Origin: a virus
Lineage: Duplodnaviria > Caudoviricetes
IMG/VR virus record: IMGVR_UViG_3300010234_000009
Span: 292-64,291 of that record
Length of the DNA: 64,000 nt
Strand: one strand, 5' to 3'
In this document: positions 1 through 64,000 of the stretch, one piece after another
Layout of the letters: the number at the start of each line of letters is the position of its first letter
Position numbering within the stretch: position 1 is the stretch's first letter
Made by a program: the position numbers and the translations under genes
The notes under the pieces: generated by a model
The model's input: only the letters and a program-made list of their open reading frames with translations
Databases searched by the model: none
Told to the model about the DNA's origin: nothing

Positions 1-922
1 AGTACATATCGGGCGCGTTGAATCCCATCTCGGGAGGCGCGTAGTAAGGCGTCTGATAGGGTGCCGGCAGTTGTGCGTTCTGCGGGGTGTAGGCGTTCAT
101 CCCCTGCAGTTGGTTGAAGTATTCGCCGGGAGTGCCGCCGAACTGCTCTTGCACGCTGGGCGCTTCGGGTGGGTTTAGTTTCTGCTGAACCCACTGGTCG
201 AAGTTCATGCCGCCGCCGCCGGCCGGTGCTCCGCCGCCGCCTCCACCTCGCCACTGATCGGCAGTGCCGGGCATCGAAGGGGGTTGGTTCGCGGCAGCCT
301 GAGTTTGACCGTAACCGGGTGTTGAACCACCTGCGCCAACGACGTTGGGGTTGGGTCCGCTCATGCCCATTTGCACGTTGCCGCCGCCCGAGGGCATACC
401 GCCGCCCGAGCCGCCCGAGACACCCTGCCAGTAATCCGGGGTCGTGCCTGCGCCGGAAGGCATCGTGCCCATGCCACCACCACCGACCGGTGCCATCTGC
501 TGAGGCTGAGTCATCGGGGGTTGCTGCGTGTAGCCACCACCATAGCTCACCGGGGGCTGCGACATTGGGGCTGACTGGGCCTGCAGTTGCGGTGCCTGCG
601 TCATCCCTGTTGGTGAATTCATCTTGAACGATTCGGTACCCGGGATGCCCGAGAACGAATTCATGTCGTAGTTGCCCGGTGCCAGTCCAGGGATCGACGT
701 CGCGTTGACGGTGGACATATTCCGCATCTGAGGGGACCAATCCTTGTATCCCTGAGAGAGTGCCATCTGTGACACGGGAATGCCATTCTGATTGACAGCA
801 CCAGCGTTACTCCGTGTGTAGGTGCCATCGTCGTTGGCTATCATCTGTCCGGATGCAACACGCTGCTGCATCAACTGCTGAGCCATCGCCATTTGTTCGG
901 GCGTGTATTGCTGATCAAACAC
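1..922 (-). CDS. Gln/Gly/Met/Pro-rich putative internal virion (ejection) protein, truncated at the window edge
   Basis: Manual translation from GTG at 922 (overlaps the TAG of the upstream gene) gives MFDQQYTPEQMAMAQQLMQQRVASGQ... with no stop down to position 1. Absent from the ORF track because no stop lies in the window. Confidence 0.7.
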   Translation of the reverse strand, partial: MFDQQYTPEQMAMAQQLMQQRVASGQMIANDDGTYTRSNAGAVNQNGIPVSQMALSQGYKDWSPQMRNMSTVNATSIPGLAPGNYDMNSFSGIPGTESFKMNSPTGMTQAPQLQAQSAPMSQPPVSYGGGYTQQPPMTQPQQMAPVGGGGMGTMPSGAGTTPDYWQGVSGGSGGGMPSGGGNVQMGMSGPNPNVVGAGGSTPGYGQTQAAANQPPSMPGTADQWRGGGGGGAPAGGGGMNFDQWVQQKLNPPEAPSVQEQFGGTPGEYFNQLQGMNAYTPQNAQLPAPYQTPYYAPPEMGFNAPDMY

Positions 923-2433
923 TATCCAATGCTCCCGATGAGGTTTAGCGCTGGCATGATGTAGCCGGCCGCTTGGTTGAGTTGGTCACCGCGAAGGTTG
1001 CCCATCTGCTGCATCTGGCCGAGTGCCAGGTTTCCACGCATCTGATTGATCGACTGACCCAGTTGAGCCTGCGCCGGCATCAGCCCGGTTTGCATGTCCA
1101 TCTGAGCGGTTGTGTTCGCCATGTTGTTCGCGGCCGATCCGATACCCGCCAGTTCGGCACCCGCGCCCGGACTCATCTGGAACGGGGTGTTAGGCATCGT
1201 CGGAGTACCCATCTGACCGAGGTTTTGGGCAGCACCTTGGATCGCTCCCTGCGTTGGTGCTTGCGCCGTGATCGGTCCTTGGGTGGTTGCAAAACCGGGT
1301 GCTCCCCCCGCTCCGCCAAGCGGAGGCGATGCACCCGGTAATGCTGAGAATTGGCCGGTGCCGATGTCTTGAAATCCAGACATTCCCCCGCTGGCACCGC
1401 CGCCCATTCCCCCAACCATTCCCCCGACCTGACCGAGAACGCCCGGTATCATGTTCCCCATGAAGTTCAGCTTGTCGTAGTTCCAATCGTACTGACGGTC
1501 GAGTGCGTCATTGCGGTAGCCGTACTCCCGACCCATTTGTTCCTGAGCAAGCCCGGTGTTCTGCATCAGTTCTGCGTTCTTGAAACCATAGAGCGCATCC
1601 CGATCCAACCCAGCGTTGGTGTACTGTCGCTGGTTCATGACGTCAGTGAGGTTCGTCTGCTGGTTCGCAAGGTTCTGCGTTAGCTGCCGGTCATACCCCG
1701 AGTTGAGGTAGTCCAGGTTCATGCCCTTGTCGCCCAGCATGATGTTCTGATTGTGCATCTGTGCTTGAAGGTCTTGCCCACGACCACCGAGCGTGTAGTC
1801 CATATCCTGCCCACGGGATGCAACCGCGGTCTGCTGGTTCATGCCAGTCATTCCCAGCAGCGCCTCGAGAGAGCGTTGTTGAGACGCATCGTTGTAGCCA
1901 CGCAGGTTGAACTGATCCGCCATCGCGTTGCTTGCGTTGAGCGAGTCATAGCCGAACTGCATCTGAGCGTTGCGGTCACCAACCTGCTTGGCGAGAGTCC
2001 TGTTGAGGGCAGAGTCCTCGAAACCGTACTGCATGTTCAGAGCGTTCATGCCGAGGTCGCCCTTCAACTGGCGATCCGCAGCATTGTTCTGATACATCTG
2101 GTTGCGGGACATCTGATCGTTAGCGAGATTCGCATTGCGATCCATCGTGTAGTTGCCGTACATCGCCTCACGGTCGAGTGCCGCGTTCATGAGATGGCGG
2201 ATGTCTTGTTGTTCCGCCTCACGCGCACCGACCCCAAACTGGAAGTCGTTCTGCGCACGGTTCGCGTTGCCCTGCATCGCGTTGAGGAAGTTCTGCTGCT
2301 GCAGCGCACCAACTTGTGCTTGCTGGTTGTTCTGCTGCTGGGCGAGTCGCTGGAGGGCGAGAAGCTGATTGAACTGGTCAGCGTCCATGCCGGCGGGCGC
2401 GGCTGGATTGGCAAAGACTGCTTCAAGTGCCAT
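922..2433 (-). CDS. Putative internal virion/ejection protein (Gln/Asn/Met/Gly-rich)
   Basis: 503-aa low-complexity helical ORF directly downstream of tail genes, the usual position of podovirus ejection proteins. Confidence 0.6.
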   Translation of the reverse strand: MALEAVFANPAAPAGMDADQFNQLLALQRLAQQQNNQQAQVGALQQQNFLNAMQGNANRAQNDFQFGVGAREAEQQDIRHLMNAALDREAMYGNYTMDRNANLANDQMSRNQMYQNNAADRQLKGDLGMNALNMQYGFEDSALNRTLAKQVGDRNAQMQFGYDSLNASNAMADQFNLRGYNDASQQRSLEALLGMTGMNQQTAVASRGQDMDYTLGGRGQDLQAQMHNQNIMLGDKGMNLDYLNSGYDRQLTQNLANQQTNLTDVMNQRQYTNAGLDRDALYGFKNAELMQNTGLAQEQMGREYGYRNDALDRQYDWNYDKLNFMGNMIPGVLGQVGGMVGGMGGGASGGMSGFQDIGTGQFSALPGASPPLGGAGGAPGFATTQGPITAQAPTQGAIQGAAQNLGQMGTPTMPNTPFQMSPGAGAELAGIGSAANNMANTTAQMDMQTGLMPAQAQLGQSINQMRGNLALGQMQQMGNLRGDQLNQAAGYIMPALNLIGSIG

Positions 2434-2524
2434 CGGATACTCCTACGGGGATTGGTCTGCTATCCCCCGCAGGATCGCACCGAAAATACTACACGAGAGA
2501 GGGCCGGGTGGTCAAATGGGAAAC

Positions 2525-4876
2525 CTAGAGGGAAACGCCGCTACCGCTGTTGTAGAGGTCCGTAACCGCTTGTGCCGAGAGTTTGCGGTTGTAGCAAGCG
2601 ATCTGAGACACATCGACGGTTCGGGTCGAATCACCAATGGAGTGGATCGAGAACAGGTCCTCGGCGGAAGGCTCCGGTGAGAATGTCCAATTGCTTGGCG
2701 AACTGTCGGTCGTGTCCAGGGTGCCATTCAAGTAGTATTTCATTTCTTCTGCCGCGCTGTCCCACGTGAAGACGGTGTGATAGCAAGTGGTGGTACCGAG
2801 TGCGTCAAGGAAGATGAACGTGTTGCCTGACGATGTCGCCTCTTTTGAGTATTGGGCACCAAAGAACACCGAGGTTGAACCGAACGTCGATTCCTGCCAG
2901 TACACAACCAGGTGGGCACCGGTATCGGATCGTATGACCATCTTCGCGACGTTGTCCGAGTCCACTTCCCACGACGTCGGCGCACGCCACCAAAACGACA
3001 TCGACCAATCCGAGTCGGGATTGAACGCCAGCGTGTCCGACCGCATCGCCTTGACCGTCGTGCCGCCCAGGCGAAAGGCGTTGCCCAGTGGACCGCAGGT
3101 GAATGACCCGTTGCGAGAAACGTCCGATGACTCGATGTCTGATAGCAGGGCACCACTTGCCAGTTCCGCAGTGCCAGCCACAGACGAGATAGGTTCCCAC
3201 ACCCGCTGCAGTCCGTAGTGAACCGTATCGACGATGGAGTTAGCGAGCGGGGTGATCCGCATGGTGGACTCGGTGACATTCTGCAGGGTGTCAGAGCCGC
3301 TAACCCGAGTCATGACGAGTTTGTACTTGTTCCCCACTGCGCTATCGAGTTGCACCTCCAGGTGACCGCAACCAATCCCCGTGCCCACGTTGGGAAGGTA
3401 GATGCTTATTTCACCGTCGTTGACATCGGAGTACCCGCCGCCATCGTCGCACTGCAGCTTGACCGTCGCGGTGTTCTCGCCACTGGGGCTGCCACCGTTC
3501 ACGTCCAGGCAGACCTTGGCCGACACGGCAATCGCGCCATCAACCATCGTGGTCACTTCATCCGAGGCGAAGGTGCCGATGCTGCTCGAGGCCAGTTCCG
3601 CATCAAGCGGCATGTCGGCCGGCGTACCGGTGAAGGTGTGGTTGGTGGTGGATCGCGTGACGTACGGGTCGTGAATAGCCTCGACCGTTGGGACACCATC
3701 CCGATAGACGATGATCCCGTTCTCCCCGTCGGGGATCGTGCCGGTGTAGGAATTGGGGCTGAAATAGCCCAGCAGGTTGTCGTTGATCCGCTCGAAGCAA
3801 ATCCGCGTGTGCTCGGCACTGTCGTACACGCCCGACGTCAAGCACTCCACTTGGTCCTCAAGGAAGTCGGAGGCATCACCCGTATGAACCTTGACCTTAC
3901 CATCGCCACCAGCACCCGTGACGGTACCGGTGAACTCCACGTCTTTGGTGAACACCGTGTGATTGTGGATGTGCGTGCCACCCACGATGTACTCGCTGGT
4001 TGCGTCCGGGTTCGTGGTCCAGTCCTCACTCACCGTGATGACGGTTGCGGTATTGGATAGCACGTAGCGAGTCTGCCCCGCCCCGGTGCCGCTGATAATG
4101 TAGATGGGGGTTCCCTCGGTCAGTTCCCCGAACGATGCCGCCGAGTCGGTTAGCGTGTTGTCGCCTCCTGCTGTCGCGGTGTCCTTGGCCGAGTGGAAAT
4201 GGAAGTGAGTCGCACCCTCTTGGAAGAAGTTATGCTGGGCCGCGAATATCTTGTTCACGATCTGATCACCCTGCACGATGATACAGACGTTGTTCGCCTG
4301 AGCACCCACCTGCGCCTGCTTCGCGTTGGGGCGATCCCTTCTGAGGATCGGCACGAAAACCGCCACACCCTGATTGAACTGATTGAAGGCGTTATGTGCC
4401 CGCCCCTTCTGGATGTTCACGGGCGCGGCTGCGATGTCATCCCAGTTCTCGGGTAGCTCAAAGAATCCAAAGTTGTTGAGCGTCTTGAGGGCAGCGTAGA
4501 TGTCAGTTCGAGCGTTGAAGTCTGCGTTTTGAAACGAGAGGGGAATCTGCAGCGGGATACCGTACCGAGGCCAACCATTCTGAGAGAATCCCGAGGGGAA
4601 GCCCGGGTTCCACTGGTTTGGAAACGAGAAGTCGTTGTTGTAGCCACCGAGTTGATCACCGGCCTCACCACCTGCTTCGGGCGTATGCAGCTTAGGCAAC
4701 TTGAGGCCCGAGAGTCCCAAGCGTTCCGGCTCGGTCCCGTTAATCTCAAACGTGGTGGGTCCGCGGTGCTCAAGTTCCGCAGTGCATTTGCCGAATAGCT
4801 CGATCATCGAATCAACCAGGTGGTCGTATCCGAGGCCGCGCTGCTTGTTAAATTCGTCTACTCGTGTTGTAAACAC
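2525..4876 (-). CDS. Tail fibre/receptor-binding-like protein with C-terminal LamG/concanavalin-A-like domain
   Basis: 783 aa. C-terminus has LamG hallmarks (WSMSFWW...HTVFTWD...YYLNG...IACYNRKLSAQAVTDLYNSG). Located in the tail operon. Confidence 0.65.
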   Translation of the reverse strand: MFTTRVDEFNKQRGLGYDHLVDSMIELFGKCTAELEHRGPTTFEINGTEPERLGLSGLKLPKLHTPEAGGEAGDQLGGYNNDFSFPNQWNPGFPSGFSQNGWPRYGIPLQIPLSFQNADFNARTDIYAALKTLNNFGFFELPENWDDIAAAPVNIQKGRAHNAFNQFNQGVAVFVPILRRDRPNAKQAQVGAQANNVCIIVQGDQIVNKIFAAQHNFFQEGATHFHFHSAKDTATAGGDNTLTDSAASFGELTEGTPIYIISGTGAGQTRYVLSNTATVITVSEDWTTNPDATSEYIVGGTHIHNHTVFTKDVEFTGTVTGAGGDGKVKVHTGDASDFLEDQVECLTSGVYDSAEHTRICFERINDNLLGYFSPNSYTGTIPDGENGIIVYRDGVPTVEAIHDPYVTRSTTNHTFTGTPADMPLDAELASSSIGTFASDEVTTMVDGAIAVSAKVCLDVNGGSPSGENTATVKLQCDDGGGYSDVNDGEISIYLPNVGTGIGCGHLEVQLDSAVGNKYKLVMTRVSGSDTLQNVTESTMRITPLANSIVDTVHYGLQRVWEPISSVAGTAELASGALLSDIESSDVSRNGSFTCGPLGNAFRLGGTTVKAMRSDTLAFNPDSDWSMSFWWRAPTSWEVDSDNVAKMVIRSDTGAHLVVYWQESTFGSTSVFFGAQYSKEATSSGNTFIFLDALGTTTCYHTVFTWDSAAEEMKYYLNGTLDTTDSSPSNWTFSPEPSAEDLFSIHSIGDSTRTVDVSQIACYNRKLSAQAVTDLYNSGSGVSL

Positions 4877-7464
4877 TATCCGGTTCCCTTGACTATCAGG
4901 TCGTAGATGTCGATGGCGTCGTCACCCTTGAACCCATTCAGTTCGGGAGTGGCCCAACGCTCACCATCCATTCGATCCTCGTGCCGACCACCAACACCAG
5001 CCCACGCCCAACCCGGCCGGGAGTTGCTGTTATCGTCGGTTGTCCCGAGAGGAACATCGATGTCCACCGAGTTGGCGGTGCGTGTGATGCGACCACCAAA
5101 GTCCTCGCCGTGCGTCACGTCCTGAGACTTCGCGGTCGTCTCGTGGTTCACGTAGTGCCGCAGGATCAAGTTGTTGGCATTGGTCGTAGGCTCAAAGGTT
5201 AACTCGAATCCACGCTCGTGCTCAGTCTTGCCGGGTGCCATAGCGAAGATACCGCCTCGGAAGTCGTACTCGATGGCGCCCACCAAATACGTGCTCGTGG
5301 TATCGGGCTGCGTCGTCCAGGCAGAACTTACGGTGAGTACGGTTCCGGTGTGAGAAGCGATTGCGCGAGTCTGCCCTTTGCCGGTTCCTCCAGTAATGGC
5401 AACGATTGTTCCCACAGGGATGGCTGCAAAGGATGCACCGGAATCCGTGAGGGTAGACGCTCCCCCCGCTGTCGCCGTGCCCGAGAACGCCGTGGCGAGG
5501 AGGTCCGGACCATCTTGATTAACCTCGAGAACACGCTCATTGCTGCCTCCCAGTAGCGTGGTAATCGCACCTGAAATCTCCACCTTGCCCGAGTCGCCGA
5601 TCCCATCGGGATAGCTCTCGGTCCACCACTGGCTGGTGCGAATGTTGAACACCAACGCGCGGGTGGGGTAGGTTCCCGAGTCGCCCGTGAAGGCAACAAA
5701 GAAGTAGACCAGGTCATGCACCTTGTCGGTCACGACGCTGAACCAATCTTGCTTTGACCAATCGATTGTGTCTCGGAAGATGTCTTGAATCGCCACGCTG
5801 ATCGGCGCCTCTCCCCCGCTGAGGTCCATCGACCACGCACCGCTGTTGTCCATCAGGTACGCCTTCCGCTCGTGGAAGTCGTAGCAGCGAGGATTGCACG
5901 CGCCACGCTCCGAGATGAGCCTCGGGCCGCTCACGTCGATAAGGGGCTGAGAGACGAACGAGAGGGCGTACACGTGACGACTCTTGAGGATGTAGAGCAC
6001 CGCCCCAAACGGCATGAGGCCGGTTATCTCGTCGTCGTCGTCGGTGTTCTCTTGCATGTCGATGACGTTGGTGCGAGGCACACTCTCCGGTTCATCGACC
6101 TCGGAGAAGTAGATCGCGTTGCGTTCCGTGGGGGAGGATCGGATTGCGAACGTGTCGGCCGACCATGCCTCATCGGTTTCCTCTGCCAACGTGAGGGACG
6201 TTGTCGAACCGACCGAGTCAATCAGGTGACCCTTAGAGCCGCCATCGACGTAGATGTAGCGACCCGCCATCGCAGTCTCAAAGTTCGTACCCGAACCGGT
6301 GACCGTCGCTGAGCCACTGCTGGCAGAGACAGTCCCCTCGGAGTAGACAACATCCACGCCGTACCAAAAGCGATCCTGAAACGATTTGCAGACCGCTTTC
6401 CAGTTGGGAGGCGGGGCGAATCGATTGGCCCAAATAGAACCATTCGCATTGAGCACCGGCAGACGCAGGTTGCTATTATCTTTCGCGGCCTCTTGGAGTG
6501 TTGAGTCCGAGGACGTGTCTTCCATGTACCCCTCGAACACCCAAGTCCCGCCGGTTCCGTCTGACGTATAGGTGTCGTCGGTAACGACGGTTGTAGCGGT
6601 GACTGCGGTAATCTCGTGCGTTTGGTTGTAGTCGCCTACGCTGTGACCGCTGACGGTGATCCGCGCACCAACGGTGAGGGTATGACCGGCTGGCAAAGTA
6701 AACTCCACATTGCCGCCATTCGTGGCACTGGTGGTTATAGTACCGTCGATCTTCCACTGCCCGATGCGATAGAGGACGTTCGGTGCTTCGCTTGCGCTTC
6801 GCCATATTTCAACCTTCTTGATGCGAGATTGAGATGAGACTGCCAGTCCGGTGTGTTCAAACTTGTCGCTCGTAGCTGCCGTGTGCGCAACCAGGGTGGA
6901 CAAGCTGGAGTATTGGGTCGGTGGCAAGCGATCATCGACGTAGCGATACGCCATCACGTAGTCCCCAGCGGTTGCCGCTCCGCCGGTCGGGGAAGCAACG
7001 CTATGGGTGGTCGTGGGTGGATCGATCCCCAGTTCCACGGGGGTCGCCTCCAGACCATCCCACAGAAGACCACGCTCCATGCCACTGGTGATGATCGCCC
7101 GGCCGCGACGATCCTTCTCGAAGTGCCAGCGTCGGTAGGTGTTCAGCCCGGTTTGCAAACTGGTGGATGATCCACCCCGACGGAAGCTGAGACGCCCATC
7201 ACTCTCCACACACAAGACGCCGTTGCCCTCGGGACGCACGTACCCGTAGATCGAAATAAGGGAGTCCGTTCCCGGCGAACCATCCGTGAAGTTGCTGGAA
7301 CTTTGCACCCCACCGCGCACGGAAAGAACACCCTCCCGTAAGCACTGGAGGTTGTTTTGAATCTGTGCTCCACCCTCGGGGATGTCGTGAGGGTCGGCGT
7401 TGGACATTCTGCCCAACCACTTGCCGAGAGGCTTGTCCCGGCCGGCTTTCAGGTGAGTAAGCAT
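4876..7464 (-). CDS. Tail nozzle/tubular protein B-like (P22 gp10-like stabilization protein) with inserted beta-rich modules
   Basis: 862 aa, follows the adaptor gene. Beta-propeller-like segments (FQDRFWY, IYFSEVDEPES, ITGLMPFGAVLYILK) typical of podovirus nozzle proteins. Confidence 0.6.
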   Translation of the reverse strand: MLTHLKAGRDKPLGKWLGRMSNADPHDIPEGGAQIQNNLQCLREGVLSVRGGVQSSSNFTDGSPGTDSLISIYGYVRPEGNGVLCVESDGRLSFRRGGSSTSLQTGLNTYRRWHFEKDRRGRAIITSGMERGLLWDGLEATPVELGIDPPTTTHSVASPTGGAATAGDYVMAYRYVDDRLPPTQYSSLSTLVAHTAATSDKFEHTGLAVSSQSRIKKVEIWRSASEAPNVLYRIGQWKIDGTITTSATNGGNVEFTLPAGHTLTVGARITVSGHSVGDYNQTHEITAVTATTVVTDDTYTSDGTGGTWVFEGYMEDTSSDSTLQEAAKDNSNLRLPVLNANGSIWANRFAPPPNWKAVCKSFQDRFWYGVDVVYSEGTVSASSGSATVTGSGTNFETAMAGRYIYVDGGSKGHLIDSVGSTTSLTLAEETDEAWSADTFAIRSSPTERNAIYFSEVDEPESVPRTNVIDMQENTDDDDEITGLMPFGAVLYILKSRHVYALSFVSQPLIDVSGPRLISERGACNPRCYDFHERKAYLMDNSGAWSMDLSGGEAPISVAIQDIFRDTIDWSKQDWFSVVTDKVHDLVYFFVAFTGDSGTYPTRALVFNIRTSQWWTESYPDGIGDSGKVEISGAITTLLGGSNERVLEVNQDGPDLLATAFSGTATAGGASTLTDSGASFAAIPVGTIVAITGGTGKGQTRAIASHTGTVLTVSSAWTTQPDTTSTYLVGAIEYDFRGGIFAMAPGKTEHERGFELTFEPTTNANNLILRHYVNHETTAKSQDVTHGEDFGGRITRTANSVDIDVPLGTTDDNSNSRPGWAWAGVGGRHEDRMDGERWATPELNGFKGDDAIDIYDLIVKGTG

Positions 7465-8675
7465 TACAGTCCCGGTAGGGCTTGATTAGAACCAAAGTTG
7501 TATCCGTCCACGTTCCCAAGCAGGCTGCGTGAGGGACCGTATCCAGAACCCGACTGGCGCGGCATGGTCAGCTTGGAGTCAGACTTCTTGGCATCGTTCG
7601 CAGCCATGAAGAACTGGCGTTGCCGATCCGCGATGGTTGCTGGGTCCGCGATCATCACGGCCAGCATATGCTCGCACGACCGCAGCAAGGCGTTCTCCAT
7701 CGCACCGTGCTCGATGTCGAGGTGGCTGCTGATCGTGTACTTCACACCCGCGAGAGTCGGCGCGGCATCCACGAGTGTGAGGGAGGTAGCACTCGCAACC
7801 GCCTTGATGATGTGCTCCTGCGCTGCAGGGTTTGTCCCCTCGGGCGAGGTCGGCCCATTACTGGCGTCACCCAGTCGCAAGACAGAACCCACCATCGTGG
7901 AGTCAAAAGTCGTGCTGCTTCCCGTAACTGTCGTGGTGCCATTCGTAGTCACGGTGCCTACGCTGGCCTTGGTTTCCTGCCCGGTGAGAGTCGGGTCGGT
8001 CGCCTTCTTCTGATACAAGAGCGAGATGTAATCCGCCTCAGTGGGGTAACCAACCGTGCGAACTACCCACCCACCAGGTCGATCAGGGTCTTGCATGATC
8101 GTCCAGTAGAACGGACCCCCGATGTTGCCATAACCTTGCTCGTAGGTGTGCCAGTCATCCGGCTCCACGTAGGCATAGCTCCAAGGGTTGTTGCGTTCCT
8201 TGATGTGGTTCGCACCGTTGAAGTCATCGGGCAGCGGGTAGGTGTTGCGGTACAGCGTCCAGTCTGTTGTTGCCGCGACATCCGCCCGAGGGTTGATCTG
8301 ATCGTCCAGCGTGAACACGGTCGTGCTAACGTACGTGTCCACAGCGTAGATTTCACTCGCCAGCGAGAACCGCCCGTGACGAGGGTTATCCGACAACCAG
8401 GATGGCACCAACGTATCGGAGATAGTTACCTCTCGCTCGTTGGTACCGCCCGTGTGGTCGTACGTCGCAGTTGCCGTAGTGCTCTCAACTGCGACGTCCA
8501 AGGGCAGCTTGTGCTCGTAGAGGTAGTATCGCCAATCGTGATACTCCACCAACTGACGAACGCCTTGACGAACCGCACGCTTGAGAACACGCAGTTGCTC
8601 CGAACCGACCCCACCGAACTTGACGTCGGTAAGGTGCTCGATGATGTCGTTGAAGGTGACAAGCGCGATTGTCAT
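7464..8675 (-). CDS. Head-tail adaptor/tail tubular protein A-like
   Basis: 403 aa. Helical N-terminus (LKRAVRQGVRQLVEYHDWRYYL), YPLPDDF motif, position between portal block and nozzle. Confidence 0.55.
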   Translation of the reverse strand: MTIALVTFNDIIEHLTDVKFGGVGSEQLRVLKRAVRQGVRQLVEYHDWRYYLYEHKLPLDVAVESTTATATYDHTGGTNEREVTISDTLVPSWLSDNPRHGRFSLASEIYAVDTYVSTTVFTLDDQINPRADVAATTDWTLYRNTYPLPDDFNGANHIKERNNPWSYAYVEPDDWHTYEQGYGNIGGPFYWTIMQDPDRPGGWVVRTVGYPTEADYISLLYQKKATDPTLTGQETKASVGTVTTNGTTTVTGSSTTFDSTMVGSVLRLGDASNGPTSPEGTNPAAQEHIIKAVASATSLTLVDAAPTLAGVKYTISSHLDIEHGAMENALLRSCEHMLAVMIADPATIADRQRQFFMAANDAKKSDSKLTMPRQSGSGYGPSRSLLGNVDGYNFGSNQALPGL

Positions 8676-8677
8676 GG

Positions 8678-9193
8678 CTAGGCCAATTCGTTGAGGTCAA
8701 TGTCGAGTACAACGGTGAATACCTCAGCGCTCACTCCGCTCATGGCGTTGCGAACGACGAGAACACCGTACAGGTCACGAACGCTGTCGCCTTCACACAC
8801 AAACTGAATGGGCAACTCCGCAGCGTCCGCGATGTAGACGCGATTGTTCGCGGTATCCTTCTCGGTCGTAAACGAGAGGACGCCCAGCAGACCATTGGTC
8901 AGTTCCGCATCCGATGGGGCAAAGGCAGCGTTGTCATTCTGCGAGGCGATGGCAGCATCGAATACCCACAACTCCAGGTCGCCCGGTGTGGCGGCGAGGC
9001 CACTGCAAATGAGGATCGCGTTGGTGATGTAGCCCTTGCCGTTGGTTTCGGCAGCAGCCACATTCTCGAACGTGATGTTTGGCTCACCACTACTGGTAGC
9101 GTTTGCGATCACGTCGCCGGCCGCATAGGCATTGGTGTCAGCGGTACGTGTCAGTGATCCACGGACCTTCTTTGTCGCTGCAAACTTACGCAT
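8678..9193 (-). CDS. Hypothetical virion-associated protein
   Basis: 171-aa ORF tightly packed in the structural operon (TRTADTNAYAAGDVI motif). Confidence 0.55.
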   Translation of the reverse strand: MRKFAATKKVRGSLTRTADTNAYAAGDVIANATSSGEPNITFENVAAAETNGKGYITNAILICSGLAATPGDLELWVFDAAIASQNDNAAFAPSDAELTNGLLGVLSFTTEKDTANNRVYIADAAELPIQFVCEGDSVRDLYGVLVVRNAMSGVSAEVFTVVLDIDLNELA

Positions 9194-9205
9194 GGTAGTT
9201 CTCCG

Positions 9206-11671
9206 TTAGGATGGGGTGTTTCTGATTCTTCGCTTGCGCCAGAGGTGGAACAAGTTTCGTTTGAATTTGTTGGGGAGTCCACCAGCCACGTAAACGGTCG
9301 CCTCGTGTGCGCCAATGGTGTAGTTGTCACCCACCGGGCGAGACACGCCCACGATGTCATCGGTGACTGCCACAATGGTCTTGCCTGCGCCGTCGAGTGG
9401 ACCGCCGGTGATAGGCCGCATGTCTGATCCCTCGATGTCCACAACCGACGTTGCGGCTGTAGCGTTCAGGACGTTGTTGCTTCCGAGGTAATCGTCGGCG
9501 GTGTCGTCATGCGAAGCGCAGTTGTTTAGCGTGGTGGTGCCGGTCGATCCGATAACGGTGTCAATACCAGGACCATCGCCTTGGTTCACTGCGTAGCAGT
9601 TCTCAGCAAGAATCGTGCCGGTTCCATTACGCAAAAAACGCAGCGCACCTAGAGTGTCACTGTCACGTACAATCGTGCAGTTTGAAAGGGTCTGGTTTAA
9701 GCCGGATAAAATGTGTCCGGTGTAAAAACCAGTCCGCATTATGCAGTTACGCCACGTAAAGGTGTGGGACACCGCACTGGTACACAGATTGGTAACTCCC
9801 AAAACGTAGGTTTGAAGTATCTCCTCAAATGTCAAAACGACCGGATCGGCATTGTTGCTTGGGAGAGTCATCGCACCCTGAAGGTGCAGACCTCGCACCG
9901 TCAGGTCGCCTATGGCGCCGAACCCAGCGGAGATGGAAAAACTGCCGGTAGAGAACGTGCCACCACTGATACCATCGTGCCCATTGCCGACCGCAACCTC
10001 GATCACCAGTGATGAGGGGTCTGTGTCGTTGAGCGTGAGAGCGCCTAAGTCTCCCCCCTCGTAGCACGTCCATGTCCGTGCTCCTGCGCCTAGGTCTGCC
10101 TCTGCTGTTGCGAAGTCAGCGTAATCCCGGCCTCCCGTAGCGCCGACTGTGACCGAAGCATCACCCGATGTCTCCACAAATAGCGACGGACGGAAACCCG
10201 CACTGACTTGCTCCACGAAGCTGACCGTTATGGTATTGACCCCGGTTGGTGCGGAATTGTCCGTGTCCCGGGAAATCGCGGTCGTGATCTTCGTGAACCC
10301 GCTCCCTTTGGCGATGATGCTGGTGTCAGTGAGGGGAATGTCCTCCTGGTAACCCGGCGTACTTGACAACGCAATCGAGTCAGCAATCGACGTGTAGCTC
10401 AATGGCTCGTGGTCGCCAACGGCAAGTGTGCTGCTGGCTGCCATGTCGCCTTCGAGGAAGTCCACATCTACCGAGTCGGTGTCGGTGATGCCCCCGAAGG
10501 AAAGCGTCAGAGTCGCACTGTCGATGGTTTCCGAAGCACCGATGCTGCTGGTGTCGAATGGGAAGTGGCAGCGTTGGATTCGGAAGTCTGCCCCGACGTC
10601 GCTGGCCTCAATCTGTCGGGAAGTGCCCTCGTGATCCACCGAGTCAGCGTCGTTGGTTCGGCATGTCGCGAATGTCGCATCATCCTTCCTTGTGTACCCA
10701 TCACCCGCCTCGGACCCGATGGTGTAGCTTGACCGCCCGATCTTGCCGGGGATGATCCCCGCACCATCTTTTCCGAAACGCGCAACCGATCGGGCGATGT
10801 CGGCAGTCACTCCCTTGAGCGGATCGACTGTGCCATCCACTCCCATTGAGGGATTGATCAGCGTCAGGCGTTCAATGTCCACCGTGCCGGTCTTGCCGAA
10901 CCCTCGCTGGTTCTCGCCTTGCCACGCCTGCAGGTAGACTTCGACGCCCTTCCCTTGGATCAACCGCACCTTGTGAATCTTGATCTCCAGGCCAGGGAAG
11001 CCTTCAACGCCGAAGCGACGGCGCGTAATCCCCTCCAGCACGGTTGCAGCAACCCTCGCTGCAAGTGGCTTGCGATCTGCCTGCGATGCTGCCGCCCAGC
11101 GAGACGAGAGGTTGTTCAGGTTGTCGTAGGCTGGTTTCTTCCTGTAACGATTGCCTGCCGTTCGATGTGGTTTTATGCGCGGCCGACGAGGGTTGCTCAC
11201 CCGGTCTTGCTCCTCATCGACAAGGGTTCCACCGTCACTAGCGGAAGGTAGTCCCCGGTTGTTGAAGTTGAGGTCTGAGAAGTTCACCCGGGGAAGTCGC
11301 TTGCGAGTATTGAAGTCTGCTTCCAACACGCCGGCGTTGACCAGCGAGGCCAGGGCGAGCCGCTTGCGTGAACGTCGGCGCTGACGTCGTTCCTTCGACC
11401 CATCGGGTAGAGTAACCTCCTCGGTGACCTGATACGGGTAAGCGACGATGTCGATGTCGTTGCGCAACATGTACGCCTCGAGGTCGTCGTCTTCCCATCC
11501 CTCGACAATCAGCATCGAGTTGCGGGCGTTGCGATTGGAGTCACTGGCAGGATCACCGTTGCGGCCAGGTCGCCCCCGGGTCGATAGGTGTACGCTGATC
11601 ACGTCACCTGCGCCGAAGTTGACGTTGGTGCTCTTGCCTATCCGTCGGTCGATGTATGCGCGAAGTGTCAT
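9206..11671 (-). CDS. Large virion appendage/tailspike-like protein; basic N-terminus, beta-rich C-terminus (possible beta-helix)
   Basis: 821 aa. C-terminal repeats of the type NCIMR/NCTIV/NCYAV/NCASH resemble pectin-lyase-like beta-helix rungs. Confidence 0.5.
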   Translation of the reverse strand: MTLRAYIDRRIGKSTNVNFGAGDVISVHLSTRGRPGRNGDPASDSNRNARNSMLIVEGWEDDDLEAYMLRNDIDIVAYPYQVTEEVTLPDGSKERRQRRRSRKRLALASLVNAGVLEADFNTRKRLPRVNFSDLNFNNRGLPSASDGGTLVDEEQDRVSNPRRPRIKPHRTAGNRYRKKPAYDNLNNLSSRWAAASQADRKPLAARVAATVLEGITRRRFGVEGFPGLEIKIHKVRLIQGKGVEVYLQAWQGENQRGFGKTGTVDIERLTLINPSMGVDGTVDPLKGVTADIARSVARFGKDGAGIIPGKIGRSSYTIGSEAGDGYTRKDDATFATCRTNDADSVDHEGTSRQIEASDVGADFRIQRCHFPFDTSSIGASETIDSATLTLSFGGITDTDSVDVDFLEGDMAASSTLAVGDHEPLSYTSIADSIALSSTPGYQEDIPLTDTSIIAKGSGFTKITTAISRDTDNSAPTGVNTITVSFVEQVSAGFRPSLFVETSGDASVTVGATGGRDYADFATAEADLGAGARTWTCYEGGDLGALTLNDTDPSSLVIEVAVGNGHDGISGGTFSTGSFSISAGFGAIGDLTVRGLHLQGAMTLPSNNADPVVLTFEEILQTYVLGVTNLCTSAVSHTFTWRNCIMRTGFYTGHILSGLNQTLSNCTIVRDSDTLGALRFLRNGTGTILAENCYAVNQGDGPGIDTVIGSTGTTTLNNCASHDDTADDYLGSNNVLNATAATSVVDIEGSDMRPITGGPLDGAGKTIVAVTDDIVGVSRPVGDNYTIGAHEATVYVAGGLPNKFKRNLFHLWRKRRIRNTPS

Positions 11672-12459
11672 TATCCGTAAGTCACTCCCTTACCGTTGTT
11701 GAACAAGGCCAGAACCTCAGCGTCGGTAAACGCTCGGTCGCTGTAGACCGCTTCATCTGTGTCGCCGTTAAATCCGGCGTTGCGGTCGTTGTCGCCAATA
11801 CCAAACCTCTGCGTCGTGTTCTTCACGGTTGCGGCGTTGGCGCTGTTGCTCCCCGTGCTGTGAATGGTGGTGCCGTTCTCGTCGCCCAAGAAGACCGTCA
11901 TCAGATTCGCCTGCTTGTCTTGGTCGGCATCCCATATCAGCGCAATGAAATACCACACTCCCACCTCAATCGAATCGACTGCTGACGCCAGCAAAACCTC
12001 TACGTCTGTGTTGCTGGTGAGCCTCCAAAATAAGCGGGAACTGGATCGAACAACTTCCCACTCTCGGTCGCCAATTGCCGCTCCAGTCTTGCCGAAGATT
12101 CCTTCCGTGCCGCTGACGGTGTTTGGCCTGAACCACCCAGCACACGAAAACTCATCGTTGGGGCGGTCCAGCCAGGTGTCGTCGTTGTAGAAGTTGGTGT
12201 GTGAGCCAACAGCACCTCGGATATGTGCGTCGGAAAACCCGCTGGAATTGCTGTAACTGTCTGGACTGCCGGCAGACAGGTCATCGAAGACAGGTACACC
12301 ATCATCGAGAACGTAGTCCCACCACACGCAGTCTGTGACGTCAAAACCGATGTCGGACGTGGTGGCAATGCCTCCACGCTTGCGCCTGCGAATAGCGTCC
12401 GTCACGAGCATACGACGGAACCGACTGCGTCCGGTATCTGAGCCTTTGCCTCGTGGCAT
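11671..12459 (-). CDS. LamG/concanavalin-A-like lectin domain protein
   Basis: FSCAGWFRP...WYFIALIWD...FNGDTDEAVYSDRAFTDAEVLALFNNG is a typical LamG signature. Confidence 0.75.
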   Translation of the reverse strand: MPRGKGSDTGRSRFRRMLVTDAIRRRKRGGIATTSDIGFDVTDCVWWDYVLDDGVPVFDDLSAGSPDSYSNSSGFSDAHIRGAVGSHTNFYNDDTWLDRPNDEFSCAGWFRPNTVSGTEGIFGKTGAAIGDREWEVVRSSSRLFWRLTSNTDVEVLLASAVDSIEVGVWYFIALIWDADQDKQANLMTVFLGDENGTTIHSTGSNSANAATVKNTTQRFGIGDNDRNAGFNGDTDEAVYSDRAFTDAEVLALFNNGKGVTYG

Positions 12460-12461
12460 GA

Positions 12462-13130
12462 CTAACCTTGCTTGTAGGACTCGGGAGTTTTGATGGAGTT
12501 CTTCTTTGCCCCGTGCTTCTCGACTGCCATCGAGATAAGTTCCCGCTTGGACTTGCGGCGCAACTCGGGATTCTCAGCCGCCATCTTCTTCGCTGCGGCT
12601 AGAGCGATGTCGTCACCCAGTCGCTTAGGCTGGGGTGGAGGGGCTTCCCGGCCCTTGACGTTGACTGCGCCCTCGGCCGACTGACCACGGGACTCGAGCA
12701 CCTTCTGTACGTGACCACGTCCACCCGTTGACGGGATGAACGCCTCGGGGTCACCCGGGAAGCGAGCGAGCGCAGGGTTGTAGAAGTCATTGCGGCTGGG
12801 CTTATACCCGTGCTGCTTCGCAACCTTGAGTCGCAGTGCCAGGTCTTGATCCGAACCCTCGAACTGCTTGCCGAGGTCACCAACCCCGTGGAAGAATTCC
12901 CGATCGGTCATGCACTTGGGTGCCTGCTGCAGCGCACACATATGGGCAAACTTGAGCGTAGCGCCCGTATCGAGACTGCGATAGAACATCACCAGGGCGT
13001 CGGCCGCGACGACCTCGTCAATCATCATCGCATCGTGCGGTGAGAACTTGCGGGCAATGGATTCGCATGTATCGACGTCGCCATCGAACAAGGCTTCCAC
13101 GTAGATTTTCAGGGCGGAGTTACTGGTCAT
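12462..13130 (-). CDS. Hypothetical protein
   Basis: 222-aa ORF, tightly coupled within the operon. Confidence 0.6.
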   Translation of the reverse strand: MTSNSALKIYVEALFDGDVDTCESIARKFSPHDAMMIDEVVAADALVMFYRSLDTGATLKFAHMCALQQAPKCMTDREFFHGVGDLGKQFEGSDQDLALRLKVAKQHGYKPSRNDFYNPALARFPGDPEAFIPSTGGRGHVQKVLESRGQSAEGAVNVKGREAPPPQPKRLGDDIALAAAKKMAAENPELRRKSKRELISMAVEKHGAKKNSIKTPESYKQG

Positions 13131-13133
13131 GGC

Positions 13134-13751
13134 TTACGCGATTGCCTCCAATGCGGCCTTGCGGATTTCACGGTAGTACAAACGAATTTTTAATGGACTG
13201 TTTCCAGTGATCCACTCACCACTTTGGATCGTCACCTCGAACCCACCATTGTCAACAAGCGTGCTCGTCGTGATAGCTTCCCCGCCCTTCGGTCCCACCC
13301 ACACCAGCGCATCGGCGGTTCCATCGAACAGCGAACCGTCCGCTGACTGGCTAACCTCGGCACCACCCGACAGGTTTTGAATGACCAGGTCTTCGCCGGC
13401 ATCGTCGGCATAGGCTGCCGAGTTGTAGTCGAGAAACACATAAGCCCCAAGGAATTCGGGATACACACCGGAACCTACGGCACTAAGGACCGTAATCGGG
13501 GTGGCGTTCAGAGCCAGAACCTCTGACGTTGAAACGATCTTGTCAACTGACTTGATGACACCGATGTCGTTCAACTCGCTGTTGGAGTCAAGAACGATCG
13601 CCTTGCTTGCCTCCGAGGTGCCGGGCGTGATGGCATCCAGGTACCCCGCTTCGGCTGCATCAAGACTGGCGATGGCGTCCATCACTTCGTTGGCGTAGGA
13701 CGTGCCGATAGCCTTCATTAGTGCGCGTCGCGCTTCTTGTGAAATACTCAT
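13134..13751 (-). CDS. Hypothetical virion protein
   Basis: 205-aa ORF whose start overlaps the portal stop codon. Confidence 0.6.
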   Translation of the reverse strand: MSISQEARRALMKAIGTSYANEVMDAIASLDAAEAGYLDAITPGTSEASKAIVLDSNSELNDIGVIKSVDKIVSTSEVLALNATPITVLSAVGSGVYPEFLGAYVFLDYNSAAYADDAGEDLVIQNLSGGAEVSQSADGSLFDGTADALVWVGPKGGEAITTSTLVDNGGFEVTIQSGEWITGNSPLKIRLYYREIRKAALEAIA

Positions 13752-16018
13752 TTACTTGCTCCGTTGCTTGAGGGTTGTTTTGCCGCTTTCGCCCGGGTTA
13801 TCGCTTCCATCTGTTTGATCCGGTTCATGCCCCGTTCCATCGACATCTTGAGCGTGTGCTCTTGCTCTGCCTGCGTCATATCGAGGCGGTGCTGCTGCTG
13901 ATCCTGCGTCATCTCTTGCGAGTGCTCGGACTGATCCATCTGCATGGCATCGACGTTCTTCAACCGCTCAAGCTGCATCTTCGCCTGCGTCTCAGCCTGC
14001 TTGCGCTGGACGCCTGCTTCCATCTCAGCCTTCTTGAGCGACTGCTGGAACTGCATCTGTTGCTGTTGCATCTGCATCTGCTGCTGCATCTGCTGACGCT
14101 GCATCTCCATCATCTGCTGCGGATCGGGCTGCGGTGGTGGCTGCAGCATCAACTCCTCGACATCCATGTCAGACGCTTCGCCCCATTTGCGCATCAAACC
14201 GTTGAGCGTTTGCACCTGCCCAGTCTGGAGGGCGTACTGCGATAACGCTTGGCCGAACTGCTGGCCGAACGAATTGATATTCGCGACGTCCCGATCTTTG
14301 TTCGGACGCCTGGTGCTGCCGGCCGCGATGGAATAAGTCATCTCTCTGACCACCAATTCCACGTCGGTAGCCATGATGTTTTCCTCCCAAGCCTGCCGGC
14401 CAAAGGGACCAAACAGCGGCTCGACCGAAGCGCCATCAACAAAGAATCGAGTGCAGAACGCCTCGCGCCGCGCGGTGAGTCCCGAGAACCTTTCCACCAC
14501 GCTTGCCATCTTTTCGGGTCGCACGCTGACGTTGCGTTGTTTGGTGACCATCTCCTCGGCCGTGCGAGGTTGTGTGCCGCCGGGGTTCATGCCGTAGAGC
14601 AAGTCCGTCAGCCCGACACGCTTGTCGAATATGTCGCTGATCGCCGCGATGATCTGCCACACATCGAAGTTTGTTTGCGGCTGCTGCAGGAAGTCGATGT
14701 TCTCCCGAATCTGCCCGCTGCCCATCTTGTTGTATTTGAGGATTGCTTGATCCCCACCGTTCTCCAGAATCTCCCGGGCTTCCTCGAACATCGAGGCTTC
14801 CACTGCGATGATGTCCCGGCTGCTCGACCAAATGCGGTTAGCGAGGTGACTGATCATCACGTTGAGGAACTTCAATTCACCGAGGCCCGGTGCCAGTGGA
14901 GGCTTAGGCCACAACTCACCCGGTACCGGATAGAAGTCCAGCAGCGTGAAAGGCCAGGCGTCATCGGTCCAGGTTGGTACCGGCCAGGAATACATCGCCC
15001 GTACTTCCAGGTCATCGGCGCCAGCGTAGAACTTCTCGGTTGGTGCGTTGAGCGGGTAGGGCACCTCGGGGGAGATGACCATGTAGGCGTGTTTGCCGAC
15101 CACGTCCTCCAGTCGTTCCGCTACCGCAGTCTCCACGCCGCACATCCGCGATCCGACGCCGGCCTTGGAGAATATCTCGTAGTATTCGATCAGGTCGTTC
15201 GTCATGCCTTGCGCACGCTTCTGACCTGCTAGGGGGTCTTCCAGTCGTCCACCAACGCTATGGGTACTCTCGAGAGTGCCGCGATCCTTGAGGGAATTCT
15301 TCGGCAGCTTGAATCGTTCCTCGACGACCCACCACGGTTGCACCCAGCGAACGGCAACCCATGACGCCTCATCCACGCTGGTACCGTCGGGATCAATGAA
15401 CAAGTCATCGACGGTTTTCCAGAAGCATCCGGTCAACGTCTTCTGCGAACCGGGCATCTTGTACGGCTTAGGCCAGAGGATAGAACGCCCCTTGATGAGC
15501 GCTTCTGTCACTGCCATTTCGCCGTGAGTTTCAAGCCCACCCCCGGGTTGTTCCAGGGGTGTGTAGTTCAGCCACATCTCCATCATGTTCGACGTGATTT
15601 CATCAACGGATCGCTTCTGTGCCATCTGTTGTTGAATCTGCTGCATCATCTGCTGCGCACGTGGGTCTTGCATGTTCCCCCCGAAAAGTCCGGGGGGGAC
15701 CATCAACTGACGCTTCGGTGTCACAGTTCGATGCGGCACGTTCGACCACAACGTCGGCCCAAAGATAGCAACCAGTTCAAACGCCTTCGCCAACGTGATC
15801 ATGAAGCGAGGCGCTTCCATGGCAGACGACCAAAACTTCCCCTCGTACTTGCTGTCCCACATAAAGCCAGTGGGTTCGCCGTAGAACGCTTGGCACTCTT
15901 TGGCTTCCTCGGCCCAGCGGTTACGCCCTCGACGCGCAAGTTCAATCTTCCCTAACCACCCGTTGACGAGTGGCCGGAACATTTCATGAGGGATGTAGGA
16001 GTGTTCGTTTGCCAGCAT
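13748..16018 (-). CDS. Portal protein
   Basis: 756 aa, close downstream of the terminase large subunit. Long Gln-rich coiled-coil C-terminus like the P22-type portal barrel; GLTDLLYG and TAEE motifs. Confidence 0.75.
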   Translation of the reverse strand: MLANEHSYIPHEMFRPLVNGWLGKIELARRGRNRWAEEAKECQAFYGEPTGFMWDSKYEGKFWSSAMEAPRFMITLAKAFELVAIFGPTLWSNVPHRTVTPKRQLMVPPGLFGGNMQDPRAQQMMQQIQQQMAQKRSVDEITSNMMEMWLNYTPLEQPGGGLETHGEMAVTEALIKGRSILWPKPYKMPGSQKTLTGCFWKTVDDLFIDPDGTSVDEASWVAVRWVQPWWVVEERFKLPKNSLKDRGTLESTHSVGGRLEDPLAGQKRAQGMTNDLIEYYEIFSKAGVGSRMCGVETAVAERLEDVVGKHAYMVISPEVPYPLNAPTEKFYAGADDLEVRAMYSWPVPTWTDDAWPFTLLDFYPVPGELWPKPPLAPGLGELKFLNVMISHLANRIWSSSRDIIAVEASMFEEAREILENGGDQAILKYNKMGSGQIRENIDFLQQPQTNFDVWQIIAAISDIFDKRVGLTDLLYGMNPGGTQPRTAEEMVTKQRNVSVRPEKMASVVERFSGLTARREAFCTRFFVDGASVEPLFGPFGRQAWEENIMATDVELVVREMTYSIAAGSTRRPNKDRDVANINSFGQQFGQALSQYALQTGQVQTLNGLMRKWGEASDMDVEELMLQPPPQPDPQQMMEMQRQQMQQQMQMQQQQMQFQQSLKKAEMEAGVQRKQAETQAKMQLERLKNVDAMQMDQSEHSQEMTQDQQQHRLDMTQAEQEHTLKMSMERGMNRIKQMEAITRAKAAKQPSSNGASK

Positions 16019-16024
16019 GGGTCA

Positions 16025-16531
16025 CTATTCCTTCGCGGGTGTGGGTTCCGTGTTGCCGCCCGTGTCAGCCTCGAGCCTCTGAGCGCTGGCTGCGGCTGCT
16101 GCGGCTTGATCCTTCTGCTTCTGCAGTTTGATCGCTCGCTCCCGATCGATTGCGTCCTGCTCGGCCTTCCGTCTTTGAGCCGCTTCTTTCAGCTTGCGAC
16201 GGTGGTGGTTGTAGGCGTGTACCGGAACCTTGTTGAACCGCCAATCGAAGCCCCCGTTGTGAGGCATGTTCTTGTGCTGCCTCTTGTCGGGGTTGCCGAC
16301 CCAGTTGAGATTCCGGTGAGTCATTGCCGCCTTCGATCCGTGAAGGACATACGCAGTCACTCGCCCCGGGCCTTCAATGACCGTCACGAAACCGACCGCC
16401 GGCGTCGTGCTGGGGTCACCATTGGAGTACCACCAAATGCGGTCGCCAATGTCGGGTGTTGGCAGCACGTCAACCTCATACGGGTCTTCCTGCTGTTCAA
16501 CTTCTTTGTTCGCTTGTTTGGCCTTCGCCAT
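16025..16531 (-). CDS. Hypothetical protein
   Basis: Likely start at ATG 16531 (MAKAKQANKE...), downstream of the terminase stop; lies within track ORF 16025..16633. Confidence 0.6.
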   Translation of the reverse strand: MAKAKQANKEVEQQEDPYEVDVLPTPDIGDRIWWYSNGDPSTTPAVGFVTVIEGPGRVTAYVLHGSKAAMTHRNLNWVGNPDKRQHKNMPHNGGFDWRFNKVPVHAYNHHRRKLKEAAQRRKAEQDAIDRERAIKLQKQKDQAAAAAASAQRLEADTGGNTEPTPAKE

Positions 16532-16548
16532 CGCTTTACTCCATCGTG

Positions 16549-18264
16549 TTAAGGACTCGGAATAGGTGGTCCCAAATTGATGCTTTTTGATCCGTGTTGC
16601 TGGCCGGCGGTGTGCTGGTTGTAGAAGTCCCAAAACGCTCGCAGTTCCGGAGGCATGACGGTTTGCTCGGCGTTGCCGGGAACAAACGTCGGGTCGGACA
16701 TCACGGCGTACTCCATACAGTTCATCGCATGGTTGTTGGCATCTACCGGCTTGTCGGTGAAGTCTTCCTTGGTCACAACACGCTTGTACTTGGTGAATTC
16801 GTCTTGAGTGTTGACGGTGCGGTCGAGGACGAATCGCAGCTTCGGACCATCGTTCTCTCGCACCTGCAGCCAGCTACGCACCTTGGTGGTTCGTGCGCCG
16901 ACGTTGTCGCTGCCAGGCAGGAAGTGGTTGCCAGTCTGCCGGCACTCGAGGTGGTACTTGCGGAAGGCCGCGACGTACTGCTCACCGATAGTCGGTCCAC
17001 CCGACATAGGCGTTTGCCGGGCGGCTCGGTTGTCGATGACGAACTGCTCAAAGAACTTGCCGCCGCAACGGGTAGCAGTCTCTCGAGCGACGTCGTTGCA
17101 GCTTGCGTTATGGAGATAGATTTCATCCTCACACACCATCACGTCGCCACACTCGCCATCGGGCGGGATAGCGAAGATCAGCACGGCCGCAGTCGCGTAC
17201 CCCGGGTCAAGGTAGAGATACCGGGTCCAGTGCAAGGGCAGCTTGCGCCCGTTGTTGATGTAGACCTTCGTTAGCTTGTCGTCCGGAATCATCGAGGGGA
17301 CGCCATGCAGTTCGGGATTGAACGAGTACATCAGGATGCGGTCGAAGATGAATTCACCGTAGTCACGAGCGCGTCGTTCCTCGGGCGTTGACATACGGTC
17401 AACCGCTTCATCCTTCGACTCGGGAGTGATGTACGGGTTGTCGCTCATCCTCAGTTGAGTCTCGTGTACCTTCTGTTGTTCCTCGGGCAAGTCCTTCTGC
17501 TTCTCGGCACGTTTGTGCATCTCGAGCAAAGCGGTGTTCGTCGAGTGAGGCCACACCGACCACAGCATGTAACCGCGGTTCGTGGACAAACGGTCTTGCC
17601 ACTCTTTCACGTGCTCGGAGAACCGGATGTCTTCATCGATCCATATGATGTCAACAGCGTCACCCTGCTTAGGCTGCGGTGCCGTAGAGGGGAAGGCGTA
17701 GAGCATGGTTCCGTTGGTGAGTCCGCACTGGGTCCAAATCTTCTCCCGCTTGCTTTCCCAGCCCCACTTCGACGGATCGATCAGGCGGGGAGGAATCAGG
17801 GGCGAAGACGGTTTGACCTCGTCACGGCGTTCGGCGTGGTCTGGAATGTTCTCGTTCCAGATAACCCACTTGCCGGTGACCTTGTCGCGGATCAGCTTGA
17901 GCAATCCCGGCATGAACAGAGTCTTGTAGAGCGTCTGTCCAATGTGCTTTTGATCCCAGCCAATGACCCACGCCAACAACGGGCGATCGGTTGGGTACTT
18001 GATGTCGAACTTGGTTTCCCCGTCGGTCATGGTGATCGGGATACCGGTGACCGCCGATGCAAACTCAAGCGCAACCGAGATGGTCTTTCCCGACCGCTTT
18101 CCCCCACGCACGATGCGTTCGTGCGCAGGGGAGCGGTGGAAAGCTACTTGAGTATCCAAAGGGCGATAGACCGAGAGAGGTTCCCGGTCCATTGCGTCGA
18201 GGGCATGAATGGTTTCCTCGAGGCGCTGAGACTTCTGCTCAGGCGTCAAGAAGACATTCGCCAT
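16549..18264 (-). CDS. terL: Terminase large subunit
   Basis: Walker A VRGGKRSGKT, Walker B IIWIDED, RNase H-like nuclease motif YLYLDPG, C-terminal NHAMNC. Start chosen just after the stop of the upstream gene. Confidence 0.9.
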   Translation of the reverse strand: MANVFLTPEQKSQRLEETIHALDAMDREPLSVYRPLDTQVAFHRSPAHERIVRGGKRSGKTISVALEFASAVTGIPITMTDGETKFDIKYPTDRPLLAWVIGWDQKHIGQTLYKTLFMPGLLKLIRDKVTGKWVIWNENIPDHAERRDEVKPSSPLIPPRLIDPSKWGWESKREKIWTQCGLTNGTMLYAFPSTAPQPKQGDAVDIIWIDEDIRFSEHVKEWQDRLSTNRGYMLWSVWPHSTNTALLEMHKRAEKQKDLPEEQQKVHETQLRMSDNPYITPESKDEAVDRMSTPEERRARDYGEFIFDRILMYSFNPELHGVPSMIPDDKLTKVYINNGRKLPLHWTRYLYLDPGYATAAVLIFAIPPDGECGDVMVCEDEIYLHNASCNDVARETATRCGGKFFEQFVIDNRAARQTPMSGGPTIGEQYVAAFRKYHLECRQTGNHFLPGSDNVGARTTKVRSWLQVRENDGPKLRFVLDRTVNTQDEFTKYKRVVTKEDFTDKPVDANNHAMNCMEYAVMSDPTFVPGNAEQTVMPPELRAFWDFYNQHTAGQQHGSKSINLGPPIPSP

Positions 18265-18265
18265 G

Positions 18266-18859
18266 TTAGTCGGCGTCTGCGTCATCGCTCTCCTCGGGTT
18301 CATCGGGAGATGGCGCGAGGGTCGATTCGATGAGGTCTGCGTCTGACATCAACAGATATGCCAATTGCTGAGACAGTTCTTCGCGACTCATCTTGTCGAT
18401 GTCTGGAGCGCTATCCAGGTGTTCCGTGGAACTGACAATCAGCTTTTCCAATTGCTCATAACCACGCATCACCCGGGCAGAACCACCGTCATCCTGTTCG
18501 GCGTTCTGCAATGCGCCGAGCCGGCGTCGTACCAGTTCTTTGACTCCACCCAACTGCTCAATTATTTCCTGCACGTACTCCGTAACGTGGGGCACGTTGA
18601 GGCTGTTCTTGGCAGTTGCGTGGATCATCTTCTCGGCGACTGCGGCCAGATCGTCGAGTTTCTTTTCTTTACGCTCGGCCAGTTCTTTGATTTCCAGCGA
18701 CTCCGAACAGGGCAGGCAAGCCTTGCTGTCCTCGTGGAATTCGTTCACCGGCTTTTGCTTCAAGCACCCCAAACAAAACCGGTGACCGGGCATAACTTCC
18801 GGCGCACCAATCAACTCATTGACCGCATCAATGTCTGCTTGTGAGGCTAACTTGCTCAT
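18266..18859 (-). CDS. Putative terminase small subunit (N-terminal CxxC...CxxC)
   Basis: 197 aa helical protein immediately upstream of terL. Assignment is positional. Confidence 0.5.
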   Translation of the reverse strand: MSKLASQADIDAVNELIGAPEVMPGHRFCLGCLKQKPVNEFHEDSKACLPCSESLEIKELAERKEKKLDDLAAVAEKMIHATAKNSLNVPHVTEYVQEIIEQLGGVKELVRRRLGALQNAEQDDGGSARVMRGYEQLEKLIVSSTEHLDSAPDIDKMSREELSQQLAYLLMSDADLIESTLAPSPDEPEESDDADAD

Positions 18860-21198
18860 GCCGTTACAGCCTCCTCGGCGGCACGATTTTCGTTATGCTC
18901 GGCGAGCCACTTGCGATACTCGCCGACGCTGACAACCCACACGGCAGTCTCGTCAATGATTTGCACCAGGTCTTGAGGGAACACTTTATGCACTGCCTTC
19001 TTGACCTCAGGCGTCGTGTAGTCGTGCCCAGTCATAAATCCGTCGTCGCGGATGTGAGGCAACCAGGCGAGCACCTGCCTGATAACTTCATCGGTTCGGT
19101 GGTCCGCATCGAGATAGACCATGTCCACCTCGAGAGACTGTTTGAACTTCATTGCGACCTCGCAGGCATCGCCCTTGGTCACCATTACGCGAGTGCCGAG
19201 GAAGTCCTTCCCGATGTTCTCCTTGAACCGCTCGAAAACATCTTCGCCCCCGTTCTCGAGGCGATTGATCACGTCGGCGGTTTGGTCGGGACTGCCTAGC
19301 CAGTGGTCTACGCAGTGGACGCAACCACCACCATCCAGCATCCCCTCGAGTAGCGCCAGCGTGGAAGCACCGACCCACGATCCGACCTCCACAACCTTGA
19401 CCGGGTACGGCCGCATCCCTTGCAGGTAGCGAGTCCATTCCTTGAGGGCTTTCAAGTCTTGCTCTGGAGTTTCGATTCCCAGTTGCCGAACCTTGCGTCC
19501 GCAGATTGTCGAATGAACGCCGCCCACGTAGTCGGTGTTGCTGACCACGTCCTCCATCGGAGTCTTGTCCACCTGCGGATTCGCGTCCTTCTTGGAGTAA
19601 ACCCAATAGCCTCGGTTGAACGTCATCACGTGACCAAGAGTTGAGTCCACAGCACGTTGCACACCTTCAAACGCTGGGTGACCGTAATCGTGCCCGATAA
19701 GGTAACCGTCGTCCTTGACGATGGGCAGCCACGCCTCGATGTCACCACGAACGCTCTCCTCGTCGTGGTCGCCATCAATGAAGACGATGTCCGGCCGTTG
19801 CCGAGGGTGGAATCCCTTAGCTGCCTCCAATGAAGGGGCACGTAGCAACGTAATCTCGGGGTACTTCGCGGTGTTGTTTATGAACGCATCGAACAGTCCA
19901 TTGTGAGGGGCGTCGTACACGACATTGCCATTTGGATCAACGCAGCGGTCATACAGCGGATCGATGCACAAGACGTTGCACAGACCGGTTTGCACCATCG
20001 CCTTCGCGGACTCACCGTTCCAGCTTCCGACCTCCACGACATCCATCGGAGTTTCGCGGTCTACCGCCAGTTGTTGAACAATCGTCCGCAGCACAACCAG
20101 GTCTTCCGTTGAAGACATCGCGATCTTGGAGACGTCCGTGGTCCCCTTATGCGATTCGGTGTAGGTGTGTTTGCCAGCGGTCGGCTTGCCGACTAGAGGC
20201 TTGTCCTTCGCCCCCACCGGCGCCTTGCCGTTCGCGGGGAACGAGTTGCCGGCAGGCTCGTTTTGCGTGAAGTCCACATAGCGAGTCTCGTCGTCTTGGG
20301 CCGGGCCGACCGCAGCCTGCCCTAGCTCAGCGGCGACATAGTCCGCGGCGATCCGCTGCGGCTTGCCCACGCACTTGGGTTTCATATGACCAGCCCATGA
20401 ATCGAAGTTCATCCAGAGGCAGTCACCGTATCCCTTGGCGTGTCCAGCGAGGGAGATGTCACGCGAGGCGGTAACATCCTCAGTGCTCGCCTTGGACTCA
20501 CAGAAGACGTCTTCATACTCGTAGTAGAAGTACCCTTGCCGCTTGAGTTTCTGCAGCGCACCGGCCTTGTCCAGCTTGCCCGACATCAGTTCGTCGATCA
20601 CCCGGCGGGTGTCGTACAGTTCGGGAAGGTCAAAGCAATCGGTTGTCCACAGGGTCAATCCCGTGGGCACTGCGGCCACTGGGTGTATCCCCTTCATCAT
20701 GGCAGCGTGCATACGCTCGTACTGGGCGATCCGGAAGATGTCGTCCGGGGACTCGGTTTGGTTGTTCGTCCAGTAGAAGGCGTACGGGTTTTCTTCCCCG
20801 CTGCCCAACTCATTGGGCGGGGGACCGCAGTAAGGCGCGGCGATGCCCGTGGGCAAGCCCTTCACCTTGCGGTCGTAGACGAACTCGAAAGACGAATCCC
20901 AAAACGGTTTCGCCTCATGGTCGCCCCCGACGCGGGTGTCGGGCTTGTTGTCTGAGTCGATCATCAGGATCAGGTCGCAGTTGCGCCGGCGAGCTTCTTG
21001 CACCGCCTTGTTTCGACCCATCGTGATTGGGGTATCAGCGATGATGCACGTCTCGATTCGCCCGATCCTCGGGTCGAGGTGCATCTTGATCTTGGTGTCT
21101 GCCCACCATTCAACGATTTCGGGCAGCGTGGAGGCTACTCCGCCGTTGCCGCCGTAAGCATACTGAACAAACAGAATGTCAAGTGCCATCGGACTCAT
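18856..21198 (-). CDS. Fusion of a GT-A glycosyltransferase-like domain and two tandem class I SAM methyltransferase (Methyltransf_24-like) domains
   Basis: N-terminal ILMIDSD (DxD-like). Two repeats of VVEVGSWxG...D...DIVFIDGDH/DMVYLDADH...GYLIGHDY/GFMTGHDY. Confidence 0.8.
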   Translation of the reverse strand: MSPMALDILFVQYAYGGNGGVASTLPEIVEWWADTKIKMHLDPRIGRIETCIIADTPITMGRNKAVQEARRRNCDLILMIDSDNKPDTRVGGDHEAKPFWDSSFEFVYDRKVKGLPTGIAAPYCGPPPNELGSGEENPYAFYWTNNQTESPDDIFRIAQYERMHAAMMKGIHPVAAVPTGLTLWTTDCFDLPELYDTRRVIDELMSGKLDKAGALQKLKRQGYFYYEYEDVFCESKASTEDVTASRDISLAGHAKGYGDCLWMNFDSWAGHMKPKCVGKPQRIAADYVAAELGQAAVGPAQDDETRYVDFTQNEPAGNSFPANGKAPVGAKDKPLVGKPTAGKHTYTESHKGTTDVSKIAMSSTEDLVVLRTIVQQLAVDRETPMDVVEVGSWNGESAKAMVQTGLCNVLCIDPLYDRCVDPNGNVVYDAPHNGLFDAFINNTAKYPEITLLRAPSLEAAKGFHPRQRPDIVFIDGDHDEESVRGDIEAWLPIVKDDGYLIGHDYGHPAFEGVQRAVDSTLGHVMTFNRGYWVYSKKDANPQVDKTPMEDVVSNTDYVGGVHSTICGRKVRQLGIETPEQDLKALKEWTRYLQGMRPYPVKVVEVGSWVGASTLALLEGMLDGGGCVHCVDHWLGSPDQTADVINRLENGGEDVFERFKENIGKDFLGTRVMVTKGDACEVAMKFKQSLEVDMVYLDADHRTDEVIRQVLAWLPHIRDDGFMTGHDYTTPEVKKAVHKVFPQDLVQIIDETAVWVVSVGEYRKWLAEHNENRAAEEAVTA

Positions 21199-21712
21199 TT
21201 GCGTTCACCTTCGTAGTTAAGGACTCGGACTCGGATAGGTACGCCAGTGCTCTTTTCACCCCCTCGATGTTGTCGCCGAGAAACCCAAGCGCTGTGTTGC
21301 AACCTTTGCATAACACTCCTCGCACTTTCCCTGTTTCGTGGCAATGGTCGATGTGGGGCTTTTTGTTTGTCCCCGGTATAAGTTCACCCTCACAGATCGC
21401 ACAAGCGTAGTTCTGTTTTGCAAGGATGCCGAGGTATTCTTCGTGAGTGATCCCGTAGAGAGTTTCAATCCTCCAACGCTTGATGTAGTTGGATTGTCGC
21501 AGCTTCGCCTTGATGGTTTTCTCGTATTTGTGGTAATACTCTTTTCGCTTCTTGCGATAGTGCTCGGGGTTATTCTCCTTCTGCCTTCTCTTGGCCTCGC
21601 GGCCGCAATCCTTGCACTTTGTGTTGAATCCATCCTTGGTGTTGCGAGACTTCCAGAATTCACTGTGGGGTTTCTCTTGAAAACACTTGGTGCACAACTT
21701 ACGATCTGACAT
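21179..21712 (-). CDS. Recombination endonuclease VII-family (His-Me finger) nuclease
   Basis: QNYACAIC...PHIDHCHETGKVRGVLCKGCNTALG signature; N-terminal CxxC...CxxC. Confidence 0.9.
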   Translation of the reverse strand: MSDRKLCTKCFQEKPHSEFWKSRNTKDGFNTKCKDCGREAKRRQKENNPEHYRKKRKEYYHKYEKTIKAKLRQSNYIKRWRIETLYGITHEEYLGILAKQNYACAICEGELIPGTNKKPHIDHCHETGKVRGVLCKGCNTALGFLGDNIEGVKRALAYLSESESLTTKVNANESDGT

Positions 21713-21787
21713 CGTTGTCTCCTACTTGGTCTAGGGGATGACGCAAGCGCCCGGTCGTTCACGCGAGCCGGGCGCTACTTTTCTTCG

Positions 21788-21925
21788 CTACTTCGTTTTC
21801 GCCTTCTTGGCGTTCTTCGTGGAACCACCACCGCGATCTGTGCCGAGGGTCGAACCCTTCTGCACGTTACGGACCTTCCCAGTAGGCAACTTCCCGCTGC
21901 CTTTGTTGCCCTTATAGCCTTTCAT
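21788..21925 (-). CDS. Small Lys/Gly-rich basic peptide (45 aa)
   Basis: Manual translation MKGYKGNKGSGKLPTGKVRNVQKGSTLGTDRGGGSTKNAKKAKTK, with a strong SD (AAGGAGAAACGACC) upstream. Confidence 0.6.
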   Translation of the reverse strand: MKGYKGNKGSGKLPTGKVRNVQKGSTLGTDRGGGSTKNAKKAKTK

Positions 21926-21950
21926 GGTCGTTTCTCCTTGGGGTGTTATA

Positions 21951-21990
21951 AAAAAACGCCGCCCGCTGGCGAACCACGCGAACGGCGCTC
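21951..21990 (-). terminator. Rho-independent terminator after the capsid-associated gene
   Basis: Minus strand GCGCCGTTCGC...GCGGGCGGCGT (with G-U pairs) followed by a T run. Confidence 0.6.
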
Positions 21991-22033
21991 CGAGTCCTCA
22001 CCAACGCCCATGCGGGCGCAACGCGAGGTGTAC

Positions 22034-22666
22034 CTAGTTGCCGGCGATGTTGACGTCCACGGTGACGTCAGCATTTGTCTGCGCCGTGGTCTTCGCAGAC
22101 AACGCGCGGCCGATGCGGTTGTAAAGTTGCTGCAGCGCGCTGGTCGTACCCGTGGTCGCAGCGAAGGCGATTACCCGGCCAGCAGTCGTTGCTTGGCTCG
22201 TTGCAGCGGTCAGAGCGTAGAGGATGTCACCCTCTGAGATGACGTTCTCAGCGTTACCCGCCAACGACGTCTTCACATTGACTTGTCCCTTGCGGACCAG
22301 CCAGAAGATGTCATCGTCGCGAACGCCAGCGGCTTTGAGATACGGGTCAACAATACCCGCTGCCTCGCCGGCCGTGACGGTTACATAACCGTCCACCGAC
22401 TTGAACCGGGAACCAGCGGTCCACGACACAGCGTAACCGGGCAGCAAGTTGATGCCCGATTCGTTGCGGACCATCATGCACTCAATGGTGCCTTGAGTGT
22501 CGCGGTCATCGGCCGACATGCGACCGCTACCGCGATTCTCGACCGCGAACTCGTGGGTTGCACCGAGGATTCCTAAGGATTCCCCTTGGTCCGCTACGGC
22601 AGGAACACTTGCGCCTTCATGCCGAGTCGTCCCCAACCCGAATAGTGGATTTGTAAAGGTTGTCAT
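22034..22666 (-). CDS. Putative capsid decoration/cement protein
   Basis: 210 aa directly downstream of the major capsid gene; small beta-rich Ala/Gly/Thr protein. Confidence 0.5.
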   Translation of the reverse strand: MTTFTNPLFGLGTTRHEGASVPAVADQGESLGILGATHEFAVENRGSGRMSADDRDTQGTIECMMVRNESGINLLPGYAVSWTAGSRFKSVDGYVTVTAGEAAGIVDPYLKAAGVRDDDIFWLVRKGQVNVKTSLAGNAENVISEGDILYALTAATSQATTAGRVIAFAATTGTTSALQQLYNRIGRALSAKTTAQTNADVTVDVNIAGN

Positions 22667-22727
22667 TTGTGACTCTCCGAGAGATTACGAAAACAGTAAA
22701 CAACTCTCCCCTAATGGGACGGGACGA

Positions 22728-23837
22728 TTAGGTGGCGTACGATTTCAGCTTGGCGAAGAACTTGGGCTGCCACCGCATGTTGCCCATGAAGCCGACAAAG
22801 AACAGCCACGCATCGACGCGCGGATCATGTTCTGGACCGAACGAGTACCAAAGGTCTTCGGTCAAGGTCGCCAATTCCAGGTGATCAATGTTCATCACAT
22901 AGCCGAGGCCAGCGGGAACATCGAAGTCCTGATCAACCGACATGCCTTCAAAGTTGAGGCTGTTCGGGAACCCGAGGGTTTCACTTTCCTTGTGGGGGAC
23001 GTTGATGCGGAAGTCCGCCTCGTAGGCGTTCTTCAAGCCGACCATCAAGTCACCCGAGAGCAACGCCAGGTCAGGCACGCCATCGGCGCCACCGGTCAGC
23101 CGCAACCAGGTGTGCGTTTGACGCAGCACTCGGATGCAGTTCGCTTCCCACGTGTCGGCACCACTTCCATCCCAGTCGAAGCCGTAGTTCATCAGCTTCG
23201 GCGAGAGGTAGTCGTACCGGGCGTCACCGGAGCCGTTGGGCCAGTCCGTCGCCAAGCCGGCGTTCGGTGCTGTGCCATCGGCCGACCAACTGCCACCTTC
23301 ATCGGCGACTGCGGTGTTCTTGCCACCGTAGGTATCGCTCGGGGCGGCAACCTTCTCCGTGCCCAGCGTACCACCGTCGTCACCGAGGAAAGATTCGATT
23401 CCGTGAATCTTGTTCTCGTTGCCTGCGGCGTAACCGTCGATGAACAGTTCAGCGCAGAAGTGGTCGCGAAGCGACTGGGTCAGTTGGGGAAGGATTCGCT
23501 TGTAGCGATTGACAATGGCGACATCGCCCTTGTTCTTTTCCTTCTCGATTCGCGTCATCAGGTCCGTTGCCTTGTAACCTCGCCAATCGATTGTGAGGTG
23601 ACGCAACAGGTCGTGTCGGGCGTAGTTGATCACTTCACCGTCGATGTGATCAGATACGGGTGGCTGGTCGAACTGCACTGCCCACGTGCAGGTGTTACCA
23701 CCCTCGTTGTGCTTGACACGTCCTCGATTGAGGATCATGGAAAGAAGCAACCGCCCCCTCATCGTGAGGTCAGCGGCACCTTTCACATACTTCGGCGCGG
23801 TGCTGTGAATTAGTCCCGCCCAGGCATCAGTAGCCAT
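22728..23837 (-). CDS. Major capsid protein
   Basis: 369 aa, downstream of the scaffold-like gene and upstream of the packaging genes. Size and features (LTQSLRDHFCAELFIDG, FEGMSVDQD) fit an HK97-fold capsid; assignment is partly positional. Confidence 0.75.
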   Translation of the reverse strand: MATDAWAGLIHSTAPKYVKGAADLTMRGRLLLSMILNRGRVKHNEGGNTCTWAVQFDQPPVSDHIDGEVINYARHDLLRHLTIDWRGYKATDLMTRIEKEKNKGDVAIVNRYKRILPQLTQSLRDHFCAELFIDGYAAGNENKIHGIESFLGDDGGTLGTEKVAAPSDTYGGKNTAVADEGGSWSADGTAPNAGLATDWPNGSGDARYDYLSPKLMNYGFDWDGSGADTWEANCIRVLRQTHTWLRLTGGADGVPDLALLSGDLMVGLKNAYEADFRINVPHKESETLGFPNSLNFEGMSVDQDFDVPAGLGYVMNIDHLELATLTEDLWYSFGPEHDPRVDAWLFFVGFMGNMRWQPKFFAKLKSYAT

Positions 23838-23867
23838 AGTCGTGCTCCGTAAAAGTTACTTGGCTCT

Positions 23868-25361
23868 CTACGATCCGAGGTGAGCGTTCAACTCGGACTC
23901 CCACATCGCATCAAGGTCGCCTTGATTGCGAACAACAACAGGTGCTCCAACTGCGGCCGGCATTACGCTGCCCTGCGTTTGGAACGCTGCGTGTGCGTTA
24001 CCCAGGAACGAGCCGATGCGATTTGCACTGGCCTGCTCTGGACTCGGTTGCTGCGGTAAAGGACTCGGGTTGTAAACGGTCGGCAAACCGTTCACTGGCG
24101 GAACTGCTTCGTTGGCTGCTACCGGATAAGCCGGTGCGTTGGCAGGGGTAACCGGATAGGCCGGCTGCTGTGCGGCCGGTGCCGGCAACTGCTGCGCTGC
24201 CTGCTGCGCCTGCATCGCTTGTCGCTGCTGCATCTGCTGGAGTTGCAACTGGGCGAAGTCGCCTCGCAGTTGATCCAGTGCGGTGAACAGCAGTTGTTTC
24301 GGTTCGGTGATCCCGTTGTTCCGCAGCCAATCGATCCGTTGGCGGAACTGCTGGCCCATCGGGCTGTAGACCGGCTCGCCCGTTTGGTGCGCTATAACCG
24401 GTTCCCCGTTTTGCCCCTTCTCGTACAGCCAGCCGGCATTGTTCTTCTGGAATTCCCGCACGGTGTTGCGGTCTTCCACCTCTCGCAGCTTGGCCTCGAC
24501 ACGCTCCTCGACACGCTTGTCAACCTGCGTCTCGATTCCCTGCCAGGTCTTTTTGATCGGGTTGGAAAGGAAGTCGCGGGTCTTCGTGCGAAGGAACTGG
24601 TGGTACTTGTTGACCCCATCAACCCAGGCGTATGGCACCGAGGGGTTGATTGGCCGGTACGTTTCGCTTTCCTGATCGAACTCGACGTACTGTTCCCAGT
24701 TCGGATCGTATTCCGGCGCGCCCCATGCCTCATCGAGAGGGTCGCTCTCAGGTGTGGCGGGCGCTTGCGGTTGTGCCGCAGGAGGCTGTTGTTGGTACTG
24801 CTGGAGTTGCTGCGCTTGCTGCATCCCCATATGAGCGTATTGTTCCAACTGCGGACGTTCGCGAGCGATTTGCGCTAGGTGAGCAAGTGCTTGCTGATCG
24901 TCTGCAAACTGCGTTGTGTCCACCCCCTCACGAGCCAGCGCTTCGCGTACTCCACCCAGGAACGTACCTTGATCCGGCGCACCAGCGGGGGATGGTTGCG
25001 ACGGAGTTTCAGGCGTCGGGTTGTAATCCCAGCTACCGGGCGTTGTCGGTACGGTTGGCGGGGACGCCGGCGTCTGCGGTGTTACCGGTTGGTGAACAGG
25101 TTGCGGCTGGGTCGCGGGGGGGGTGATTTGTCCAGTCTGCGGCTGCCATCCTCCAGCGTCGATTGTCTGCGGAGTCGCTGGTGCCATCTGAGGTGCGGCC
25201 GGGATGACCGACGGTTGCGGTTGAGCGGGTGCTGTCTGTTGCACTGGCTGCGCAGGCTGAGGCGCACCGTTACCGTTGCCGTTGACTTGCGGATTGTAAG
25301 GGGGGAGGGACTGGGTCATTTTTTGTCTCTGCGGAATTGGGGAGGACTCGGTGTGTCGCAA
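23868..25361 (-). CDS. Capsid scaffolding protein (Pro/Gln-rich)
   Basis: Low-complexity P/Q-rich ends with a helical core, directly upstream of the capsid gene. The true start may be ATG 25319. Confidence 0.6.
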   Translation of the reverse strand: MRHTESSPIPQRQKMTQSLPPYNPQVNGNGNGAPQPAQPVQQTAPAQPQPSVIPAAPQMAPATPQTIDAGGWQPQTGQITPPATQPQPVHQPVTPQTPASPPTVPTTPGSWDYNPTPETPSQPSPAGAPDQGTFLGGVREALAREGVDTTQFADDQQALAHLAQIARERPQLEQYAHMGMQQAQQLQQYQQQPPAAQPQAPATPESDPLDEAWGAPEYDPNWEQYVEFDQESETYRPINPSVPYAWVDGVNKYHQFLRTKTRDFLSNPIKKTWQGIETQVDKRVEERVEAKLREVEDRNTVREFQKNNAGWLYEKGQNGEPVIAHQTGEPVYSPMGQQFRQRIDWLRNNGITEPKQLLFTALDQLRGDFAQLQLQQMQQRQAMQAQQAAQQLPAPAAQQPAYPVTPANAPAYPVAANEAVPPVNGLPTVYNPSPLPQQPSPEQASANRIGSFLGNAHAAFQTQGSVMPAAVGAPVVVRNQGDLDAMWESELNAHLGS

Positions 25362-25387
25362 AGATCATTCGCAAAGTAGGGGGGGTG

Positions 25388-25406
25388 TTGTCAATGAACT
25401 TGACAA
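25388..25406. promoter_or_regulatory. Inverted repeat made of back-to-back TTGACA (-35) elements at the divergence between late and rightward genes
   Basis: TTGTCAA-tgaac-TTGACAA is a perfect 7-bp inverted repeat. Confidence 0.55.
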
Positions 25407-25479
25407 GCAGTGGTGGTGTTTGACATAGTTTGCTACTGAATGGCGTTCCGAGTCCTGCCTTTCACCCCACAAAGCGGCC

Positions 25480-25728
25480 GTGAACACCTTGAGCATTGAT
25501 CCGAACCTCGAAACGACTTATCCGCTAAGAATCTTGGCGACGGTCCTATCCGTGAACACGGGCAGAACCTTCTCGGCGAGCACCTTAATCCGGTACGTCA
25601 ACAAAGGGATCAAGCGAAAGAGAGATGGCGTCTACATCAAGTTAGAAACCATCCAAGGTGCGAGCGGCCGTGAATCATCCCGGGAAGCATACTTCCGGAT
25701 GATTCATGAGTTGAACGCGAGTGAGTGA
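25480..25728 (+). CDS. DUF1580-like helix-turn-helix protein
   Basis: STLIRYVNKGI...IKLETIQ...RESSREAYFR resembles the DUF1580 pattern (STLxRWxxKG...KLETxxxGGRRxTSREA), a family common in Planctomycetota. Confidence 0.6.
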   Translation: MNTLSIDPNLETTYPLRILATVLSVNTGRTFSASTLIRYVNKGIKRKRDGVYIKLETIQGASGRESSREAYFRMIHELNASE

Positions 25729-25806
25729 TCCTCTATGTGCTGCCAAGAAACACGAACGGGCACCCCGTTAAGGGATGCCCGCTGTGTCCAATTGAAAAGC
25801 GCCGTC

Positions 25807-25935
25807 TTATTTCTTGGCGGTCTTCTTCTGCGGTATCGCAGGTTTCTTAGCCGGCTCGTTCTTCGCTTCCAGCTTGTCGAGTCGAGCCTTGATCTTGTCC
25901 AGTTCAGTGCGAACCGGCTTAGCAATCCCAGACAC
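25807..25935 (-). CDS. Small basic coiled-coil peptide (42 aa)
   Basis: GTG start after GAGGGGGTGA SD; VSGIAKPVRTELDKIKARLDKLEAKNEPAKKPAIPQKKTAKK. Confidence 0.45.
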   Translation of the reverse strand: MSGIAKPVRTELDKIKARLDKLEAKNEPAKKPAIPQKKTAKK

Positions 25936-25969
25936 TAGATCACCCCCTCTCTTTTGTTGGAGTATCCAA

Positions 25970-26248
25970 ATGGCAACACCCGAACAGTCTGACAACAAAC
26001 CGCTCGAACTGTCAAGCGATGAGCTATTGGCCGAGCTAGAGGCGACTATCGCCTTTATGACCCTCGCCACCGTCAAGGCGTACGCCAAGGCGGAAGACAG
26101 TAAGCACGGCCGGATCACCTGCCCAATCTGCCTTACGGGGACGCTGCAGTACAGCGTTGCCCCCAACGGTCACGTTGGCGTGTCGTGCAACCGAACGTGG
26201 ACCGATGATAAGGGCGAGACTCGCCACTGCATCATGGCAATGGAGTAG
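25970..26248 (+). CDS. Hypothetical protein with CPxC Zn-ribbon-like motif
   Basis: ATG after TTGGAG SD; ITCPICLTG...SC...HC. Confidence 0.6.
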   Translation: MATPEQSDNKPLELSSDELLAELEATIAFMTLATVKAYAKAEDSKHGRITCPICLTGTLQYSVAPNGHVGVSCNRTWTDDKGETRHCIMAME

Positions 26249-26266
26249 CGAGAAATCGAGGAAACG

Positions 26267-26620
26267 ATGAAAGACGAAGACGTTAAATCACTCGCTATGG
26301 CACTCGAGAGCTACGGTGCGGTCCCTCCCGAGCACTTCCCCTTTCCGCCCGAGTCGATTGAGGACATCGCGATATGGGGCGACTGGTGGGAAGACCAAGG
26401 CGAACCGATTCACGCAGAGGCTTGCCGGCGGGTGTACGTTGCAACGGTTTCACCCGACAAGGCGAGCGATGAACAACACAGTCACCTGCGACAGTTGAAA
26501 GTTGACCAGCAAAACATGATCGACGAGATGCTTGACGAAGCACTCGCCCAGCACGAGCGAACAACCACCCCCAAGGGGATTATTGGATACATGAGCGGCG
26601 CGGTAACTAAATCCAGCTAG
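26267..26620 (+). CDS. Hypothetical protein with TIGR02996-like motif
   Basis: AIWGDWWEDQGEPIHAEACRR resembles RLVYADWLEExGxxxRAEFIR. Confidence 0.55.
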   Translation: MKDEDVKSLAMALESYGAVPPEHFPFPPESIEDIAIWGDWWEDQGEPIHAEACRRVYVATVSPDKASDEQHSHLRQLKVDQQNMIDEMLDEALAQHERTTTPKGIIGYMSGAVTKSS

Positions 26621-26640
26621 TATGGAGAAAGCGAGCAAAA

Positions 26641-26874
26641 ATGAGCGAAACAACCGACAAACTGGCCGAGGAAATTGTAAGGCGAATCGCTCCTGGCACG
26701 TCAATGAATCATGCAGATGCGGTGTGGACGAGAGGACTCATCAAGGCCGAACTCGCCGTTGTGGATGAGTTGGTGGAGGCGTTGCAGGATCAACGCGAAA
26801 GATACCCCGATTTTTTGACCAGCAGAATTGTTAAGGCACTAGCCAAGTTCGACGCGATTGGAGAAACCAAATGA
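26641..26874 (+). CDS. Hypothetical protein
   Basis: 77-aa ORF in a tightly coupled run of small genes. Confidence 0.55.
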   Translation: MSETTDKLAEEIVRRIAPGTSMNHADAVWTRGLIKAELAVVDELVEALQDQRERYPDFLTSRIVKALAKFDAIGETK

Positions 26875-27089
26875 GCAAGCCAGAAGGACTGGACGAACTA
26901 ATTGCCGCCTTGCAAATCTTTCGCAAGTACGGAAACCCCGCTTACCCAACGCATTGCGAACATGACGTGATGATGATTTGCGGTATCGAACCTGACGACG
27001 TTTCGGATGCCGACAAGGCGGCGTTGGACGACATGGGGTTCTTAGTCTGCGGTGACGGTTTTCATAGTTATCGTTTTGGCAGTGCATGA
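26871..27089 (+). CDS. Hypothetical protein
   Basis: 72 aa, ATGA overlap with the upstream gene; YPTHCEHD motif. Confidence 0.6.
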   Translation: MSKPEGLDELIAALQIFRKYGNPAYPTHCEHDVMMICGIEPDDVSDADKAALDDMGFLVCGDGFHSYRFGSA

Positions 27090-27125
27090 GATTTCAAGGA
27101 ACAAGGCACTACAAAGGTTAACCAA

Positions 27126-27311
27126 ATGACCCACAACCCCCGCGAAGTGATCGACCATTTTCGGCGCGCCTGCCTTCAATGCGGTGCTGTTGACTTGCCG
27201 GAAACACCGCTGGCCGACGTTGCCGAAGAACTGCTTGCCGAACGTGACCGCCTCGCCGAACGGGTGAAGGAGTTGGAGCGGCAAATTTCTTGTCGAGAGG
27301 ATCGGATATAA
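27126..27311 (+). CDS. Hypothetical protein
   Basis: 61 aa, CLQC motif plus a coiled-coil. Confidence 0.5.
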   Translation: MTHNPREVIDHFRRACLQCGAVDLPETPLADVAEELLAERDRLAERVKELERQISCREDRI

Positions 27312-27596
27312 ATGACCCACAACCTCGAGCGAATGGAGTGTATCGCAATGTTTAGCAAATGGCGTATCACCTTGATGATCCGGTTGATGCAGTGGTACGT
27401 GAAATCCTATGGCGCCACGCCGGCCGACCTCTACTCACTGGTGGACCTGCACACCAACCAGGCCGGTACGGTTGCGACCTACCGCAGCCTTTCCAGCAAG
27501 GTCAGCCTCATGAACCGGGCAGTGGACATTACCGGCGATCAGGACAAGCTGGATGAAATGTTCATCGAAAGGCTCACCGAGGAAGCAGATGAGTGA
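27312..27596 (+). CDS. Hypothetical protein
   Basis: 94-aa ORF abutting both neighbours. Confidence 0.5.
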   Translation: MTHNLERMECIAMFSKWRITLMIRLMQWYVKSYGATPADLYSLVDLHTNQAGTVATYRSLSSKVSLMNRAVDITGDQDKLDEMFIERLTEEADE

Positions 27597-27921
27597 GAAA
27601 GAGAACGAGTGGCCCTCTGGCAACGGACCCGTGGAGTACGACTACCTCACCCCGCTGTTTACAGAGATGGTGGAAAAACAGATGCGGCGGGCAAAGGAAG
27701 ACGCTATTCGCAACCGGAAGATCATCAACCTGCTGATCCCGCCCTGCCCCCCAGGCTTCCCCCAGGAAGAATTGAAGGGCGACGGCCTGCTGATCGCGGC
27801 CGATATGTGGGAGGAGAACGGGGGACTCGAGGAGGCGGAGCGTTGCCGGAAAGTACACAGTTGGCGAGTGAAACCAATCAAGTGGAAAGTCGATTTTGGA
27901 AAGGGAGAATCAGATGAGTGA
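27589..27921 (+). CDS. Hypothetical protein with TIGR02996-like motif
   Basis: LLIAADMWEENGGLEEAERCR; start overlaps the upstream gene end. Confidence 0.55.
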   Translation: MSEKENEWPSGNGPVEYDYLTPLFTEMVEKQMRRAKEDAIRNRKIINLLIPPCPPGFPQEELKGDGLLIAADMWEENGGLEEAERCRKVHSWRVKPIKWKVDFGKGESDE

Positions 27922-28288
27922 TCATGGCGAACCGTGGAAGATCGAGAAATGCAAGGCGGGCGATTACGAATTCCCCGTGGTCGTTGGTTCTCACGGTGGG
28001 ATCATATCCAGCCGATACGGTCCCCACCAGCGGAGAATGGCAGCTTGTGTCAACGCACTGGAGGGCATCCCCACTGAGGTACTGGAGAACCTGAAAGACG
28101 CCGAACATGGCGAACCGTGGGTGCTGACAGCAATATCAGGCAAGGAGCACCCTCTTTGGTGCATTGGGCCAGCGGACAATCCAGGCTTGATCATCGTGAA
28201 GAACACCCCTTCCAGCGAGACGATGAATCGCATCGTTGCTTGCATCAACGCACTGCAAGGGGTACCCACTAGGATTCTGGAACCATGA
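27914..28288 (+). CDS. Hypothetical protein built from a tandem duplicated ~60-aa domain
   Basis: HGEPW...ACVNALEGIPTEVLE followed by HGEPW...ACINALQGVPTRILE. Confidence 0.65.
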   Translation: MSDHGEPWKIEKCKAGDYEFPVVVGSHGGIISSRYGPHQRRMAACVNALEGIPTEVLENLKDAEHGEPWVLTAISGKEHPLWCIGPADNPGLIIVKNTPSSETMNRIVACINALQGVPTRILEP

Positions 28289-28292
28289 CCAT

Positions 28293-28461
28293 GCTCGCCG
28301 TAGGGGAAAGCCCCCACCGGCCGCTTTACACGCTGGGATGCACCACCGTAAGCGGCGACTCCCCAATATGCCGGCAGGGGACTCTTTCAAGGTCCGGGGA
28401 TTATCGGGGGGTCGCGCCTCACGGGAAACCCAGGTGCGGGTGCAAATCCCGCCGGCGAGCC
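28293..28461 (+). ncRNA. tRNA-like structured RNA (8-bp acceptor, 5-bp T stem, inserted arms, UUC anticodon-like loop)
   Basis: GCTCGCCG 28293-28300 pairs perfectly with CGGCGAGC 28453-28460. T arm GCGGG-TGCAAAT-CCCGC. Anticodon-like hairpin GGACT-CTTTCAA-GGTCC. No encoded CCA. Confidence 0.6.
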
Positions 28462-28467
28462 TCGAAT

Positions 28468-28508
28468 TAGTGCGCTAAGTGTGCGCTAGGCGCGCGCTAG
28501 GCGCGCGC
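28468..28508. repeat. Short tandem TAGGCGCGCGC repeats with degenerate upstream copies
   Basis: Exact 11-mer at 28487-28497 and 28498-28508, preceded by TAGTGCGC and TAAGTGTGCGC. Confidence 0.7.
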
Positions 28509-28535
28509 AAAACCCCACCAACAGGGAGATTTGAC

Positions 28536-28790
28536 GTGAAACACCCCACGGAACCCCTCACGGCTCGAATGATCGTCCACAAGAGCGTGCTCAACAAACC
28601 GGAGGCGATGATGAGCGTATGGCAAACGCTCAAGCTGCGGGTCGCCAGGAAGCACCCGAACAAAGGGTTTTTCTACGAGTTTGAGATCCGCCCACTCACC
28701 TGCGATCGATCGATGCGGGAATTCGTCCTCCACTACCGGATCGTTTTTCACTACCTCAATTTCATCAAGGGAGAACTCGGCCATGCGTAA
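28536..28790 (+). CDS. Hypothetical protein
   Basis: GTG start after GGGAGA SD (MKHPTEPLTARM...). Confidence 0.55.
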   Translation: MKHPTEPLTARMIVHKSVLNKPEAMMSVWQTLKLRVARKHPNKGFFYEFEIRPLTCDRSMREFVLHYRIVFHYLNFIKGELGHA

Positions 28791-28965
28791 CCGTCAACAA
28801 GAATGGCACTCTGCGATCGCTTTGTTTGTTATCTTCATCTCGCTTCTCGTGATGTTGCTGACCGCCCTCGTGGTGACTGCCCCCAGCCGAGCGCCACACA
28901 CCAACCCACACCAGCCCACACCAGCCCACATTAACCCACATCACGGGCAGGAAAGGTGGTACTAA
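28783..28965 (+). CDS. Small membrane protein with His/Pro-rich repeat tail
   Basis: MRNRQQEWHSAIALFVIFISLLVMLLTALVV (one TM segment) followed by PHTNPHQPTPAHINPHH. Confidence 0.5.
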   Translation: MRNRQQEWHSAIALFVIFISLLVMLLTALVVTAPSRAPHTNPHQPTPAHINPHHGQERWY

Positions 28966-28967
28966 CC

Positions 28968-29306
28968 ATGCTCTACCTCGACGTTGCCCGGCTTGTCCGC
29001 GGTGGTCCTTGGCGAACCCTCGGGTGCGCCTTAATGCTCAAGAGTTGTCCACCGCTGGGGGACGCTATCGTCGAGGGTGACCAAGCTGCGATCCGCGACC
29101 TGCTGCTCGCCTACTACAATGAGCACAAAGATTCCCAGTACACCTGGACAGACAACCCCAGCCTCGTTGCAGCGGAGTTTGGGATTGGGCAACTGTGCAT
29201 CCGGTTCGTAATCGAGGGTCCAGACTTCCCTCCCCGGCAGGACTGGCTTGTCCACTCGTTCATGAACATGGATCGGGATAACCCTGCTGGCACCTACTCG
29301 GTATAG
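28968..29306 (+). CDS. Hypothetical protein
   Basis: 112 aa, directly after the upstream stop, preceded by GGAAAGGTGG. Confidence 0.55.
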   Translation: MLYLDVARLVRGGPWRTLGCALMLKSCPPLGDAIVEGDQAAIRDLLLAYYNEHKDSQYTWTDNPSLVAAEFGIGQLCIRFVIEGPDFPPRQDWLVHSFMNMDRDNPAGTYSV

Positions 29307-29309
29307 CAT

Positions 29310-29337
29310 TTGACATCACACCGGGGTTTGGTATATC
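29310..29337 (+). promoter_or_regulatory. sigma70-type promoter
   Basis: TTGACA-N16-TATATC, with TG just upstream of the -10. Confidence 0.55.
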
Positions 29338-29563
29338 CTTCCCCGCATGACCAGTACGAGAACCTTACCGAACGATCTAAGCCCCTCGCCGGGTTTTTGG
29401 CTGGTCCCTAAATATATGGCGAGTGGGCTTTTTTTACGTACATACGCTAACCCCAGCGTGTTGAAACAAAGGGGGTCGCCGTGTTTGGCTATAAACCTGC
29501 GGAGTTGCGAGACTCCGGTTAATACACGCTTCTCTGACGTTCTTAGCGGCAACGTCAGGTGTG

Positions 29564-29608
29564 AACCCTCTCCTGACTGCACCGCATACCAGTCAGGGAG
29601 GGTTTTTT
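29564..29608 (+). terminator. Rho-independent terminator whose 3' arm contains a GGAGG SD
   Basis: AACCCTCTCCTGACTG...CAGTCAGGGAGGGTT followed by T6. Confidence 0.7.
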
Positions 29609-29609
29609 A

Positions 29610-29705
29610 ATGCGCGAAACACGAGACTCACTCGCCCTCATTGCACTCGCCCTCACCTTCCACCTCATCGTCCTCGAACTCGCAAAACACCTGCTAATAC
29701 CCTGA
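29610..29705 (+). CDS. Putative 31-aa hydrophobic peptide
   Basis: MRETRDSLALIALALTFHLIVLELAKHLLIP; GGAGG lies 8 nt upstream, inside the terminator stem. Confidence 0.4.
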   Translation: MRETRDSLALIALALTFHLIVLELAKHLLIP

Positions 29706-30000
29706 CATTGGATTCCGAGTCCAACACCAGAGCAACGCGACACACCCACAAAACATCAGGTGCGTCGCACAAAGACGACAAAAGCACGCACCCCACAAAT
29801 CGGGCGTTCGGACCTGCCCACCGCCAAGGCGTCAAGCACAGCAACAAAGGTTCGGTCGAATCGGGTGAGGATCGGATAGAGCAGCCCGCCCCGGCAATGT
29901 AAGAAACCGGGGGAAGTGCGGACCCAGTAGCCGTTAACTGCTGGGGGGGAGGGGGAAATGCGCAAGCGTACTCCCAAACCCTAAGACGGAAACACCCCCA

Positions 30001-30210
30001 ATGAACCCTGATACCATCTTCCTATCAATCGGAGCCTACCTCGGTATCGGGTTCTGCTACGTCGCCTGGACACTCGAAGCTGCCGTAGACCAGTGGAATA
30101 AGCGAAACAAACGCTCCTGCCCGAATGAGGTAGTCCTGTTCGTTTCCATCCTCGTCGCTCTCACATGGCCCTGCTTCATCGCCTTCGACATCTACTGCCG
30201 GCGCAAATGA
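30001..30210 (+). CDS. Small membrane protein (two TM segments)
   Basis: 69 aa with two hydrophobic stretches, ending WPCFIAFDIYCRRK. Confidence 0.55.
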   Translation: MNPDTIFLSIGAYLGIGFCYVAWTLEAAVDQWNKRNKRSCPNEVVLFVSILVALTWPCFIAFDIYCRRK

Positions 30211-30527
30211 TCCGCCCAGCAAGGACAAACACCGCTAATTAACGGCCCAAACGCCGATTCAGGCCAATAGGGACTCACACCCCCACTCTGGCACCAAGCG
30301 ATGTTTTCAAGCGAAAAAAGTCCCGGGGGGAAGGTAGAACTAATACGAGCCGCGGATGGGTTGGTACCGCCCCCCCTCCGCAAGTCCAGGCATGGCAACA
30401 AGTTATGAACGTTCTGCCGCAAGCACGGCGACAAAACAGCCTTGAACACCGGCATTCGCGATGAATCTCCACACTATCCTCATTCATTCAGCCATCGGCA
30501 CAACGTCCTGCCCTTAGCACTGTAATT

Positions 30528-30663
30528 GCCGTGCCAATCTCCAATTTTTCTCATTTCGAGAATGTTTGTTCTATTTCGAGACGATTTGCCGATTCGCAGC
30601 TTGGGGCGTTTTCGATACGTAAAGCGAGTTTTGCTATTTTTCAGCTTTGGCACGGCTTTCGCA
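30528..30663 (+). promoter_or_regulatory. sigma54 (RpoN)-type promoter cassette A
   Basis: TTGGCACGGCTTTCGCA (GG-N10-GC) at 30647-30663; inverted GCCGTGCCAA at 30528-30537; two TTTCGAGA motifs in between. Confidence 0.6.
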
Positions 30664-30735
30664 TTATCGGTTTGTCGCTTTTCGGCAGTCTCGCCGACAA
30701 GTGAGTTTCACAACCCCTAGTTGGAGTAGTCGACC

Positions 30736-31374
30736 ATGGCAGACAAGCAACAAGCAACCGTCAACCTGAACGAAGTGATCGAAGCCCTTGAGGGTGGTTA
30801 TCAACACCCCGAAGCATTCATGAGGGCTTATGGCGAAGCGGTTAAGGCAGGCATTAGCAACGCCCGCTACATGGGAAAGGACAACAATGAGTATGCCGGC
30901 GACGAAGCGGTCGTGCAGGTTAACGCTGATTGCCGGGCAATTGTAGAGAGGGCGGCTAAGGCAAGTGTTTCCATAGGTGGAAGCAAGGGCGGTCTGAAGG
31001 TTAAGCTGGTTGACTCTGGCTTGTGCTCCATATCGGGCGCTGCCCAGAAACAGTACAAGTGGTTACAGATTGCCCATACTTTGCGGGCGCTGCCTGCCGT
31101 GCTGACCGCTTTGGACGACATCGCTGCAGTTATCAAGGCTGACAAGCACGTCGTGAAACAGGTTGCTGTGATGGACCGCAACGACAAGACGGTCCAGAAG
31201 ACTGACAAGCATGGCAACGACGTTTTCGACTACCAGTTGTGGGCAGGAACCTATCTGGTTGCGACTAAGAACAGCGAAGCTAACGCCCTGTCTTGCGTCT
31301 CACAAGTCGCTGAAGTAGCCTCCATGCTCCGTGACATGGCTGCCAAGACTGCCCTCGAGTCTGCCAATGAGTAG
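30736..31374 (+). CDS. Hypothetical early protein
   Basis: 212 aa, preceded by the leader motif and followed by a terminator. Confidence 0.7.
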   Translation: MADKQQATVNLNEVIEALEGGYQHPEAFMRAYGEAVKAGISNARYMGKDNNEYAGDEAVVQVNADCRAIVERAAKASVSIGGSKGGLKVKLVDSGLCSISGAAQKQYKWLQIAHTLRALPAVLTALDDIAAVIKADKHVVKQVAVMDRNDKTVQKTDKHGNDVFDYQLWAGTYLVATKNSEANALSCVSQVAEVASMLRDMAAKTALESANE

Positions 31375-31393
31375 ACCATGCTGATGCAGTCCA

Positions 31394-31425
31394 CCCCCCT
31401 AGGTTAGTGCCTAGGGGGGCCTTTT
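31394..31425 (+). terminator. Rho-independent terminator
   Basis: CCCCCCTAGG-ttagtg-CCTAGGGGGG perfect 10-bp stem, then CCTTTT. Confidence 0.65.
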
Positions 31426-31453
31426 CATTCACCCCTTACTGGAAAGCCTGACA

Positions 31454-31699
31454 ATGATAATCTCACAAGCACAAGCACAAGCCGAGAACCTGTCTCACAC
31501 TGACGTGCGACCTATCGACGTCGCGAATCGTCCGTTGCCAAAAGCGCCGGAATACGTCGCTCCGTTGTCGCCCTCTCGCCGGCGAATCTCTGTTGACGTT
31601 AACTACGCTGCGGAGTTGCGAAACGTCGCTAGTCAGTGCGCTGCACTAGGGACTGACGCAGGTTGCCGATACCTTGTCGCCTATCTGCAGCGACGTTAG
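31454..31699 (+). CDS. Hypothetical protein
   Basis: 81 aa with the leader motif upstream. Confidence 0.55.
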   Translation: MIISQAQAQAENLSHTDVRPIDVANRPLPKAPEYVAPLSPSRRRISVDVNYAAELRNVASQCAALGTDAGCRYLVAYLQRR

Positions 31700-31728
31700 A
31701 CGCTACCGACAATTCGAGCGACTTCAAG

Positions 31729-31758
31729 CCGTGCGCCCCCTAGGGCGTGCGGTTTTTT
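31729..31758 (+). terminator. Rho-independent terminator
   Basis: CCGTGCGCCC-ccta-GGGCGTGCGG stem (with G-U pairs) followed by T6. Confidence 0.7.
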
Positions 31759-31992
31759 CTTTTCTTGGGGGCGCTGCCATCGGTTGTGCTTTCCGCGCTT
31801 TGCTGAAAATCGCCTACTGCGTCGCATAGCTTGCGATTTCAGCCAGGTTGTGAGTTTCGGCTATACGGAGCCGTCTTTGGCGAGAATCGGCCCGTATCGG
31901 CCTTGTGTGCGTCCACAATTGCGATGTTTTCCACGTATGTGCGGTCTGAACGGGCCAGCACAGTCAATTTCAACCCTCTGGAGAGTCTGATT

Positions 31993-32631
31993 ATGAGTGA
32001 CAAGACGTTGATTGCCCGATTGCAGCCTAATGAGAGCCATTGTGATTTCACCCTCGATGGTGCCCGGCTCCAGTTGATGGCTGATGATTGGACTGGTTGT
32101 GTTGCGGTTTACCAGTTCGATGAGGCGAACCCTCGGGACGTAGGTGGTGGGAAACCGGACTGGGCTGTAGCTCAGGAAATCATTGGCGCCAGCACACCGG
32201 AACTGGCGTTTTGGGGTGGTTATCTAAGGGCGGTGTGCTTCACGGCCCGAAAGGAGCACGTCAACGAGGACGGTGACCCTGGGGTGGGGGATGACCTGTT
32301 CTCAGGCAGGGACGACGAGGAGTGGCAGGCCCACCTTGAGACGGTGGTGGAGAACCTGGTTGATGGTGACGACCTGGCGTCCCTCCACGAGTCCGCTATG
32401 GAGTTCTTCACCAATGCGGTGGCCGAGGGGCTGCTGGACGTGGAGAGCGACGATCTAGAGGCTGCTGGGGCTGATTTCCACCTTACCCGCAACGGTCATG
32501 GGGCGGGGTACTTGGTTGGTGACTGGGACCAACCGCGGGCTACTCTCTTGCGTGAGGCAGCGATGTTCTATGGTCCCTGCGAGTTGACGGTGATCAGCCG
32601 GGTGGTGACATCTGTTGACATCGGTGGGTAG
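31993..32631 (+). CDS. Acidic hypothetical early protein
   Basis: ATG after the leader motif. C-terminal AGADFHLTRNGHGAGY...GDW is a motif I recall from phage hypothetical proteins. Confidence 0.65.
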   Translation: MSDKTLIARLQPNESHCDFTLDGARLQLMADDWTGCVAVYQFDEANPRDVGGGKPDWAVAQEIIGASTPELAFWGGYLRAVCFTARKEHVNEDGDPGVGDDLFSGRDDEEWQAHLETVVENLVDGDDLASLHESAMEFFTNAVAEGLLDVESDDLEAAGADFHLTRNGHGAGYLVGDWDQPRATLLREAAMFYGPCELTVISRVVTSVDIGG

Positions 32632-32683
32632 GCGTCCGGAAACGTGACGCGAAACTAACTAACCCCTATTGGAGAGTGACAAG

Positions 32684-33034
32684 ATGAAACTACTACTGAT
32701 CAAGCTAGACGGCGCGACGCTCAAGACGGAGTGCTTCCCCATGGTATCGACTCCTGATGCCTACATCGGGGGTGGCGACGGTTTTGGGTACGTCATGGAA
32801 GACTCTAACTTGTTTGCCAGATACACCCCGGGGAACGAGGGGGTCGAGGCAGAAGGGATCGGCGAGTATCTGTCCGTGGACGTGCAAATGTCGATGTACG
32901 AGGGCAGTGCTCGCCAGAGGACGTATCTCAATGAGGCTGAGGACAGTTTCGTTGTCGGCTGGGTGGTCGTCCCTGAGAACATTGATGAAGCGAACCATCT
33001 CGACGAGGTGTGCCCCCGCTCTATCTGCTACTAG
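32684..33034 (+). CDS. Acidic hypothetical protein
   Basis: ATG after the leader motif. Confidence 0.6.
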   Translation: MKLLLIKLDGATLKTECFPMVSTPDAYIGGGDGFGYVMEDSNLFARYTPGNEGVEAEGIGEYLSVDVQMSMYEGSARQRTYLNEAEDSFVVGWVVVPENIDEANHLDEVCPRSICY

Positions 33035-33115
33035 GTAACAGCCCTGTTTCGTGCCCTCTCAACGTGAGGGGGTACGGTGCGGTTTCTGTTTCCTAACCCT
33101 TCCTGGAGTGTGACG

Positions 33116-33433
33116 ATGAGAAAATACGAGCCTGCGCTGCACCAATTGTGCCGTGACCTGGCGAAAGAGGCACACCTGGCGTACTGCAAGTGCATTACCC
33201 CGGTGATGTACCTCTATGGGTTCCCTGATGAGCACCACGCCTACGACGAACTGAAACTGAGTCGTGACAAGGTGCGTTTCGCTGACCTGGTGCTCTGTGA
33301 GCCTATTCCCCGTGACCGCGACGAGGACTCCCTCAAGGTGTGGTTCCTGGATCGTCTACGCCGGCAGCCCATCCTCCCGGTGATCGACAAGCTGGCCGAG
33401 AACAACAGCGTTTACGCCCATTTCATGTCCTAG
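33116..33433 (+). CDS. Hypothetical protein
   Basis: ATG after the leader motif (MRKYEPALHQ...). Confidence 0.6.
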   Translation: MRKYEPALHQLCRDLAKEAHLAYCKCITPVMYLYGFPDEHHAYDELKLSRDKVRFADLVLCEPIPRDRDEDSLKVWFLDRLRRQPILPVIDKLAENNSVYAHFMS

Positions 33434-33489
33434 GGCGTCACCAAACTGCGTTTTACCTGTTTCTGTAACCCTTTCTGGAGTGAGTGACT

Positions 33490-34260
33490 ATGGAGATTCA
33501 AGAGTTGAGAAGTGCCCTTGAGGCGGTGCGACGTAGCGCCGACAACGATCATTCCCGCTATACGCTGGACTGTGTGGCGATCTTTGAGGCGTCGGATGGG
33601 GGGACTGACTTTGTGGCGACCGATGGTCGCCGGCTCGCACACTACCACAGCGTTCAAGGGCTTATGTCCCCGGACGCCTGGCAGCAGCACGCCGGCATGA
33701 TCCTGGTGAAGAACAAGGGGGTGAGTGCGATTTGCCGTGCGATCAACAACAGTGCGTTTGGCTCCGCAATGGTGGTCACCAACAAGGAGCGAAACGCGAA
33801 GGCATACCGGGCTGACTGCCGTATTGAGGGGCAGTTCTGCGTTGCCTGGAACGCCAAGGGCAAGGGGCAAGAGGTTGAAGGCAAGCACGTGGAGGCTGAC
33901 CGCGTTAAGGGCCGGTTCCCGAAGTGGCAGGACGTTGTGCCGAACCACGACCAGTGCAGCCATCACCTGCTGACCGGTTCGGTCGAGGAGTTTGGTGAGT
34001 TCCTCAACGGCACGTCCATTGAGGTGTCGTGTAACGGGATCGTCGAGATGCGGCGCAGGGCTGCCGACATCGAGTACACCCCCAAGAAAGACACCACCGA
34101 GGGCATCACCTGCCTGAACGTGGACTACCTGCGGGACATGATCCGCGGACTGAATGACAAGCACCACCTGCGGGTGACGTTCGTGGATCACGACACCCCG
34201 GTGATGGGACGTTGTGGCGATGCCACCTACGTGGTGATGCCTTTGTCGCTGGATCGCTAA
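33490..34260 (+). CDS. DNA polymerase III beta (sliding clamp)-like protein, about two of the three domains
   Basis: SRYTLDCV...FVATDGRRLA (clamp central domain), GRFPKWQDVVP, LNVDYLRDMI, YVVMPLS (clamp C-terminal motifs). Confidence 0.7.
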   Translation: MEIQELRSALEAVRRSADNDHSRYTLDCVAIFEASDGGTDFVATDGRRLAHYHSVQGLMSPDAWQQHAGMILVKNKGVSAICRAINNSAFGSAMVVTNKERNAKAYRADCRIEGQFCVAWNAKGKGQEVEGKHVEADRVKGRFPKWQDVVPNHDQCSHHLLTGSVEEFGEFLNGTSIEVSCNGIVEMRRRAADIEYTPKKDTTEGITCLNVDYLRDMIRGLNDKHHLRVTFVDHDTPVMGRCGDATYVVMPLSLDR

Positions 34261-34358
34261 GCGGCCGAGCCAACACGGTCACGCTCTCGGGCAACTTGCT
34301 CTTGAGCGTGCCGGTGTTTGCTTCGCTGAGAGTGCTGAACCCTCCGGTGACGAGAATT

Positions 34359-34460
34359 CCGTGCCAAGTCTCATTTTGGGACGATTTTCTCGTTTCGGGA
34401 CGATTGTGAATCGGCAGACCCGTGTTTTTGCGTGGTTTGCTGTTTGGCACGGCGATTGCA
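34359..34460 (+). promoter_or_regulatory. sigma54 (RpoN)-type promoter cassette B
   Basis: Canonical TTGGCACGGCGATTGCA at 34444-34460; inverted CCGTGCCAA at 34359-34367; two GGGACGATT motifs in between. Confidence 0.7.
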
Positions 34461-34506
34461 AGTTTGTTTGGTTCGGATGTTTTTCAACCCTTTCTGGAGA
34501 GACGCA

Positions 34507-35427
34507 ATGAGCGACACGACCACGATGGACACACTGATCAAGGGAGCAACTGGCGACGGTTTGCTCATCAAGTGGGACGCTGAGGTGACCCAGCACTCCC
34601 GGCTACTCTCGGAACTGCAGCCCCTTGGCATGGAAGAAGCCTGCCCTAATCCGCGGACCCACAACGACTCCTTGAAGGCTGCCATGAGCGACGATGCCAA
34701 GAGCATCAAAGCCCTGCTGCCCAAGGACAACGGGACCAAGCGGGACGTGATTGTCCAGCGGCACAAGGACCAATCGGATGGGTTCGAACTGGTGCAAGTT
34801 GATCGCAAGAGCGATGGCGCCAATGGCTACACCAGCCTGTACTCGGCCAAGGTGGACGAGGACACCGAGTCGATTACCGTGGAAGTCCACAACCACGGGC
34901 GCTGGCACTACGACATCGTCGATACTCTGCGGCCCCTCTACTCTGAGTACCGGAAGCAGGTCACAGGGGGTTCGATCGGGCGTGCCCTGGTGGACATCAT
35001 CGCTGACCTGCACGGCACCTGCGTGCGGACCATTGGCGGGCTGTACTACCTGCCTGGCGAGACGTCGGAGAAGTTCCTCAAGGTGGCTGACGCCTTCGAG
35101 CGGGCCAATGACGCCAAGACCCAGATCGACCCCATCCAGATGACCCTGGATGCCCGTGCTGTGCGGATGGTCAAGCGGGCGATCACCAAGGAACTGACCG
35201 ATGCTGCCTCGGCGATCACGGCCGACGTCGCCGGCAACGACTACGGCGAGGACGCGCTCAAGGCTCGCAAGATCAAGGCAACTGGCCTGATGGAGCGTTG
35301 CCGAGAGTATGAGCAACTGCTGGACGTGGAACTGGGTGAGGTGGCTGGCCTCATTCGGATCGCTGAGAATGTGGCATCGTCCTCGATTGCCATGGCTGAG
35401 GAGTCCACCGAACTGTACGGCGTGTAG
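34507..35427 (+). CDS. Conserved-looking hypothetical protein upstream of the MoxR/vWA pair
   Basis: 306 aa, leader motif upstream. RTIGGLYYLP motif followed by a helical C-terminus. Confidence 0.6.
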   Translation: MSDTTTMDTLIKGATGDGLLIKWDAEVTQHSRLLSELQPLGMEEACPNPRTHNDSLKAAMSDDAKSIKALLPKDNGTKRDVIVQRHKDQSDGFELVQVDRKSDGANGYTSLYSAKVDEDTESITVEVHNHGRWHYDIVDTLRPLYSEYRKQVTGGSIGRALVDIIADLHGTCVRTIGGLYYLPGETSEKFLKVADAFERANDAKTQIDPIQMTLDARAVRMVKRAITKELTDAASAITADVAGNDYGEDALKARKIKATGLMERCREYEQLLDVELGEVAGLIRIAENVASSSIAMAEESTELYGV

Positions 35428-35508
35428 GGTTCGAGCCTCCGACCACCCCTCGCAACGGAGTGCGGGGGAGACTCGGCTGTTTTAACCCCCTTAACCTGGA
35501 GAGTGACC

Positions 35509-36639
35509 ATGAGTTGTAGAAACTGGCCGGCGTTCATCGCCATGCAAACGTGTGCTAACGGTGGACCTGTTCCACTGGTCGAGGGACTGCCTGGTGCTGC
35601 CAAGACCGCGGTGTTTGCGTCGGTGGCATCACAAGCGAGGCGGCACTTTGTGCAGTGCATCCTCCGTCAGAAAGCCCCTGAGGACGCCGGCGGGATACCG
35701 CAGGCCCATGAGTTCACCGACATCGTGGTTGGCAAGACGATCCCCGGTGTGAAGTTCCTACTCGGCGAGGAGATGCTCCGGGCGAAGCACGAGAAGTGCC
35801 TGATGCTGCTCGACGAGTTGAACCATGCCGGGCACGATACGCTCGGTTCCTTTCAGGAGTGGATCAATAGTCCACCTGAGAACTGCTGGATGGTCGCTTG
35901 CCAGAACCCCGTGGAGTCGTCCACGTCGGGCGTCGAGTTGTCTCCACCGGTGATCAACCGGATGTGCAAGCTGGAGTGGGAAGACCCACGTGAGCAACGT
36001 CGGGAAGGCTGGCGCAACGGGTTCATGAACTACCCTGAGCCTGAGTTTCCCCTGCTGCCGGCCGACTGGACCGACCTGAGGGCAGACTGGGGCGACCGAC
36101 TCTGTGAGTTCGAGGACAAGTTTCCCTTCCTGTTTTCGGGAGAGGGCTACCCTAAGGACGAGTCCAAGGCGTGTGACCCTTGGCCTAGCAATCGGTCGTG
36201 GACCCATGTTGGTGTTCTCATGGCTGCCTGCGATGCCGTGTTTGCGCCAATGGACGTGCGGTCAAAGTTGGTCATGGGTTGTGTCGGCGAAGCGGCCGGC
36301 ACGGACTTCCTGAACCACATTGGGTACGCCGATCTGCCCAACCCCGAGGACTTGCTGGCACGTGCTGACCTGATCGAACTGCCTAACCGGTTCGACAAGG
36401 TGCGTGCGATCCTCGCTGGACTGCTGCACGCTGTTGACGGTAACCCCACACCGGATCGCTGGGAGAGCCTGCGTGACTGTGTCGAGGTGATCTGGACGCA
36501 GAACCAAGAGGCCGCGATGACGATGGAAGGCTCATGCGACCGGATTCGAGCCAAAAGACTTCCCCACTACGACCCACGGCTGAGGAACGGTCGTTGGGCA
36601 GAGATGCAGAAAGCGCGTCTCGCCGTAGCGGAGGTCTAG
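35509..36639 (+). CDS. MoxR-like AAA+ ATPase
   Basis: Walker A GLPGAAKT, Walker B LMLLDELN, sensor ACQNP, arginine finger VINRM. Confidence 0.85.
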   Translation: MSCRNWPAFIAMQTCANGGPVPLVEGLPGAAKTAVFASVASQARRHFVQCILRQKAPEDAGGIPQAHEFTDIVVGKTIPGVKFLLGEEMLRAKHEKCLMLLDELNHAGHDTLGSFQEWINSPPENCWMVACQNPVESSTSGVELSPPVINRMCKLEWEDPREQRREGWRNGFMNYPEPEFPLLPADWTDLRADWGDRLCEFEDKFPFLFSGEGYPKDESKACDPWPSNRSWTHVGVLMAACDAVFAPMDVRSKLVMGCVGEAAGTDFLNHIGYADLPNPEDLLARADLIELPNRFDKVRAILAGLLHAVDGNPTPDRWESLRDCVEVIWTQNQEAAMTMEGSCDRIRAKRLPHYDPRLRNGRWAEMQKARLAVAEV

Positions 36640-36739
36640 CGGGGGGCGTTCCTCCGTCGGGGTGCCGTGTTGTGTGATGAGCAGGGCACGGCACCCTAGC
36701 GGTGGAGTCAACCCTTTAACCCCTTTCTGGAGAACCCTC

Positions 36740-37084
36740 ATGACGAAATGCAAATGCCTCTGCTGTGACTGGCAGGGAGAGGAGTCGGACGTGCGACTCC
36801 CGATTCCAGACCTCTTTGAGCGACTGGACGACGGTGTCACCGTGATGCCAGCCGGTGAGTGCCCAAACTGCGGGTCACTGGCATACAACGAGGATGCCCT
36901 CGCTGAGATGCAACTGGCGGATGCAGCGCCTGATTTGCTGGCAGCTTGCGAGGCTATTGTGAATCACATTGAGAGCCTTCCCGACGATACCGAGAAGTGC
37001 CGCATACTGAAACTCTCACTCAACAATCGGGCTGGTGACATGATCCGCCAAGCCATCGCCAAGGCCAAAGGGGGTGCCGCATGA
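36740..37084 (+). CDS. Hypothetical protein with Zn-ribbon and AAPDLLAAC motif
   Basis: CKCLCC...CPNC; LADAAPDLLAACE is a common phage motif. Confidence 0.6.
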   Translation: MTKCKCLCCDWQGEESDVRLPIPDLFERLDDGVTVMPAGECPNCGSLAYNEDALAEMQLADAAPDLLAACEAIVNHIESLPDDTEKCRILKLSLNNRAGDMIRQAIAKAKGGAA

Positions 37085-38622
37085 CAGCAACCATCCGAGA
37101 ACCCTGCATCGAACTTGCCAAGGCGAGACTCTACGCCCGGCGCAAGTGGAAGTACGCAAGCACTGCGATCCTCAGTCTGATCCCCGTGCCTCGCAAGGGG
37201 CTGGGGACCATGAGCGTGGATGCGAAGTGGCGACTCTACTACGACCCTGATCACCTGGCAAAGATCAGCACGGAGAGAGCCGGCACAACGATCATGCACG
37301 AGGTGATGCACTGCTTGCTCAAACACTTTGACCGCGCTGGCCGGGTTGTCCCTGCCAACGACAACGAGGCGTGGTTCGAGTGGAACAAGTGGACCGACGT
37401 GGTGATCAACGATGCCCTCATTGCAGAGGGTGGCGACGTCGGTGAAGACTGGTGTACCTCGTCCACTATGAGCGTCGAGGCCGGTAAGTGTGCGGAAACG
37501 TACTTCAAGGAAGCGTGGGCTAAACGTCAACAACAACAACAGGAGAACGAGGATGACGACGAAACAGGAAATGGACCTAAGGCGGAAGACACTGGTGAGG
37601 AACCTGACAACGGACCTGACCAACCTGATCCAACTGGAGACGACGTCGGCAGTGAGGCCGGTGACGGATCAGATGGCGACGGTGAAGGAGAAGATGGAAC
37701 TGCAGAGGGAGATGACGGGAAAGCTGGTCAACCTGATGGAGCAACTGGCGCAGGGTCAGATGGACCTGACCAACCGGGTGAAGGAACTGGAAGCGGCGAT
37801 GCTCAAGGATCAGAACCGGGAGATGCAGGACCAGTGGACGCAACAGAGGCCGGTTGTCCCACCAACGGAGAGCACGTCGGGGGATCGTGTGCCGACGGAA
37901 TCCGACGAGAGTGGGAAGTGAACGACGAGACGCCTGGCGAGGGCGAGCCTGGTGGTCTTGAGGAATACGAGGTCGAGGCAATCCGCAAGGAAGTGGCCGA
38001 GGCAATGGAAGGCTCGCCCGGCAAGAGTGGTGCCTACGGTCGGATGCTGGTTGATGAAGTGCTCAACCCGAGGATCGACCCCAAGCGTCTGCTGATGAAG
38101 GCGGTACGCTGCCACACTGACAACATTCTGTTCGGCAGTGGTGGTCGCTATTCGTACCGTCGCCCGAGTCGGCGCCCATCGCTGACACGCTCGATGATTC
38201 GTCCCCGTTCGTTCCGGCCAGTGCCTCGCATCGTGGTCTGCGTCGATACGTCGGGTTCGATGAAGTACGGCACAAGCCTACCGCTCGCCATGGGCTTGAT
38301 TGCTAACGTGCTTAACGGGTTGTCTCTGCGTGACGGTGTGCGGGTGATCCTGGCCGATACGGAAGTGAAAGACTCCCTCAAGTGCTTCGACCCTTCCAAG
38401 CTGGAAATGGTCGGTGGTGGGGGCACGTCGTTCGCTGGGATGATCCGCGGTGCCGAGGAAATGAAAGCGGATGAGCGACCCGAGTTGTTGATCCTTGTGA
38501 CCGACGGTGAGGACCGCTGGCCGGTTGATCCGCCGGCGTTCCCGGTGGTCGCCTGCTTGACGAAGGAACCGGGGCACTATTGGGATGTGCCCACGTGGGT
38601 GGATCGAGTTAACCTGTACTAA
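37081..38622 (+). CDS. vWA-domain metallopeptidase-like partner of MoxR (DUF2201-like)
   Basis: HEVMH (HExxH), acidic Gly-rich linker, C-terminal VCVDTSGSM MIDAS and LVTDG. Confidence 0.85.
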   Translation: MTATIREPCIELAKARLYARRKWKYASTAILSLIPVPRKGLGTMSVDAKWRLYYDPDHLAKISTERAGTTIMHEVMHCLLKHFDRAGRVVPANDNEAWFEWNKWTDVVINDALIAEGGDVGEDWCTSSTMSVEAGKCAETYFKEAWAKRQQQQQENEDDDETGNGPKAEDTGEEPDNGPDQPDPTGDDVGSEAGDGSDGDGEGEDGTAEGDDGKAGQPDGATGAGSDGPDQPGEGTGSGDAQGSEPGDAGPVDATEAGCPTNGEHVGGSCADGIRREWEVNDETPGEGEPGGLEEYEVEAIRKEVAEAMEGSPGKSGAYGRMLVDEVLNPRIDPKRLLMKAVRCHTDNILFGSGGRYSYRRPSRRPSLTRSMIRPRSFRPVPRIVVCVDTSGSMKYGTSLPLAMGLIANVLNGLSLRDGVRVILADTEVKDSLKCFDPSKLEMVGGGGTSFAGMIRGAEEMKADERPELLILVTDGEDRWPVDPPAFPVVACLTKEPGHYWDVPTWVDRVNLY

Positions 38623-38720
38623 CGGGATGCGTAGTTCCGTCTGTCGGCCGGTGACGACTCCGAACGTCGCCGGCCGGCTAGCGGCACTGTTCAACCCCCT
38701 TTTGGAAAGTGAGTGAGTGT

Positions 38721-40349
38721 ATGACTGCAACTGCTGAACGTGTAACAGCCTTGAAAGAGGCCGGCGAAGACTTCGAGTGGTACCCAACCACTGACGAGAT
38801 ACTTCGCAAGATTGCTTGTCGTATCCAGTCCCGTGTGGACCGGTACTACAGCACCGTGAAGATACTCGACATCGGTGCTGGCGATGGTCGTGCCCTGGTG
38901 CGACTGGAAGACATGATGCGGGGCGAAGATGGTGACCGCGACCGGGTGAGACTGGACAAGTTCGCTATCGAAAAGAGCATGATCCACTTGGCGAACATGC
39001 CCAAGGAGATTGTGGTCATTGGCACGGACTTCTACGAGCAAACACTCGTGGATAAGAAGTTCGATGCCATCTTTTGCAACCCTCCCTACTCGGAGTATGA
39101 GACGTGGGTGCATCGCATCCTCAAAGAGTGCGATGCCGAGCACGTCTACCTCGTGATCCCGAAGCGGTGGCGAGACAACCAGCGGATCAACCAGTTGGTC
39201 GAAGACCTCGGCGCAACGGTGGACTCGTTGGGTGAGTTTGACTTTGAGCGTGCTGAACGGCAGGCGAGGGCGAAGGTCGAGATTGTCCACTTCACGGTTC
39301 GCCGCAGGGAGCACAGTGCGTTCGACGCTGCCATTGAGGACATGCTTCCCGAGTTGGACCGCTTCGACGTCGAGGTCGAGGACATGCCAACCGACGAACC
39401 ATGGGAGAAGCGGATCGCAGAAGGCGGTACCGTGATCGACTCGTTGGTGGCAGCATACGATACCGAGCAGCAGGAGCTACTTGATACCTACCGTGAGGTG
39501 GTCAAGATCAACCCGTTCCTGCTGAAAGAGTTGGGTGTCACCAAGGCGAACATCATGGTGGGGATTCGTGAGAAGATCATGAGCCTCAAGAACCGCTACT
39601 GGGCGGTGCTGTTCGACCACCTGAAAGACATCACCAAACGGTTCGCCACCAAGCAGCGGAAGGCGTTCCTTGACTCGCTTACGAGCAAGACGGTGATTGA
39701 CTTCACCCATGGCAACGTCCGGTCCATGCTGATCTGGATTAGCAAGTGGGGGAGTGACTACTTCGATGAGCAGTTGGTCGAACTGTTTCAAGCGATGGCG
39801 ACACACGCCAACGTGGAGAACTACAAGAGCAACCACAAGGTTTACACCGAGGGTCGCTATCGTTATCAGAACGAGAAACACGACCACTGCAAGGTGGAAT
39901 ACCGGCTCGTGATGGAGTACATGGGTGGAGTTCACAAGGGACAGTACACCAAGTGGGACTATCCCAACGGACTCGCCCAACGGGGGCATGAGTTCCTGGA
40001 GGACTTCATCACCGTTGCCAACAACCTCGGGTTCGCTTGCGACGACTCGTCTCTCAACTACCAGTGGGAGTCGAACAGCAAGGTGGAATTGTTTCTCAAC
40101 GATGGCACATTGCTGATGGACGTCCGGGCGTTCAAGAACGGGAACATGCACATCCGGGTGTCCAAACGTGTCATGCTGGCGATTAACATTCAGGCCGGCA
40201 AGTTGCTGGGCTGGCTCAAGAACGCCGACGATATGTACCGCGAACTGGACATCGAACCGGAAGACTTTGAGTTTGCCGGCAAGACGTTCAAGATCAGCAA
40301 CCGCATTACCGCCAACAACCTACTCAAACTGGAGAACAAAGCAGGCTAA
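38721..40349 (+). CDS. N6-adenine DNA methyltransferase with DUF4942-like C-terminus
   Basis: EWYPT, ILDIGAGDG (SAM binding), CNPPYS (motif IV); C-terminal RAFKNGNMHIR. Confidence 0.8.
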   Translation: MTATAERVTALKEAGEDFEWYPTTDEILRKIACRIQSRVDRYYSTVKILDIGAGDGRALVRLEDMMRGEDGDRDRVRLDKFAIEKSMIHLANMPKEIVVIGTDFYEQTLVDKKFDAIFCNPPYSEYETWVHRILKECDAEHVYLVIPKRWRDNQRINQLVEDLGATVDSLGEFDFERAERQARAKVEIVHFTVRRREHSAFDAAIEDMLPELDRFDVEVEDMPTDEPWEKRIAEGGTVIDSLVAAYDTEQQELLDTYREVVKINPFLLKELGVTKANIMVGIREKIMSLKNRYWAVLFDHLKDITKRFATKQRKAFLDSLTSKTVIDFTHGNVRSMLIWISKWGSDYFDEQLVELFQAMATHANVENYKSNHKVYTEGRYRYQNEKHDHCKVEYRLVMEYMGGVHKGQYTKWDYPNGLAQRGHEFLEDFITVANNLGFACDDSSLNYQWESNSKVELFLNDGTLLMDVRAFKNGNMHIRVSKRVMLAINIQAGKLLGWLKNADDMYRELDIEPEDFEFAGKTFKISNRITANNLLKLENKAG

Positions 40350-40396
40350 GCGTTAACGGTTCCGAGTTTTTACTAACCCTCTTTTGGAGAATCTAC

Positions 40397-40525
40397 ATGA
40401 GTCAGAACAACATCTTTGTGAACGGTCCCAAGCGTGACTTCCCTCACCTGTTGCACCTGGTGCTGACAATCCTGACGTGCGGTCTGTGGCTGCCGATCTG
40501 GATTCTCGCCTACATTTTCAGCTAG
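40397..40525 (+). CDS. Small membrane protein (42 aa)
   Basis: MSQNNIFVNGPKRDFPHLLHLVLTILTCGLWLPIWILAYIFS after the leader motif. Confidence 0.65.
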   Translation: MSQNNIFVNGPKRDFPHLLHLVLTILTCGLWLPIWILAYIFS

Positions 40526-40632
40526 GACTAAACCGAGGCTTGTAGCCTCGTCGGGGTGCTGCGTTTTCCTGCGATCGCGCAGCACCCTAGCGATGCTATC
40601 AACCGCTTTGGCACGGAAGGAAAATTATTCTG

Positions 40633-40860
40633 ATGACATGCCCAACCTGCGACCATACGTTGCACAACATCACGATTGGCGAGGGGGTTGGTACCTTTTG
40701 GTGCCCCCGGTGTGGAACCCTCAGCGACACGACAGGGCACGAACGCCCCAAGCTGGCGCATGAGGTCTACGCTAACCGGCCGAAGTCTGTAACTGGCGAC
40801 AGTGACGTCACAATTGGCTTATCCAAGGATGGTTCGTTTGAGGTCATCAAAGTGGAGTGA
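40633..40860 (+). CDS. Zn-ribbon small protein
   Basis: CPTC...CPRC. Confidence 0.6.
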   Translation: MTCPTCDHTLHNITIGEGVGTFWCPRCGTLSDTTGHERPKLAHEVYANRPKSVTGDSDVTIGLSKDGSFEVIKVE

Positions 40861-41276
40861 GTGAATTGATCATCACATACCGAGGAAATCACATCAACGT
40901 CGAGCGGGAGGGCAAGCGTTTCCACTACACCGCGAGGGTCAATCGCAACGAGAAGGGCACGTACCTTGGCGGATGGGGGCGCACACCTGTACGAACCGTG
41001 ACCTCCACAGTGTGCGATATGGGCAGTCGAAACTGGAAGCGGGCGATTCGCAAGCTGGAGGTGTGGATCGACTACGAGCTAGAACACTGGGAATTGCGAA
41101 TCACTCTCGACAACCTAATGAAGCGAGTGAACCTCGCGACCACTGCTGTGATCTGCGATATGTTTGCTGACCATGGTGTGAGCGAAGTTTATGATGAGAT
41201 GAGTCTGGACGATCTAAGGTGGGGGATCGAACAAGTGGGACTCTTTGCCAACCCCGCTGCTACAACCGAGGAGTGA
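40857..41276 (+). CDS. Hypothetical protein
   Basis: 139 aa, coupled to both neighbours. Confidence 0.55.
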   Translation: MSELIITYRGNHINVEREGKRFHYTARVNRNEKGTYLGGWGRTPVRTVTSTVCDMGSRNWKRAIRKLEVWIDYELEHWELRITLDNLMKRVNLATTAVICDMFADHGVSEVYDEMSLDDLRWGIEQVGLFANPAATTEE

Positions 41277-41278
41277 GT

Positions 41279-42433
41279 ATGTTTGAGATTAACGTGGAAG
41301 GCTTGAAGGAACTGGAGGGGGGCAAGGAACCGTGGCGTCTCGCCCTCGAGCCGGTAGCCAACGTGTTCGATGAGTTCCGCGGTTACGGGGATGGTACCCG
41401 TAAGAAACCTTTGGACTGCGACGTCTTCTTCCGCAAGGACGATGATGGTCGTGGTATCTGGATGGATGTTCGGGACAACGGTGCTGGGTTCTCCCGGCCC
41501 GAGGACATCTGGACGTTGTTCGGCACGACCGCGAAGCGTGGTTCTGCCGAGGTTGCTGGCCGGTTCAACGCCGGCGACAAGCAGTTGATTGCCTCTGCCC
41601 TCGAGGCGCAGGTGGTTACGGGTAGTCACAGTGTGACCTTCTGCGACGGTCAACGTACCGTCAATGAAGTGGTGCCTCCCTTTGGTGGAACCGAGGTCAG
41701 CGTCTTGATGCCTTGGTCGATCAAGGACAAGGATGACGTGATCGCGAAGCTACGCACGGTGATCCCGCCTCGGGGGCTGTGCTACAACGTGGATCGGTCC
41801 ACTGTCCTGCCTCCGCCACTCGTCATTGGGTGCGCCGTCACGCTGCCCACGGTGGCGCTGCTGGATGGGGTGATGAAGACCACCAACCGCAAGGGGCGTG
41901 TCTACGTGATGGACACACCCGATGAGGCGTTCCTCTACGAACTGGGTGTGCCCGTGTGCTCGCTCAAGGACGTGGGCTTCCCCTACTCTCTCGACGTTCA
42001 CCAAAAGGTTCCGGTGCCGATGTCGCGAGACTCTGTGTCTCCCAAGTGGATGTTCCGCCTGATCGGTGGAGTCATCCAAGCGGCGACCCTCGATGGGGAA
42101 GTGCTGTTGTCACCCGAGGAGCAAGGTGCCCCCTTCATCAAGGGCGCTCTGGAGTGGGTGCGTGACGCCGGTGCGTTGCAGGCCACCATTAAGCAACTCT
42201 ACGGCGACGAAGCGGTGCGTCAGTCGTCGGATTCGCTCGCCAATGCGCAAGCTGTTCAGGCCGGCGCAACGGTGGTCAGCGGCAAGTGGTTCACGGACGA
42301 CACTCGCCGGCGGCTGGCCGACGAGAGCATCATGCCAACTGCCAAGGAAAAGTTTGGGGGAACGCCTGCCCCCGAGAACGGCAATAGCGGTCCTTCAACC
42401 TGTCCTCGATGCGGGGGCGTAGGAGTCGTATGA
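41279..42433 (+). CDS. GHKL (HSP90/MORC-like) ATPase
   Basis: LEPVANVFDE (N box), DVRDNGAGF (G1), LFGTTAK, AGRFNAGDK (G2). SD GAGGAG upstream. Confidence 0.8.
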   Translation: MFEINVEGLKELEGGKEPWRLALEPVANVFDEFRGYGDGTRKKPLDCDVFFRKDDDGRGIWMDVRDNGAGFSRPEDIWTLFGTTAKRGSAEVAGRFNAGDKQLIASALEAQVVTGSHSVTFCDGQRTVNEVVPPFGGTEVSVLMPWSIKDKDDVIAKLRTVIPPRGLCYNVDRSTVLPPPLVIGCAVTLPTVALLDGVMKTTNRKGRVYVMDTPDEAFLYELGVPVCSLKDVGFPYSLDVHQKVPVPMSRDSVSPKWMFRLIGGVIQAATLDGEVLLSPEEQGAPFIKGALEWVRDAGALQATIKQLYGDEAVRQSSDSLANAQAVQAGATVVSGKWFTDDTRRRLADESIMPTAKEKFGGTPAPENGNSGPSTCPRCGGVGVV

Positions 42434-42708
42434 GTGAAAACGATCTGTCCGATCTGATGGTCGAGTCGATTGCGTTCGACGTACAGGACGCAGTGGGAAT
42501 ATCAGTCGGTGCGTGGCGTGATAAACTTGTGGAGTCCGAAGGCTGGGGTGAGGTGAATATCGACATATCGATCGCCTTCGGGCTTGCCTTCTCTGCCGCG
42601 GACTTGCTGTTTGAAGGAGTGTCGGTCGGCGACAAAAGGTTGTTGGCGCAGAAGTACATTGCTGTGCTCAACGACTTTGCGAGACGTGATCTGGAAGATA
42701 ACCATTAA
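42430..42708 (+). CDS. Small acidic hypothetical protein immediately upstream of the RT-associated RNA
   Basis: 92 aa, ATGA overlap with the GHKL gene, AGGAG SD. Confidence 0.6.
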   Translation: MSENDLSDLMVESIAFDVQDAVGISVGAWRDKLVESEGWGEVNIDISIAFGLAFSAADLLFEGVSVGDKRLLAQKYIAVLNDFARRDLEDNH

Positions 42709-42713
42709 CCTTT

Positions 42714-43181
42714 CCCCCTGTCAGTGGCAACCTGCGATGATACGCAATCGGTGCGATCGCCGAGACTTGCATTCGCTACTATTCGCGAGTCGCATTTGTG
42801 GGAAAACGCGATGCACTGGCAGGGGGGCTTTGAAACAGTGGGATTGGCCGCGAGAGGGAGCACGTTGTTTCCTCATCTCCCGGCCGGCACTGGGCGTCAA
42901 CGGTGCCAAGCATTCTCGAACGGTTCGACCGTCGGCCAATCCCTTTTACTACGTTGTGACCTGCCCTAGCGTGTGGCTTAATGAGTGCGATGTTTTCGTC
43001 ACATGCTGGGTCACCAGCACATGCCCGTTGCGAATCGCCGGGGCCATGTTTGCACGTTCCAAGGAAGTGTAAAGTTCGTCGTCCTAAAAGTGAAAACTCG
43101 AGCCTCCGCTATGCTGCGGTTCTGCGAAAGTTTTAACTTTTACTAGACAATCTTTACCCTTGCACACCTGGGGCGGGTCAC
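42714..43181 (+). ncRNA. RT-associated structured RNA with three domains; the third has retron msr/msd-like geometry
   Basis: Closing stems: 42714-42726/42814-42826 (13 bp), 42840-42850/42933-42943 (11 bp, perfect), 42956-42975/43163-43181 (19 bp plus a 1-nt bulge). Each encloses 3-4 hairpins. Confidence 0.7.
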
Positions 43182-43206
43182 TTTTTTACAACACGATGGG
43201 GACCAC

Positions 43207-44076
43207 GTGAAACGCATTTTCATAAGCAAGCGAGGCGGGGGCAAGCGACTGGTCTACGCCTGCACTCGCAACGAGGTGATGAAGTATTGGTCGCTCTTTT
43301 ACCACCGGCTCGTGAAGATGCAGCACCAGCACCTACCACCTGGCGTAGCGCACGGGTTTGTGCCTGGCCGGTCACCGGTCACCAACGCAATGATGCACGT
43401 GAGCTATCGACACACGCTCAGTATGGACCTCAAAGACTTCTTCGATACGGTGACTCCGAACAACTGCAAGCCGGTCGTGGACGAGTACGCTGGGAAGTTC
43501 ATCACCAAAGAGAACGCCCCTGGCAGCCAGCTACCTTGCAACATCCTCAGAAACCGTCGAGGCGAACCCAACGACCGGCCAGCACTTCATGCGTTGTTCG
43601 TTGACGGTTGCGCCCGGCAGGGGATACCGACCTCGCCTATGGTGGCGAACATCGCCGCGGCCGACATGGACTGGCGGATCGAGACAACATGCCGGGGACT
43701 GGGGGTGATGTTCACCCGCTACGCAGACGATCTAACATTCAGCTTCAACGATCCCAGCCTGCGCAAGCGACTGATGGAACTGGTATTCACCGAGGCACAA
43801 CGGAAGCGGTTCCGAGTGAACCGACGCAAGACACACTTCATGAGCGCGACGCAAGGCCGGCGGATCATCACGGGCGTTGCGGTCGATGACGCGATCCATC
43901 CCACTCGCAAGCTACGACGCAAGATGAGGGCGGCAGCACACCAGTGCAACTGGGCGAGCCTGGACGGAATGAGAGAGTGGGCGAAGCTGAAACTCCCCAA
44001 GGGGTTTGTCGAGGAAGACAAGCGGGGGCGTCAAGCCTGGACGAGAGTGAGTGACGATCTGTACGGCAAGTTTTAA
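43207..44076 (+). CDS. Retron-type reverse transcriptase (stand-alone, 289 aa)
   Basis: KRGGGKR, AHGF..GRS..TNAMMH (retron region X, NAxxH), MDLKDFF, QGIPTSPMVANI, TRYADDLTFS, IITGV (region Y, VTG-like). Confidence 0.9.
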   Translation: MKRIFISKRGGGKRLVYACTRNEVMKYWSLFYHRLVKMQHQHLPPGVAHGFVPGRSPVTNAMMHVSYRHTLSMDLKDFFDTVTPNNCKPVVDEYAGKFITKENAPGSQLPCNILRNRRGEPNDRPALHALFVDGCARQGIPTSPMVANIAAADMDWRIETTCRGLGVMFTRYADDLTFSFNDPSLRKRLMELVFTEAQRKRFRVNRRKTHFMSATQGRRIITGVAVDDAIHPTRKLRRKMRAAAHQCNWASLDGMREWAKLKLPKGFVEEDKRGRQAWTRVSDDLYGKF

Positions 44077-44100
44077 CCGGGAATCGGAAGGGGTTCCGTA

Positions 44101-44150
44101 GGCGCGGGTGGGCATTTCCAGACATCCACCCGCGCCGCCTCGGTTTTTAT
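44101..44150 (+). terminator. Hairpin/terminator between the RT and the recombinase
   Basis: GGCGCGGGTGG 44101-44111 / CCACCCGCGCC 44126-44136 perfect 11-bp stem, with a T5 run shortly after. Confidence 0.55.
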
Positions 44151-44172
44151 TCCAACCCACGAGGGACCAGCC

Positions 44173-44994
44173 ATGCGAAAACCATTTGTTTACTGCTACA
44201 CCCGGGTGAGCACCCTGGATCAAGTCGATGGGCACTCCCTCGGCGACCAGTCCACTCGCTTCTTGGAGAAGTACGCTCGCAGCCTGAGCGAGAAATACGA
44301 CCTCGGTTGCATCATCAAGGATGAAGGGGTCAGCGCGTCCAAAGTCCCGCTGTTCAAGCGGCGAGAGGGACGCAAGCTGCGACTGGTGGGCGACCACGTC
44401 GAGGGGATCATTCAGCCCGGCGACATGATCTACTTCGACAAGATGTCGAGGGGGTTTCGCTCGGTTAGGGATTGGTCGAACTGCCTGGACTACTTCCGCG
44501 AGGCTGGGGTGGAACTTTCCTTCGGCGACATCGAGGGGTCGGGCGAGGGCGGGGGAACTGCCGTGTCGAAACTGATTATGAACATCCTCAGCACCGTCTG
44601 CCAGTTTGAGTCAGACTTAAAGTCCGAGTATGCCCTTGAGCGTAACGCCTCTGCTAAGTACCTCGGGGCACCAGCCAGCGGTGGGAAGGCGCCACTCGGA
44701 TGGAAGAAGGTCAAGCGTGATGGGGGGACGTACCTGGAACTCTGCTACCTCACTCGCCGGCTGATGCAGCAAATCGTGAAGTGGCGGGATGAGGGTCGCA
44801 CCTACTACTGGATTCAGACCCAAGCGGAATGCCTTTGGGCACGTATCCACGGCATCGATCCGCCGGTAGGTGGGCACGAGGATCACCGGACTGCGTTCTA
44901 CCCATGGCACTTCACGAATCGCTCAAAGATCATCAAGTGGGAAGCAGCCGGCCGGGCGCTGATGGACAAGGGCGAACTCGATAAGCTGCCCTAG
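44173..44994 (+). CDS. Serine recombinase (resolvase/invertase catalytic domain plus short C-terminal extension)
   Basis: YCYTRVSTLDQ (catalytic Ser), SLGDQ, DEGVSA, FDKMSRGFRS, GGKAPLGW. Confidence 0.85.
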   Translation: MRKPFVYCYTRVSTLDQVDGHSLGDQSTRFLEKYARSLSEKYDLGCIIKDEGVSASKVPLFKRREGRKLRLVGDHVEGIIQPGDMIYFDKMSRGFRSVRDWSNCLDYFREAGVELSFGDIEGSGEGGGTAVSKLIMNILSTVCQFESDLKSEYALERNASAKYLGAPASGGKAPLGWKKVKRDGGTYLELCYLTRRLMQQIVKWRDEGRTYYWIQTQAECLWARIHGIDPPVGGHEDHRTAFYPWHFTNRSKIIKWEAAGRALMDKGELDKLP

Positions 44995-45500
44995 AACGGC
45001 GCGTCAGGGGGTTGTGGCGCTGGGGAACTCGGGGCAGCTAAGTCCTGATCCAGCACCACAACCCTGATCTTGACGCAAGCGGCTGACTCCGTCCAATGAC
45101 GGTTGGTGCAGCCGCCGCAAAACCGACTGTCGTTCTTGACGATCACCTTCTCCAGCGCGTCCGCGACCACCCGCTCCAACTTGTCCTTGTCGGGAGTCTG
45201 TGCGTGATACTTCGGCGCTGACGGTTTCAGCTTCTCGCTGTTCTTCCCGCTGCCGTAATGGGCCTGCGGTCGCGGGAAGAAGAAGTCCAAGTACAGGTGA
45301 CACGGGGCGTCGATCAACGCGCCCTGGTATGCCTTCGCCGCTGCAGCCCGCACTTCCCCCTGCCAAGGCTTCGCACGGGGGTTCGTGTCTTTCAAGCCTG
45401 CGAATGATGAACCATCCTTGCGCTTGTTCACGAACGCCTGTTTGGAACCCTTCTGCTGCGGCACACCAAAGACGGTGAATTCGATTTCCATGGTTACCAA
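44991..45500 (-). CDS. rusA: RusA-family Holliday junction resolvase
   Basis: PQQKGSK...TPDKDKLERVVADAL...NDSRF. Confidence 0.85.
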   Translation of the reverse strand: MVTMEIEFTVFGVPQQKGSKQAFVNKRKDGSSFAGLKDTNPRAKPWQGEVRAAAAKAYQGALIDAPCHLYLDFFFPRPQAHYGSGKNSEKLKPSAPKYHAQTPDKDKLERVVADALEKVIVKNDSRFCGGCTNRHWTESAACVKIRVVVLDQDLAAPSSPAPQPPDAPF

Positions 45501-45514
45501 CCCAGCTTGAGGGA

Positions 45515-45910
45515 CTATTCACCACGCTTCTTGATCTTGATTTTCTCGTTGCCACGCTCGAGGACGAGAACCTTTTCATCATCAAGTTCCACCTGATGAA
45601 CGTCGTGCTCGTGCATCAACTCGATGACTTCGCCACGCAAACCGTCTTCCTTGGTTTGCTCCTTCTGACGCCTGCGCAGGGAACCCACGTACTGTGAAAC
45701 CTTCGCGGCCAGTTCATCGGGGACCGGATCGTGGGTGCCCTCGATGCGGGTTTGCTTTTCGTCGGCCGGCTCGTCGGCCGGCTCGTCGTCCTCGAGGGAC
45801 ATCGTCCCGTTGTTTTCGTCGGCCTCTTTCAAGTCCTTGAGCGCCTGCTTGTGGACCTCTTTGCTGACCTTGGTGCTGCGCACCTTAGAGCGCGGGCTGG
45901 TCTTGGTCAT
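45515..45910 (-). CDS. Hypothetical protein
   Basis: 131 aa, preceded by GGAGTGAG SD. Confidence 0.6.
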   Translation of the reverse strand: MTKTSPRSKVRSTKVSKEVHKQALKDLKEADENNGTMSLEDDEPADEPADEKQTRIEGTHDPVPDELAAKVSQYVGSLRRRQKEQTKEDGLRGEVIELMHEHDVHQVELDDEKVLVLERGNEKIKIKKRGE

Positions 45911-45976
45911 AACTCACTCCTGCTGGTTAAGAACTCGGATTCCCAAAAAGTAACAACTCGTCGAACAACTTGCAAG

Positions 45977-46177
45977 CTAGGTTTTGTGAAACTCCCGCCG
46001 GTGGATGTTCAAAGCGATCAGGCTTCGATACCGCTGGCCGCAGTCCACGCACCGATGGGGCTTGCTGATAATCGCCCGGTACCCCTTCCCGTACCCGATG
46101 ATTTCATCCACCCTGCCCTCGCCTCCTTCGCTTGCTCGCTTGAAACATTTCAGGTTAGAAAATTCTGCACTCCACAT
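45977..46177 (-). CDS. Small protein with a classical C2H2 zinc finger
   Basis: C-x2-C-x3-Y-x5-L-x2-H-x4-H (CVDCGQRYRSLIALNIHRREFH); GGAGTGACC SD upstream. Confidence 0.6.
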   Translation of the reverse strand: MWSAEFSNLKCFKRASEGGEGRVDEIIGYGKGYRAIISKPHRCVDCGQRYRSLIALNIHRREFHKT

Positions 46178-46192
46178 AGGTCACTCCGTTGG

Positions 46193-47572
46193 TTAAAACT
46201 TGTCGCCTGTAACTTCGGCCGCTTCTTCCTCGAATCGCTGGTGCCCGCCATCCCACCGCATCAGGATGTCTCCGCCGGTGCCGTGTCGGTTCTTCGCAAT
46301 CCTGATCTTGGCCGGGCCGCGCGATTCGTCGGCATTGCGGTTGATGAACAAAACGACATCGGCGTCCTGCTCAATGCTTCCGCTCTCGCGCAAGTCGGAC
46401 AGCTTGGGCATGGGGGGCAACCCGTCTTCGGTTTTCTTCGACTTCGCCTCCCGCTTGTCAAAATCACGGTTCAGTTGGGCAGCGACGACAACTGGAATGT
46501 TCAGTTCGCGAGCCATCCTCTTGAGTCCGCGGCTGATCCCCGCTACCTGCGCCTCTCGATTTGGCCTCGTCGACTCAGGTTCGACCAGTGTGAGATAATC
46601 CACGAACAGCGCGTCTAAGCCTTCGCTGGCGGCGCGCTCTTTGGCGATCATGCCGATCTGCGCAATGGACATCGCGGTCTGATCACACAAGTACATCCGA
46701 CTCTGGCTCATCTCGTCACCGCACTTGACCATCTCATCCCACCAGTCCTTGTGCAACGCCCGCTTGTCTCGCTCAATCAAGTGAAACGGGACGCTCGTGC
46801 GGGATGCCACGATGCGTTTTGTGAGGTCATTCAGCGACATCTCCAGAGACACGAACATCGTCGAGTGCCCGTAGTCAATCGCTGCATTGGACGCGATGTT
46901 GAGGAGCAATGTGCTCTTGCCAACGCGCGGCCGGGCAGCCACGATTATCACCCGGCCCGGACGCAACTGCACTCTGCTGTTGATGCCATCGAAGCCAGTA
47001 TCCACGGCGTCCTCCGGGCACTGCTCGGACATCGATTCGTAGAACTCTTGCACCGCATCGCCTCCGGTCTTGGGGCGGTGAAGGCCGGTCTGTCGCGACA
47101 CCTCCGATAAGACCGTCGACGTCTCCTCGATCAGTTCGCTAGCGCTCTTGTTTTCGTCCTGCAGTGACTCGCCAGCAGCCATCAAAACTTCCCGCTGCTT
47201 GTACTCTACGAGTCGCTTTGCGTAGAACACGCAGTGCGAGGCGAACCCACCCCGCTCATGGATGATTCGCGTCAAGTAGAGATACACGTCAGCCTGGGTC
47301 ATCTTCAACTTCACGACCGCTTGGTTTTTGAGGTAGACCACCATCGACTCGACAGCAACGGGGTGGTTGTTCTGGTACAGGAACGACAACTGCTCAAACA
47401 GCAGGCGATTGAGGGGATCGAAGAAGTGCGTTCCGTCGATGACGTGGCTGACCGCTGGGATCGCCTCGTCAGGGTTGATTATCATGCCCGACAGGATGTA
47501 CTGCTCACACAGGTCGCGCGGTTCGATGTTGCTCAAGCCACTCGGAGAAATTTTTGGTTGTGTATTGCTCAC
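46193..47572 (-). CDS. dnaB: Replicative DNA helicase DnaB-like
   Basis: AARPRVGKS Walker A, FVSLEMS, LFVDYL, AAQLNR, LSDLRESGSIEQDAD, AKNRHG. Confidence 0.95.
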   Translation of the reverse strand: MSNTQPKISPSGLSNIEPRDLCEQYILSGMIINPDEAIPAVSHVIDGTHFFDPLNRLLFEQLSFLYQNNHPVAVESMVVYLKNQAVVKLKMTQADVYLYLTRIIHERGGFASHCVFYAKRLVEYKQREVLMAAGESLQDENKSASELIEETSTVLSEVSRQTGLHRPKTGGDAVQEFYESMSEQCPEDAVDTGFDGINSRVQLRPGRVIIVAARPRVGKSTLLLNIASNAAIDYGHSTMFVSLEMSLNDLTKRIVASRTSVPFHLIERDKRALHKDWWDEMVKCGDEMSQSRMYLCDQTAMSIAQIGMIAKERAASEGLDALFVDYLTLVEPESTRPNREAQVAGISRGLKRMARELNIPVVVAAQLNRDFDKREAKSKKTEDGLPPMPKLSDLRESGSIEQDADVVLFINRNADESRGPAKIRIAKNRHGTGGDILMRWDGGHQRFEEEAAEVTGDKF

Positions 47573-48518
47573 CGGTCATCTCACTCCATTGCTCAAAGGA
47601 TAGATACTCTTGCGACAAGCACTTGAGGTGCCAATCGCCGTAAGACTTCTTCACGATGCTCTCGATGTATGCGCCGCTGATCACCGGGGGGTTGCTTGCC
47701 CTGTCGATCCATGGCGGGACTTCCTCTGCGGTCTTGGCTGGCGCCCACTGATCTGACTCCATTTGGGCTGTGATCGTGTTCCAGCTTTTCTCGATGCCAG
47801 CAGGAGACGCCTTCGTCCTGCGCCAAAAGTCATCATCGCGACCGAAGATGTACCCGAACACCGCCATCACGTCGGGTTCCCCATGACGATCGAACATCAG
47901 GCGGACCTCGTTTGCCCACGCATCGAGCTTCTTGGGGGGTGCGAACCTGGGGTTATGTTCCTGGAATCTCTTGGCGAGTCGCTGCGCCACGTTTAGGTGG
48001 TGGTCCTCGAAGATTAGGTTCCTCTTGGTTTTCTTTCCTGGCTCTTTCGGGGGTGCGGTAGCATCCCTCCCTATTGTTTCCTTATTAGTATCCTTCTTAG
48101 TTATATCCTTATTGGTTTTGTTGCACGCACCGTTCGCGCGACCGTTCGCGCTACCGTTCGCGCGACCGTTCGCATGGGGTTGGTGTTCCGCGAAGTTTAC
48201 CACGTAAATTACCGAGTATTTTCCAACATTCCTCCGTTGCACCATCTGTTCCGCTTCCAGACGCGCGAAGAATCTGTTTACTGTTGCAACGTGCCAGTCC
48301 CACCGTTCAGCCAGATACCTCTGAGAAGCCACTAACTCCCCGTACCGTAAGGAGATAACACTGTTCGCAATTCGGTATTCTCGGCCTTCAATTTGGTACG
48401 TTGCCATTTGCAACAAGTCGACCCATGCCTGCCCCTTAGAAAAGCGTTCCCCTGACCATATCCAGTGCTGAAATAGGGAACGCTTCAACTCCAAATGACC
48501 GTTGTTATTGTCACTCAT
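47505..48518 (-). CDS. Phage replication initiator (lambda O/DnaD-like organisation)
   Basis: N-terminal HWIW...AWVDLLQMA, internal iteron-encoded repeats (NGRA/NGSA), directly upstream of dnaB. Confidence 0.7.
   Translation of the reverse strand: MSDNNNGHLELKRSLFQHWIWSGERFSKGQAWVDLLQMATYQIEGREYRIANSVISLRYGELVASQRYLAERWDWHVATVNRFFARLEAEQMVQRRNVGKYSVIYVVNFAEHQPHANGRANGSANGRANGACNKTNKDITKKDTNKETIGRDATAPPKEPGKKTKRNLIFEDHHLNVAQRLAKRFQEHNPRFAPPKKLDAWANEVRLMFDRHGEPDVMAVFGYIFGRDDDFWRRTKASPAGIEKSWNTITAQMESDQWAPAKTAEEVPPWIDRASNPPVISGAYIESIVKKSYGDWHLKCLSQEYLSFEQWSEMTGEQYTTKNFSEWLEQHRTARPV
48129..48173. repeat. 12-bp iterons (about 3.75 copies) with adjacent AT-rich tract: putative replication origin
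   Basis: ACCGTTCGCGCG ACCGTTCGCGCT ACCGTTCGCGCG ACCGTTCGC; AT-rich segment at about 48072-48121. Confidence 0.7.
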
Positions 48519-48576
48519 GGTTCATTCGCTAGGGATATATTTTGCCAACTCACCAACAACTTCGTGCCCCAAACGA

Positions 48577-48615
48577 AAAGAACCCCGGCAGCACTTTGGG
48601 GGTACTGCCGGGGTT
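48577..48615 (-). terminator. Terminator after groES
   Basis: AACCCCGGCAG/CTGCCGGGGTT 11-bp inverted repeat, followed by CTTTT on the minus strand. Confidence 0.6.
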
Positions 48616-48685
48616 CAATCTAAACCGTATCACGGTTTTGAATCAGAGTTGTGGTCACGCCCCAAACATGACGTTGGGAAGATTA

Positions 48686-49018
48686 CTACGCTCTGGAATT
48701 GGCGTCAACACCAACCTCAACATTTTCACCGCGACCGAGGATCACGAGCACTTCCGCCTCCCGCAAGATCACCAGTTCCTCGCCATCGATCTGGACGGTG
48801 GCACCGGAATACTCGCCAAAGATCACCGTGTCCCCGGCCTGAACTTCCATTCCAACCCGGTCCCCGTTGGGGGTAACCAAGCCCGGTCCCACGGTCAGCA
48901 CCGTGCCCCGATCCGCCTTCTGCTGTGCGTCATCGGGCAGGACAATCCCACCTTCGCTGACGTTCTCCGAGGTGTCACGGCGTACAACACATCGGTCCCC
49001 CACTGGTCGCAATCTCAT
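48686..49018 (-). CDS. groES: Co-chaperonin GroES
   Basis: LRPVGDRCVV...EGGIVLPD...GTVLTVGPG...GDTVIFGEYSG...LREAEVL. Confidence 0.95.
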   Translation of the reverse strand: MRLRPVGDRCVVRRDTSENVSEGGIVLPDDAQQKADRGTVLTVGPGLVTPNGDRVGMEVQAGDTVIFGEYSGATVQIDGEELVILREAEVLVILGRGENVEVGVDANSRA

Positions 49019-49049
49019 AACTCAATTCTCCAAAGCAAAAGTGAAATAC

Positions 49050-49168
49050 GCGCGCATACTGCGCGCATACTGCAAAAAAAGCGCAAAAAAGCGCAAGCAA
49101 ACGTCGCCGGCTCGGCCGTGCAACACAGAGAACACAGAGAACAGAAAAATCACGGAAGAATCACGGAA
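49050..49168. repeat. Cluster of nested short tandem duplications in an intergenic region
   Basis: GCGCGCATACT x2 (49050-49071), GCAAAAAA(A)GC x2, AACACAGAG x2 (49122-49139), AATCACGGAA x2 (49148-49168). Confidence 0.7.
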
Positions 49169-49190
49169 ACGGGAACGTCGCGGGAATGGA

Positions 49191-50333
49191 TTATTCGCCC
49201 AGCCCTAGCTCTCCCTGACCTGTTTTTTCACTTTGCAGATTGGCAATTCGCAGGTTTGCCCACTGCCTGATTTCCTCCGCCTCGTCGATGTCCTCCAGCG
49301 AAGACTCAATCGCCTGCGCCATCGCCTCCACTTCATCGACGGTCTGACACTCGTTGATGGACTGCTTGTGCAGTGCCATGTCGGGATTCTCCGCAACAGC
49401 CTCTGTCGTCTCCTCAGAGGCCGCTGGGGCGGGTTTCTCCTTTTTGGTGCCCTTCTTCGCCGGAGACTTCTTTCGGCTCTTAGTGGCCTTGCTGGCGGCT
49501 GCTGCGGTCCTAGAAGCGGGTTCCTCGGTGTCACCCTCCGGTTGTGCCGACTCCGGTGGGGCGAACCACTCAGAGGGCTTGCTCATTTCATCGATGAGGG
49601 ACTGGTAGATTCCCCGCAGGTTAACCAGTTTCTCCTCGGTGATCGCCGCAGCGTTGTGACCGAGCCTCGCCTCGATCATTTCCTTGCTCACCCCGAACCG
49701 ATCCTTGAACGCAGCCAGCATCTTGCGGACGCGATCCTCCAGCGGTTCCGATGACTGGCCGGCGAGCGTTTTCGCACACTGGGCAACTGCCTCATCACAA
49801 ACATCGCCGGGGATGACCGCCAAGATGCAGGCGCGTAACCGCCGGCTACCCTGGTTCGCCATCATTTCGTAGATGTCGCGGGGGTCGGTCAGTTCCTTGA
49901 CCCCGCCCCGGGTGTGCAACCTGTGCTTCACCGTGAACGTGATCGCCCGCCGGGTGTTTGTCTCCAAATCCCAAGCGTAGGCTTCACAGAGGCTTTCCCC
50001 TTTGCGTTGCTCCAGTTCCTTGATCCCAAAGTCGATGTTGCCCCACCGCTGCGCAAGGCACTCAGCAAGTCGGATGCTCGGGCCGGTCACATTGGTGCCC
50101 CCCTTGGGGTAGCTGTAGGTCGCAACCTCAGCCAGCTTGACCCGCTTGCACGATGTGCGGATACGCTCAATGGCTTCGTTGTCATCCCGGGGGAATCGCT
50201 TCGCGACAATCATTGCCGCTTGGACTTCCTGGGCTGACCGGGTGGTGGCAATCTCCATCGCCCGGGAATTGTCGGAGTTGATCATTTGCCCCTGACCAGT
50301 GGGGGACTCGGTCGTCATTAGTTGGGTACTCAC
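49191..50333 (-). CDS. Putative single-strand annealing/recombination protein partnering YqaJ
   Basis: AKRFPRD...GPSIRLAE...WGNI motifs, acidic/basic tail, adjacent to the exonuclease gene. Family not identified with certainty. Confidence 0.55.
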   Translation of the reverse strand: MSTQLMTTESPTGQGQMINSDNSRAMEIATTRSAQEVQAAMIVAKRFPRDDNEAIERIRTSCKRVKLAEVATYSYPKGGTNVTGPSIRLAECLAQRWGNIDFGIKELEQRKGESLCEAYAWDLETNTRRAITFTVKHRLHTRGGVKELTDPRDIYEMMANQGSRRLRACILAVIPGDVCDEAVAQCAKTLAGQSSEPLEDRVRKMLAAFKDRFGVSKEMIEARLGHNAAAITEEKLVNLRGIYQSLIDEMSKPSEWFAPPESAQPEGDTEEPASRTAAAASKATKSRKKSPAKKGTKKEKPAPAASEETTEAVAENPDMALHKQSINECQTVDEVEAMAQAIESSLEDIDEAEEIRQWANLRIANLQSEKTGQGELGLGE

Positions 50334-50337
50334 GTTC

Positions 50338-51345
50338 TCACTTCACCTTTCGTTGGAAAACTCGTTCGTGTGACTTCTTCTTCGGTTGCCCGATCTTCTT
50401 CTGCAGCGCTGCGACATCCGCCTCGGTGACGATGCCGCCTGAAATCTGACAGACGCGAATCTCGTGCTCATCGGACAAGTGCCCGAGTTCTGCGTCTCCC
50501 ATGCCATGAAGCACCCGGTTCTTACACTCGGTACGCTCCTCCTCCAACGTCTTGATTTCCGATCCAAGCCGCTGGTATTCCCACCACGCCTGCCTCACGT
50601 TCGTGTCGAGCATGATCTTCTTCCCTGCAGTGTGACCATGCAGGTTGCGGATAATCTCGGACGTCTGTGAGTGGGTCCAGTTCGGTTCGGGCGGATCACG
50701 GTTCTCGATCCGCTCGGCCAGTTCCTTTTGCGCCGACACAAGGGCATCAATCATGTCGTCGTTACGGGGGACCGTGTAGATAGCAAGGTGGTGGATCGAG
50801 AAGAACACCGGGATGTCCACGGTGACATACCCGAGGACGCCCATGAGTTGCTGGCATTGCCAGTTGTAGATCACGGGTACCTCGTCCGTGCCTTCCCTCC
50901 CGAACTTGTCCATGTCGTCACCCTCTTTGTCCTTCATGTGGTAGGTGGACGCCTTCGACTCCACTCCCAATTGGGTAGCAGTTTCAGGCACCACGGCTAC
51001 CGCATCGGGTGTCGCAGCCATGAACGAGTGTTCGGGGTGGAAGAACATGGGCTGGCCGGCGAACGTCTCGTTGCCAGTCTTCTCGGAGTATTCCCCCAAG
51101 ATGATAGGCTCCATCTTGTTCCCCATCCGCAAGCCCATATTGTCCTCGATGTCCTCAGTCTCCCCCAGCTTGCGGAGGTAAATCTCCAGAGGGCCGGCGG
51201 TCCACTTCGACTGATTGACCGTTGCAGCCGCCTCGCTCGCCCCGAAAACAACCGGTCGCTCCGTCCGCTCCGGGTCGTACTTCCGCATCTGGTACCACTG
51301 TGGTGTGTGGGGCATCGGTCCCGCTATCGGTTGCTTGTCGCTCAC
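50338..51345 (-). CDS. YqaJ-like viral recombinase/alkaline exonuclease
   Basis: W...R...FGASEAA...G..MEP...MAATPD...VESK...YNWQCQQLM. Confidence 0.85.
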   Translation of the reverse strand: MSDKQPIAGPMPHTPQWYQMRKYDPERTERPVVFGASEAAATVNQSKWTAGPLEIYLRKLGETEDIEDNMGLRMGNKMEPIILGEYSEKTGNETFAGQPMFFHPEHSFMAATPDAVAVVPETATQLGVESKASTYHMKDKEGDDMDKFGREGTDEVPVIYNWQCQQLMGVLGYVTVDIPVFFSIHHLAIYTVPRNDDMIDALVSAQKELAERIENRDPPEPNWTHSQTSEIIRNLHGHTAGKKIMLDTNVRQAWWEYQRLGSEIKTLEEERTECKNRVLHGMGDAELGHLSDEHEIRVCQISGGIVTEADVAALQKKIGQPKKKSHERVFQRKVK

Positions 51346-51511
51346 GTTCAGCCTCTTGTTCTGCGGCGAACACTTCGCCTCGGAGAATGGGGATGTCACC
51401 TGGCGCATCGATCCCTAAGCGAATCTTTGAGCCTGTTCGGATCACGTGAATCGTGATCAAACCGTCGGCGAGAACGACCGTCTCACCTTTGCTACGAGAG
51501 ATAACTAACAC
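51155..51511 (-). CDS. csrA: Carbon storage regulator CsrA-like RNA-binding protein with a C-terminal extension
   Basis: GTG start after GCAGGAGGA; MLVISRSKGETVVLADGLITIHVIRTGSKIRLGIDAPGDIPILRGEV matches the CsrA pattern. Confidence 0.85.
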   Translation of the reverse strand: MLVISRSKGETVVLADGLITIHVIRTGSKIRLGIDAPGDIPILRGEVFAAEQEAERERQATDSGTDAPHTTVVPDAEVRPGADGATGCFRGERGGCNGQSVEVDRRPSGDLPPQAGGD

Positions 51512-51571
51512 AGAATCCTCCTGCGTTGTTGGTGCGCCAAGGCGCATGAAAACAACCCGTTGACCACCCGC

Positions 51572-51681
51572 TACTGGTGTGATGCAGCGTGCGGGTGATC
51601 GCCGGGCCGTGAGTGAGTCTCCAGATTGTAACTCCGCTGCATCACGGACGCCAGTAAACAGATAGGAAGTTCTCATGTCAA
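51572..51681 (-). promoter_or_regulatory. csrA promoter (-35 TTGACA) and structured leader with CUGGAG displayed in a loop
   Basis: TTGACA at 51681-51676; 11-bp perfect stem 51579-51589/51635-51645; inner GAGT/ACTC hairpin with loop UACAAUCUGGAG. Confidence 0.5.
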
Positions 51682-51696
51682 TGGTGATTATTCAAA

Positions 51697-52104
51697 TCAC
51701 TTTGACACGTTAGGTCTGTCGGGCGTAAAGATTTCTCGGCGTCGATGCTTGGGGAAGACCATCCGGTTCTCTATCTCCGGATCGCACTGGGTCCAACTGG
51801 TGTAGCGGGCGTTCGCTCTGACGCGAACAAGGTGGTCACCGTCTCGCCACTCGCTCTTGAAACCACCGCGGCACCTGGTTGGAACTTGCGAGTCGTGTTT
51901 GAGCAAACGCCAGAATACCACTACCCGACGCTGCAGTTCGACGTCGTAGTCCCAGCCCAGCAGTTGGTGCAGAACTTCCTTGCCATCGTGGTCGTAGACC
52001 GTGTTGTCCTCGAGCATGAACACCCGAGTCTCGTGGACTTCTTCCAGAGCCGGGCCGGCGAGGATTGCGGAGATGCTAAGGGCGAACTTCAACATCGGGC
52101 ACAC
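51697..52104 (-). CDS. Hypothetical exported protein
   Basis: N-terminal signal-like MLKFALSISAILAG. Confidence 0.5.
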   Translation of the reverse strand: MCPMLKFALSISAILAGPALEEVHETRVFMLEDNTVYDHDGKEVLHQLLGWDYDVELQRRVVVFWRLLKHDSQVPTRCRGGFKSEWRDGDHLVRVRANARYTSWTQCDPEIENRMVFPKHRRREIFTPDRPNVSK

Positions 52105-52450
52105 CCAGTTCAGGATTCATCTCCCTCAACTCAATAGCCCATTCCTTCATGTCGAGTGAGGAAAACCGATAACCCGCTTTCTGCTCAATAGCCTTCAACT
52201 GTGTGCTGACCGCCTTCAACTCCAAGAGGATGTTGGCGTTCTGCGACTTCGCCTCGCTCATCGCCTCCTTGATTTCAAGGCTCATCGCCTCTTTGGCCTC
52301 TGCCACCTTGGCGTCTTGAGCGTCAAACCTACTCTCGATCCACTGGTTCAAAGCAAGCGCTCCACACACCAGCGTGAAGCAGCCGACCAGCGTGATGGTG
52401 CCCTTGGTGTCTAGGGGGAAGCCGCTCTTATTCGGTTCTTTCTCGGTCAC
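52076..52450 (-). CDS. Single-TM plus coiled-coil membrane protein (possible lysis accessory)
   Basis: ITLVGCFTLVCGALAL TM segment followed by a coiled coil. Confidence 0.55.
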   Translation of the reverse strand: MTEKEPNKSGFPLDTKGTITLVGCFTLVCGALALNQWIESRFDAQDAKVAEAKEAMSLEIKEAMSEAKSQNANILLELKAVSTQLKAIEQKAGYRFSSLDMKEWAIELREMNPELGVPDVEVRP

Positions 52451-52607
52451 CCTGCCGCTCCTTGGCTATTTCCAACTTGAGCGCGAGTCGGTAGGTCTGG
52501 ACCTGCGCCTTGTAAACGTCACAACCGTCGTAGTCGTCGGGGTTTAGGCCATCAACTGCATGGCACAGCGATTCCACCTGCGAGGCGATGACGTTTAGGT
52601 CTGACAT
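52428..52607 (-). CDS. Small hypothetical protein (59 aa)
   Basis: MSDLNVIASQVESLCHAVDG...; extended -10 TGGTATAAT lies upstream on the minus strand. Confidence 0.45.
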   Translation of the reverse strand: MSDLNVIASQVESLCHAVDGLNPDDYDGCDVYKAQVQTYRLALKLEIAKERQGDRERTE

Positions 52608-52644
52608 GGTATTTCCCGATCATTGTTGCGGGGATTATACCAAA

Positions 52645-52677
52645 GCAGCCCCCCGATAATTTCTACCGGGGGGCTGC
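52645..52677 (-). terminator. Terminator-like 11-bp perfect hairpin ending the secreted-protein module
   Basis: GCAGCCCCCCG/CGGGGGGCTGC, followed by TTTGG on the minus strand. Confidence 0.6.
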
Positions 52678-52719
52678 TGGTTGCGTCATTCAGGCGCAAA
52701 CCCTTGCAATGGTACTCAG

Positions 52720-53016
52720 TTAGTAGCCGACCGTCCTAAACCGAAAGACGGGCCTGCCAAAGACGTCATAGCCCACGAACACCCTTTGCGTTCTGAACTG
52801 CGGCACGACGTTGAAACTGGAGTGGCTGTAACTATTGAACCCTCCATACCCGTTGTTGAAGCTACGGAAGGACTGGACACGGTTGAAGCCGCCTCCATAC
52901 CCATAGCCGCCACTGAACGAGTTAAACCCGTTCACCGCACAACCGCCGGCGTCGGCAGTGGGCGCCATGACAAACAGCATCGCAAGGATGCAAACAGCCG
53001 CTAGCAAATACTTCAT
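52720..53016 (-). CDS. Small secreted Gly/Tyr/Phe-rich protein
   Basis: Signal peptide MKYLLAAVCILAMLFVMAPTADA followed by G/Y/F/N/S low complexity. Confidence 0.65.
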   Translation of the reverse strand: MKYLLAAVCILAMLFVMAPTADAGGCAVNGFNSFSGGYGYGGGFNRVQSFRSFNNGYGGFNSYSHSSFNVVPQFRTQRVFVGYDVFGRPVFRFRTVGY

Positions 53017-53828
53017 TGTTCATTCTCCTGTAAAGGTGGTGGTTGGTTCGAGTCCCGTAGATGGGCACGCAACTCGAATAGTAAGCCTAACTCATTGGTC
53101 GTCAAACGTGGTTCCGTCTCGGGGGGCATCATGACCTCGGGGTCATTGGAGTGTGCCCGGCCGAGAAGTGTATCCCACTTGGCGGGAGTAAGTGCCTTCG
53201 CGTCGGTGAGGTCTAATCCTGCCTCGATGCGGTTTCCTGAGTGACACTTGTAGCATCGGTTGATAAGCACCTGCTGCCCGCTGGCAACGTGCTGTGCCGC
53301 CCCTTGAGCCTGGAAAGCAGGGATCGGGCTAGTCGTCGGGGTCTGCCCTTGCGGGGTAGCACACCCGCTCTGAGCCTGCGATGCCACCTGTGCAGCGCCA
53401 GCAAACGTGGACCGGACTATCAATGCCTTCGCCTCGGCCTCGGATCGGCAACGCATCAACTCGATGTACTGCTGAGAGAAGCGGGCAGCGTTGTTGTTCA
53501 ACTGCTCGGCAAGCCGGCGACTGTGATCCAAGTCAACGTGGAAGTTGTACGGGTGGTACGCCGCCCCGAACTGACCCAGCGGAACACCGGTGTAAAACCC
53601 TGCTTGGTTAGTGCCATGGCAAGGGATGCCGGCACCGTAGGCAGCATACCCATCGGAGTATCCGTAACCGCCGCCATACGAGTGCAATCCCCCGTTGGGA
53701 TAACCGAACGCGCCAAAGGATCGACGGTCTTGTGCCAGTGGGGGCACCAGCGTGATCGCGGCCTTGTCGGCTGAGAGGGCGATTGTTGCCGTGAGGGATA
53801 GCAGGGTCACGAGAAGGTACTTAATCAT
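53013..53828 (-). CDS. Secreted protein with C-terminal planctomycete-type cytochrome c domain
   Basis: Signal peptide MIKYLLVTLLSLTATIALS; VLINRCYKCHSG...GLDL...MMPP (CxxCH plus a distal Met). Confidence 0.7.
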   Translation of the reverse strand: MIKYLLVTLLSLTATIALSADKAAITLVPPLAQDRRSFGAFGYPNGGLHSYGGGYGYSDGYAAYGAGIPCHGTNQAGFYTGVPLGQFGAAYHPYNFHVDLDHSRRLAEQLNNNAARFSQQYIELMRCRSEAEAKALIVRSTFAGAAQVASQAQSGCATPQGQTPTTSPIPAFQAQGAAQHVASGQQVLINRCYKCHSGNRIEAGLDLTDAKALTPAKWDTLLGRAHSNDPEVMMPPETEPRLTTNELGLLFELRAHLRDSNQPPPLQENEQ

Positions 53829-54186
53829 GCGAAGTGTCTCCGTTCTGAACAGTGAAAATCTCATAGTCATCTTCACGCCCTGGCGGGAGCGGTATCCTGG
53901 TTCGTCTGCCTGTTCCGTGAGCAACACCCCCGTAGGTCCACGGGATGCCATGCTCTCCAAAGCGATAGGCGATCTTCTTCTTGCCGGGAACGATTTCAGC
54001 GAGGATGCTTCCCTCGTCGATGCCCTCAACCAACTCCCCTGACTCAAGCATTTCTTCAATCTCATCCTCATCGATAGTCGGGGGTTTGGTGTAGTCTCTC
54101 AAAAGCAACTGATAGGCAAGGAAGAACAAGCAGAGTGCGATCATCAGTGCGCCACACGCCACTTCTGTCTTATCTCGATTCCACAT
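53821..54186 (-). CDS. Membrane-anchored hypothetical protein
   Basis: N-terminal TM segment ALMIALCLFFLAYQLLL. Confidence 0.55.
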   Translation of the reverse strand: MWNRDKTEVACGALMIALCLFFLAYQLLLRDYTKPPTIDEDEIEEMLESGELVEGIDEGSILAEIVPGKKKIAYRFGEHGIPWTYGGVAHGTGRRTRIPLPPGREDDYEIFTVQNGDTSHD

Positions 54187-54188
54187 GA

Positions 54189-56174
54189 TTACTTCCGGTG
54201 TAGAAGTCTCAGATTCGCGGCACGGTTCGCGATGATAACCTCGTAGCTATCCTCGTATGTGCCACGGTCAACACTCAATCCCGTTGCCAGTGCAATTATA
54301 ACCGGATCGTCGATTCCGAGTGCGGTTCCGGTGTGCCGGGCAAAGACTGCAGACGCGATCCGCTCGTCCTTGACGTCAAATCCGATGTCACGCAGGGCAA
54401 CCGCTGGGGTGACCGCCGAGTATTCGTAATCGAGAAGAATCTGAAAGATGCCCTGGCCGACCAGCGTGGAAGCACTGGCATCGACATTCGCTGGCAAGTG
54501 CAGCCCGGCAATCCGTTGGATCGTGGTAGCCCGGTCCTGCCGTGCCCGGTTGACTGCCCTCTCCACCGAACCGAAGTATTCACCCGACAGTTGCTCGAAT
54601 AGCTCAAAGTCATTGAACTGCTTGACGATGAACTCGTCTTGATTCAATACCCGCACGTCAGCGCCCTGGCCTTGGTTGGCGAATATCTGTTTGAACTTCG
54701 CGGCCTCTTGCTTGAGTATCTGATCCTGCTGGAAGAACGCTCGGAACCGCGGGGACCGGACTGACAGCTCAAGGAAGTCACTCAGTGCCGTGCGGTAACC
54801 CTCGGCGTTGTCGTCCTGCGAGTGGCACGAGATGCAGCCCGCACCGGCTGCTAGCCGAGTGGTGTACGGTTCGGGCAACCGGTGATTGCACGCCACGTTG
54901 TCGGGGACCGTGTCTAACAAAAGTTCGTCGGCGAAGGCGTAGTATTTGTGGGTGCCGTTGGCTGCCTCGGTAATGACTTCCCGGGCAAGTGCCACTGCCT
55001 CAAAAGCATCCACGTCCACGAGCCAGTTGACCCCTCGCTGGTTGTCCAGCGTGTCACTGGTGTAGGCAATCAGCCCGGTGCCGACCGATGGGCGAACGGT
55101 GTTGCCATACACGAGGTGAACGATCCTCGGTTTGCCTGTGACCTTGGACTGCAGGATAGGAACCTTCACCTCAGCCTTGCCGGCTCCAAGATCGCGAAGC
55201 AACTCCGTGAATGAAATCCGTTCGCCGGCGTCGTTGATCGCGCCGATGAAGTGATAGTACAGACCACGTCGCTCCGCATCGCTGCTGTAGACCTGGGCGA
55301 TGAACTCGTCGAGACGGATGATTGGCACGTTCGATTGTGTGAACTGGGGCAGCAGTTGGGCAGTGTCCCCGAGGGCGCGTGTTTGCTCACGACCTTCGAT
55401 CACTCCCTCCGCGACCGACCGCTGCGGTTTGTAATGCTGGGTGTAGCGCAGGTGTTTCGCTGGGTGCCGGTACGTGTTCCCGAGGTAGCTGATCAGGCAG
55501 TAACCGTCATGCTCCGAGACTAACTCCACGGACTTCCACACCGTGCTACCATCCTTCGCTCGGAAGGCTGCTTCAAGCGATCGCTCGTCACGTTGCAGCA
55601 CAGATGCCACGCTCTTGACCACGGGCACCTTGGCGAACGTCTGAGGGAACACGTCGTCGAACGGGAAGTAGATCGACTCCAGCTTGTTCAAGTTGCGGAA
55701 CAACCGTTGCAAGCGTTCTGCATTGGTGGCGCACTGGCGTAGCTCAATCCGAACCAGTTCGATGTCACCCCGAACAATGCGGGCCGGTGAGAACGCGACT
55801 GACGAGGAACTGAGCACTTCGTTCGCGGCTGTTGCTGCCGCTGCATATCCGATGTCCCGGTACCACGGGGGCACCCACACGTAGAGTTGGAAGGGGGCAT
55901 CACGTGAGATTGACGCTGCGTCCACCTCGGCCAGCGTTGCCGCATCGGCCGGCGTGGGTAGCGTCTGCACCGGTGCCGGTAAGGGGGCTGGCACCTGCGC
56001 CTGCGACTCCGCCGCAGTGAGGGCAAGTGCGAATAGGATGAAAAGACGACCGGCCAGTATTCCCGGCGAGGCGCGCACAACCATGGATCGCCACGACGTT
56101 GTCCAGTTCGGCGATATGTCCCCCAAGTCGGCGACGATGGGTTGATCAGATGAGACTGACCGGTCGATGTTCAT
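54189..56174 (-). CDS. Large exported protein with a CxxCH heme-binding motif
   Basis: Signal-like LFILFALALTAAESQA; AGAGCISCHS. Start is uncertain. Confidence 0.6.
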   Translation of the reverse strand: MNIDRSVSSDQPIVADLGDISPNWTTSWRSMVVRASPGILAGRLFILFALALTAAESQAQVPAPLPAPVQTLPTPADAATLAEVDAASISRDAPFQLYVWVPPWYRDIGYAAAATAANEVLSSSSVAFSPARIVRGDIELVRIELRQCATNAERLQRLFRNLNKLESIYFPFDDVFPQTFAKVPVVKSVASVLQRDERSLEAAFRAKDGSTVWKSVELVSEHDGYCLISYLGNTYRHPAKHLRYTQHYKPQRSVAEGVIEGREQTRALGDTAQLLPQFTQSNVPIIRLDEFIAQVYSSDAERRGLYYHFIGAINDAGERISFTELLRDLGAGKAEVKVPILQSKVTGKPRIVHLVYGNTVRPSVGTGLIAYTSDTLDNQRGVNWLVDVDAFEAVALAREVITEAANGTHKYYAFADELLLDTVPDNVACNHRLPEPYTTRLAAGAGCISCHSQDDNAEGYRTALSDFLELSVRSPRFRAFFQQDQILKQEAAKFKQIFANQGQGADVRVLNQDEFIVKQFNDFELFEQLSGEYFGSVERAVNRARQDRATTIQRIAGLHLPANVDASASTLVGQGIFQILLDYEYSAVTPAVALRDIGFDVKDERIASAVFARHTGTALGIDDPVIIALATGLSVDRGTYEDSYEVIIANRAANLRLLHRK

Positions 56175-56181
56175 AGGTAGC

Positions 56182-56592
56182 CTACTGGCAGCGTTCGTGA
56201 GAACTCGGATCGAAGTCTGCTTGGTTAGGGTTGGACGAGTCTCCGCCTCCCCCATCCTGATTGTTCATCCATGCCTCCAGTAGTTGCAGGATGAATGGCA
56301 GAATCGTGGTGAACAACTTCACCCAGTCGATGCCGGCTGCTTGCGCTGCGATAGCGAGTTCTTGCGCCGGCATGATGTGGCTGGAGTCGATAGGCTTGGT
56401 ACAAGCAACAGACCGTACCTGCCGATCCAACACGCCATTGAGCAATCCCTCGAGCCACGAAATCAGTTCGGGGCTATTGAGGACTGTCCTGAGGAACTTG
56501 ATCGCCTCACCAACAACCCGATTTGGGGCGAAGCGATTCCACACTTCTAACATCCGCAAGATACCCTCGATGGTGTCTCTGAAATTACTCAC
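56182..56592 (-). CDS. Hypothetical (amphipathic/membrane) protein
   Basis: GTG start overlapping the end of the protease gene; IDWVKLFTTILPFILQLL. Confidence 0.55.
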   Translation of the reverse strand: MSNFRDTIEGILRMLEVWNRFAPNRVVGEAIKFLRTVLNSPELISWLEGLLNGVLDRQVRSVACTKPIDSSHIMPAQELAIAAQAAGIDWVKLFTTILPFILQLLEAWMNNQDGGGGDSSNPNQADFDPSSHERCQ

Positions 56593-57565
56593 GATACTCT
56601 CCTTGAAATAGGGAAATACTCCCCTGCTCACGCAGGTGACGACTCGGATTGCCGATGGTCTGCCCTCCACCACCGGCGAACAATAACGCTACAAAATCAT
56701 ACGAATCCCGGGTGAGGATTGCACTACCGGAGTCTCCGCCGGCCGAGAACTGCCCACCCGTTTCCTTGGCGAACCGGTCCTGATCACGGAAGGTTGCGGT
56801 GAACTTCCCGTAGTTGACCTGGCTGCGACTCTTGATGCCAACACACCGCCCCTCGGTGACGCCTGTGGTGCGGCCGGTCTTCACGACCCGCATCCCCAAC
56901 TCAGCATCCACCATGTTCTTCCCGAGGGTGCCCACGCCAAGCTGCCGGGGGATCACGGAGTGTTTGTCGGTTCGGTCGCGAACCTCGATGATCGCAAGGT
57001 CTACCAGCCACTCACCATCTCGTGTCAGTTCGTGGACGCGATCCACTCGGGCGAAGTATTCCCCGGTGCGCGTACTCGGTTGGTACATCTTCAAGCCGCC
57101 TCGAGCATCAATGCCGGTGACATGGGCATTGGTGATTCCCTTGACCTTGCCGTTGATGACCACCATGCAGCCGAACGTGCCCACCCAGTTCGCGCCCTCG
57201 GGCTGAATCTGACAACCGCCCAACACGGGGGTGTGGCAGGAACGGTGCCCGGTCTGAGCCTGCATCCCAAGCGGCATATCGCCATCGCCGATATACAGCA
57301 GTTCGGGCGTAGCGATGGGCGCCTCTTGGATGTCCACCCGCATCCCGTTGACTTCGTGTGGGATCGGGACAAGCCCACGTGCGCGGATCGTCTCACGGTT
57401 CATCTTGTTGGGCACCGTGACACAGATCGCTTCCTCACCCCACTGATAGACTCCGTCCTTCATCGGCACGCCAATGCAGACGCTATGGGCATCGCTCACG
57501 CTGGTCGCAACAAAGTCTTCGTACACTTCGTTCAGAGCGGTTACTGCTTGTGCCGTTGCTGTCAT
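56585..57565 (-). CDS. Trypsin-like (chymotrypsin-fold) serine protease with N-terminal prodomain
   Basis: GTFGC, ITNAHV (His), VDLAII (Asp), KTGRTTG, FSAGGDSGS (Ser). Confidence 0.85.
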   Translation of the reverse strand: MTATAQAVTALNEVYEDFVATSVSDAHSVCIGVPMKDGVYQWGEEAICVTVPNKMNRETIRARGLVPIPHEVNGMRVDIQEAPIATPELLYIGDGDMPLGMQAQTGHRSCHTPVLGGCQIQPEGANWVGTFGCMVVINGKVKGITNAHVTGIDARGGLKMYQPSTRTGEYFARVDRVHELTRDGEWLVDLAIIEVRDRTDKHSVIPRQLGVGTLGKNMVDAELGMRVVKTGRTTGVTEGRCVGIKSRSQVNYGKFTATFRDQDRFAKETGGQFSAGGDSGSAILTRDSYDFVALLFAGGGGQTIGNPSRHLREQGSISLFQGEYRE

Positions 57566-57574
57566 CGTCTTCTC

Positions 57575-60500
57575 CTAGAGGTCATCTAGCAGACGGTCGA
57601 TGGCGTCCTTCTTCACCTTAGGGGTGTTCTTGGGCGTCTCACGTCTGCGTCGGGTTTGGGACTCGTTCAAGATGTCGCGGTAGAGGCTCATGTAAAGAGC
57701 GTCTTGCGGGGTCAGTTGTTCCTGATCCGGTGAGTAGAGCGTTTCAAAACTCTGCACACCACGTCGGGATTTTAGCAGGTCTTCTAATCGCTCGCGCAGG
57801 GCAATCTCCGATGCCTTCCCCTGGTCGATGTCGGTTACCCGCAATCCAGTTGCCAAGTTCAACGCCTTGACCGGGATGTTCTTCCGACTGTCGGTTGCCG
57901 TACGCACGGTGCTGAGGGTACGCGCAAGCGGACTGTTTGCCAAAGCCTGTTCGGCGAGGATGCTGCTATTGGGTCGCTCATCCATACCCAGCACGTTGGA
58001 TGCCAAGCGTGCCATGCCGGGGTCAAGGTCTTCCATGTTCCGACCTGAGAAGAACTGCGTACCGCTGGCAATCTCCAGTGGTGCCTTGAGCATCGGGTTG
58101 AGTCGGCCGAGCACTTCTTGTCCGGTACCAAGTGCCGTGTGATACGGTGTAGCGCCTGGTCGTAGTAGGTTCAGAGTGTCTTCGTGCGACAAGCCGAGGC
58201 CGGTCACATACTTGCTCATCCCCTCGGGTGCCCCAAAGATCGCGGTGACGTCCGCAGCCATGGTCTGCCCGATGTACTCTGGCAACGGTTTCTCGTCCCG
58301 GCGAGTGCGGTTGGTTGCCCGTACGGTCTGCGCCAACTTGCCGCCCGGCCGTGACGCCAGTTCCCCGAGGATGAAGGGGGCGATACCACGGGAGAACGTG
58401 TAGAACGGGATCGCCCGGCGAGCAAACTTCTTCTCAAAGTTGGATAGGTTCCGGTAGTCCACCTGGGCAGCGAACACCTTCTTCGCCGCTTCCCGAGGTG
58501 CGAACCCCTGCCGGCGGAACTCGATGTACGGACTGATCCGGTTCAAGCCTTCAAAGTAATCACCGGCTGACCGACCCATCGTCTTGACGTAGTTTTGTGC
58601 CGTGGACTTCGCAGTCATTGGCTGCAGCCCAGCGATTTCCTCAGCGATGTTTGCGCCGCCTTCAACAAGCGAATGTTGACCGTGACCCGGACTGAAAACC
58701 TGGAGGCCGAATAGCTCCTCTTGCAAACGCCTGGTCCGCTCCGCGGCCGAGCCGCCAAATGCAGACGGCAGGTTATTTATCGACTTATTGCCGGCCAAAA
58801 GCTCTCGAGCCTGACCGATCGATCGGAATGAGAAACCGCCAGCGATCCAGTTGTTGAACTGCCCAGAGGTGAAGTTGCGGGAGTGGAAAGCGGGGAATGG
58901 TGCCGTGACCCCTGACTTGAAAATAGAGGTCATTTCGTCGAACGCACGTCCGAACTTTGATACGTCTTCCGGCGCGGTGAACGTCTTCATCAAACGGGTG
59001 ACGTCGTCCGCGATGTCCTTGGGCACGTAGTAGGCGGGAGGGTTCGCACTGGTGGGACTGTGCAGCGGAATCCGCGAGCCTGCTGCCTTGCGGTTCTCAG
59101 CACCCACCTGGAACACCCGCTGCTTCATCACGTCTTTGTCGAGTCCAAGGTTCCCCGCGATGTCGTCCAGCTTGACCATGCCCGAGGGATCACCGGCGAG
59201 GCTTCCCAGTCGATCAAAGTCAGACTGCGTCACGACCGAATCACCGAGTGACTTGTAGACAATCTCCGCTGCGCCAATCGCCCGGTTGCTGTGTTGCGTC
59301 CGCCGGTCGAGCGAGTCGAGTGGATTTTCCCACCACGTCTTGCCCGGCGTCCGGAGTGCATCAGGACTGCGAGGATCGGGACCAATGAGGTTGCGGCGAG
59401 CACGTGTAGCGTAGTCGGGGTCAAGGTTCGCAAGGTACCGAACCAAGGAATCGGACTTGGCCGAATCCATGTTGCCGAGGTCGTAGTTGTTTTTGAGGTA
59501 CAACTCCAGTTCGCGGAAGTTCGTCTTGCCCCGCTGACCGACACGACGGCCGACGCCGCTAAGGTTCTCGTCGGCGATCATCTTGGCGAGCGTGTACGAT
59601 CCGCCCGGGATGTCCCGCAGCACTTCCTTACGTGAGGTCTGGAACGGGTGCGATGTCTCAAAGATACGCTCTGCCCCACGGACTGCATCCCGTAGTCCCC
59701 GTAAGCCCAGCACGCTATCGTCAGGCGCGCGCCCGCGCGGAAAATAATCTGCGACCAAATCATCAAGATCGTGAGTTTTTAAGCCGGCCGCTCGTTCGCG
59801 AGCCAGCATATCAACCATTTCCTGCCGAATCGCATCAACCCGCTGGCCGAGTGGTTTGAGCCGCGCAGGCAGGATGTCCGTCGCGCTTGCACGTCGCAGC
59901 TTCCCATCGGAGATAGCGTTGATGTCGGACGCACTGTAGCCGTGAGTCAGCGCCGCTTCACGTGCCTTGATGTGATCCTTGGAATTGTTGGGCAGTTCCC
60001 GCAGTCGCTTCTCAAGGTCCAGTTGGGTGTGACGTGTGCCATCTTCCCGAACACCTTCCATCGCCCGGCGTACTTCCAACCAGTCGTTGTCGTCCAGCCC
60101 CTTCTCAATCTCCGTCAACCGTCCGGTCTTCGGGTCCACCTGTTCGCTCATCGTCTTGTAGCGGTGGTCGTGGAACGCCTGCGCGTGATCCATAATCTGA
60201 GCACGGGACGCCTGTTGTGCAAGTTCGTCGTTCTCACTTGCCAGTCGAGCGAGTCCCTGCGTCTCTCGGGTGGTCATCCCCTTGAGAGCCTTGTCGAACA
60301 TCGGGAAGGCGGGACGCAATGGCGAGAGCGCACCGTGGCGAGCGTAGTCCCCAACGGCATCGAGGGTCTTCGCGACTGGGGTGGATACTCTGCCGGCACC
60401 GGCACCGAGTATCTTCATGGGGTCTTGGAAGGGAAGCCCCACGCCCATCAAGCCCGACAGCGGTTCGTCTGCGATGTCTTTCAGCTTGACGCCCTGCTTC

Positions 60501-61114
60501 TTCGCAAGGGTCGCTGCCTGTCGCAGCGTGTCCGCACCTTCCTCTGCCAGCAGGTTTCGGAGGGTGACGCCGCCGGCTGCTGCCCCCTGTGTACGCGCAG
60601 TTGCTTTGCCGACTGCTTTTGTGGCACCTCGAGCGAGATATTCCCCGGCCTCGTGGCGAGCAGTCTTGCTTGCTAGAGCCTGTGCTTTGTTCAAAAGTCC
60701 CAGCTTCGACGCGACCTGGCCGCCCTTCGTTAACGCCGAGCCGGTGCCCAGCGTGACATAACTTAGAGGGTCAAGGATAACCTCGGCAGCGAGTCCGCCG
60801 GCAAAGTTTCCCCACGTGTCTTTCTTGCCGATCATCCCATAATGGCGAGCCAAGTCCCGGCCGGTCAATCGGTTCTTCGCGGTCAACGGTGACAGCAGTT
60901 GGTCGAGTGGAGTCTCGCCCCCGAGCAAGTCACGCACCATCGAACCGGGCAAGTCGAGAACATTACCCACGGCAGAGACGCCAGAAACAACACCCCCACC
61001 GACCATCGAGGCGAGGGACCGTCGCTCGTTTTCGGTGAGGCGATTGGGCTGCTTCTTGCTTCGTTTCCTTCGACTGTCCAGCGGATCATCGAAGATGGAG
61101 TCAAGGTCTAGCAC
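57575..61114 (-). CDS. Large internal virion/ejection protein (LPD38-like C-terminus)
   Basis: 1179 aa helical protein; C-terminal VDY..LS.FEK...PFYTF...LPEYIG pattern seen in large polyvalent phage proteins. Confidence 0.6.
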   Translation of the reverse strand: MLDLDSIFDDPLDSRRKRSKKQPNRLTENERRSLASMVGGGVVSGVSAVGNVLDLPGSMVRDLLGGETPLDQLLSPLTAKNRLTGRDLARHYGMIGKKDTWGNFAGGLAAEVILDPLSYVTLGTGSALTKGGQVASKLGLLNKAQALASKTARHEAGEYLARGATKAVGKATARTQGAAAGGVTLRNLLAEEGADTLRQAATLAKKQGVKLKDIADEPLSGLMGVGLPFQDPMKILGAGAGRVSTPVAKTLDAVGDYARHGALSPLRPAFPMFDKALKGMTTRETQGLARLASENDELAQQASRAQIMDHAQAFHDHRYKTMSEQVDPKTGRLTEIEKGLDDNDWLEVRRAMEGVREDGTRHTQLDLEKRLRELPNNSKDHIKAREAALTHGYSASDINAISDGKLRRASATDILPARLKPLGQRVDAIRQEMVDMLARERAAGLKTHDLDDLVADYFPRGRAPDDSVLGLRGLRDAVRGAERIFETSHPFQTSRKEVLRDIPGGSYTLAKMIADENLSGVGRRVGQRGKTNFRELELYLKNNYDLGNMDSAKSDSLVRYLANLDPDYATRARRNLIGPDPRSPDALRTPGKTWWENPLDSLDRRTQHSNRAIGAAEIVYKSLGDSVVTQSDFDRLGSLAGDPSGMVKLDDIAGNLGLDKDVMKQRVFQVGAENRKAAGSRIPLHSPTSANPPAYYVPKDIADDVTRLMKTFTAPEDVSKFGRAFDEMTSIFKSGVTAPFPAFHSRNFTSGQFNNWIAGGFSFRSIGQARELLAGNKSINNLPSAFGGSAAERTRRLQEELFGLQVFSPGHGQHSLVEGGANIAEEIAGLQPMTAKSTAQNYVKTMGRSAGDYFEGLNRISPYIEFRRQGFAPREAAKKVFAAQVDYRNLSNFEKKFARRAIPFYTFSRGIAPFILGELASRPGGKLAQTVRATNRTRRDEKPLPEYIGQTMAADVTAIFGAPEGMSKYVTGLGLSHEDTLNLLRPGATPYHTALGTGQEVLGRLNPMLKAPLEIASGTQFFSGRNMEDLDPGMARLASNVLGMDERPNSSILAEQALANSPLARTLSTVRTATDSRKNIPVKALNLATGLRVTDIDQGKASEIALRERLEDLLKSRRGVQSFETLYSPDQEQLTPQDALYMSLYRDILNESQTRRRRETPKNTPKVKKDAIDRLLDDL

Positions 61115-61115
61115 T

Positions 61116-63497
61116 CTAATCTCCTAATACACCAAGTAGGTCACCAAACTCGCCTCTGCGCTTGGACCGCCTTTGCGCAGCCGTGTAAACGCCAAACGGG
61201 TCGTAACCACTCCAGTAGCCGACAGACATGGGGCCGGTCCTAAACCAGTCACCGAACGCGCCCGTCTTGGACGCCGTATCGAGGTAGTCAATAAGGGCGT
61301 CCCTGCTGATCCCCTCTCGTTCCGCAGCGGCGAAGATGTGGTCGGGGTTTCTGACGCCCGCAGATCGGACTCGATCCACGAAAGATTCAATGCCGCCTTC
61401 CGCAGCAGGCGTTTTTGCTGCGCCGATAGCAGGCATACCAGTCGCCGCAGCCCGCTCGGCCTCCTGCGCCGCCTCGAGGGTATCGTAAGCGCCGGCCTTC
61501 CACTTGTCGTAGGCAGTGGGGTTCTTCGCCCTGGCGATTTTCAGGTCGTGGGCTTCCTTCTCCCTCGCTTCCGCTGCCTGCTTCAACTTCATTTCTTCCC
61601 GTTGAATCTCCATCAGGCTTTTGTTGTGCGCGGCACGCTGCTCACCTGCCTGCAGCGAGGCGAACAACTCCGGGTTCTTCTCTGCCCACCTCTGGAGTGC
61701 GATGTTGTTGGTAGCGTCACCAGGAGGGGCTATTCCCTTGCCTCGGTCGATGACTGCCTGCTTCCGGGCTGCTAGTTCCGCTTGACGCTCGGGAGACAGA
61801 ACACCCCGCTGTCGCTCCACAGCGGCCGATACGGGCGGTCTGCCCCCTCGGTGGTCAATTCGGACCTGCGCACGCTGTCGTGCCCACTCGGCACGCTCAG
61901 GCGTTCCTAGAGGGGGTGGCCCACCCAGTTCCGCAGCCGCAGCATCAAGGTCAACCTGACCATCGGCGTACATTTGCGGCAGCGCAACGCCGGTCGAGCC
62001 TGAATCGTCGGCATAGTACACCCGCCCGTTGCGGTCTACGCGAGCCACCGTGTTGCCGCCGAACCGCTGCCCTTCGCTGTGCATAAGCCCCGGCGCACCG
62101 CGGACTCCCGGCGCTCCTGACAAGCCGCCATAATTACCCGCGCTGGACGAGGCAAGAAGGTCATTCTGCCCGCTAGTTCGATTGTGTCCGCGAGACTCCA
62201 TCGCTGCCTTGCGGGCCAGCATCATCTCCTCGAGTGGGTCCACTGCCGGCGGAACTTCTGCTTCCCGGCCTCCGCCAGCATTTCGGAAGTCCTCCAGAAC
62301 CTTTGCTTTGAGTCCCTCGATTCCGCCGCCTATACCTGCACCGGCGAGAACGTCTCCACCCATCTCAGCGCGAGACAAGCGAGCAATCTCCTCCTGCGCG
62401 CGGCGCAGAAGTTCGTCCATCTCCGCAGTGCCGCCGGCGATGGCGGGGTTATCTATGGAGGTATCGCCGTAGCCTCGAACTGCAGAGGGGGGCAAGCCTG
62501 GAATCTGGCGAGGAGCCTGTGATGCGACGTCATCCATCACCGGGGGTAAAGCACTAGGCGCACCTGGTTGCACGCCCGGTTGTCGAGCCTGCCCCGAGTA
62601 CGCAGCGGGTGGCACTGCTGCGCTGGTGGATACCGCCGGTGCACCAGACAGCCCAAGTCGATCGCGCCACACGCCTAGATCGATCGCAGGGTGAGTGCCC
62701 ACGCCTGGCGTCTCTTTCACCGTCAGCCCCAGCGTGTCGTACCAGCCAGCGAGGTCGCCGCCAGTGAGCATGGAATTACCTGGGCTGGATTGCGGCGATG
62801 GCGATGGCGATGGCGATGGTGTCGGCTGCACAGCGGGTGGTATTCCCGAACTGCCGTAAAGCTGGGTATCAAGCCCATACTCTGCGAGAAGCGATTCCCG
62901 GCTGGGCGCAGCGAGTATCTTGTCGCGAGTGACACCCTTGTCGAGCAATGAGGTCAACTCGCTGGGCGTCAGCCCGTGAGGAAGTGAATTGTCGACCGAT
63001 GCCCGGGGCGGTGAACTGTAAGACGCCATATCCGCCGCCTTCGCTTGCTCGTAAGCAGCGATCGCCTCTGGACTTCTCGCAGCGCCGGGACCGTTGAACA
63101 TCGACATTGCCGAGAAAGGGCTGGGGGTCTGTTGTGGAGCCTGCGAGTTCGCCGTGTCGGGCAGCGGGAAGGCTGGGTGCGGTACGTCAGACCTTATGAC
63201 GGTCCCATCGCCTTGCGGTGTCCAAATATCATGGTAGGACTTCCAATCTTGTGGAATGTTGTATTGCTGCCGCTCGTCTTCCGCCGACAACGGGAATCCA
63301 TTTCTTTTGCGAGACGCAACCTGCAACCTCGCTTGGTCGAGACTGATAGGGTTGCCGTTCGCCTTAAACTGCTGCATGACGAACTGCTCCTCGGGCGACG
63401 GGCGCTCCGGCTCAATCTCCCACGGCTTTGCGTTGGGATCGGCGGAACGGGGAGTCTGTCCGAGTAGCATCGCCAGCGGATTCGTGAAGCGTGACAT
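61116..63497 (-). CDS. Putative internal virion/ejection protein
   Basis: 793 aa Pro/Ala/Gly-rich, between other ejection-like genes. Confidence 0.55.
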   Translation of the reverse strand: MSRFTNPLAMLLGQTPRSADPNAKPWEIEPERPSPEEQFVMQQFKANGNPISLDQARLQVASRKRNGFPLSAEDERQQYNIPQDWKSYHDIWTPQGDGTVIRSDVPHPAFPLPDTANSQAPQQTPSPFSAMSMFNGPGAARSPEAIAAYEQAKAADMASYSSPPRASVDNSLPHGLTPSELTSLLDKGVTRDKILAAPSRESLLAEYGLDTQLYGSSGIPPAVQPTPSPSPSPSPQSSPGNSMLTGGDLAGWYDTLGLTVKETPGVGTHPAIDLGVWRDRLGLSGAPAVSTSAAVPPAAYSGQARQPGVQPGAPSALPPVMDDVASQAPRQIPGLPPSAVRGYGDTSIDNPAIAGGTAEMDELLRRAQEEIARLSRAEMGGDVLAGAGIGGGIEGLKAKVLEDFRNAGGGREAEVPPAVDPLEEMMLARKAAMESRGHNRTSGQNDLLASSSAGNYGGLSGAPGVRGAPGLMHSEGQRFGGNTVARVDRNGRVYYADDSGSTGVALPQMYADGQVDLDAAAAELGGPPPLGTPERAEWARQRAQVRIDHRGGRPPVSAAVERQRGVLSPERQAELAARKQAVIDRGKGIAPPGDATNNIALQRWAEKNPELFASLQAGEQRAAHNKSLMEIQREEMKLKQAAEAREKEAHDLKIARAKNPTAYDKWKAGAYDTLEAAQEAERAAATGMPAIGAAKTPAAEGGIESFVDRVRSAGVRNPDHIFAAAEREGISRDALIDYLDTASKTGAFGDWFRTGPMSVGYWSGYDPFGVYTAAQRRSKRRGEFGDLLGVLGD

Positions 63498-63515
63498 AGC
63501 GTGTCCTTGTGCGTG

Positions 63516-64000
63516 TTAGATCAAGCCGCCAATTCCACCCATGAGGGCACCGTAGATGCCTTGGTTGAATTGAGTCTCTTGGTTCTGCATCTGTCGCAGC
63601 AAGTCGAACTGCGCCATTGCAAGGTTGCCTTGGTAGTTCTCCGCGCCCGCTTGATGGGCAGCGTTCGCCATCTGATTCTCAAACGGGATCATCTGATTAC
63701 GAAGCTGCCCCTGCGCCTCGAGCGCCTGCATCTGAGGGATTACTTGCGCCATCGTGCCAGCACCACGACTCACACCCGGCTTGGTGAAGTTCTTCGCCTG
63801 CGCCAGAGGGTTCGCGTTGGTGTAGGCAGTTTCGAGTGCCTGATTCTGCATGTGCTGCGTCATCTCGTCCGAGTACGGATTGTTGGTTGGGGCGATGGTA
63901 TTCACCGAGGCGAGTCCGTTGCTGCCCGCTCCAGGGGCACCGCCCGGGGTACCCCCGCCCATACCCCCGCCCATACCCCCGGCACCACCACCAGCAACAG
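63516..64000 (-). CDS. Gly/Met/Gln-rich ejection-like protein, 5'-truncated at the window edge
   Basis: The frame stays open to position 64000 (...VAGGGAGGMGGGMGGGTPGG...); composition matches the gene truncated at position 1. Confidence 0.6.
   Translation of the reverse strand, partial: VAGGGAGGMGGGMGGGTPGGAPGAGSNGLASVNTIAPTNNPYSDEMTQHMQNQALETAYTNANPLAQAKNFTKPGVSRGAGTMAQVIPQMQALEAQGQLRNQMIPFENQMANAAHQAGAENYQGNLAMAQFDLLRQMQNQETQFNQGIYGALMGGIGGLI

Follow-up and report, generated by a model that had tools for sequence, protein, structure and literature searches.

A candidate tRNA-derived, non-decoding RNA element between two early genes of an uncultured Caudoviricetes phage

A stretch of 169 nt (28293-28461, + strand) lying between two small genes of an uncultured phage (Caudoviricetes) has ends like those of a tRNA and a centre filled with additional hairpins, which raises the question of what kind of element the phage carries at this site. 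A preliminary description proposed a tRNA-like RNA with a Sec/allo-tRNA-like 8/5 scaffold, an inserted hairpin and a telescoped anticodon arm, serving either as a tRNA mimic or as an unusual precursor of tRNA-Glu. The DNA analysed here, called the window, is 64,000 nt long and corresponds to positions 292 to 64,291 of IMG/VR record IMGVR_UViG_3300010234_000009; it covers nearly all of the source record, which has 64,291 bp and is 97% complete according to CheckV. In this study the element was examined for coding potential, folding, resemblance to known RNA classes and relatives in sequence collections. It is known from one phage alone and is to be taken as a lead.

Locus, parts and folding of the element

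Leftward genes from about 25.4 kb form the structural module, which is almost without Pfam matches, and small rightward genes of unassigned function begin at 25.5 kb. Within this rightward early operon the element is placed 3 kb from the beginning, between a 124-aa ORF ending at 28288 and a following ORF with its start at 28536 or 28569. No RNA run holding the element sequence was listed. The upstream ORF (27914-28288) is an internal duplication, with a 44-nt repeat (28043/28238, 75% identity) and the HGEPW motif present twice, and relatives of it were found nowhere. Further into the operon, 29347-29902 holds two listed + strand ORFs with codon scores of -0.19 and -0.14 and may be another part of the operon that is non-coding or assigned to the wrong frame.

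The element stretch is non-coding. A 61-residue protein gene could be drawn at 28285-28470, with an ATG that overlaps the upstream stop (ATGA) and an AGGA 9 nt upstream. Its codon score is -0.29 by the phage's own usage and its GC2 is 0.65, compared with scores between 0.14 and 0.50 in the 14 small flanking ORFs scoring as coding and a GC2 of 0.45 over all genes, and every frame of the stretch stays below coding. The ORF is also missing among the proteins called on the record, where both neighbours are present, and has no relative among 5.8 billion clusters, which makes a protein gene here scarcely credible.

The sequence features listed in the preliminary description were all found at 28293-28461 by direct reading and by script, and the parts are given in Table 1. 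The strands of the terminal helix are GCUCGCCG/CGGCGAGC, which confirms the perfect 8-bp acceptor stem, and CCA is indeed not encoded, the 3' trailer being CCU. Position -1 (28292) is U. Terminal helix and T arm together form 8 + 5 = 13 stacked pairs. Between them are placed hairpin X, of 37 nt, and a telescoped arm of 57-61 nt, whose basal helix (28355-28364/28406-28415) contains one G-U pair. The + strand is favoured by three G-U pairs, by lower energy and z-score, and by gene orientation.

Table 1. Parts of the element and adjoining features (window coordinates)
Feature	Position	Strand	Remarks
End of preceding ORF, 28 nt upstream	28265..28292	+	Kept with element in one partial copy elsewhere
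Terminal acceptor-like helix, 5' strand	28293..28300	+	Perfect 8 bp with 28453-28460; pair probability 0.96-1.0
D-like hairpin GGGG-AAAG-CCCC	28303..28314	+	After UA linker; local hairpin 2% in ensemble
Extra hairpin X, 7 + 3 + 3 bp, apical loop GAUGCA	28320..28356	+	In minimum-energy and constrained folds
Long telescoped arm: basal helix of 8-10 bp, two short helices, tip hairpin	28357..28413	+	Basal pair probability about 1.0
Anticodon-like tip hairpin GGACU-CUUUCAA-GGUCC	28379..28395	+	Pair probability 0.84-0.86; closing U-G pair 0.42
Variable-arm-like hairpin, tip GGG-AAA-CCC	28416..28435	+	In fold computations; 20 nt
T-arm-like hairpin GCGGG-UGCAAAU-CCCGC	28436..28452	+	Zero linker to terminal helix
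Terminal helix 3' strand and one unpaired C	28453..28461	+	Read from sequence
11-nt tandem repeat, 3.5 copies, GTGCGCTAAGC-like consensus	28470..28508	+	Starts 9 nt past element; includes GCGCGCGC-UAG-GCGCGCGC hairpin

The minimum-energy fold (-86.5 kcal/mol) pairs the D-like with the T-like segment and lengthens the closing stem. A cloverleaf-like fold reaches -82.2 kcal/mol, which is 4.3 kcal/mol worse, a gap that falls within the uncertainty of the multiloop parameters of an energy model in which T-loop tertiary structure is ignored. The local D-like and T-like hairpins of the preliminary description are thus present in the sequence but not favoured by the energy model, as they make up 2-4% of the thermodynamic ensemble. 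Its extra hairpin was recovered; its 10-bp helix was not recovered in full, for bases 28355-28356 are claimed by both hairpin X and the helix and are assigned by the ensemble to hairpin X (their helix pairs have a probability of 0.07-0.08 versus about 1.0), and the long helix then has 8 pairs. In the reading that we prefer, the element would adopt a cloverleaf-like rather than a rod-like fold.

Taken as it stands, the minimum-energy fold, with D/T hairpins at 2-4%, speaks for a structured element, RNA or DNA, without tRNA character, with a long irregular closing stem and three hairpins, acting in cis on the gene downstream or as a protein platform together with the 11-nt repeats. The repeat array, which is unique in the window, and a downstream gene with its own leader and Shine-Dalgarno sequence point the same way. 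Such an element would leave unexplained why the hairpin beside the closing helix is exactly the T arm of natural tRNAs and adjoins that helix without a linker, with UA as linker on the opposite side; moreover, Rfam gave no riboswitch or leader match, and neither a sigma-70 promoter nor an intrinsic terminator was found adjoining the element. We consider this explanation unlikely.

Compared with shuffled sequences, the folding energy has a z-score of -3.3 on the + strand and -2.3 on the - strand, and the GC-adjusted stability ranks 19th among 1596 windows of the same genome, i.e., in the top 1.2%. Stability alone proves little, because 19 of 1596 GC-corrected windows fold at least as well.

Comparison with known RNA classes

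ARAGORN with default settings called 0 tRNA or tmRNA genes in the whole window, and with -m it gave no tmRNA either; the phage is accordingly without canonical tRNA genes by this program. Rfam 15 returned nothing in the window at the gathering score and nothing relevant at E<=10 on 28100-28700, FMN and cobalamin riboswitch aptamers included. The expectation that standard finders would miss the element was therefore correct, and the FMN or cobalamin riboswitch match named beforehand as a refutation was looked for and is absent. Since Rfam gave no relevant match at the gathering score or at E<=10, ordinary tRNA, tRNA-Sec, tmRNA, FMN and cobalamin riboswitches, group II intron domains and known small ribozymes are excluded. 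Y-RNA/YrlA and phi29 pRNA were also considered and dropped, as neither has an Rfam match to the element.

Individual features give a mixed picture. The 5-bp T arm, with loop U54..C56 R57 A58, is stacked on the acceptor as in tRNA, and position 55 is G. In a tRNA the anticodon stem (5 bp, 7-nt loop) is attached to the core itself; the element instead has its 7-nt loop at the end of an arm of 57-61 nt and contains an additional hairpin. The element also departs from a tmRNA, which has tRNA-like ends with G3-U70 and a tag frame, position 3 being U-A or C-G. When the threshold of ARAGORN was lowered to 80% and introns were allowed, 28294-28461 was reported as a class II tRNA-Pro(cgg) in which 80 nt separate position 31 from position 32. 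We read this relaxed call only as an independent sign that the acceptor, D, variable and T parts would fit a tRNA frame.

Taken literally, the call would make the element the precursor of a decoding tRNA, either Pro(CGG) after removal of 80 nt or Glu(UUC) from the tip hairpin, whose CUUUCAA loop has U33 and a purine at 37. The 80-nt 'intron' lies between 31 and 32, not at 37/38, matches no Rfam ribozyme or intron, and its removal would break the strongest helix. To our knowledge all self-splicing introns of bacteria are far longer, and we know of no bacterial pathway for shortening a 61-nt arm. A decoding precursor is for these reasons most improbable.

With bacterial tRNA-Sec (RF01852) the element shares the 8/5 branch, i.e., an 8-bp acceptor on a 5-bp T stem, as well as a 4-nt D loop and a long variable arm. 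It differs in having a D stem of 4 pairs rather than 6, CUUUCAA and no UCA anticodon, C (28461) instead of G73 after the helix, an arm of 61 nt, and no match to the model. The 8/5 arrangement also fits bacterial tRNA-His (G-1:C73), and in the element the base that pairs with the first G is C. Thus, of the Sec/allo-tRNA-like scaffold of the preliminary description, the 8/5 branch holds and most features that define Sec and allo-tRNAs do not. Allo-tRNAs have a 12-bp branch arranged as 8/4 or 9/3 (PMC5389517), and by that description the 8/5 branch of 13 bp in the element falls outside the class.

Two further phage genes were considered. A CsrA homologue (PF02599, E 7e-12) is encoded at 51155-51544 (-), and five GGA motifs, one of them a GGAUG in a hairpin loop, might make the element a sponge for this phage protein or one of its targets. 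The many GGA motifs in hairpin loops that mark a Csr/Rsm sponge were not found: the count of 5 compares with 3.5 expected from composition, and most lie in stems or at stem-loop borders. Known Csr/Rsm RNAs have a GGA density far above the 1 per 34 nt of the element, and we hold such a role to be very unlikely.

The second gene is a retron-type reverse transcriptase at 43207-44076 (best PADLOC model RT_XIII, 2e-42). A retron msr-msd is placed directly upstream of the reverse transcriptase, and the element does not agree with this, since the enzyme is 14.7 kb away and has its own upstream structured region; a second retron RNA, also considered, was dropped as too far from the enzyme. About 470 nt without an ORF precede the reverse transcriptase (region 42714-44076), and they include a domain at 42840-42943 with a folding z of -4.3. 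There, a segment ACGG-UUCGA-CCGT abuts the 11-bp closing stem and is a second T-arm-on-stem design in this phage; the predicted fold of the domain pairs the segment one base out of T-arm register. No DGR-type repeat for the reverse transcriptase was found by repeat search.

Geometry, T loop and relatives

On both strands of the window there is one perfect 8-bp helix directly stacked on a 5-bp hairpin whose loop reads U[UG]C[AG]ANN, compared with an expectation of 0.013 per dinucleotide shuffle (300 shuffles), and a window scan showed that every other T-type hairpin in the phage lacks the partner helix. The geometry of terminal helix and T arm is unlikely by chance in this window; in a scan of some 250,000 windows, however, chance will produce a coincidence of 0.013 per window many times.

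The loop UGCAAAU had been called atypical, which turned out to be wrong. The T-arm 16-mer was found at 105 loci in IMG/VR, and at many of them the loop belongs to ARAGORN-called tRNAs (Met, Gly, Ile, Cys, Leu, Ser, Arg) and tmRNAs; the T-arm core GGGTGCAAATCCC is likewise present in called tRNAs and tmRNAs of IMG/VR contigs. UGCAAAU is therefore a natural variant seen in many called phage tRNAs and tmRNAs, and none of the 105 loci shows the architecture of the element. Among the ARAGORN-called tRNAs on loci L008-L112 (IMG/VR and JGI contigs fetched by T-arm patterns), GG was present in the D region of 13 of 64 tRNAs with a UG.. T loop versus 122 of 123 with a UU.. T loop. The combination of a UG.. 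T loop with a D loop lacking GG is an A18/G55 elbow, for which a literature search returned no paper. Whole tRNA sets of the UG.. type are carried by L053, L057 and L073.

The D-like loop of the element, AAAG, ends in AG and, by its letters, would fit the A18/G55 class. Phage tRNAs of this class share with the element the T loop UGCRANN and have AG instead of GG in their D loops; unlike the element, they are full decoding tRNAs detected by ARAGORN. Class II tRNAs called by ARAGORN on L109, L111 and L112 carry the tip GGGAAACCC followed by the identical T-arm core. Judged by the T loop, the AG of the D loop and the shared tip and T-arm core, the 3' third of the element resembles the corresponding portion of a class II tRNA with A18/G55-type rewiring. 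The resemblance to tRNA is more than cosmetic.

When JGI metagenomes were searched with a pattern of variable arm plus T arm, five matches were obtained: three class II tRNAs, a group II intron stretch on L110 and an unclassified sequence on L108. The GGGUGCAAAUCCC hairpin lies inside the group II intron D1 domain at L110:330-550 (Rfam RF02005, 89.5 bits), so that a tRNA cannot be recognised by this motif alone; L108:1356-1380 has the same GGGUGCAAAUCCC hairpin and a similar downstream motif.

Searches for relatives of the element itself returned little. In IMG/VR, the tip-hairpin 17-mer gave one chance match inside a gene, the D-junction 18-mer four chance matches, and the hairpin-X 20-mer and the D-to-T gapped pattern nothing. 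The T-arm plus acceptor 22-mer was not found in 185,579 GTDB genomes, and a blastn search of INPHARED phages with 27000-30000 was negative. The flanking proteins are singleton clusters without relatives in IMG/VR or in the collection of 5.8 billion clusters; PADLOC gave no match for them, and Protein Atlas nothing usable for either. As no usable homologue was found, a covariation test was impossible.

A HMMER search with a 497-aa protein of the structural module (23868-25361) found relatives with at most 37% identity. By this route, L117 (JGI, a contig of 35 kb) and L118 (ENA, a contig of 64,116 bp) were recognised as distant syntenic relatives, in which the structural module is shared and the order of the following genes is kept; a DUF6744 gene is common to the phage and L117, and a Methyltransf_24 gene to the phage and L118. 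A covariance model of the element, run with filters off, matched neither L117 nor L118, and both contigs lack tRNAs as well as any T hairpin accompanied by an acceptor helix. One 168-nt, low-coverage contig from a sediment metagenome (run X1) corresponds to 28265-28403 with two differences, preceded by 27 nt unrelated to the window. The 5' two-thirds of the element thus exist in a second sample beside different sequence, and the contig is uninformative about pairing.

The best foreign match to the covariance model of the element (26.6 bits, E 0.0014, a modest score that is partly forced, the T arm having been the search bait) is a family of 87-nt genes, found at L010:5711-5797(-) and also on L016, L039, L045 and L085. 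Common to this family and the element are the acceptor of 8 bp, a linker of 2 nt, the D stem of 4 bp closed by a tetraloop, the long variable arm and the identical T arm, and the family members are likewise solitary, co-oriented with phage genes and missed by ARAGORN and Rfam. Unlike the element, they are of normal overall size, have no inserted hairpins and are located in a capsid module. This family has an odd 8-nt loop, ACAUCAAA, and lies between a SecB-like ORF and scaffold and capsid genes. Three more tRNA-shaped families with the same T arm were noticed, all missed by ARAGORN and, for the one representative tried from each (L004, L011, L003), without an Rfam match. The first (L004, L006, L022, L051, L055 and L078) has 115-118 nt, and its long arm reads GGCC..GGCC in one member and GGTC..GACC in another, which looks compensatory; the second (L011, L019 and L044) has about 100 nt; the third (L003, L067 and L104, with a variant on L017) has 67 nt, a CUUGUAA loop and no D arm.

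These searches bear on whether the element has any function, as it could be the decayed remnant of a tRNA gene enlarged by insertions, or a fold that arose by chance where the spacer is GC-rich. The element is a singleton that the distant relatives lack, its stability is not extreme for the genome, the phage is without canonical tRNA genes, and GC-rich sequence gives many alternative pairings. Decay or chance would have to be reconciled with tRNA-frame helices that are all intact and a terminal helix that is perfect; with inserted hairpins of which, as of every other part of the element, a repeat search found no second copy in the genome; with 139 nt kept nearly identical in a contig from another sample whose flank differs; and with about 250 nt retained at this site despite the tight packing of the phage genome. 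The absence of function is in our view unlikely.

A tentative reading and its meaning

The explanation that we tentatively prefer, at somewhat less than even odds, is that the element is a structured RNA that derives from a tRNA, does not decode and is recognised by the enzymes of tRNA processing. RNase P, 3' trimming enzymes and the CCA-adding enzyme read a stacked acceptor and T arm with its elbow, and bacterial RNase P favours U at position -1. Processing by tRNA enzymes is proposed because the acceptor and T arm of the element are intact and U is present at -1. The element would be transcribed within the rightward early operon; its 13-pair terminal helix and T arm, the U at -1 and the A18/G55-type elbow would mimic the part of a tRNA that these enzymes read. 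Cuts at 28292/28293 and near 28461 would then free a stable RNA of ~169 nt from the early transcript and uncouple the upstream and downstream cistrons. Two hairpins, one of them 57-61 nt long, would take the place of the anticodon arm, and the RNA presumably could not reach the ribosomal decoding centre, because its anticodon-like loop sits on an arm about three times too long. Such an RNA may also have a role in trans.

Parallels to a processed, non-decoding tRNA relative exist in other systems. T4 species 1 / RNA C and RNA D are phage-encoded, have 120-140 nt or more and acceptor-like paired ends, and do not decode. They differ from the element in lying within tRNA clusters and being processed with the tRNAs, whereas the phage studied here is without tRNA genes; the element has no sequence or model match to the T4 stable RNAs, and its processing is predicted. 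Plant mitochondrial t-elements (PMC1920247) are, like the element, mimics of an acceptor and T arm placed between cistrons, and there the cuts of RNase P and RNase Z, which set mRNA ends, rest on recognition of acceptor and T arm. The t-elements are small; the element adds three hairpins of >110 nt and is the sole such site in its phage.

A bolder version, which we hold to be improbable, keeps the full top half of a tRNA mimic, trimmed and CCA-added by the host and perhaps charged, and takes the tRNA-Glu-type loop on its 61-nt stalk as bait: the RNA would stay out of translation and lure away a defence enzyme with which the host attacks tRNAs, either an anticodon nuclease or an acceptor-modifying toxin.

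The element would unite a Sec/His-like branch of 13 pairs with a T loop of the A18/G55 type and two large inserted arms; it stands outside any Rfam family. For non-decoding tRNA look-alikes, which are encountered repeatedly in phages, candidate roles are the punctuation of messages by tRNA enzymes or service as decoys in conflicts over host tRNA. If expressed and processed, the element would offer a compact test of which tRNA parts are sufficient for RNase P, the CCA-adding enzyme or defence nucleases.

What the first reader, a model, noticed from the sequence alone, without database searches (positions are those of the whole stretch)
42714..42943. Two extra RNA domains upstream of the retron core; D2 ends in a T-loop arm stacked on its closing stem
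Seen: D1 is a 13-bp stem enclosing four hairpins (TGCG/CGCA, TCGGTG/CGCCGA, GACTTGC/GCGAGTC, GCATTTGTG/CGCGATGC). D2 is a perfect 11-bp stem (GGGATTGGCCG/CGGCCAATCCC) enclosing three hairpins; the last, ACGG-TTCGA-CCGT, abuts the closing stem like a tRNA T arm on an acceptor stem and is followed by TTTT. D1, D2 and D3 share no obvious sequence repeat. Inference: these may be separately processed RNAs (tRNA or Y-RNA mimic, RNase P/Z substrate), additional RT templates, or an RNA effector replacing the usual protein effector.
Basis: partly seen in the sequence, partly recalled or inferred. Interest (0 to 1): 0.7.

Follow-up and report, generated by a model that had tools for sequence, protein, structure and literature searches.

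The report
Extra RNA modules before phage retron
Two compact, strongly folded non-coding RNA modules sit in a row in front of the template RNA of a phage reverse transcriptase; they are probably extra or decayed copies of that retron-type RNA unit, as related phages carry, and not tRNA or Y-RNA mimics.

Summary
The structures are real. D1 (42713-42827) and D2 (42840-42943) are non-coding. Each is closed by a 13- or 11-bp stem and folds better than shuffles (z -4.9 and -3.8). They are among the most stable closed multibranch folds in this 64-kb phage.

The "T-loop arm" is not special. It competes with an equally stable alternative hairpin, does not fit T-arm geometry, and stem-TTCGA-stem hairpins occur 19 times in the window. 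ARAGORN and Rfam find nothing.

D3 is the family's canonical retron-type unit. D1 and D2 have no detectable homologue anywhere. The closest RT relatives (L087, L005, L007, L013) do carry tandem arrays of stem-closed units in which one unit has the canonical UUU recognition loop and the others have variant loops.

D1 fits that pattern. It has a G right after its closing stem, UG before the 3' arm, a U-run after it, and a hairpin with the family's CGGUG/CGCCG stem but a CGAU loop. Three of the seven D1/D2 hairpins share the family's UG...CG loop closure, against 2.5% in the background.

Best reading (about 0.4): D1, and less surely D2, are extra units of a tandem retron-type array. This scan noted such arrays before in Staphylococcus jumbo phages. 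A 2026 preprint shows an analogous array for UG27 RTs.

The parts
42713..42827 (+). D1: 115-nt stem-closed module with four hairpins; candidate compact retron-type unit
   Evidence: MFE -54.3 kcal/mol, z -4.9. 10th of 368 closed multibranch folds by kcal/nt. Non-coding.
42714..42726 (+). D1 5' closing arm (a1-like), pairs with 42814-42826; includes one G.U pair
   Evidence: 13 bp, mean pair probability 0.96.
42727..42727 (+). Unpaired G directly 3' of the D1 closing arm; candidate priming (branch) G (inferred)
   Evidence: The same 'a1-G' junction is seen in canonical units of L087, L002, L024, L112, L005, L045, L053, L059 and L130.
42748..42763 (+). D1 hairpin 2: UCGGUG-CGAU-CGCCGA. Same stem as the family landmark hairpin (CGGUG-UUU-CGCCG), with a variant loop
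   Evidence: In relatives, variant-loop copies of this stem lie 7 of 8 on the RT-sense strand and 5 of 8 in the 1.3-kb leader zone (p 5e-4).
42796..42811 (+). D1 hairpin 4: UUGUG-GGAAAA-CGCGA, also with a UG...CG loop closure
42814..42826 (+). D1 3' closing arm (a2-like), preceded by UG and followed by GCUUUG
42828..42839 (+). 12-nt A/U-rich linker between D1 and D2 (CUUUGAAACAGU)
   Evidence: Read directly from the sequence.
42840..42943 (+). D2: 104-nt stem-closed module with three hairpins; degenerate unit or module of other origin
   Evidence: MFE -52.3 kcal/mol, z -3.8. 3rd of 368 by kcal/nt. Non-coding.
42840..42850 (+). D2 5' closing arm GGGATTGGCCG, pairs with 42933-42943. Identical to the termini of a REP-like palindrome family in Polyangiaceae and Planctomycetes MAGs
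   Evidence: Pair probability 0.97. Repeat family.
42886..42907 (+). D2 hairpin B: GGCACUG-GGCGUCAA-CGGUGCC, with a UG...CG loop closure
   Evidence: Pair probability 1.00; closure noted.
42916..42932 (+).
   Evidence: Probabilities about 0.5 and 0.45. The TTCGA hairpin is at chance level.
42944..42955 (+). 12-nt linker between D2 and D3 (UUUUACUACGUU)
   Evidence: Read directly from the sequence. A U-run after the 3' closing arm is a family trait.
42956..43181 (+). D3: canonical retron-type unit of this RT family. 19-bp a1/a2 with one bulge, UG-UUUU-CG hairpin at 42989-43000, long template hairpin, U6 tail
43207..44076 (+). 289-aa retron-clade reverse transcriptase; the only RT in the phage
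   Evidence: Pfam RVT_1 2e-19. PADLOC RT_XIII 2e-42. NCBIfam retron St85 1.5e-36, below cutoff. Single RT in the phage.

Best explanation
D1, D2 and D3 form a tandem array of three independently folding, stem-closed RNA modules. They are transcribed on the + strand together with the single phage RT gene.

D3 is the canonical retron-type template unit. D1 is most likely a second, compact unit of the same kind. Its parts are a 13-bp a1/a2-like stem, a candidate priming G at 42727, a recognition-type hairpin with the family stem but a CGAU loop, about 50 nt of possible template, and then UG, the 3' arm and a U-run. D2 is a more degenerate unit, or a module that only binds the RT.

Proposed mechanism, all of it inferred:
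- Each module closes on itself as it is transcribed.
- The RT docks on hairpins whose loop is closed by 5'-UG...CG-3'.
- The RT primes from the G next to the closing stem.
- It copies the 3' part of the module into a short single-stranded DNA.
- D3 gives the main product.
- D1 may give a second cDNA of about 45-50 nt, or may compete for the RT.
- D2 has too little template (about 25 nt) and probably acts only as a binding, insulating or relic module.

Shown here: the folds, the lack of coding signal, the junction and hairpin signatures, and the multi-unit arrays in relatives.

Not shown: transcription, processing, RT binding, or any cDNA.
For: 1. Modular build. Three end-closed domains are separated by two 12-nt A/U-rich linkers, and each closing stem is followed by a U-run as in canonical units of the family.

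2. D1 junctions match canonical units. The form is 'a1-GC...UG-a2', as in L087 and L005.

3. D1 hairpin 2 has the landmark stem CGGUG/CGCCG, placed 35-40 nt from the start of the unit; the family range is 25-45 nt. In non-redundant relatives, hairpins with this stem but a non-UUU loop lie 7 of 8 on the RT-sense strand and 5 of 8 in the leader zone (p 5e-4).

4. Three of the seven D1/D2 hairpins have the landmark loop closure UG...CG. The rate in 2969 background hairpins of the same phage is 2.5% (p 5e-4).

5. The nearest RT relatives (36-40% identity) carry arrays of stem-closed units. L087 has units B, C and D with the box CCRUUGACG at 2314, 2518 and 2724. L005 has three hairpins, CCCGGUG-UUU/UAG/ACU-CGCCGGG. 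L007 has at least two core-like modules. L013 has a 366-nt tandem repeat. In L087 and L005 only one unit has the UUU loop, as in the window.

6. Stable closed folds are 2.2-fold enriched in the 1-kb zone upstream of the RT across 29 relatives (34 of 99, against 15.8% of the length).

7. A published analogue exists. Phage UG27 RTs use arrays of sequence-diverse units that template 50-100-nt cDNAs (bioRxiv 10.64898/2026.09.22.753630).
Against: - No sequence or structure homologue of D1 or D2 was found anywhere: blastn against 166 loci, the phage database, the phage's own genome, and single-sequence covariance models against 99 loci.
- D1, D2 and D3 are not significantly similar to each other.
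- A sequence profile of the L087/L005/L007/L024 units finds nothing in D1 or D2. It hits D3 only weakly (E 0.23, on the minus strand), so its power in this phage is low.
- Neither domain has the canonical UUU loop or a long template hairpin.
- D2 lacks the G after its closing stem and the UG before the 3' arm.
- The UG...CG and junction tests were devised after looking at the data.
- This phage is a singleton, so no covariation test is possible.
- The minus strand folds almost as well (z -4.3 and -3.4).
Confidence: 0.4

Rival explanations
1. D1 and D2 are cis-acting structural elements of the operon. They would act as terminator-like, insulating or mRNA-stabilising structures between the upstream genes and the retron module. 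D2 may derive from a REP-like extragenic palindrome of the host. They would have no direct role with the RT.
For: - D1 starts 5 nt after a stop codon.
- Each closing stem is GC-rich and followed by a U-run.
- D2's arms GGGATTGGCCG / CGGCCAATCCC are the exact termini of long palindromic repeats that sit just after stop codons in Polyangiaceae, Planctomycetes and Coriobacteriia MAGs. There are 12 paired hits, about 7 of them palindromic elements. The 12-mer occurs 33, 17, 6 and 4 times in four of these genomes, against 0 for the reversed control.
- In L120, L131 and L147 the space between the core and the RT holds variable, non-conserved hairpin insertions.
Against: - D2's interior is a three-way branch, not a long palindrome, and shares nothing with those repeats.
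- The 12-mer is not repeated elsewhere in the phage.
- D1's arms match nothing.
- Branched 100-nt domains are not typical terminators, and the scan reports none here.
- This reading does not explain the excess of UG...CG hairpins or D1's family-type junctions.
Confidence: 0.2
2. D1 and D2 are non-template parts of one long retron-type ncRNA. They would be RT-binding or protein-binding scaffold or decoy domains that tune how much RT reaches D3 or help assemble a larger particle. They would never be copied.
For: - Hairpins with the recognition-type closure are enriched, while template space is short or absent, especially in D2.
- In L087 and L005 only one unit per array keeps the UUU loop.
- The window RT has a unique 27-aa insertion that could contact extra RNA; this link is speculative.
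Against: - No loop-loop complementarity links the domains (maximum 5 nt; 25% of shuffles do as well).
- A 289-aa RT is small for three RNA domains.
- No accessory protein is conserved next to related RTs.
Confidence: 0.15
3. D1 and D2 are separately processed stable small RNAs with their own trans-acting roles, such as tRNA-like or Y-RNA-like decoys cut out by RNase P, Z or E.
For: - The ends are protected by long stems, and the A/U-rich 12-nt linkers could be RNase E sites.
- Relatives place tRNA genes or tRNA-like minihelices beside the array: L001 has tRNA genes on both sides; L087:2044-2089 matches mascRNA-menRNA at E 0.037; L005:2773-2814 folds as an acceptor plus T arm.
Against: - ARAGORN and Rfam find nothing in D1 or D2.
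- The geometry does not fit the 7+5-bp acceptor/T-arm ruler, and there is no CCA end.
- The TTCGA hairpin is at chance level.
- The phage has no Ro/TROVE gene.
- tRNA adjacency is sporadic: 18 of 167 loci, 9 of them near-identical.
Confidence: 0.12
4. D1 and D2 are decayed or accidental structures with no present function: GC-rich non-coding DNA that happens to fold, or dead relics of former units.
For: - The phage is a singleton, so there is no conservation evidence.
- After GC correction the domains are not extreme: D1 is 18th and D2 is outside the top 25.
- An 11-bp inverted repeat within 260 nt is expected a few times per 64 kb.
Against: - Two top-10 closed folds tile a non-coding gap exactly, with equal 12-nt linkers, on the RT strand and next to the canonical unit.
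- z scores are -4.9 and -3.8.
- There are signature enrichments at p about 5e-4.
- Phage genomes rarely keep 230 nt of useless spacer (general knowledge).
Confidence: 0.13

Closest known systems
Bacterial retrons (msr-msd ncRNA plus retron RT; types I-XIII, Mestre et al. 2020, PMC7736814)
   Same: The RT is retron-clade. Units are closed by a1/a2 inverted repeats, with a G next to a1, small recognition hairpins, then a template region, with the RT gene just downstream.
   Different: Described retrons have one ncRNA per RT and an effector. Here three different closed modules stand in a row, no effector is recognisable, and the element is in a phage. D1 and D2 lack the canonical loop and a long template hairpin. 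The RT misses NCBIfam retron cutoffs (126 against 235 bits) and lacks the N-terminal extension of type XIII.
Tandem retron-type unit arrays of related phage RTs
   Same: Several stem-closed units lie upstream of one RT. One unit has the UUU recognition loop and the others have variant loops. Linkers are short.
   Different: In those arrays the units are recognisably homologous to each other (shared box CCRUUGACG, profile E 1e-5 to 3e-9). In the window the three modules share no significant similarity, and D1 and D2 are shorter (104-115 nt against 130-225 nt).
UG27 reverse-transcriptase systems of prophages with variable ncRNA arrays (bioRxiv 10.64898/2026.09.22.753630)
   Same: Phage-borne RT; a long intergenic region holding an array of structurally similar but sequence-diverse units; units template short cDNA hairpins. 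This is what the window's array would work like.
   Different: It is a different RT group (class 2 UG, YSDD active site; here YADD and retron-clade). The unit motif AUC-N7-UANAG is absent here and not enriched in relatives (99 found, 113 expected). The required sORF and bORF partners are not conserved next to this RT family.
Engineered retron arrays ('multitrons', bioRxiv 10.1101/2023.07.17.549397)
   Same: Several retron ncRNAs in series are served by one RT.
   Different: They are man-made from one retron scaffold with swapped donors. Here the array is natural and the scaffolds differ (known to me only from the title and abstract listed).
tRNA-like elements and Y RNAs (tRNA RF00005, mascRNA RF01684, Y RNA/YrlA)
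   Same: D2 is a four-way junction with a terminal stem and a 3' arm that can abut it, followed by a U-run. Relatives have true tRNA-like minihelices nearby.
   Different: No model match. Stem and loop lengths are wrong. No CCA end. No Ro gene. The TTCGA loop is at chance level.

Membership tests
Retron-type unit of this phage RT family | Unit closed by a long a1/a2 inverted repeat | tested here: met
   D1 13 bp, D2 11 bp, pair probability at least 0.96. Family units have 8-16 bp, with covariation in subgroup A.
Retron-type unit of this phage RT family | Unpaired G directly after a1 and G (UG) directly before a2 | tested here: inconclusive
   D1 meets both (G42727...GAUG before a2). D2 meets neither (C after a1, U before a2).
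Retron-type unit of this phage RT family | Landmark hairpin, stem-UG UUU CG-stem, 25-45 nt from the start of the unit | tested here: inconclusive
   D1 has the exact stem CGGUG/CGCCG at 35-40 nt but a CGAU loop. Such variant-loop copies are RT-linked in relatives. D2 has only a UG...CG-closed hairpin with an 8-nt loop at 53 nt.
Retron-type unit of this phage RT family | Long template (msd-type) hairpin between the landmark hairpin and a2 | tested here: not met
   D1 has two short hairpins (about 50 nt). D2 has about 25 nt. Canonical units have 30-100-nt hairpins.
Retron-type unit of this phage RT family | Detectable sequence or structure homology to other units | tested here: not met
   blastn, pairwise tests with shuffles, covariance models R1-R3 and the nhmmer profile all fail. 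Power is low, since D3 itself scores only E 0.23.
Retron-type unit of this phage RT family | Copied by the RT into branched msDNA | not testable with these tools
   Needs ssDNA sequencing and a debranching assay.
tRNA / tRNA-like RNase P-Z substrate | Recognised by tRNA or tRNA-like models | tested here: not met
   ARAGORN finds 0 genes in the window. Rfam at E<=10 finds nothing in D1 or D2.
tRNA / tRNA-like RNase P-Z substrate | 7-bp acceptor stacked on a 5-bp T stem with a 7-nt T loop, and a 3' discriminator-CCA | tested here: not met
   11-bp closing stem. The arm is 4 bp with a 5-nt loop, or 5 bp with a 3-nt loop, and competes with an alternative fold. The 3' tail is UUUU. The canonical geometry is from established tRNA knowledge.
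tRNA / tRNA-like RNase P-Z substrate | T-loop-type hairpin present beyond chance | tested here: not met
   19 stem-TTCGA-stem hairpins in the window. 1.61 per 10 kb in RT leaders against 1.57 elsewhere.
Y RNA / YrlA | Match to Y RNA models, and a Ro (TROVE) partner gene | tested here: not met
   No Rfam match. No TROVE domain in the phage.
UG27 RT ncRNA array | Unit motif AUC-N7-UANAG, a YSDD RT, and conserved sORF and bORF partners | tested here: not met
   The motif is absent from 42700-43210 and not enriched in relatives. The RT has YADD. The upstream 404-aa and 99-aa ORFs have no homologue in any of the 166 related RT loci fetched by then.
REP-like extragenic palindromes (GGGATTGGCCGC family) | Conserved termini, palindromic interior built of repeat units, and many copies per genome | tested here: not met
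   D2 has the termini only. Its interior is branched and unrelated. It is a single copy in the phage.

The most novel reading that the evidence does not exclude
This phage carries a natural three-module retron array in which one small RT serves three unrelated-looking stem-closed RNAs. One has the canonical recognition loop and two have variant loops. The variant modules would either yield distinct short ssDNAs or act as built-in competitors that set how much RT reaches the main template. The 'one canonical, others variant' layout recurs in L087 and L005, so it would be a design rule of phage retron arrays and not decay.
Probability: 0.3. Interest if true: 0.7.

Novelty: new variant of a known kind. 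Interest (0 to 1): 0.5.

Why it matters
Retrons are known as one-RNA, one-RT bacterial defence systems, and retron arrays are so far described as an engineered tool. If D1 and D2 are working units, this phage and its relatives show natural multi-unit retron arrays with deliberately varied recognition loops.

That would bear on three things:
- what phage-encoded retron-type RTs are for, which is still unknown;
- how an RT chooses among RNAs;
- the design of multiplexed retron editors.

It would also extend to the retron clade what a 2026 preprint showed for UG27 RTs. If instead the domains are relics or insulators, the finding is an ordinary structured spacer.

Tried and rejected
- Rfam, at gathering thresholds and at E<=10: no family covers D1 or D2.
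- ARAGORN: no tRNA or tmRNA.
- Coding reading: rejected on codon statistics and Pfam.
- Homologue search for D1 and D2. These all found nothing beyond self: blastn against 166 loci, the phage database, exact arm patterns in viral contigs, the phage's own genome, and single-sequence covariance models against 99 loci.
- Model R1, built from gut-phage units, was too narrow to reach even D3.
- The profile of L087/L005-type units does not reach D1 or D2.
- D1/D2/D3 as recent duplicates: rejected.
- Kissing loops between domains: at chance level.
- TTCGA loops as a shared family motif: no enrichment.
- CsrA-sponge idea: only one GGA-containing loop, so dropped (read).
- tRNA genes as regular neighbours of these RTs: sporadic.
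- The UG27 motif and the three-protein layout: not met.
- MITE or REP reading for D1: no matches.
- A Staphylococcus phage relative (L196) showed no obvious upstream array; I did not pursue it.
- One mis-formed look-up.

Full report
**Context.** The window is almost all of a 64.3-kb IMG/VR virus record, 97% complete. Genes from about 37081 to 44994 run on the + strand. A 99-aa ORF ends at 42708, and a 289-aa reverse transcriptase starts at 43207.

The RT is retron-clade:
- Pfam RVT_1, 2e-19.
- Best PADLOC model RT_XIII at 2e-42, followed by a long list of other retron RT models.
- NCBIfam retron St85 at 1.5e-36, but below its cutoff.

It is the only RT in the phage. Its closest relatives among 5.8 billion proteins are only 44% identical. 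The phage is therefore a singleton, and covariation cannot be used on its RNAs.

**Observation.**
- *Folds.* The 498-nt gap folds into three end-closed domains (z -6.6). D1 (42713-42827) has a 13-bp closing stem and four hairpins. D2 (42840-42943) has a perfect 11-bp closing stem and three hairpins. The closing stems have pair probabilities of 0.96-0.97.
- *Shuffles and strand.* Each domain beats all 200 dinucleotide shuffles (z -4.9 and -3.8). The + strand folds about 4 kcal/mol better than the - strand because of G.U pairs.
- *Rank in the phage.* I ran RNALfold over both strands of the window. Among 368 closed multibranch folds, D2 is 3rd and D1 is 10th by energy per nucleotide. After correcting for GC content, D1 is 18th and D3 is 16th of all closed local folds, and D2 drops out of the top 25. 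The domains are strong but not unique.
- *Tiling.* What is unusual is that three such folds tile a non-coding gap exactly, with two 12-nt linkers.
- *Coding.* The ORFs that overlap the region have no coding signature and no Pfam hit.
- *Similarity.* The three domains share no significant sequence similarity.

**The T-loop claim.**
- The hairpin ACGG-UUCGA-CCGU exists and can abut the closing stem.
- It competes with UCGAA-CGG-UUCGA at nearly equal energy (-50.7 against -51.1 kcal/mol; probabilities 0.45 and 0.5).
- It does not have T-arm geometry.
- Stem-TTCGA-stem hairpins occur 19 times in the window. They are no more frequent in RT leaders than elsewhere (1.61 against 1.57 per 10 kb).
- ARAGORN and Rfam at E<=10 find nothing, and the phage has no Ro/TROVE gene.

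The tRNA / Y-RNA reading is therefore not supported.

**What the family looks like.**
- *Loci collected.* I gathered 166 loci that encode relatives of the RT.
- *Landmark hairpin.* Many of them have a hairpin of the form stem-UG UUU CG-stem on the RT-sense strand upstream of the gene. It lies inside a unit closed by an 8-16-bp a1/a2 stem.
- *Covariation.* In a gut-phage subgroup, the a1/a2 stem and the hairpin stem show compensatory changes.
- *D3.* In the window this landmark lies in D3, which is closed by a 19-bp a1/a2 stem with one bulge. D3 is therefore the canonical unit, in agreement with the earlier follow-up on D3 (e1-5939486). D1 and D2 are extras.

**Are the extras found in relatives?**
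- *Not as sequence or structure homologues.* These searches found only the window's own copies: blastn, the phage database, exact arm patterns in viral contigs, the phage's own genome, and covariance models built from D1 and from D2 alone, run over 99 loci.
- *Yes as an arrangement.* The nearest relatives (36-40% RT identity) have long, highly structured leaders made of several closed modules.
  - L087 (about 920 nt, z -4.7) has three homologous stem-closed units B, C and D. Each carries the box CCRUUGACG, at 2314, 2518 and 2724. Further closed domains and a tRNA-like minihelix flank them.
  - L005 has three hairpins with the same stem and different loops: CCCGGUG-UUU/UAG/ACU-CGCCGGG at 2628, 2852 and 3024.
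  - L007 has at least two core-like modules.
  - L013 has a 366-nt tandem repeat.
  - L002 has a 115-nt hairpin domain just 5' of its core.
- *Profile check.* A profile built from eight of these units recovers all eight at E 1e-5 to 3e-9.
- *Enrichment.* Across 29 relatives, stable closed folds are 2.2-fold enriched in the 1 kb upstream of the RT.
- *Loop pattern.* In L087 and L005 only one unit keeps the UUU loop.

**Does D1 or D2 look like such a unit?**
- *D1 does, in several respects.*
  - A G follows the 5' closing arm directly, UG precedes the 3' arm, and a U-run follows it. Canonical units of L087, L005 and others have the same junctions.
  - Its second hairpin, UCGGUG-CGAU-CGCCGA, has exactly the landmark stem of the nearest clade, at a family-typical distance from the start of the unit.
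  - In non-redundant relatives, hairpins with this stem but a non-UUU loop lie 7 of 8 on the sense strand and 5 of 8 in the leader zone (p 5e-4). Such variant-loop hairpins are therefore real, RT-linked features.
- *Shared loop closure.* Three of the seven hairpins of D1 and D2 have the landmark loop closure 5'-UG...CG-3'. The rate among 2969 background hairpins of the same phage is 2.5% (p 5e-4).
- *D2 fits less well.* It lacks the junction signature. Only about 25 nt lie between its UG...CG hairpin and the 3' arm.
- *Limits.* Neither domain has a long template hairpin, and the unit profile does not reach them. That profile barely reaches D3 either (E 0.23, on the minus strand). These signature tests were chosen after I had seen the data, so I treat them as moderate evidence.

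**A side lead on D2.**
- Its arms GGGATTGGCCG / CGGCCAATCCC are the termini of long palindromic repeat elements that sit after stop codons in Polyangiaceae, Planctomycetes and Coriobacteriia MAGs.
- I count 12 paired matches in the genome collection; my own rough estimate of the chance expectation is about 4.
- Only the termini match. D2's interior is branched and unrelated, and the 12-mer is not repeated elsewhere in the phage.
- D1's arms match nothing.
- This keeps open a REP-like or insulator origin for D2.

**Comparison with what is known.**
- *Bacterial retrons.* The system works like a retron but is not a described type. It is phage-borne, has no recognisable effector, and has several modules per RT.
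- *UG27 arrays.* The closest published analogue in function is the UG27 prophage RT with arrays of sequence-diverse ncRNA units that template 50-100-nt cDNAs (bioRxiv 10.64898/2026.09.22.753630). Membership fails on every tested feature: the unit motif is absent, the active site is YADD and not YSDD, and no partner ORFs are conserved.
- *Engineered arrays.* 'Multitrons' are the man-made counterpart.
- *Earlier notes of this scan.* Tandem retron-type arrays were reported in Staphylococcus jumbo phages (e1-1960761, e1-1958880, e1-1960771, e1-1992019). I did not re-test those phages, but I found the same arrangement independently in L087, L005, L007 and L013.

**Verdict.**
- The structures are real and non-coding.
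- The T-loop, tRNA and Y-RNA reading fails.
- The most likely reading (about 0.4) is that D1, and less surely D2, are extra or degenerate units of a tandem retron-type array served by the one phage RT.
- Rival readings:

| Reading | Probability |
|---|---|
| Insulator, terminator or REP-like elements | 0.2 |
| Non-template RT-binding modules | 0.15 |
| Relics or chance | 0.13 |
| Separately processed small RNAs | 0.12 |

Only cDNA and RNA mapping can decide among these.

Noticed in passing
L170-L195 (G003, G004 Polyangiaceae; G001, G002 Planctomycetes MAGs): A REP-like family of extragenic palindromes. Tandem 33-37-nt units (GAGAGGGATTGGCCGCAGAGGCGCAGAGACGCAGAG) are followed by a loop and inverse copies, placed right after stop codons. 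The 12-mer GGGATTGGCCGC occurs 33, 17, 6 and 4 times per genome, against 0 for the reversed control. I did not identify it with any named repeat family.
   Followed up: partly
L087:2044-2089 and L005:2773-2814: tRNA-like minihelices (acceptor stem plus canonical T arm, with no D or anticodon arm) lie directly beside the retron-type RNA arrays of two related phages. L087 matches Rfam mascRNA-menRNA at 29 bits, E 0.037. L005 folds as a 7-bp stem plus a 5-bp stem with loop UUCGAGU. They may mark RNase P/Z processing sites.
   Followed up: partly
L087:2256-2815; L005:2600-3100; L007:2030-2930; L013:2150-2585: Natural tandem arrays of two or three homologous stem-closed retron-type units lie upstream of one phage RT. 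In L087 and L005 only one unit keeps the UUU loop.
   Followed up: partly
window 43207-44076 (about residues 100-127 of the RT): The RT has a 27-aa insertion between conserved blocks. It is absent from all 25 aligned relatives.
   Followed up: no
window 43022-43045: A second hairpin in D3 (GCCCGUUGCGAAUCGCCGGGGC) is the best match in the whole window to the profile of L087/L005-type recognition hairpins (E 0.23, scored on the minus strand; 9.7 on the plus strand). It may be the true homologue of the family landmark, or a second one.
   Followed up: no
window 38514-38684 (+): A 171-nt closed structure with a 20-bp outer stem has the best energy per nucleotide in the window. It spans the junction between the 513-aa gene and the methyltransferase gene.
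   Followed up: no
window 44991-45138: A very stable structure (-82 kcal/mol over 148 nt) lies where the rightward operon meets the leftward genes. It is probably a bidirectional terminator.
   Followed up: no
window 28293-28460: The tRNA-shaped RNA noted earlier ranks 2nd among closed multibranch folds, but RNALfold lists it on the minus strand. Its strand may deserve a check.
   Followed up: no
L120, L131, L147 (alignment A4): The RT in this clade has a long N-terminal extension. The space between the core RNA and the start codon holds variable palindromic insertions (for example CCCTCTCCCATTCGATGGGGGAGGG) that are absent from L120.
   Followed up: partly
L001:5304-6747: In a Gammaproteobacteria MAG contig, the core RNA and RT sit inside a tRNA gene cluster: Val and Phe upstream, Gly directly downstream.
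   Followed up: no
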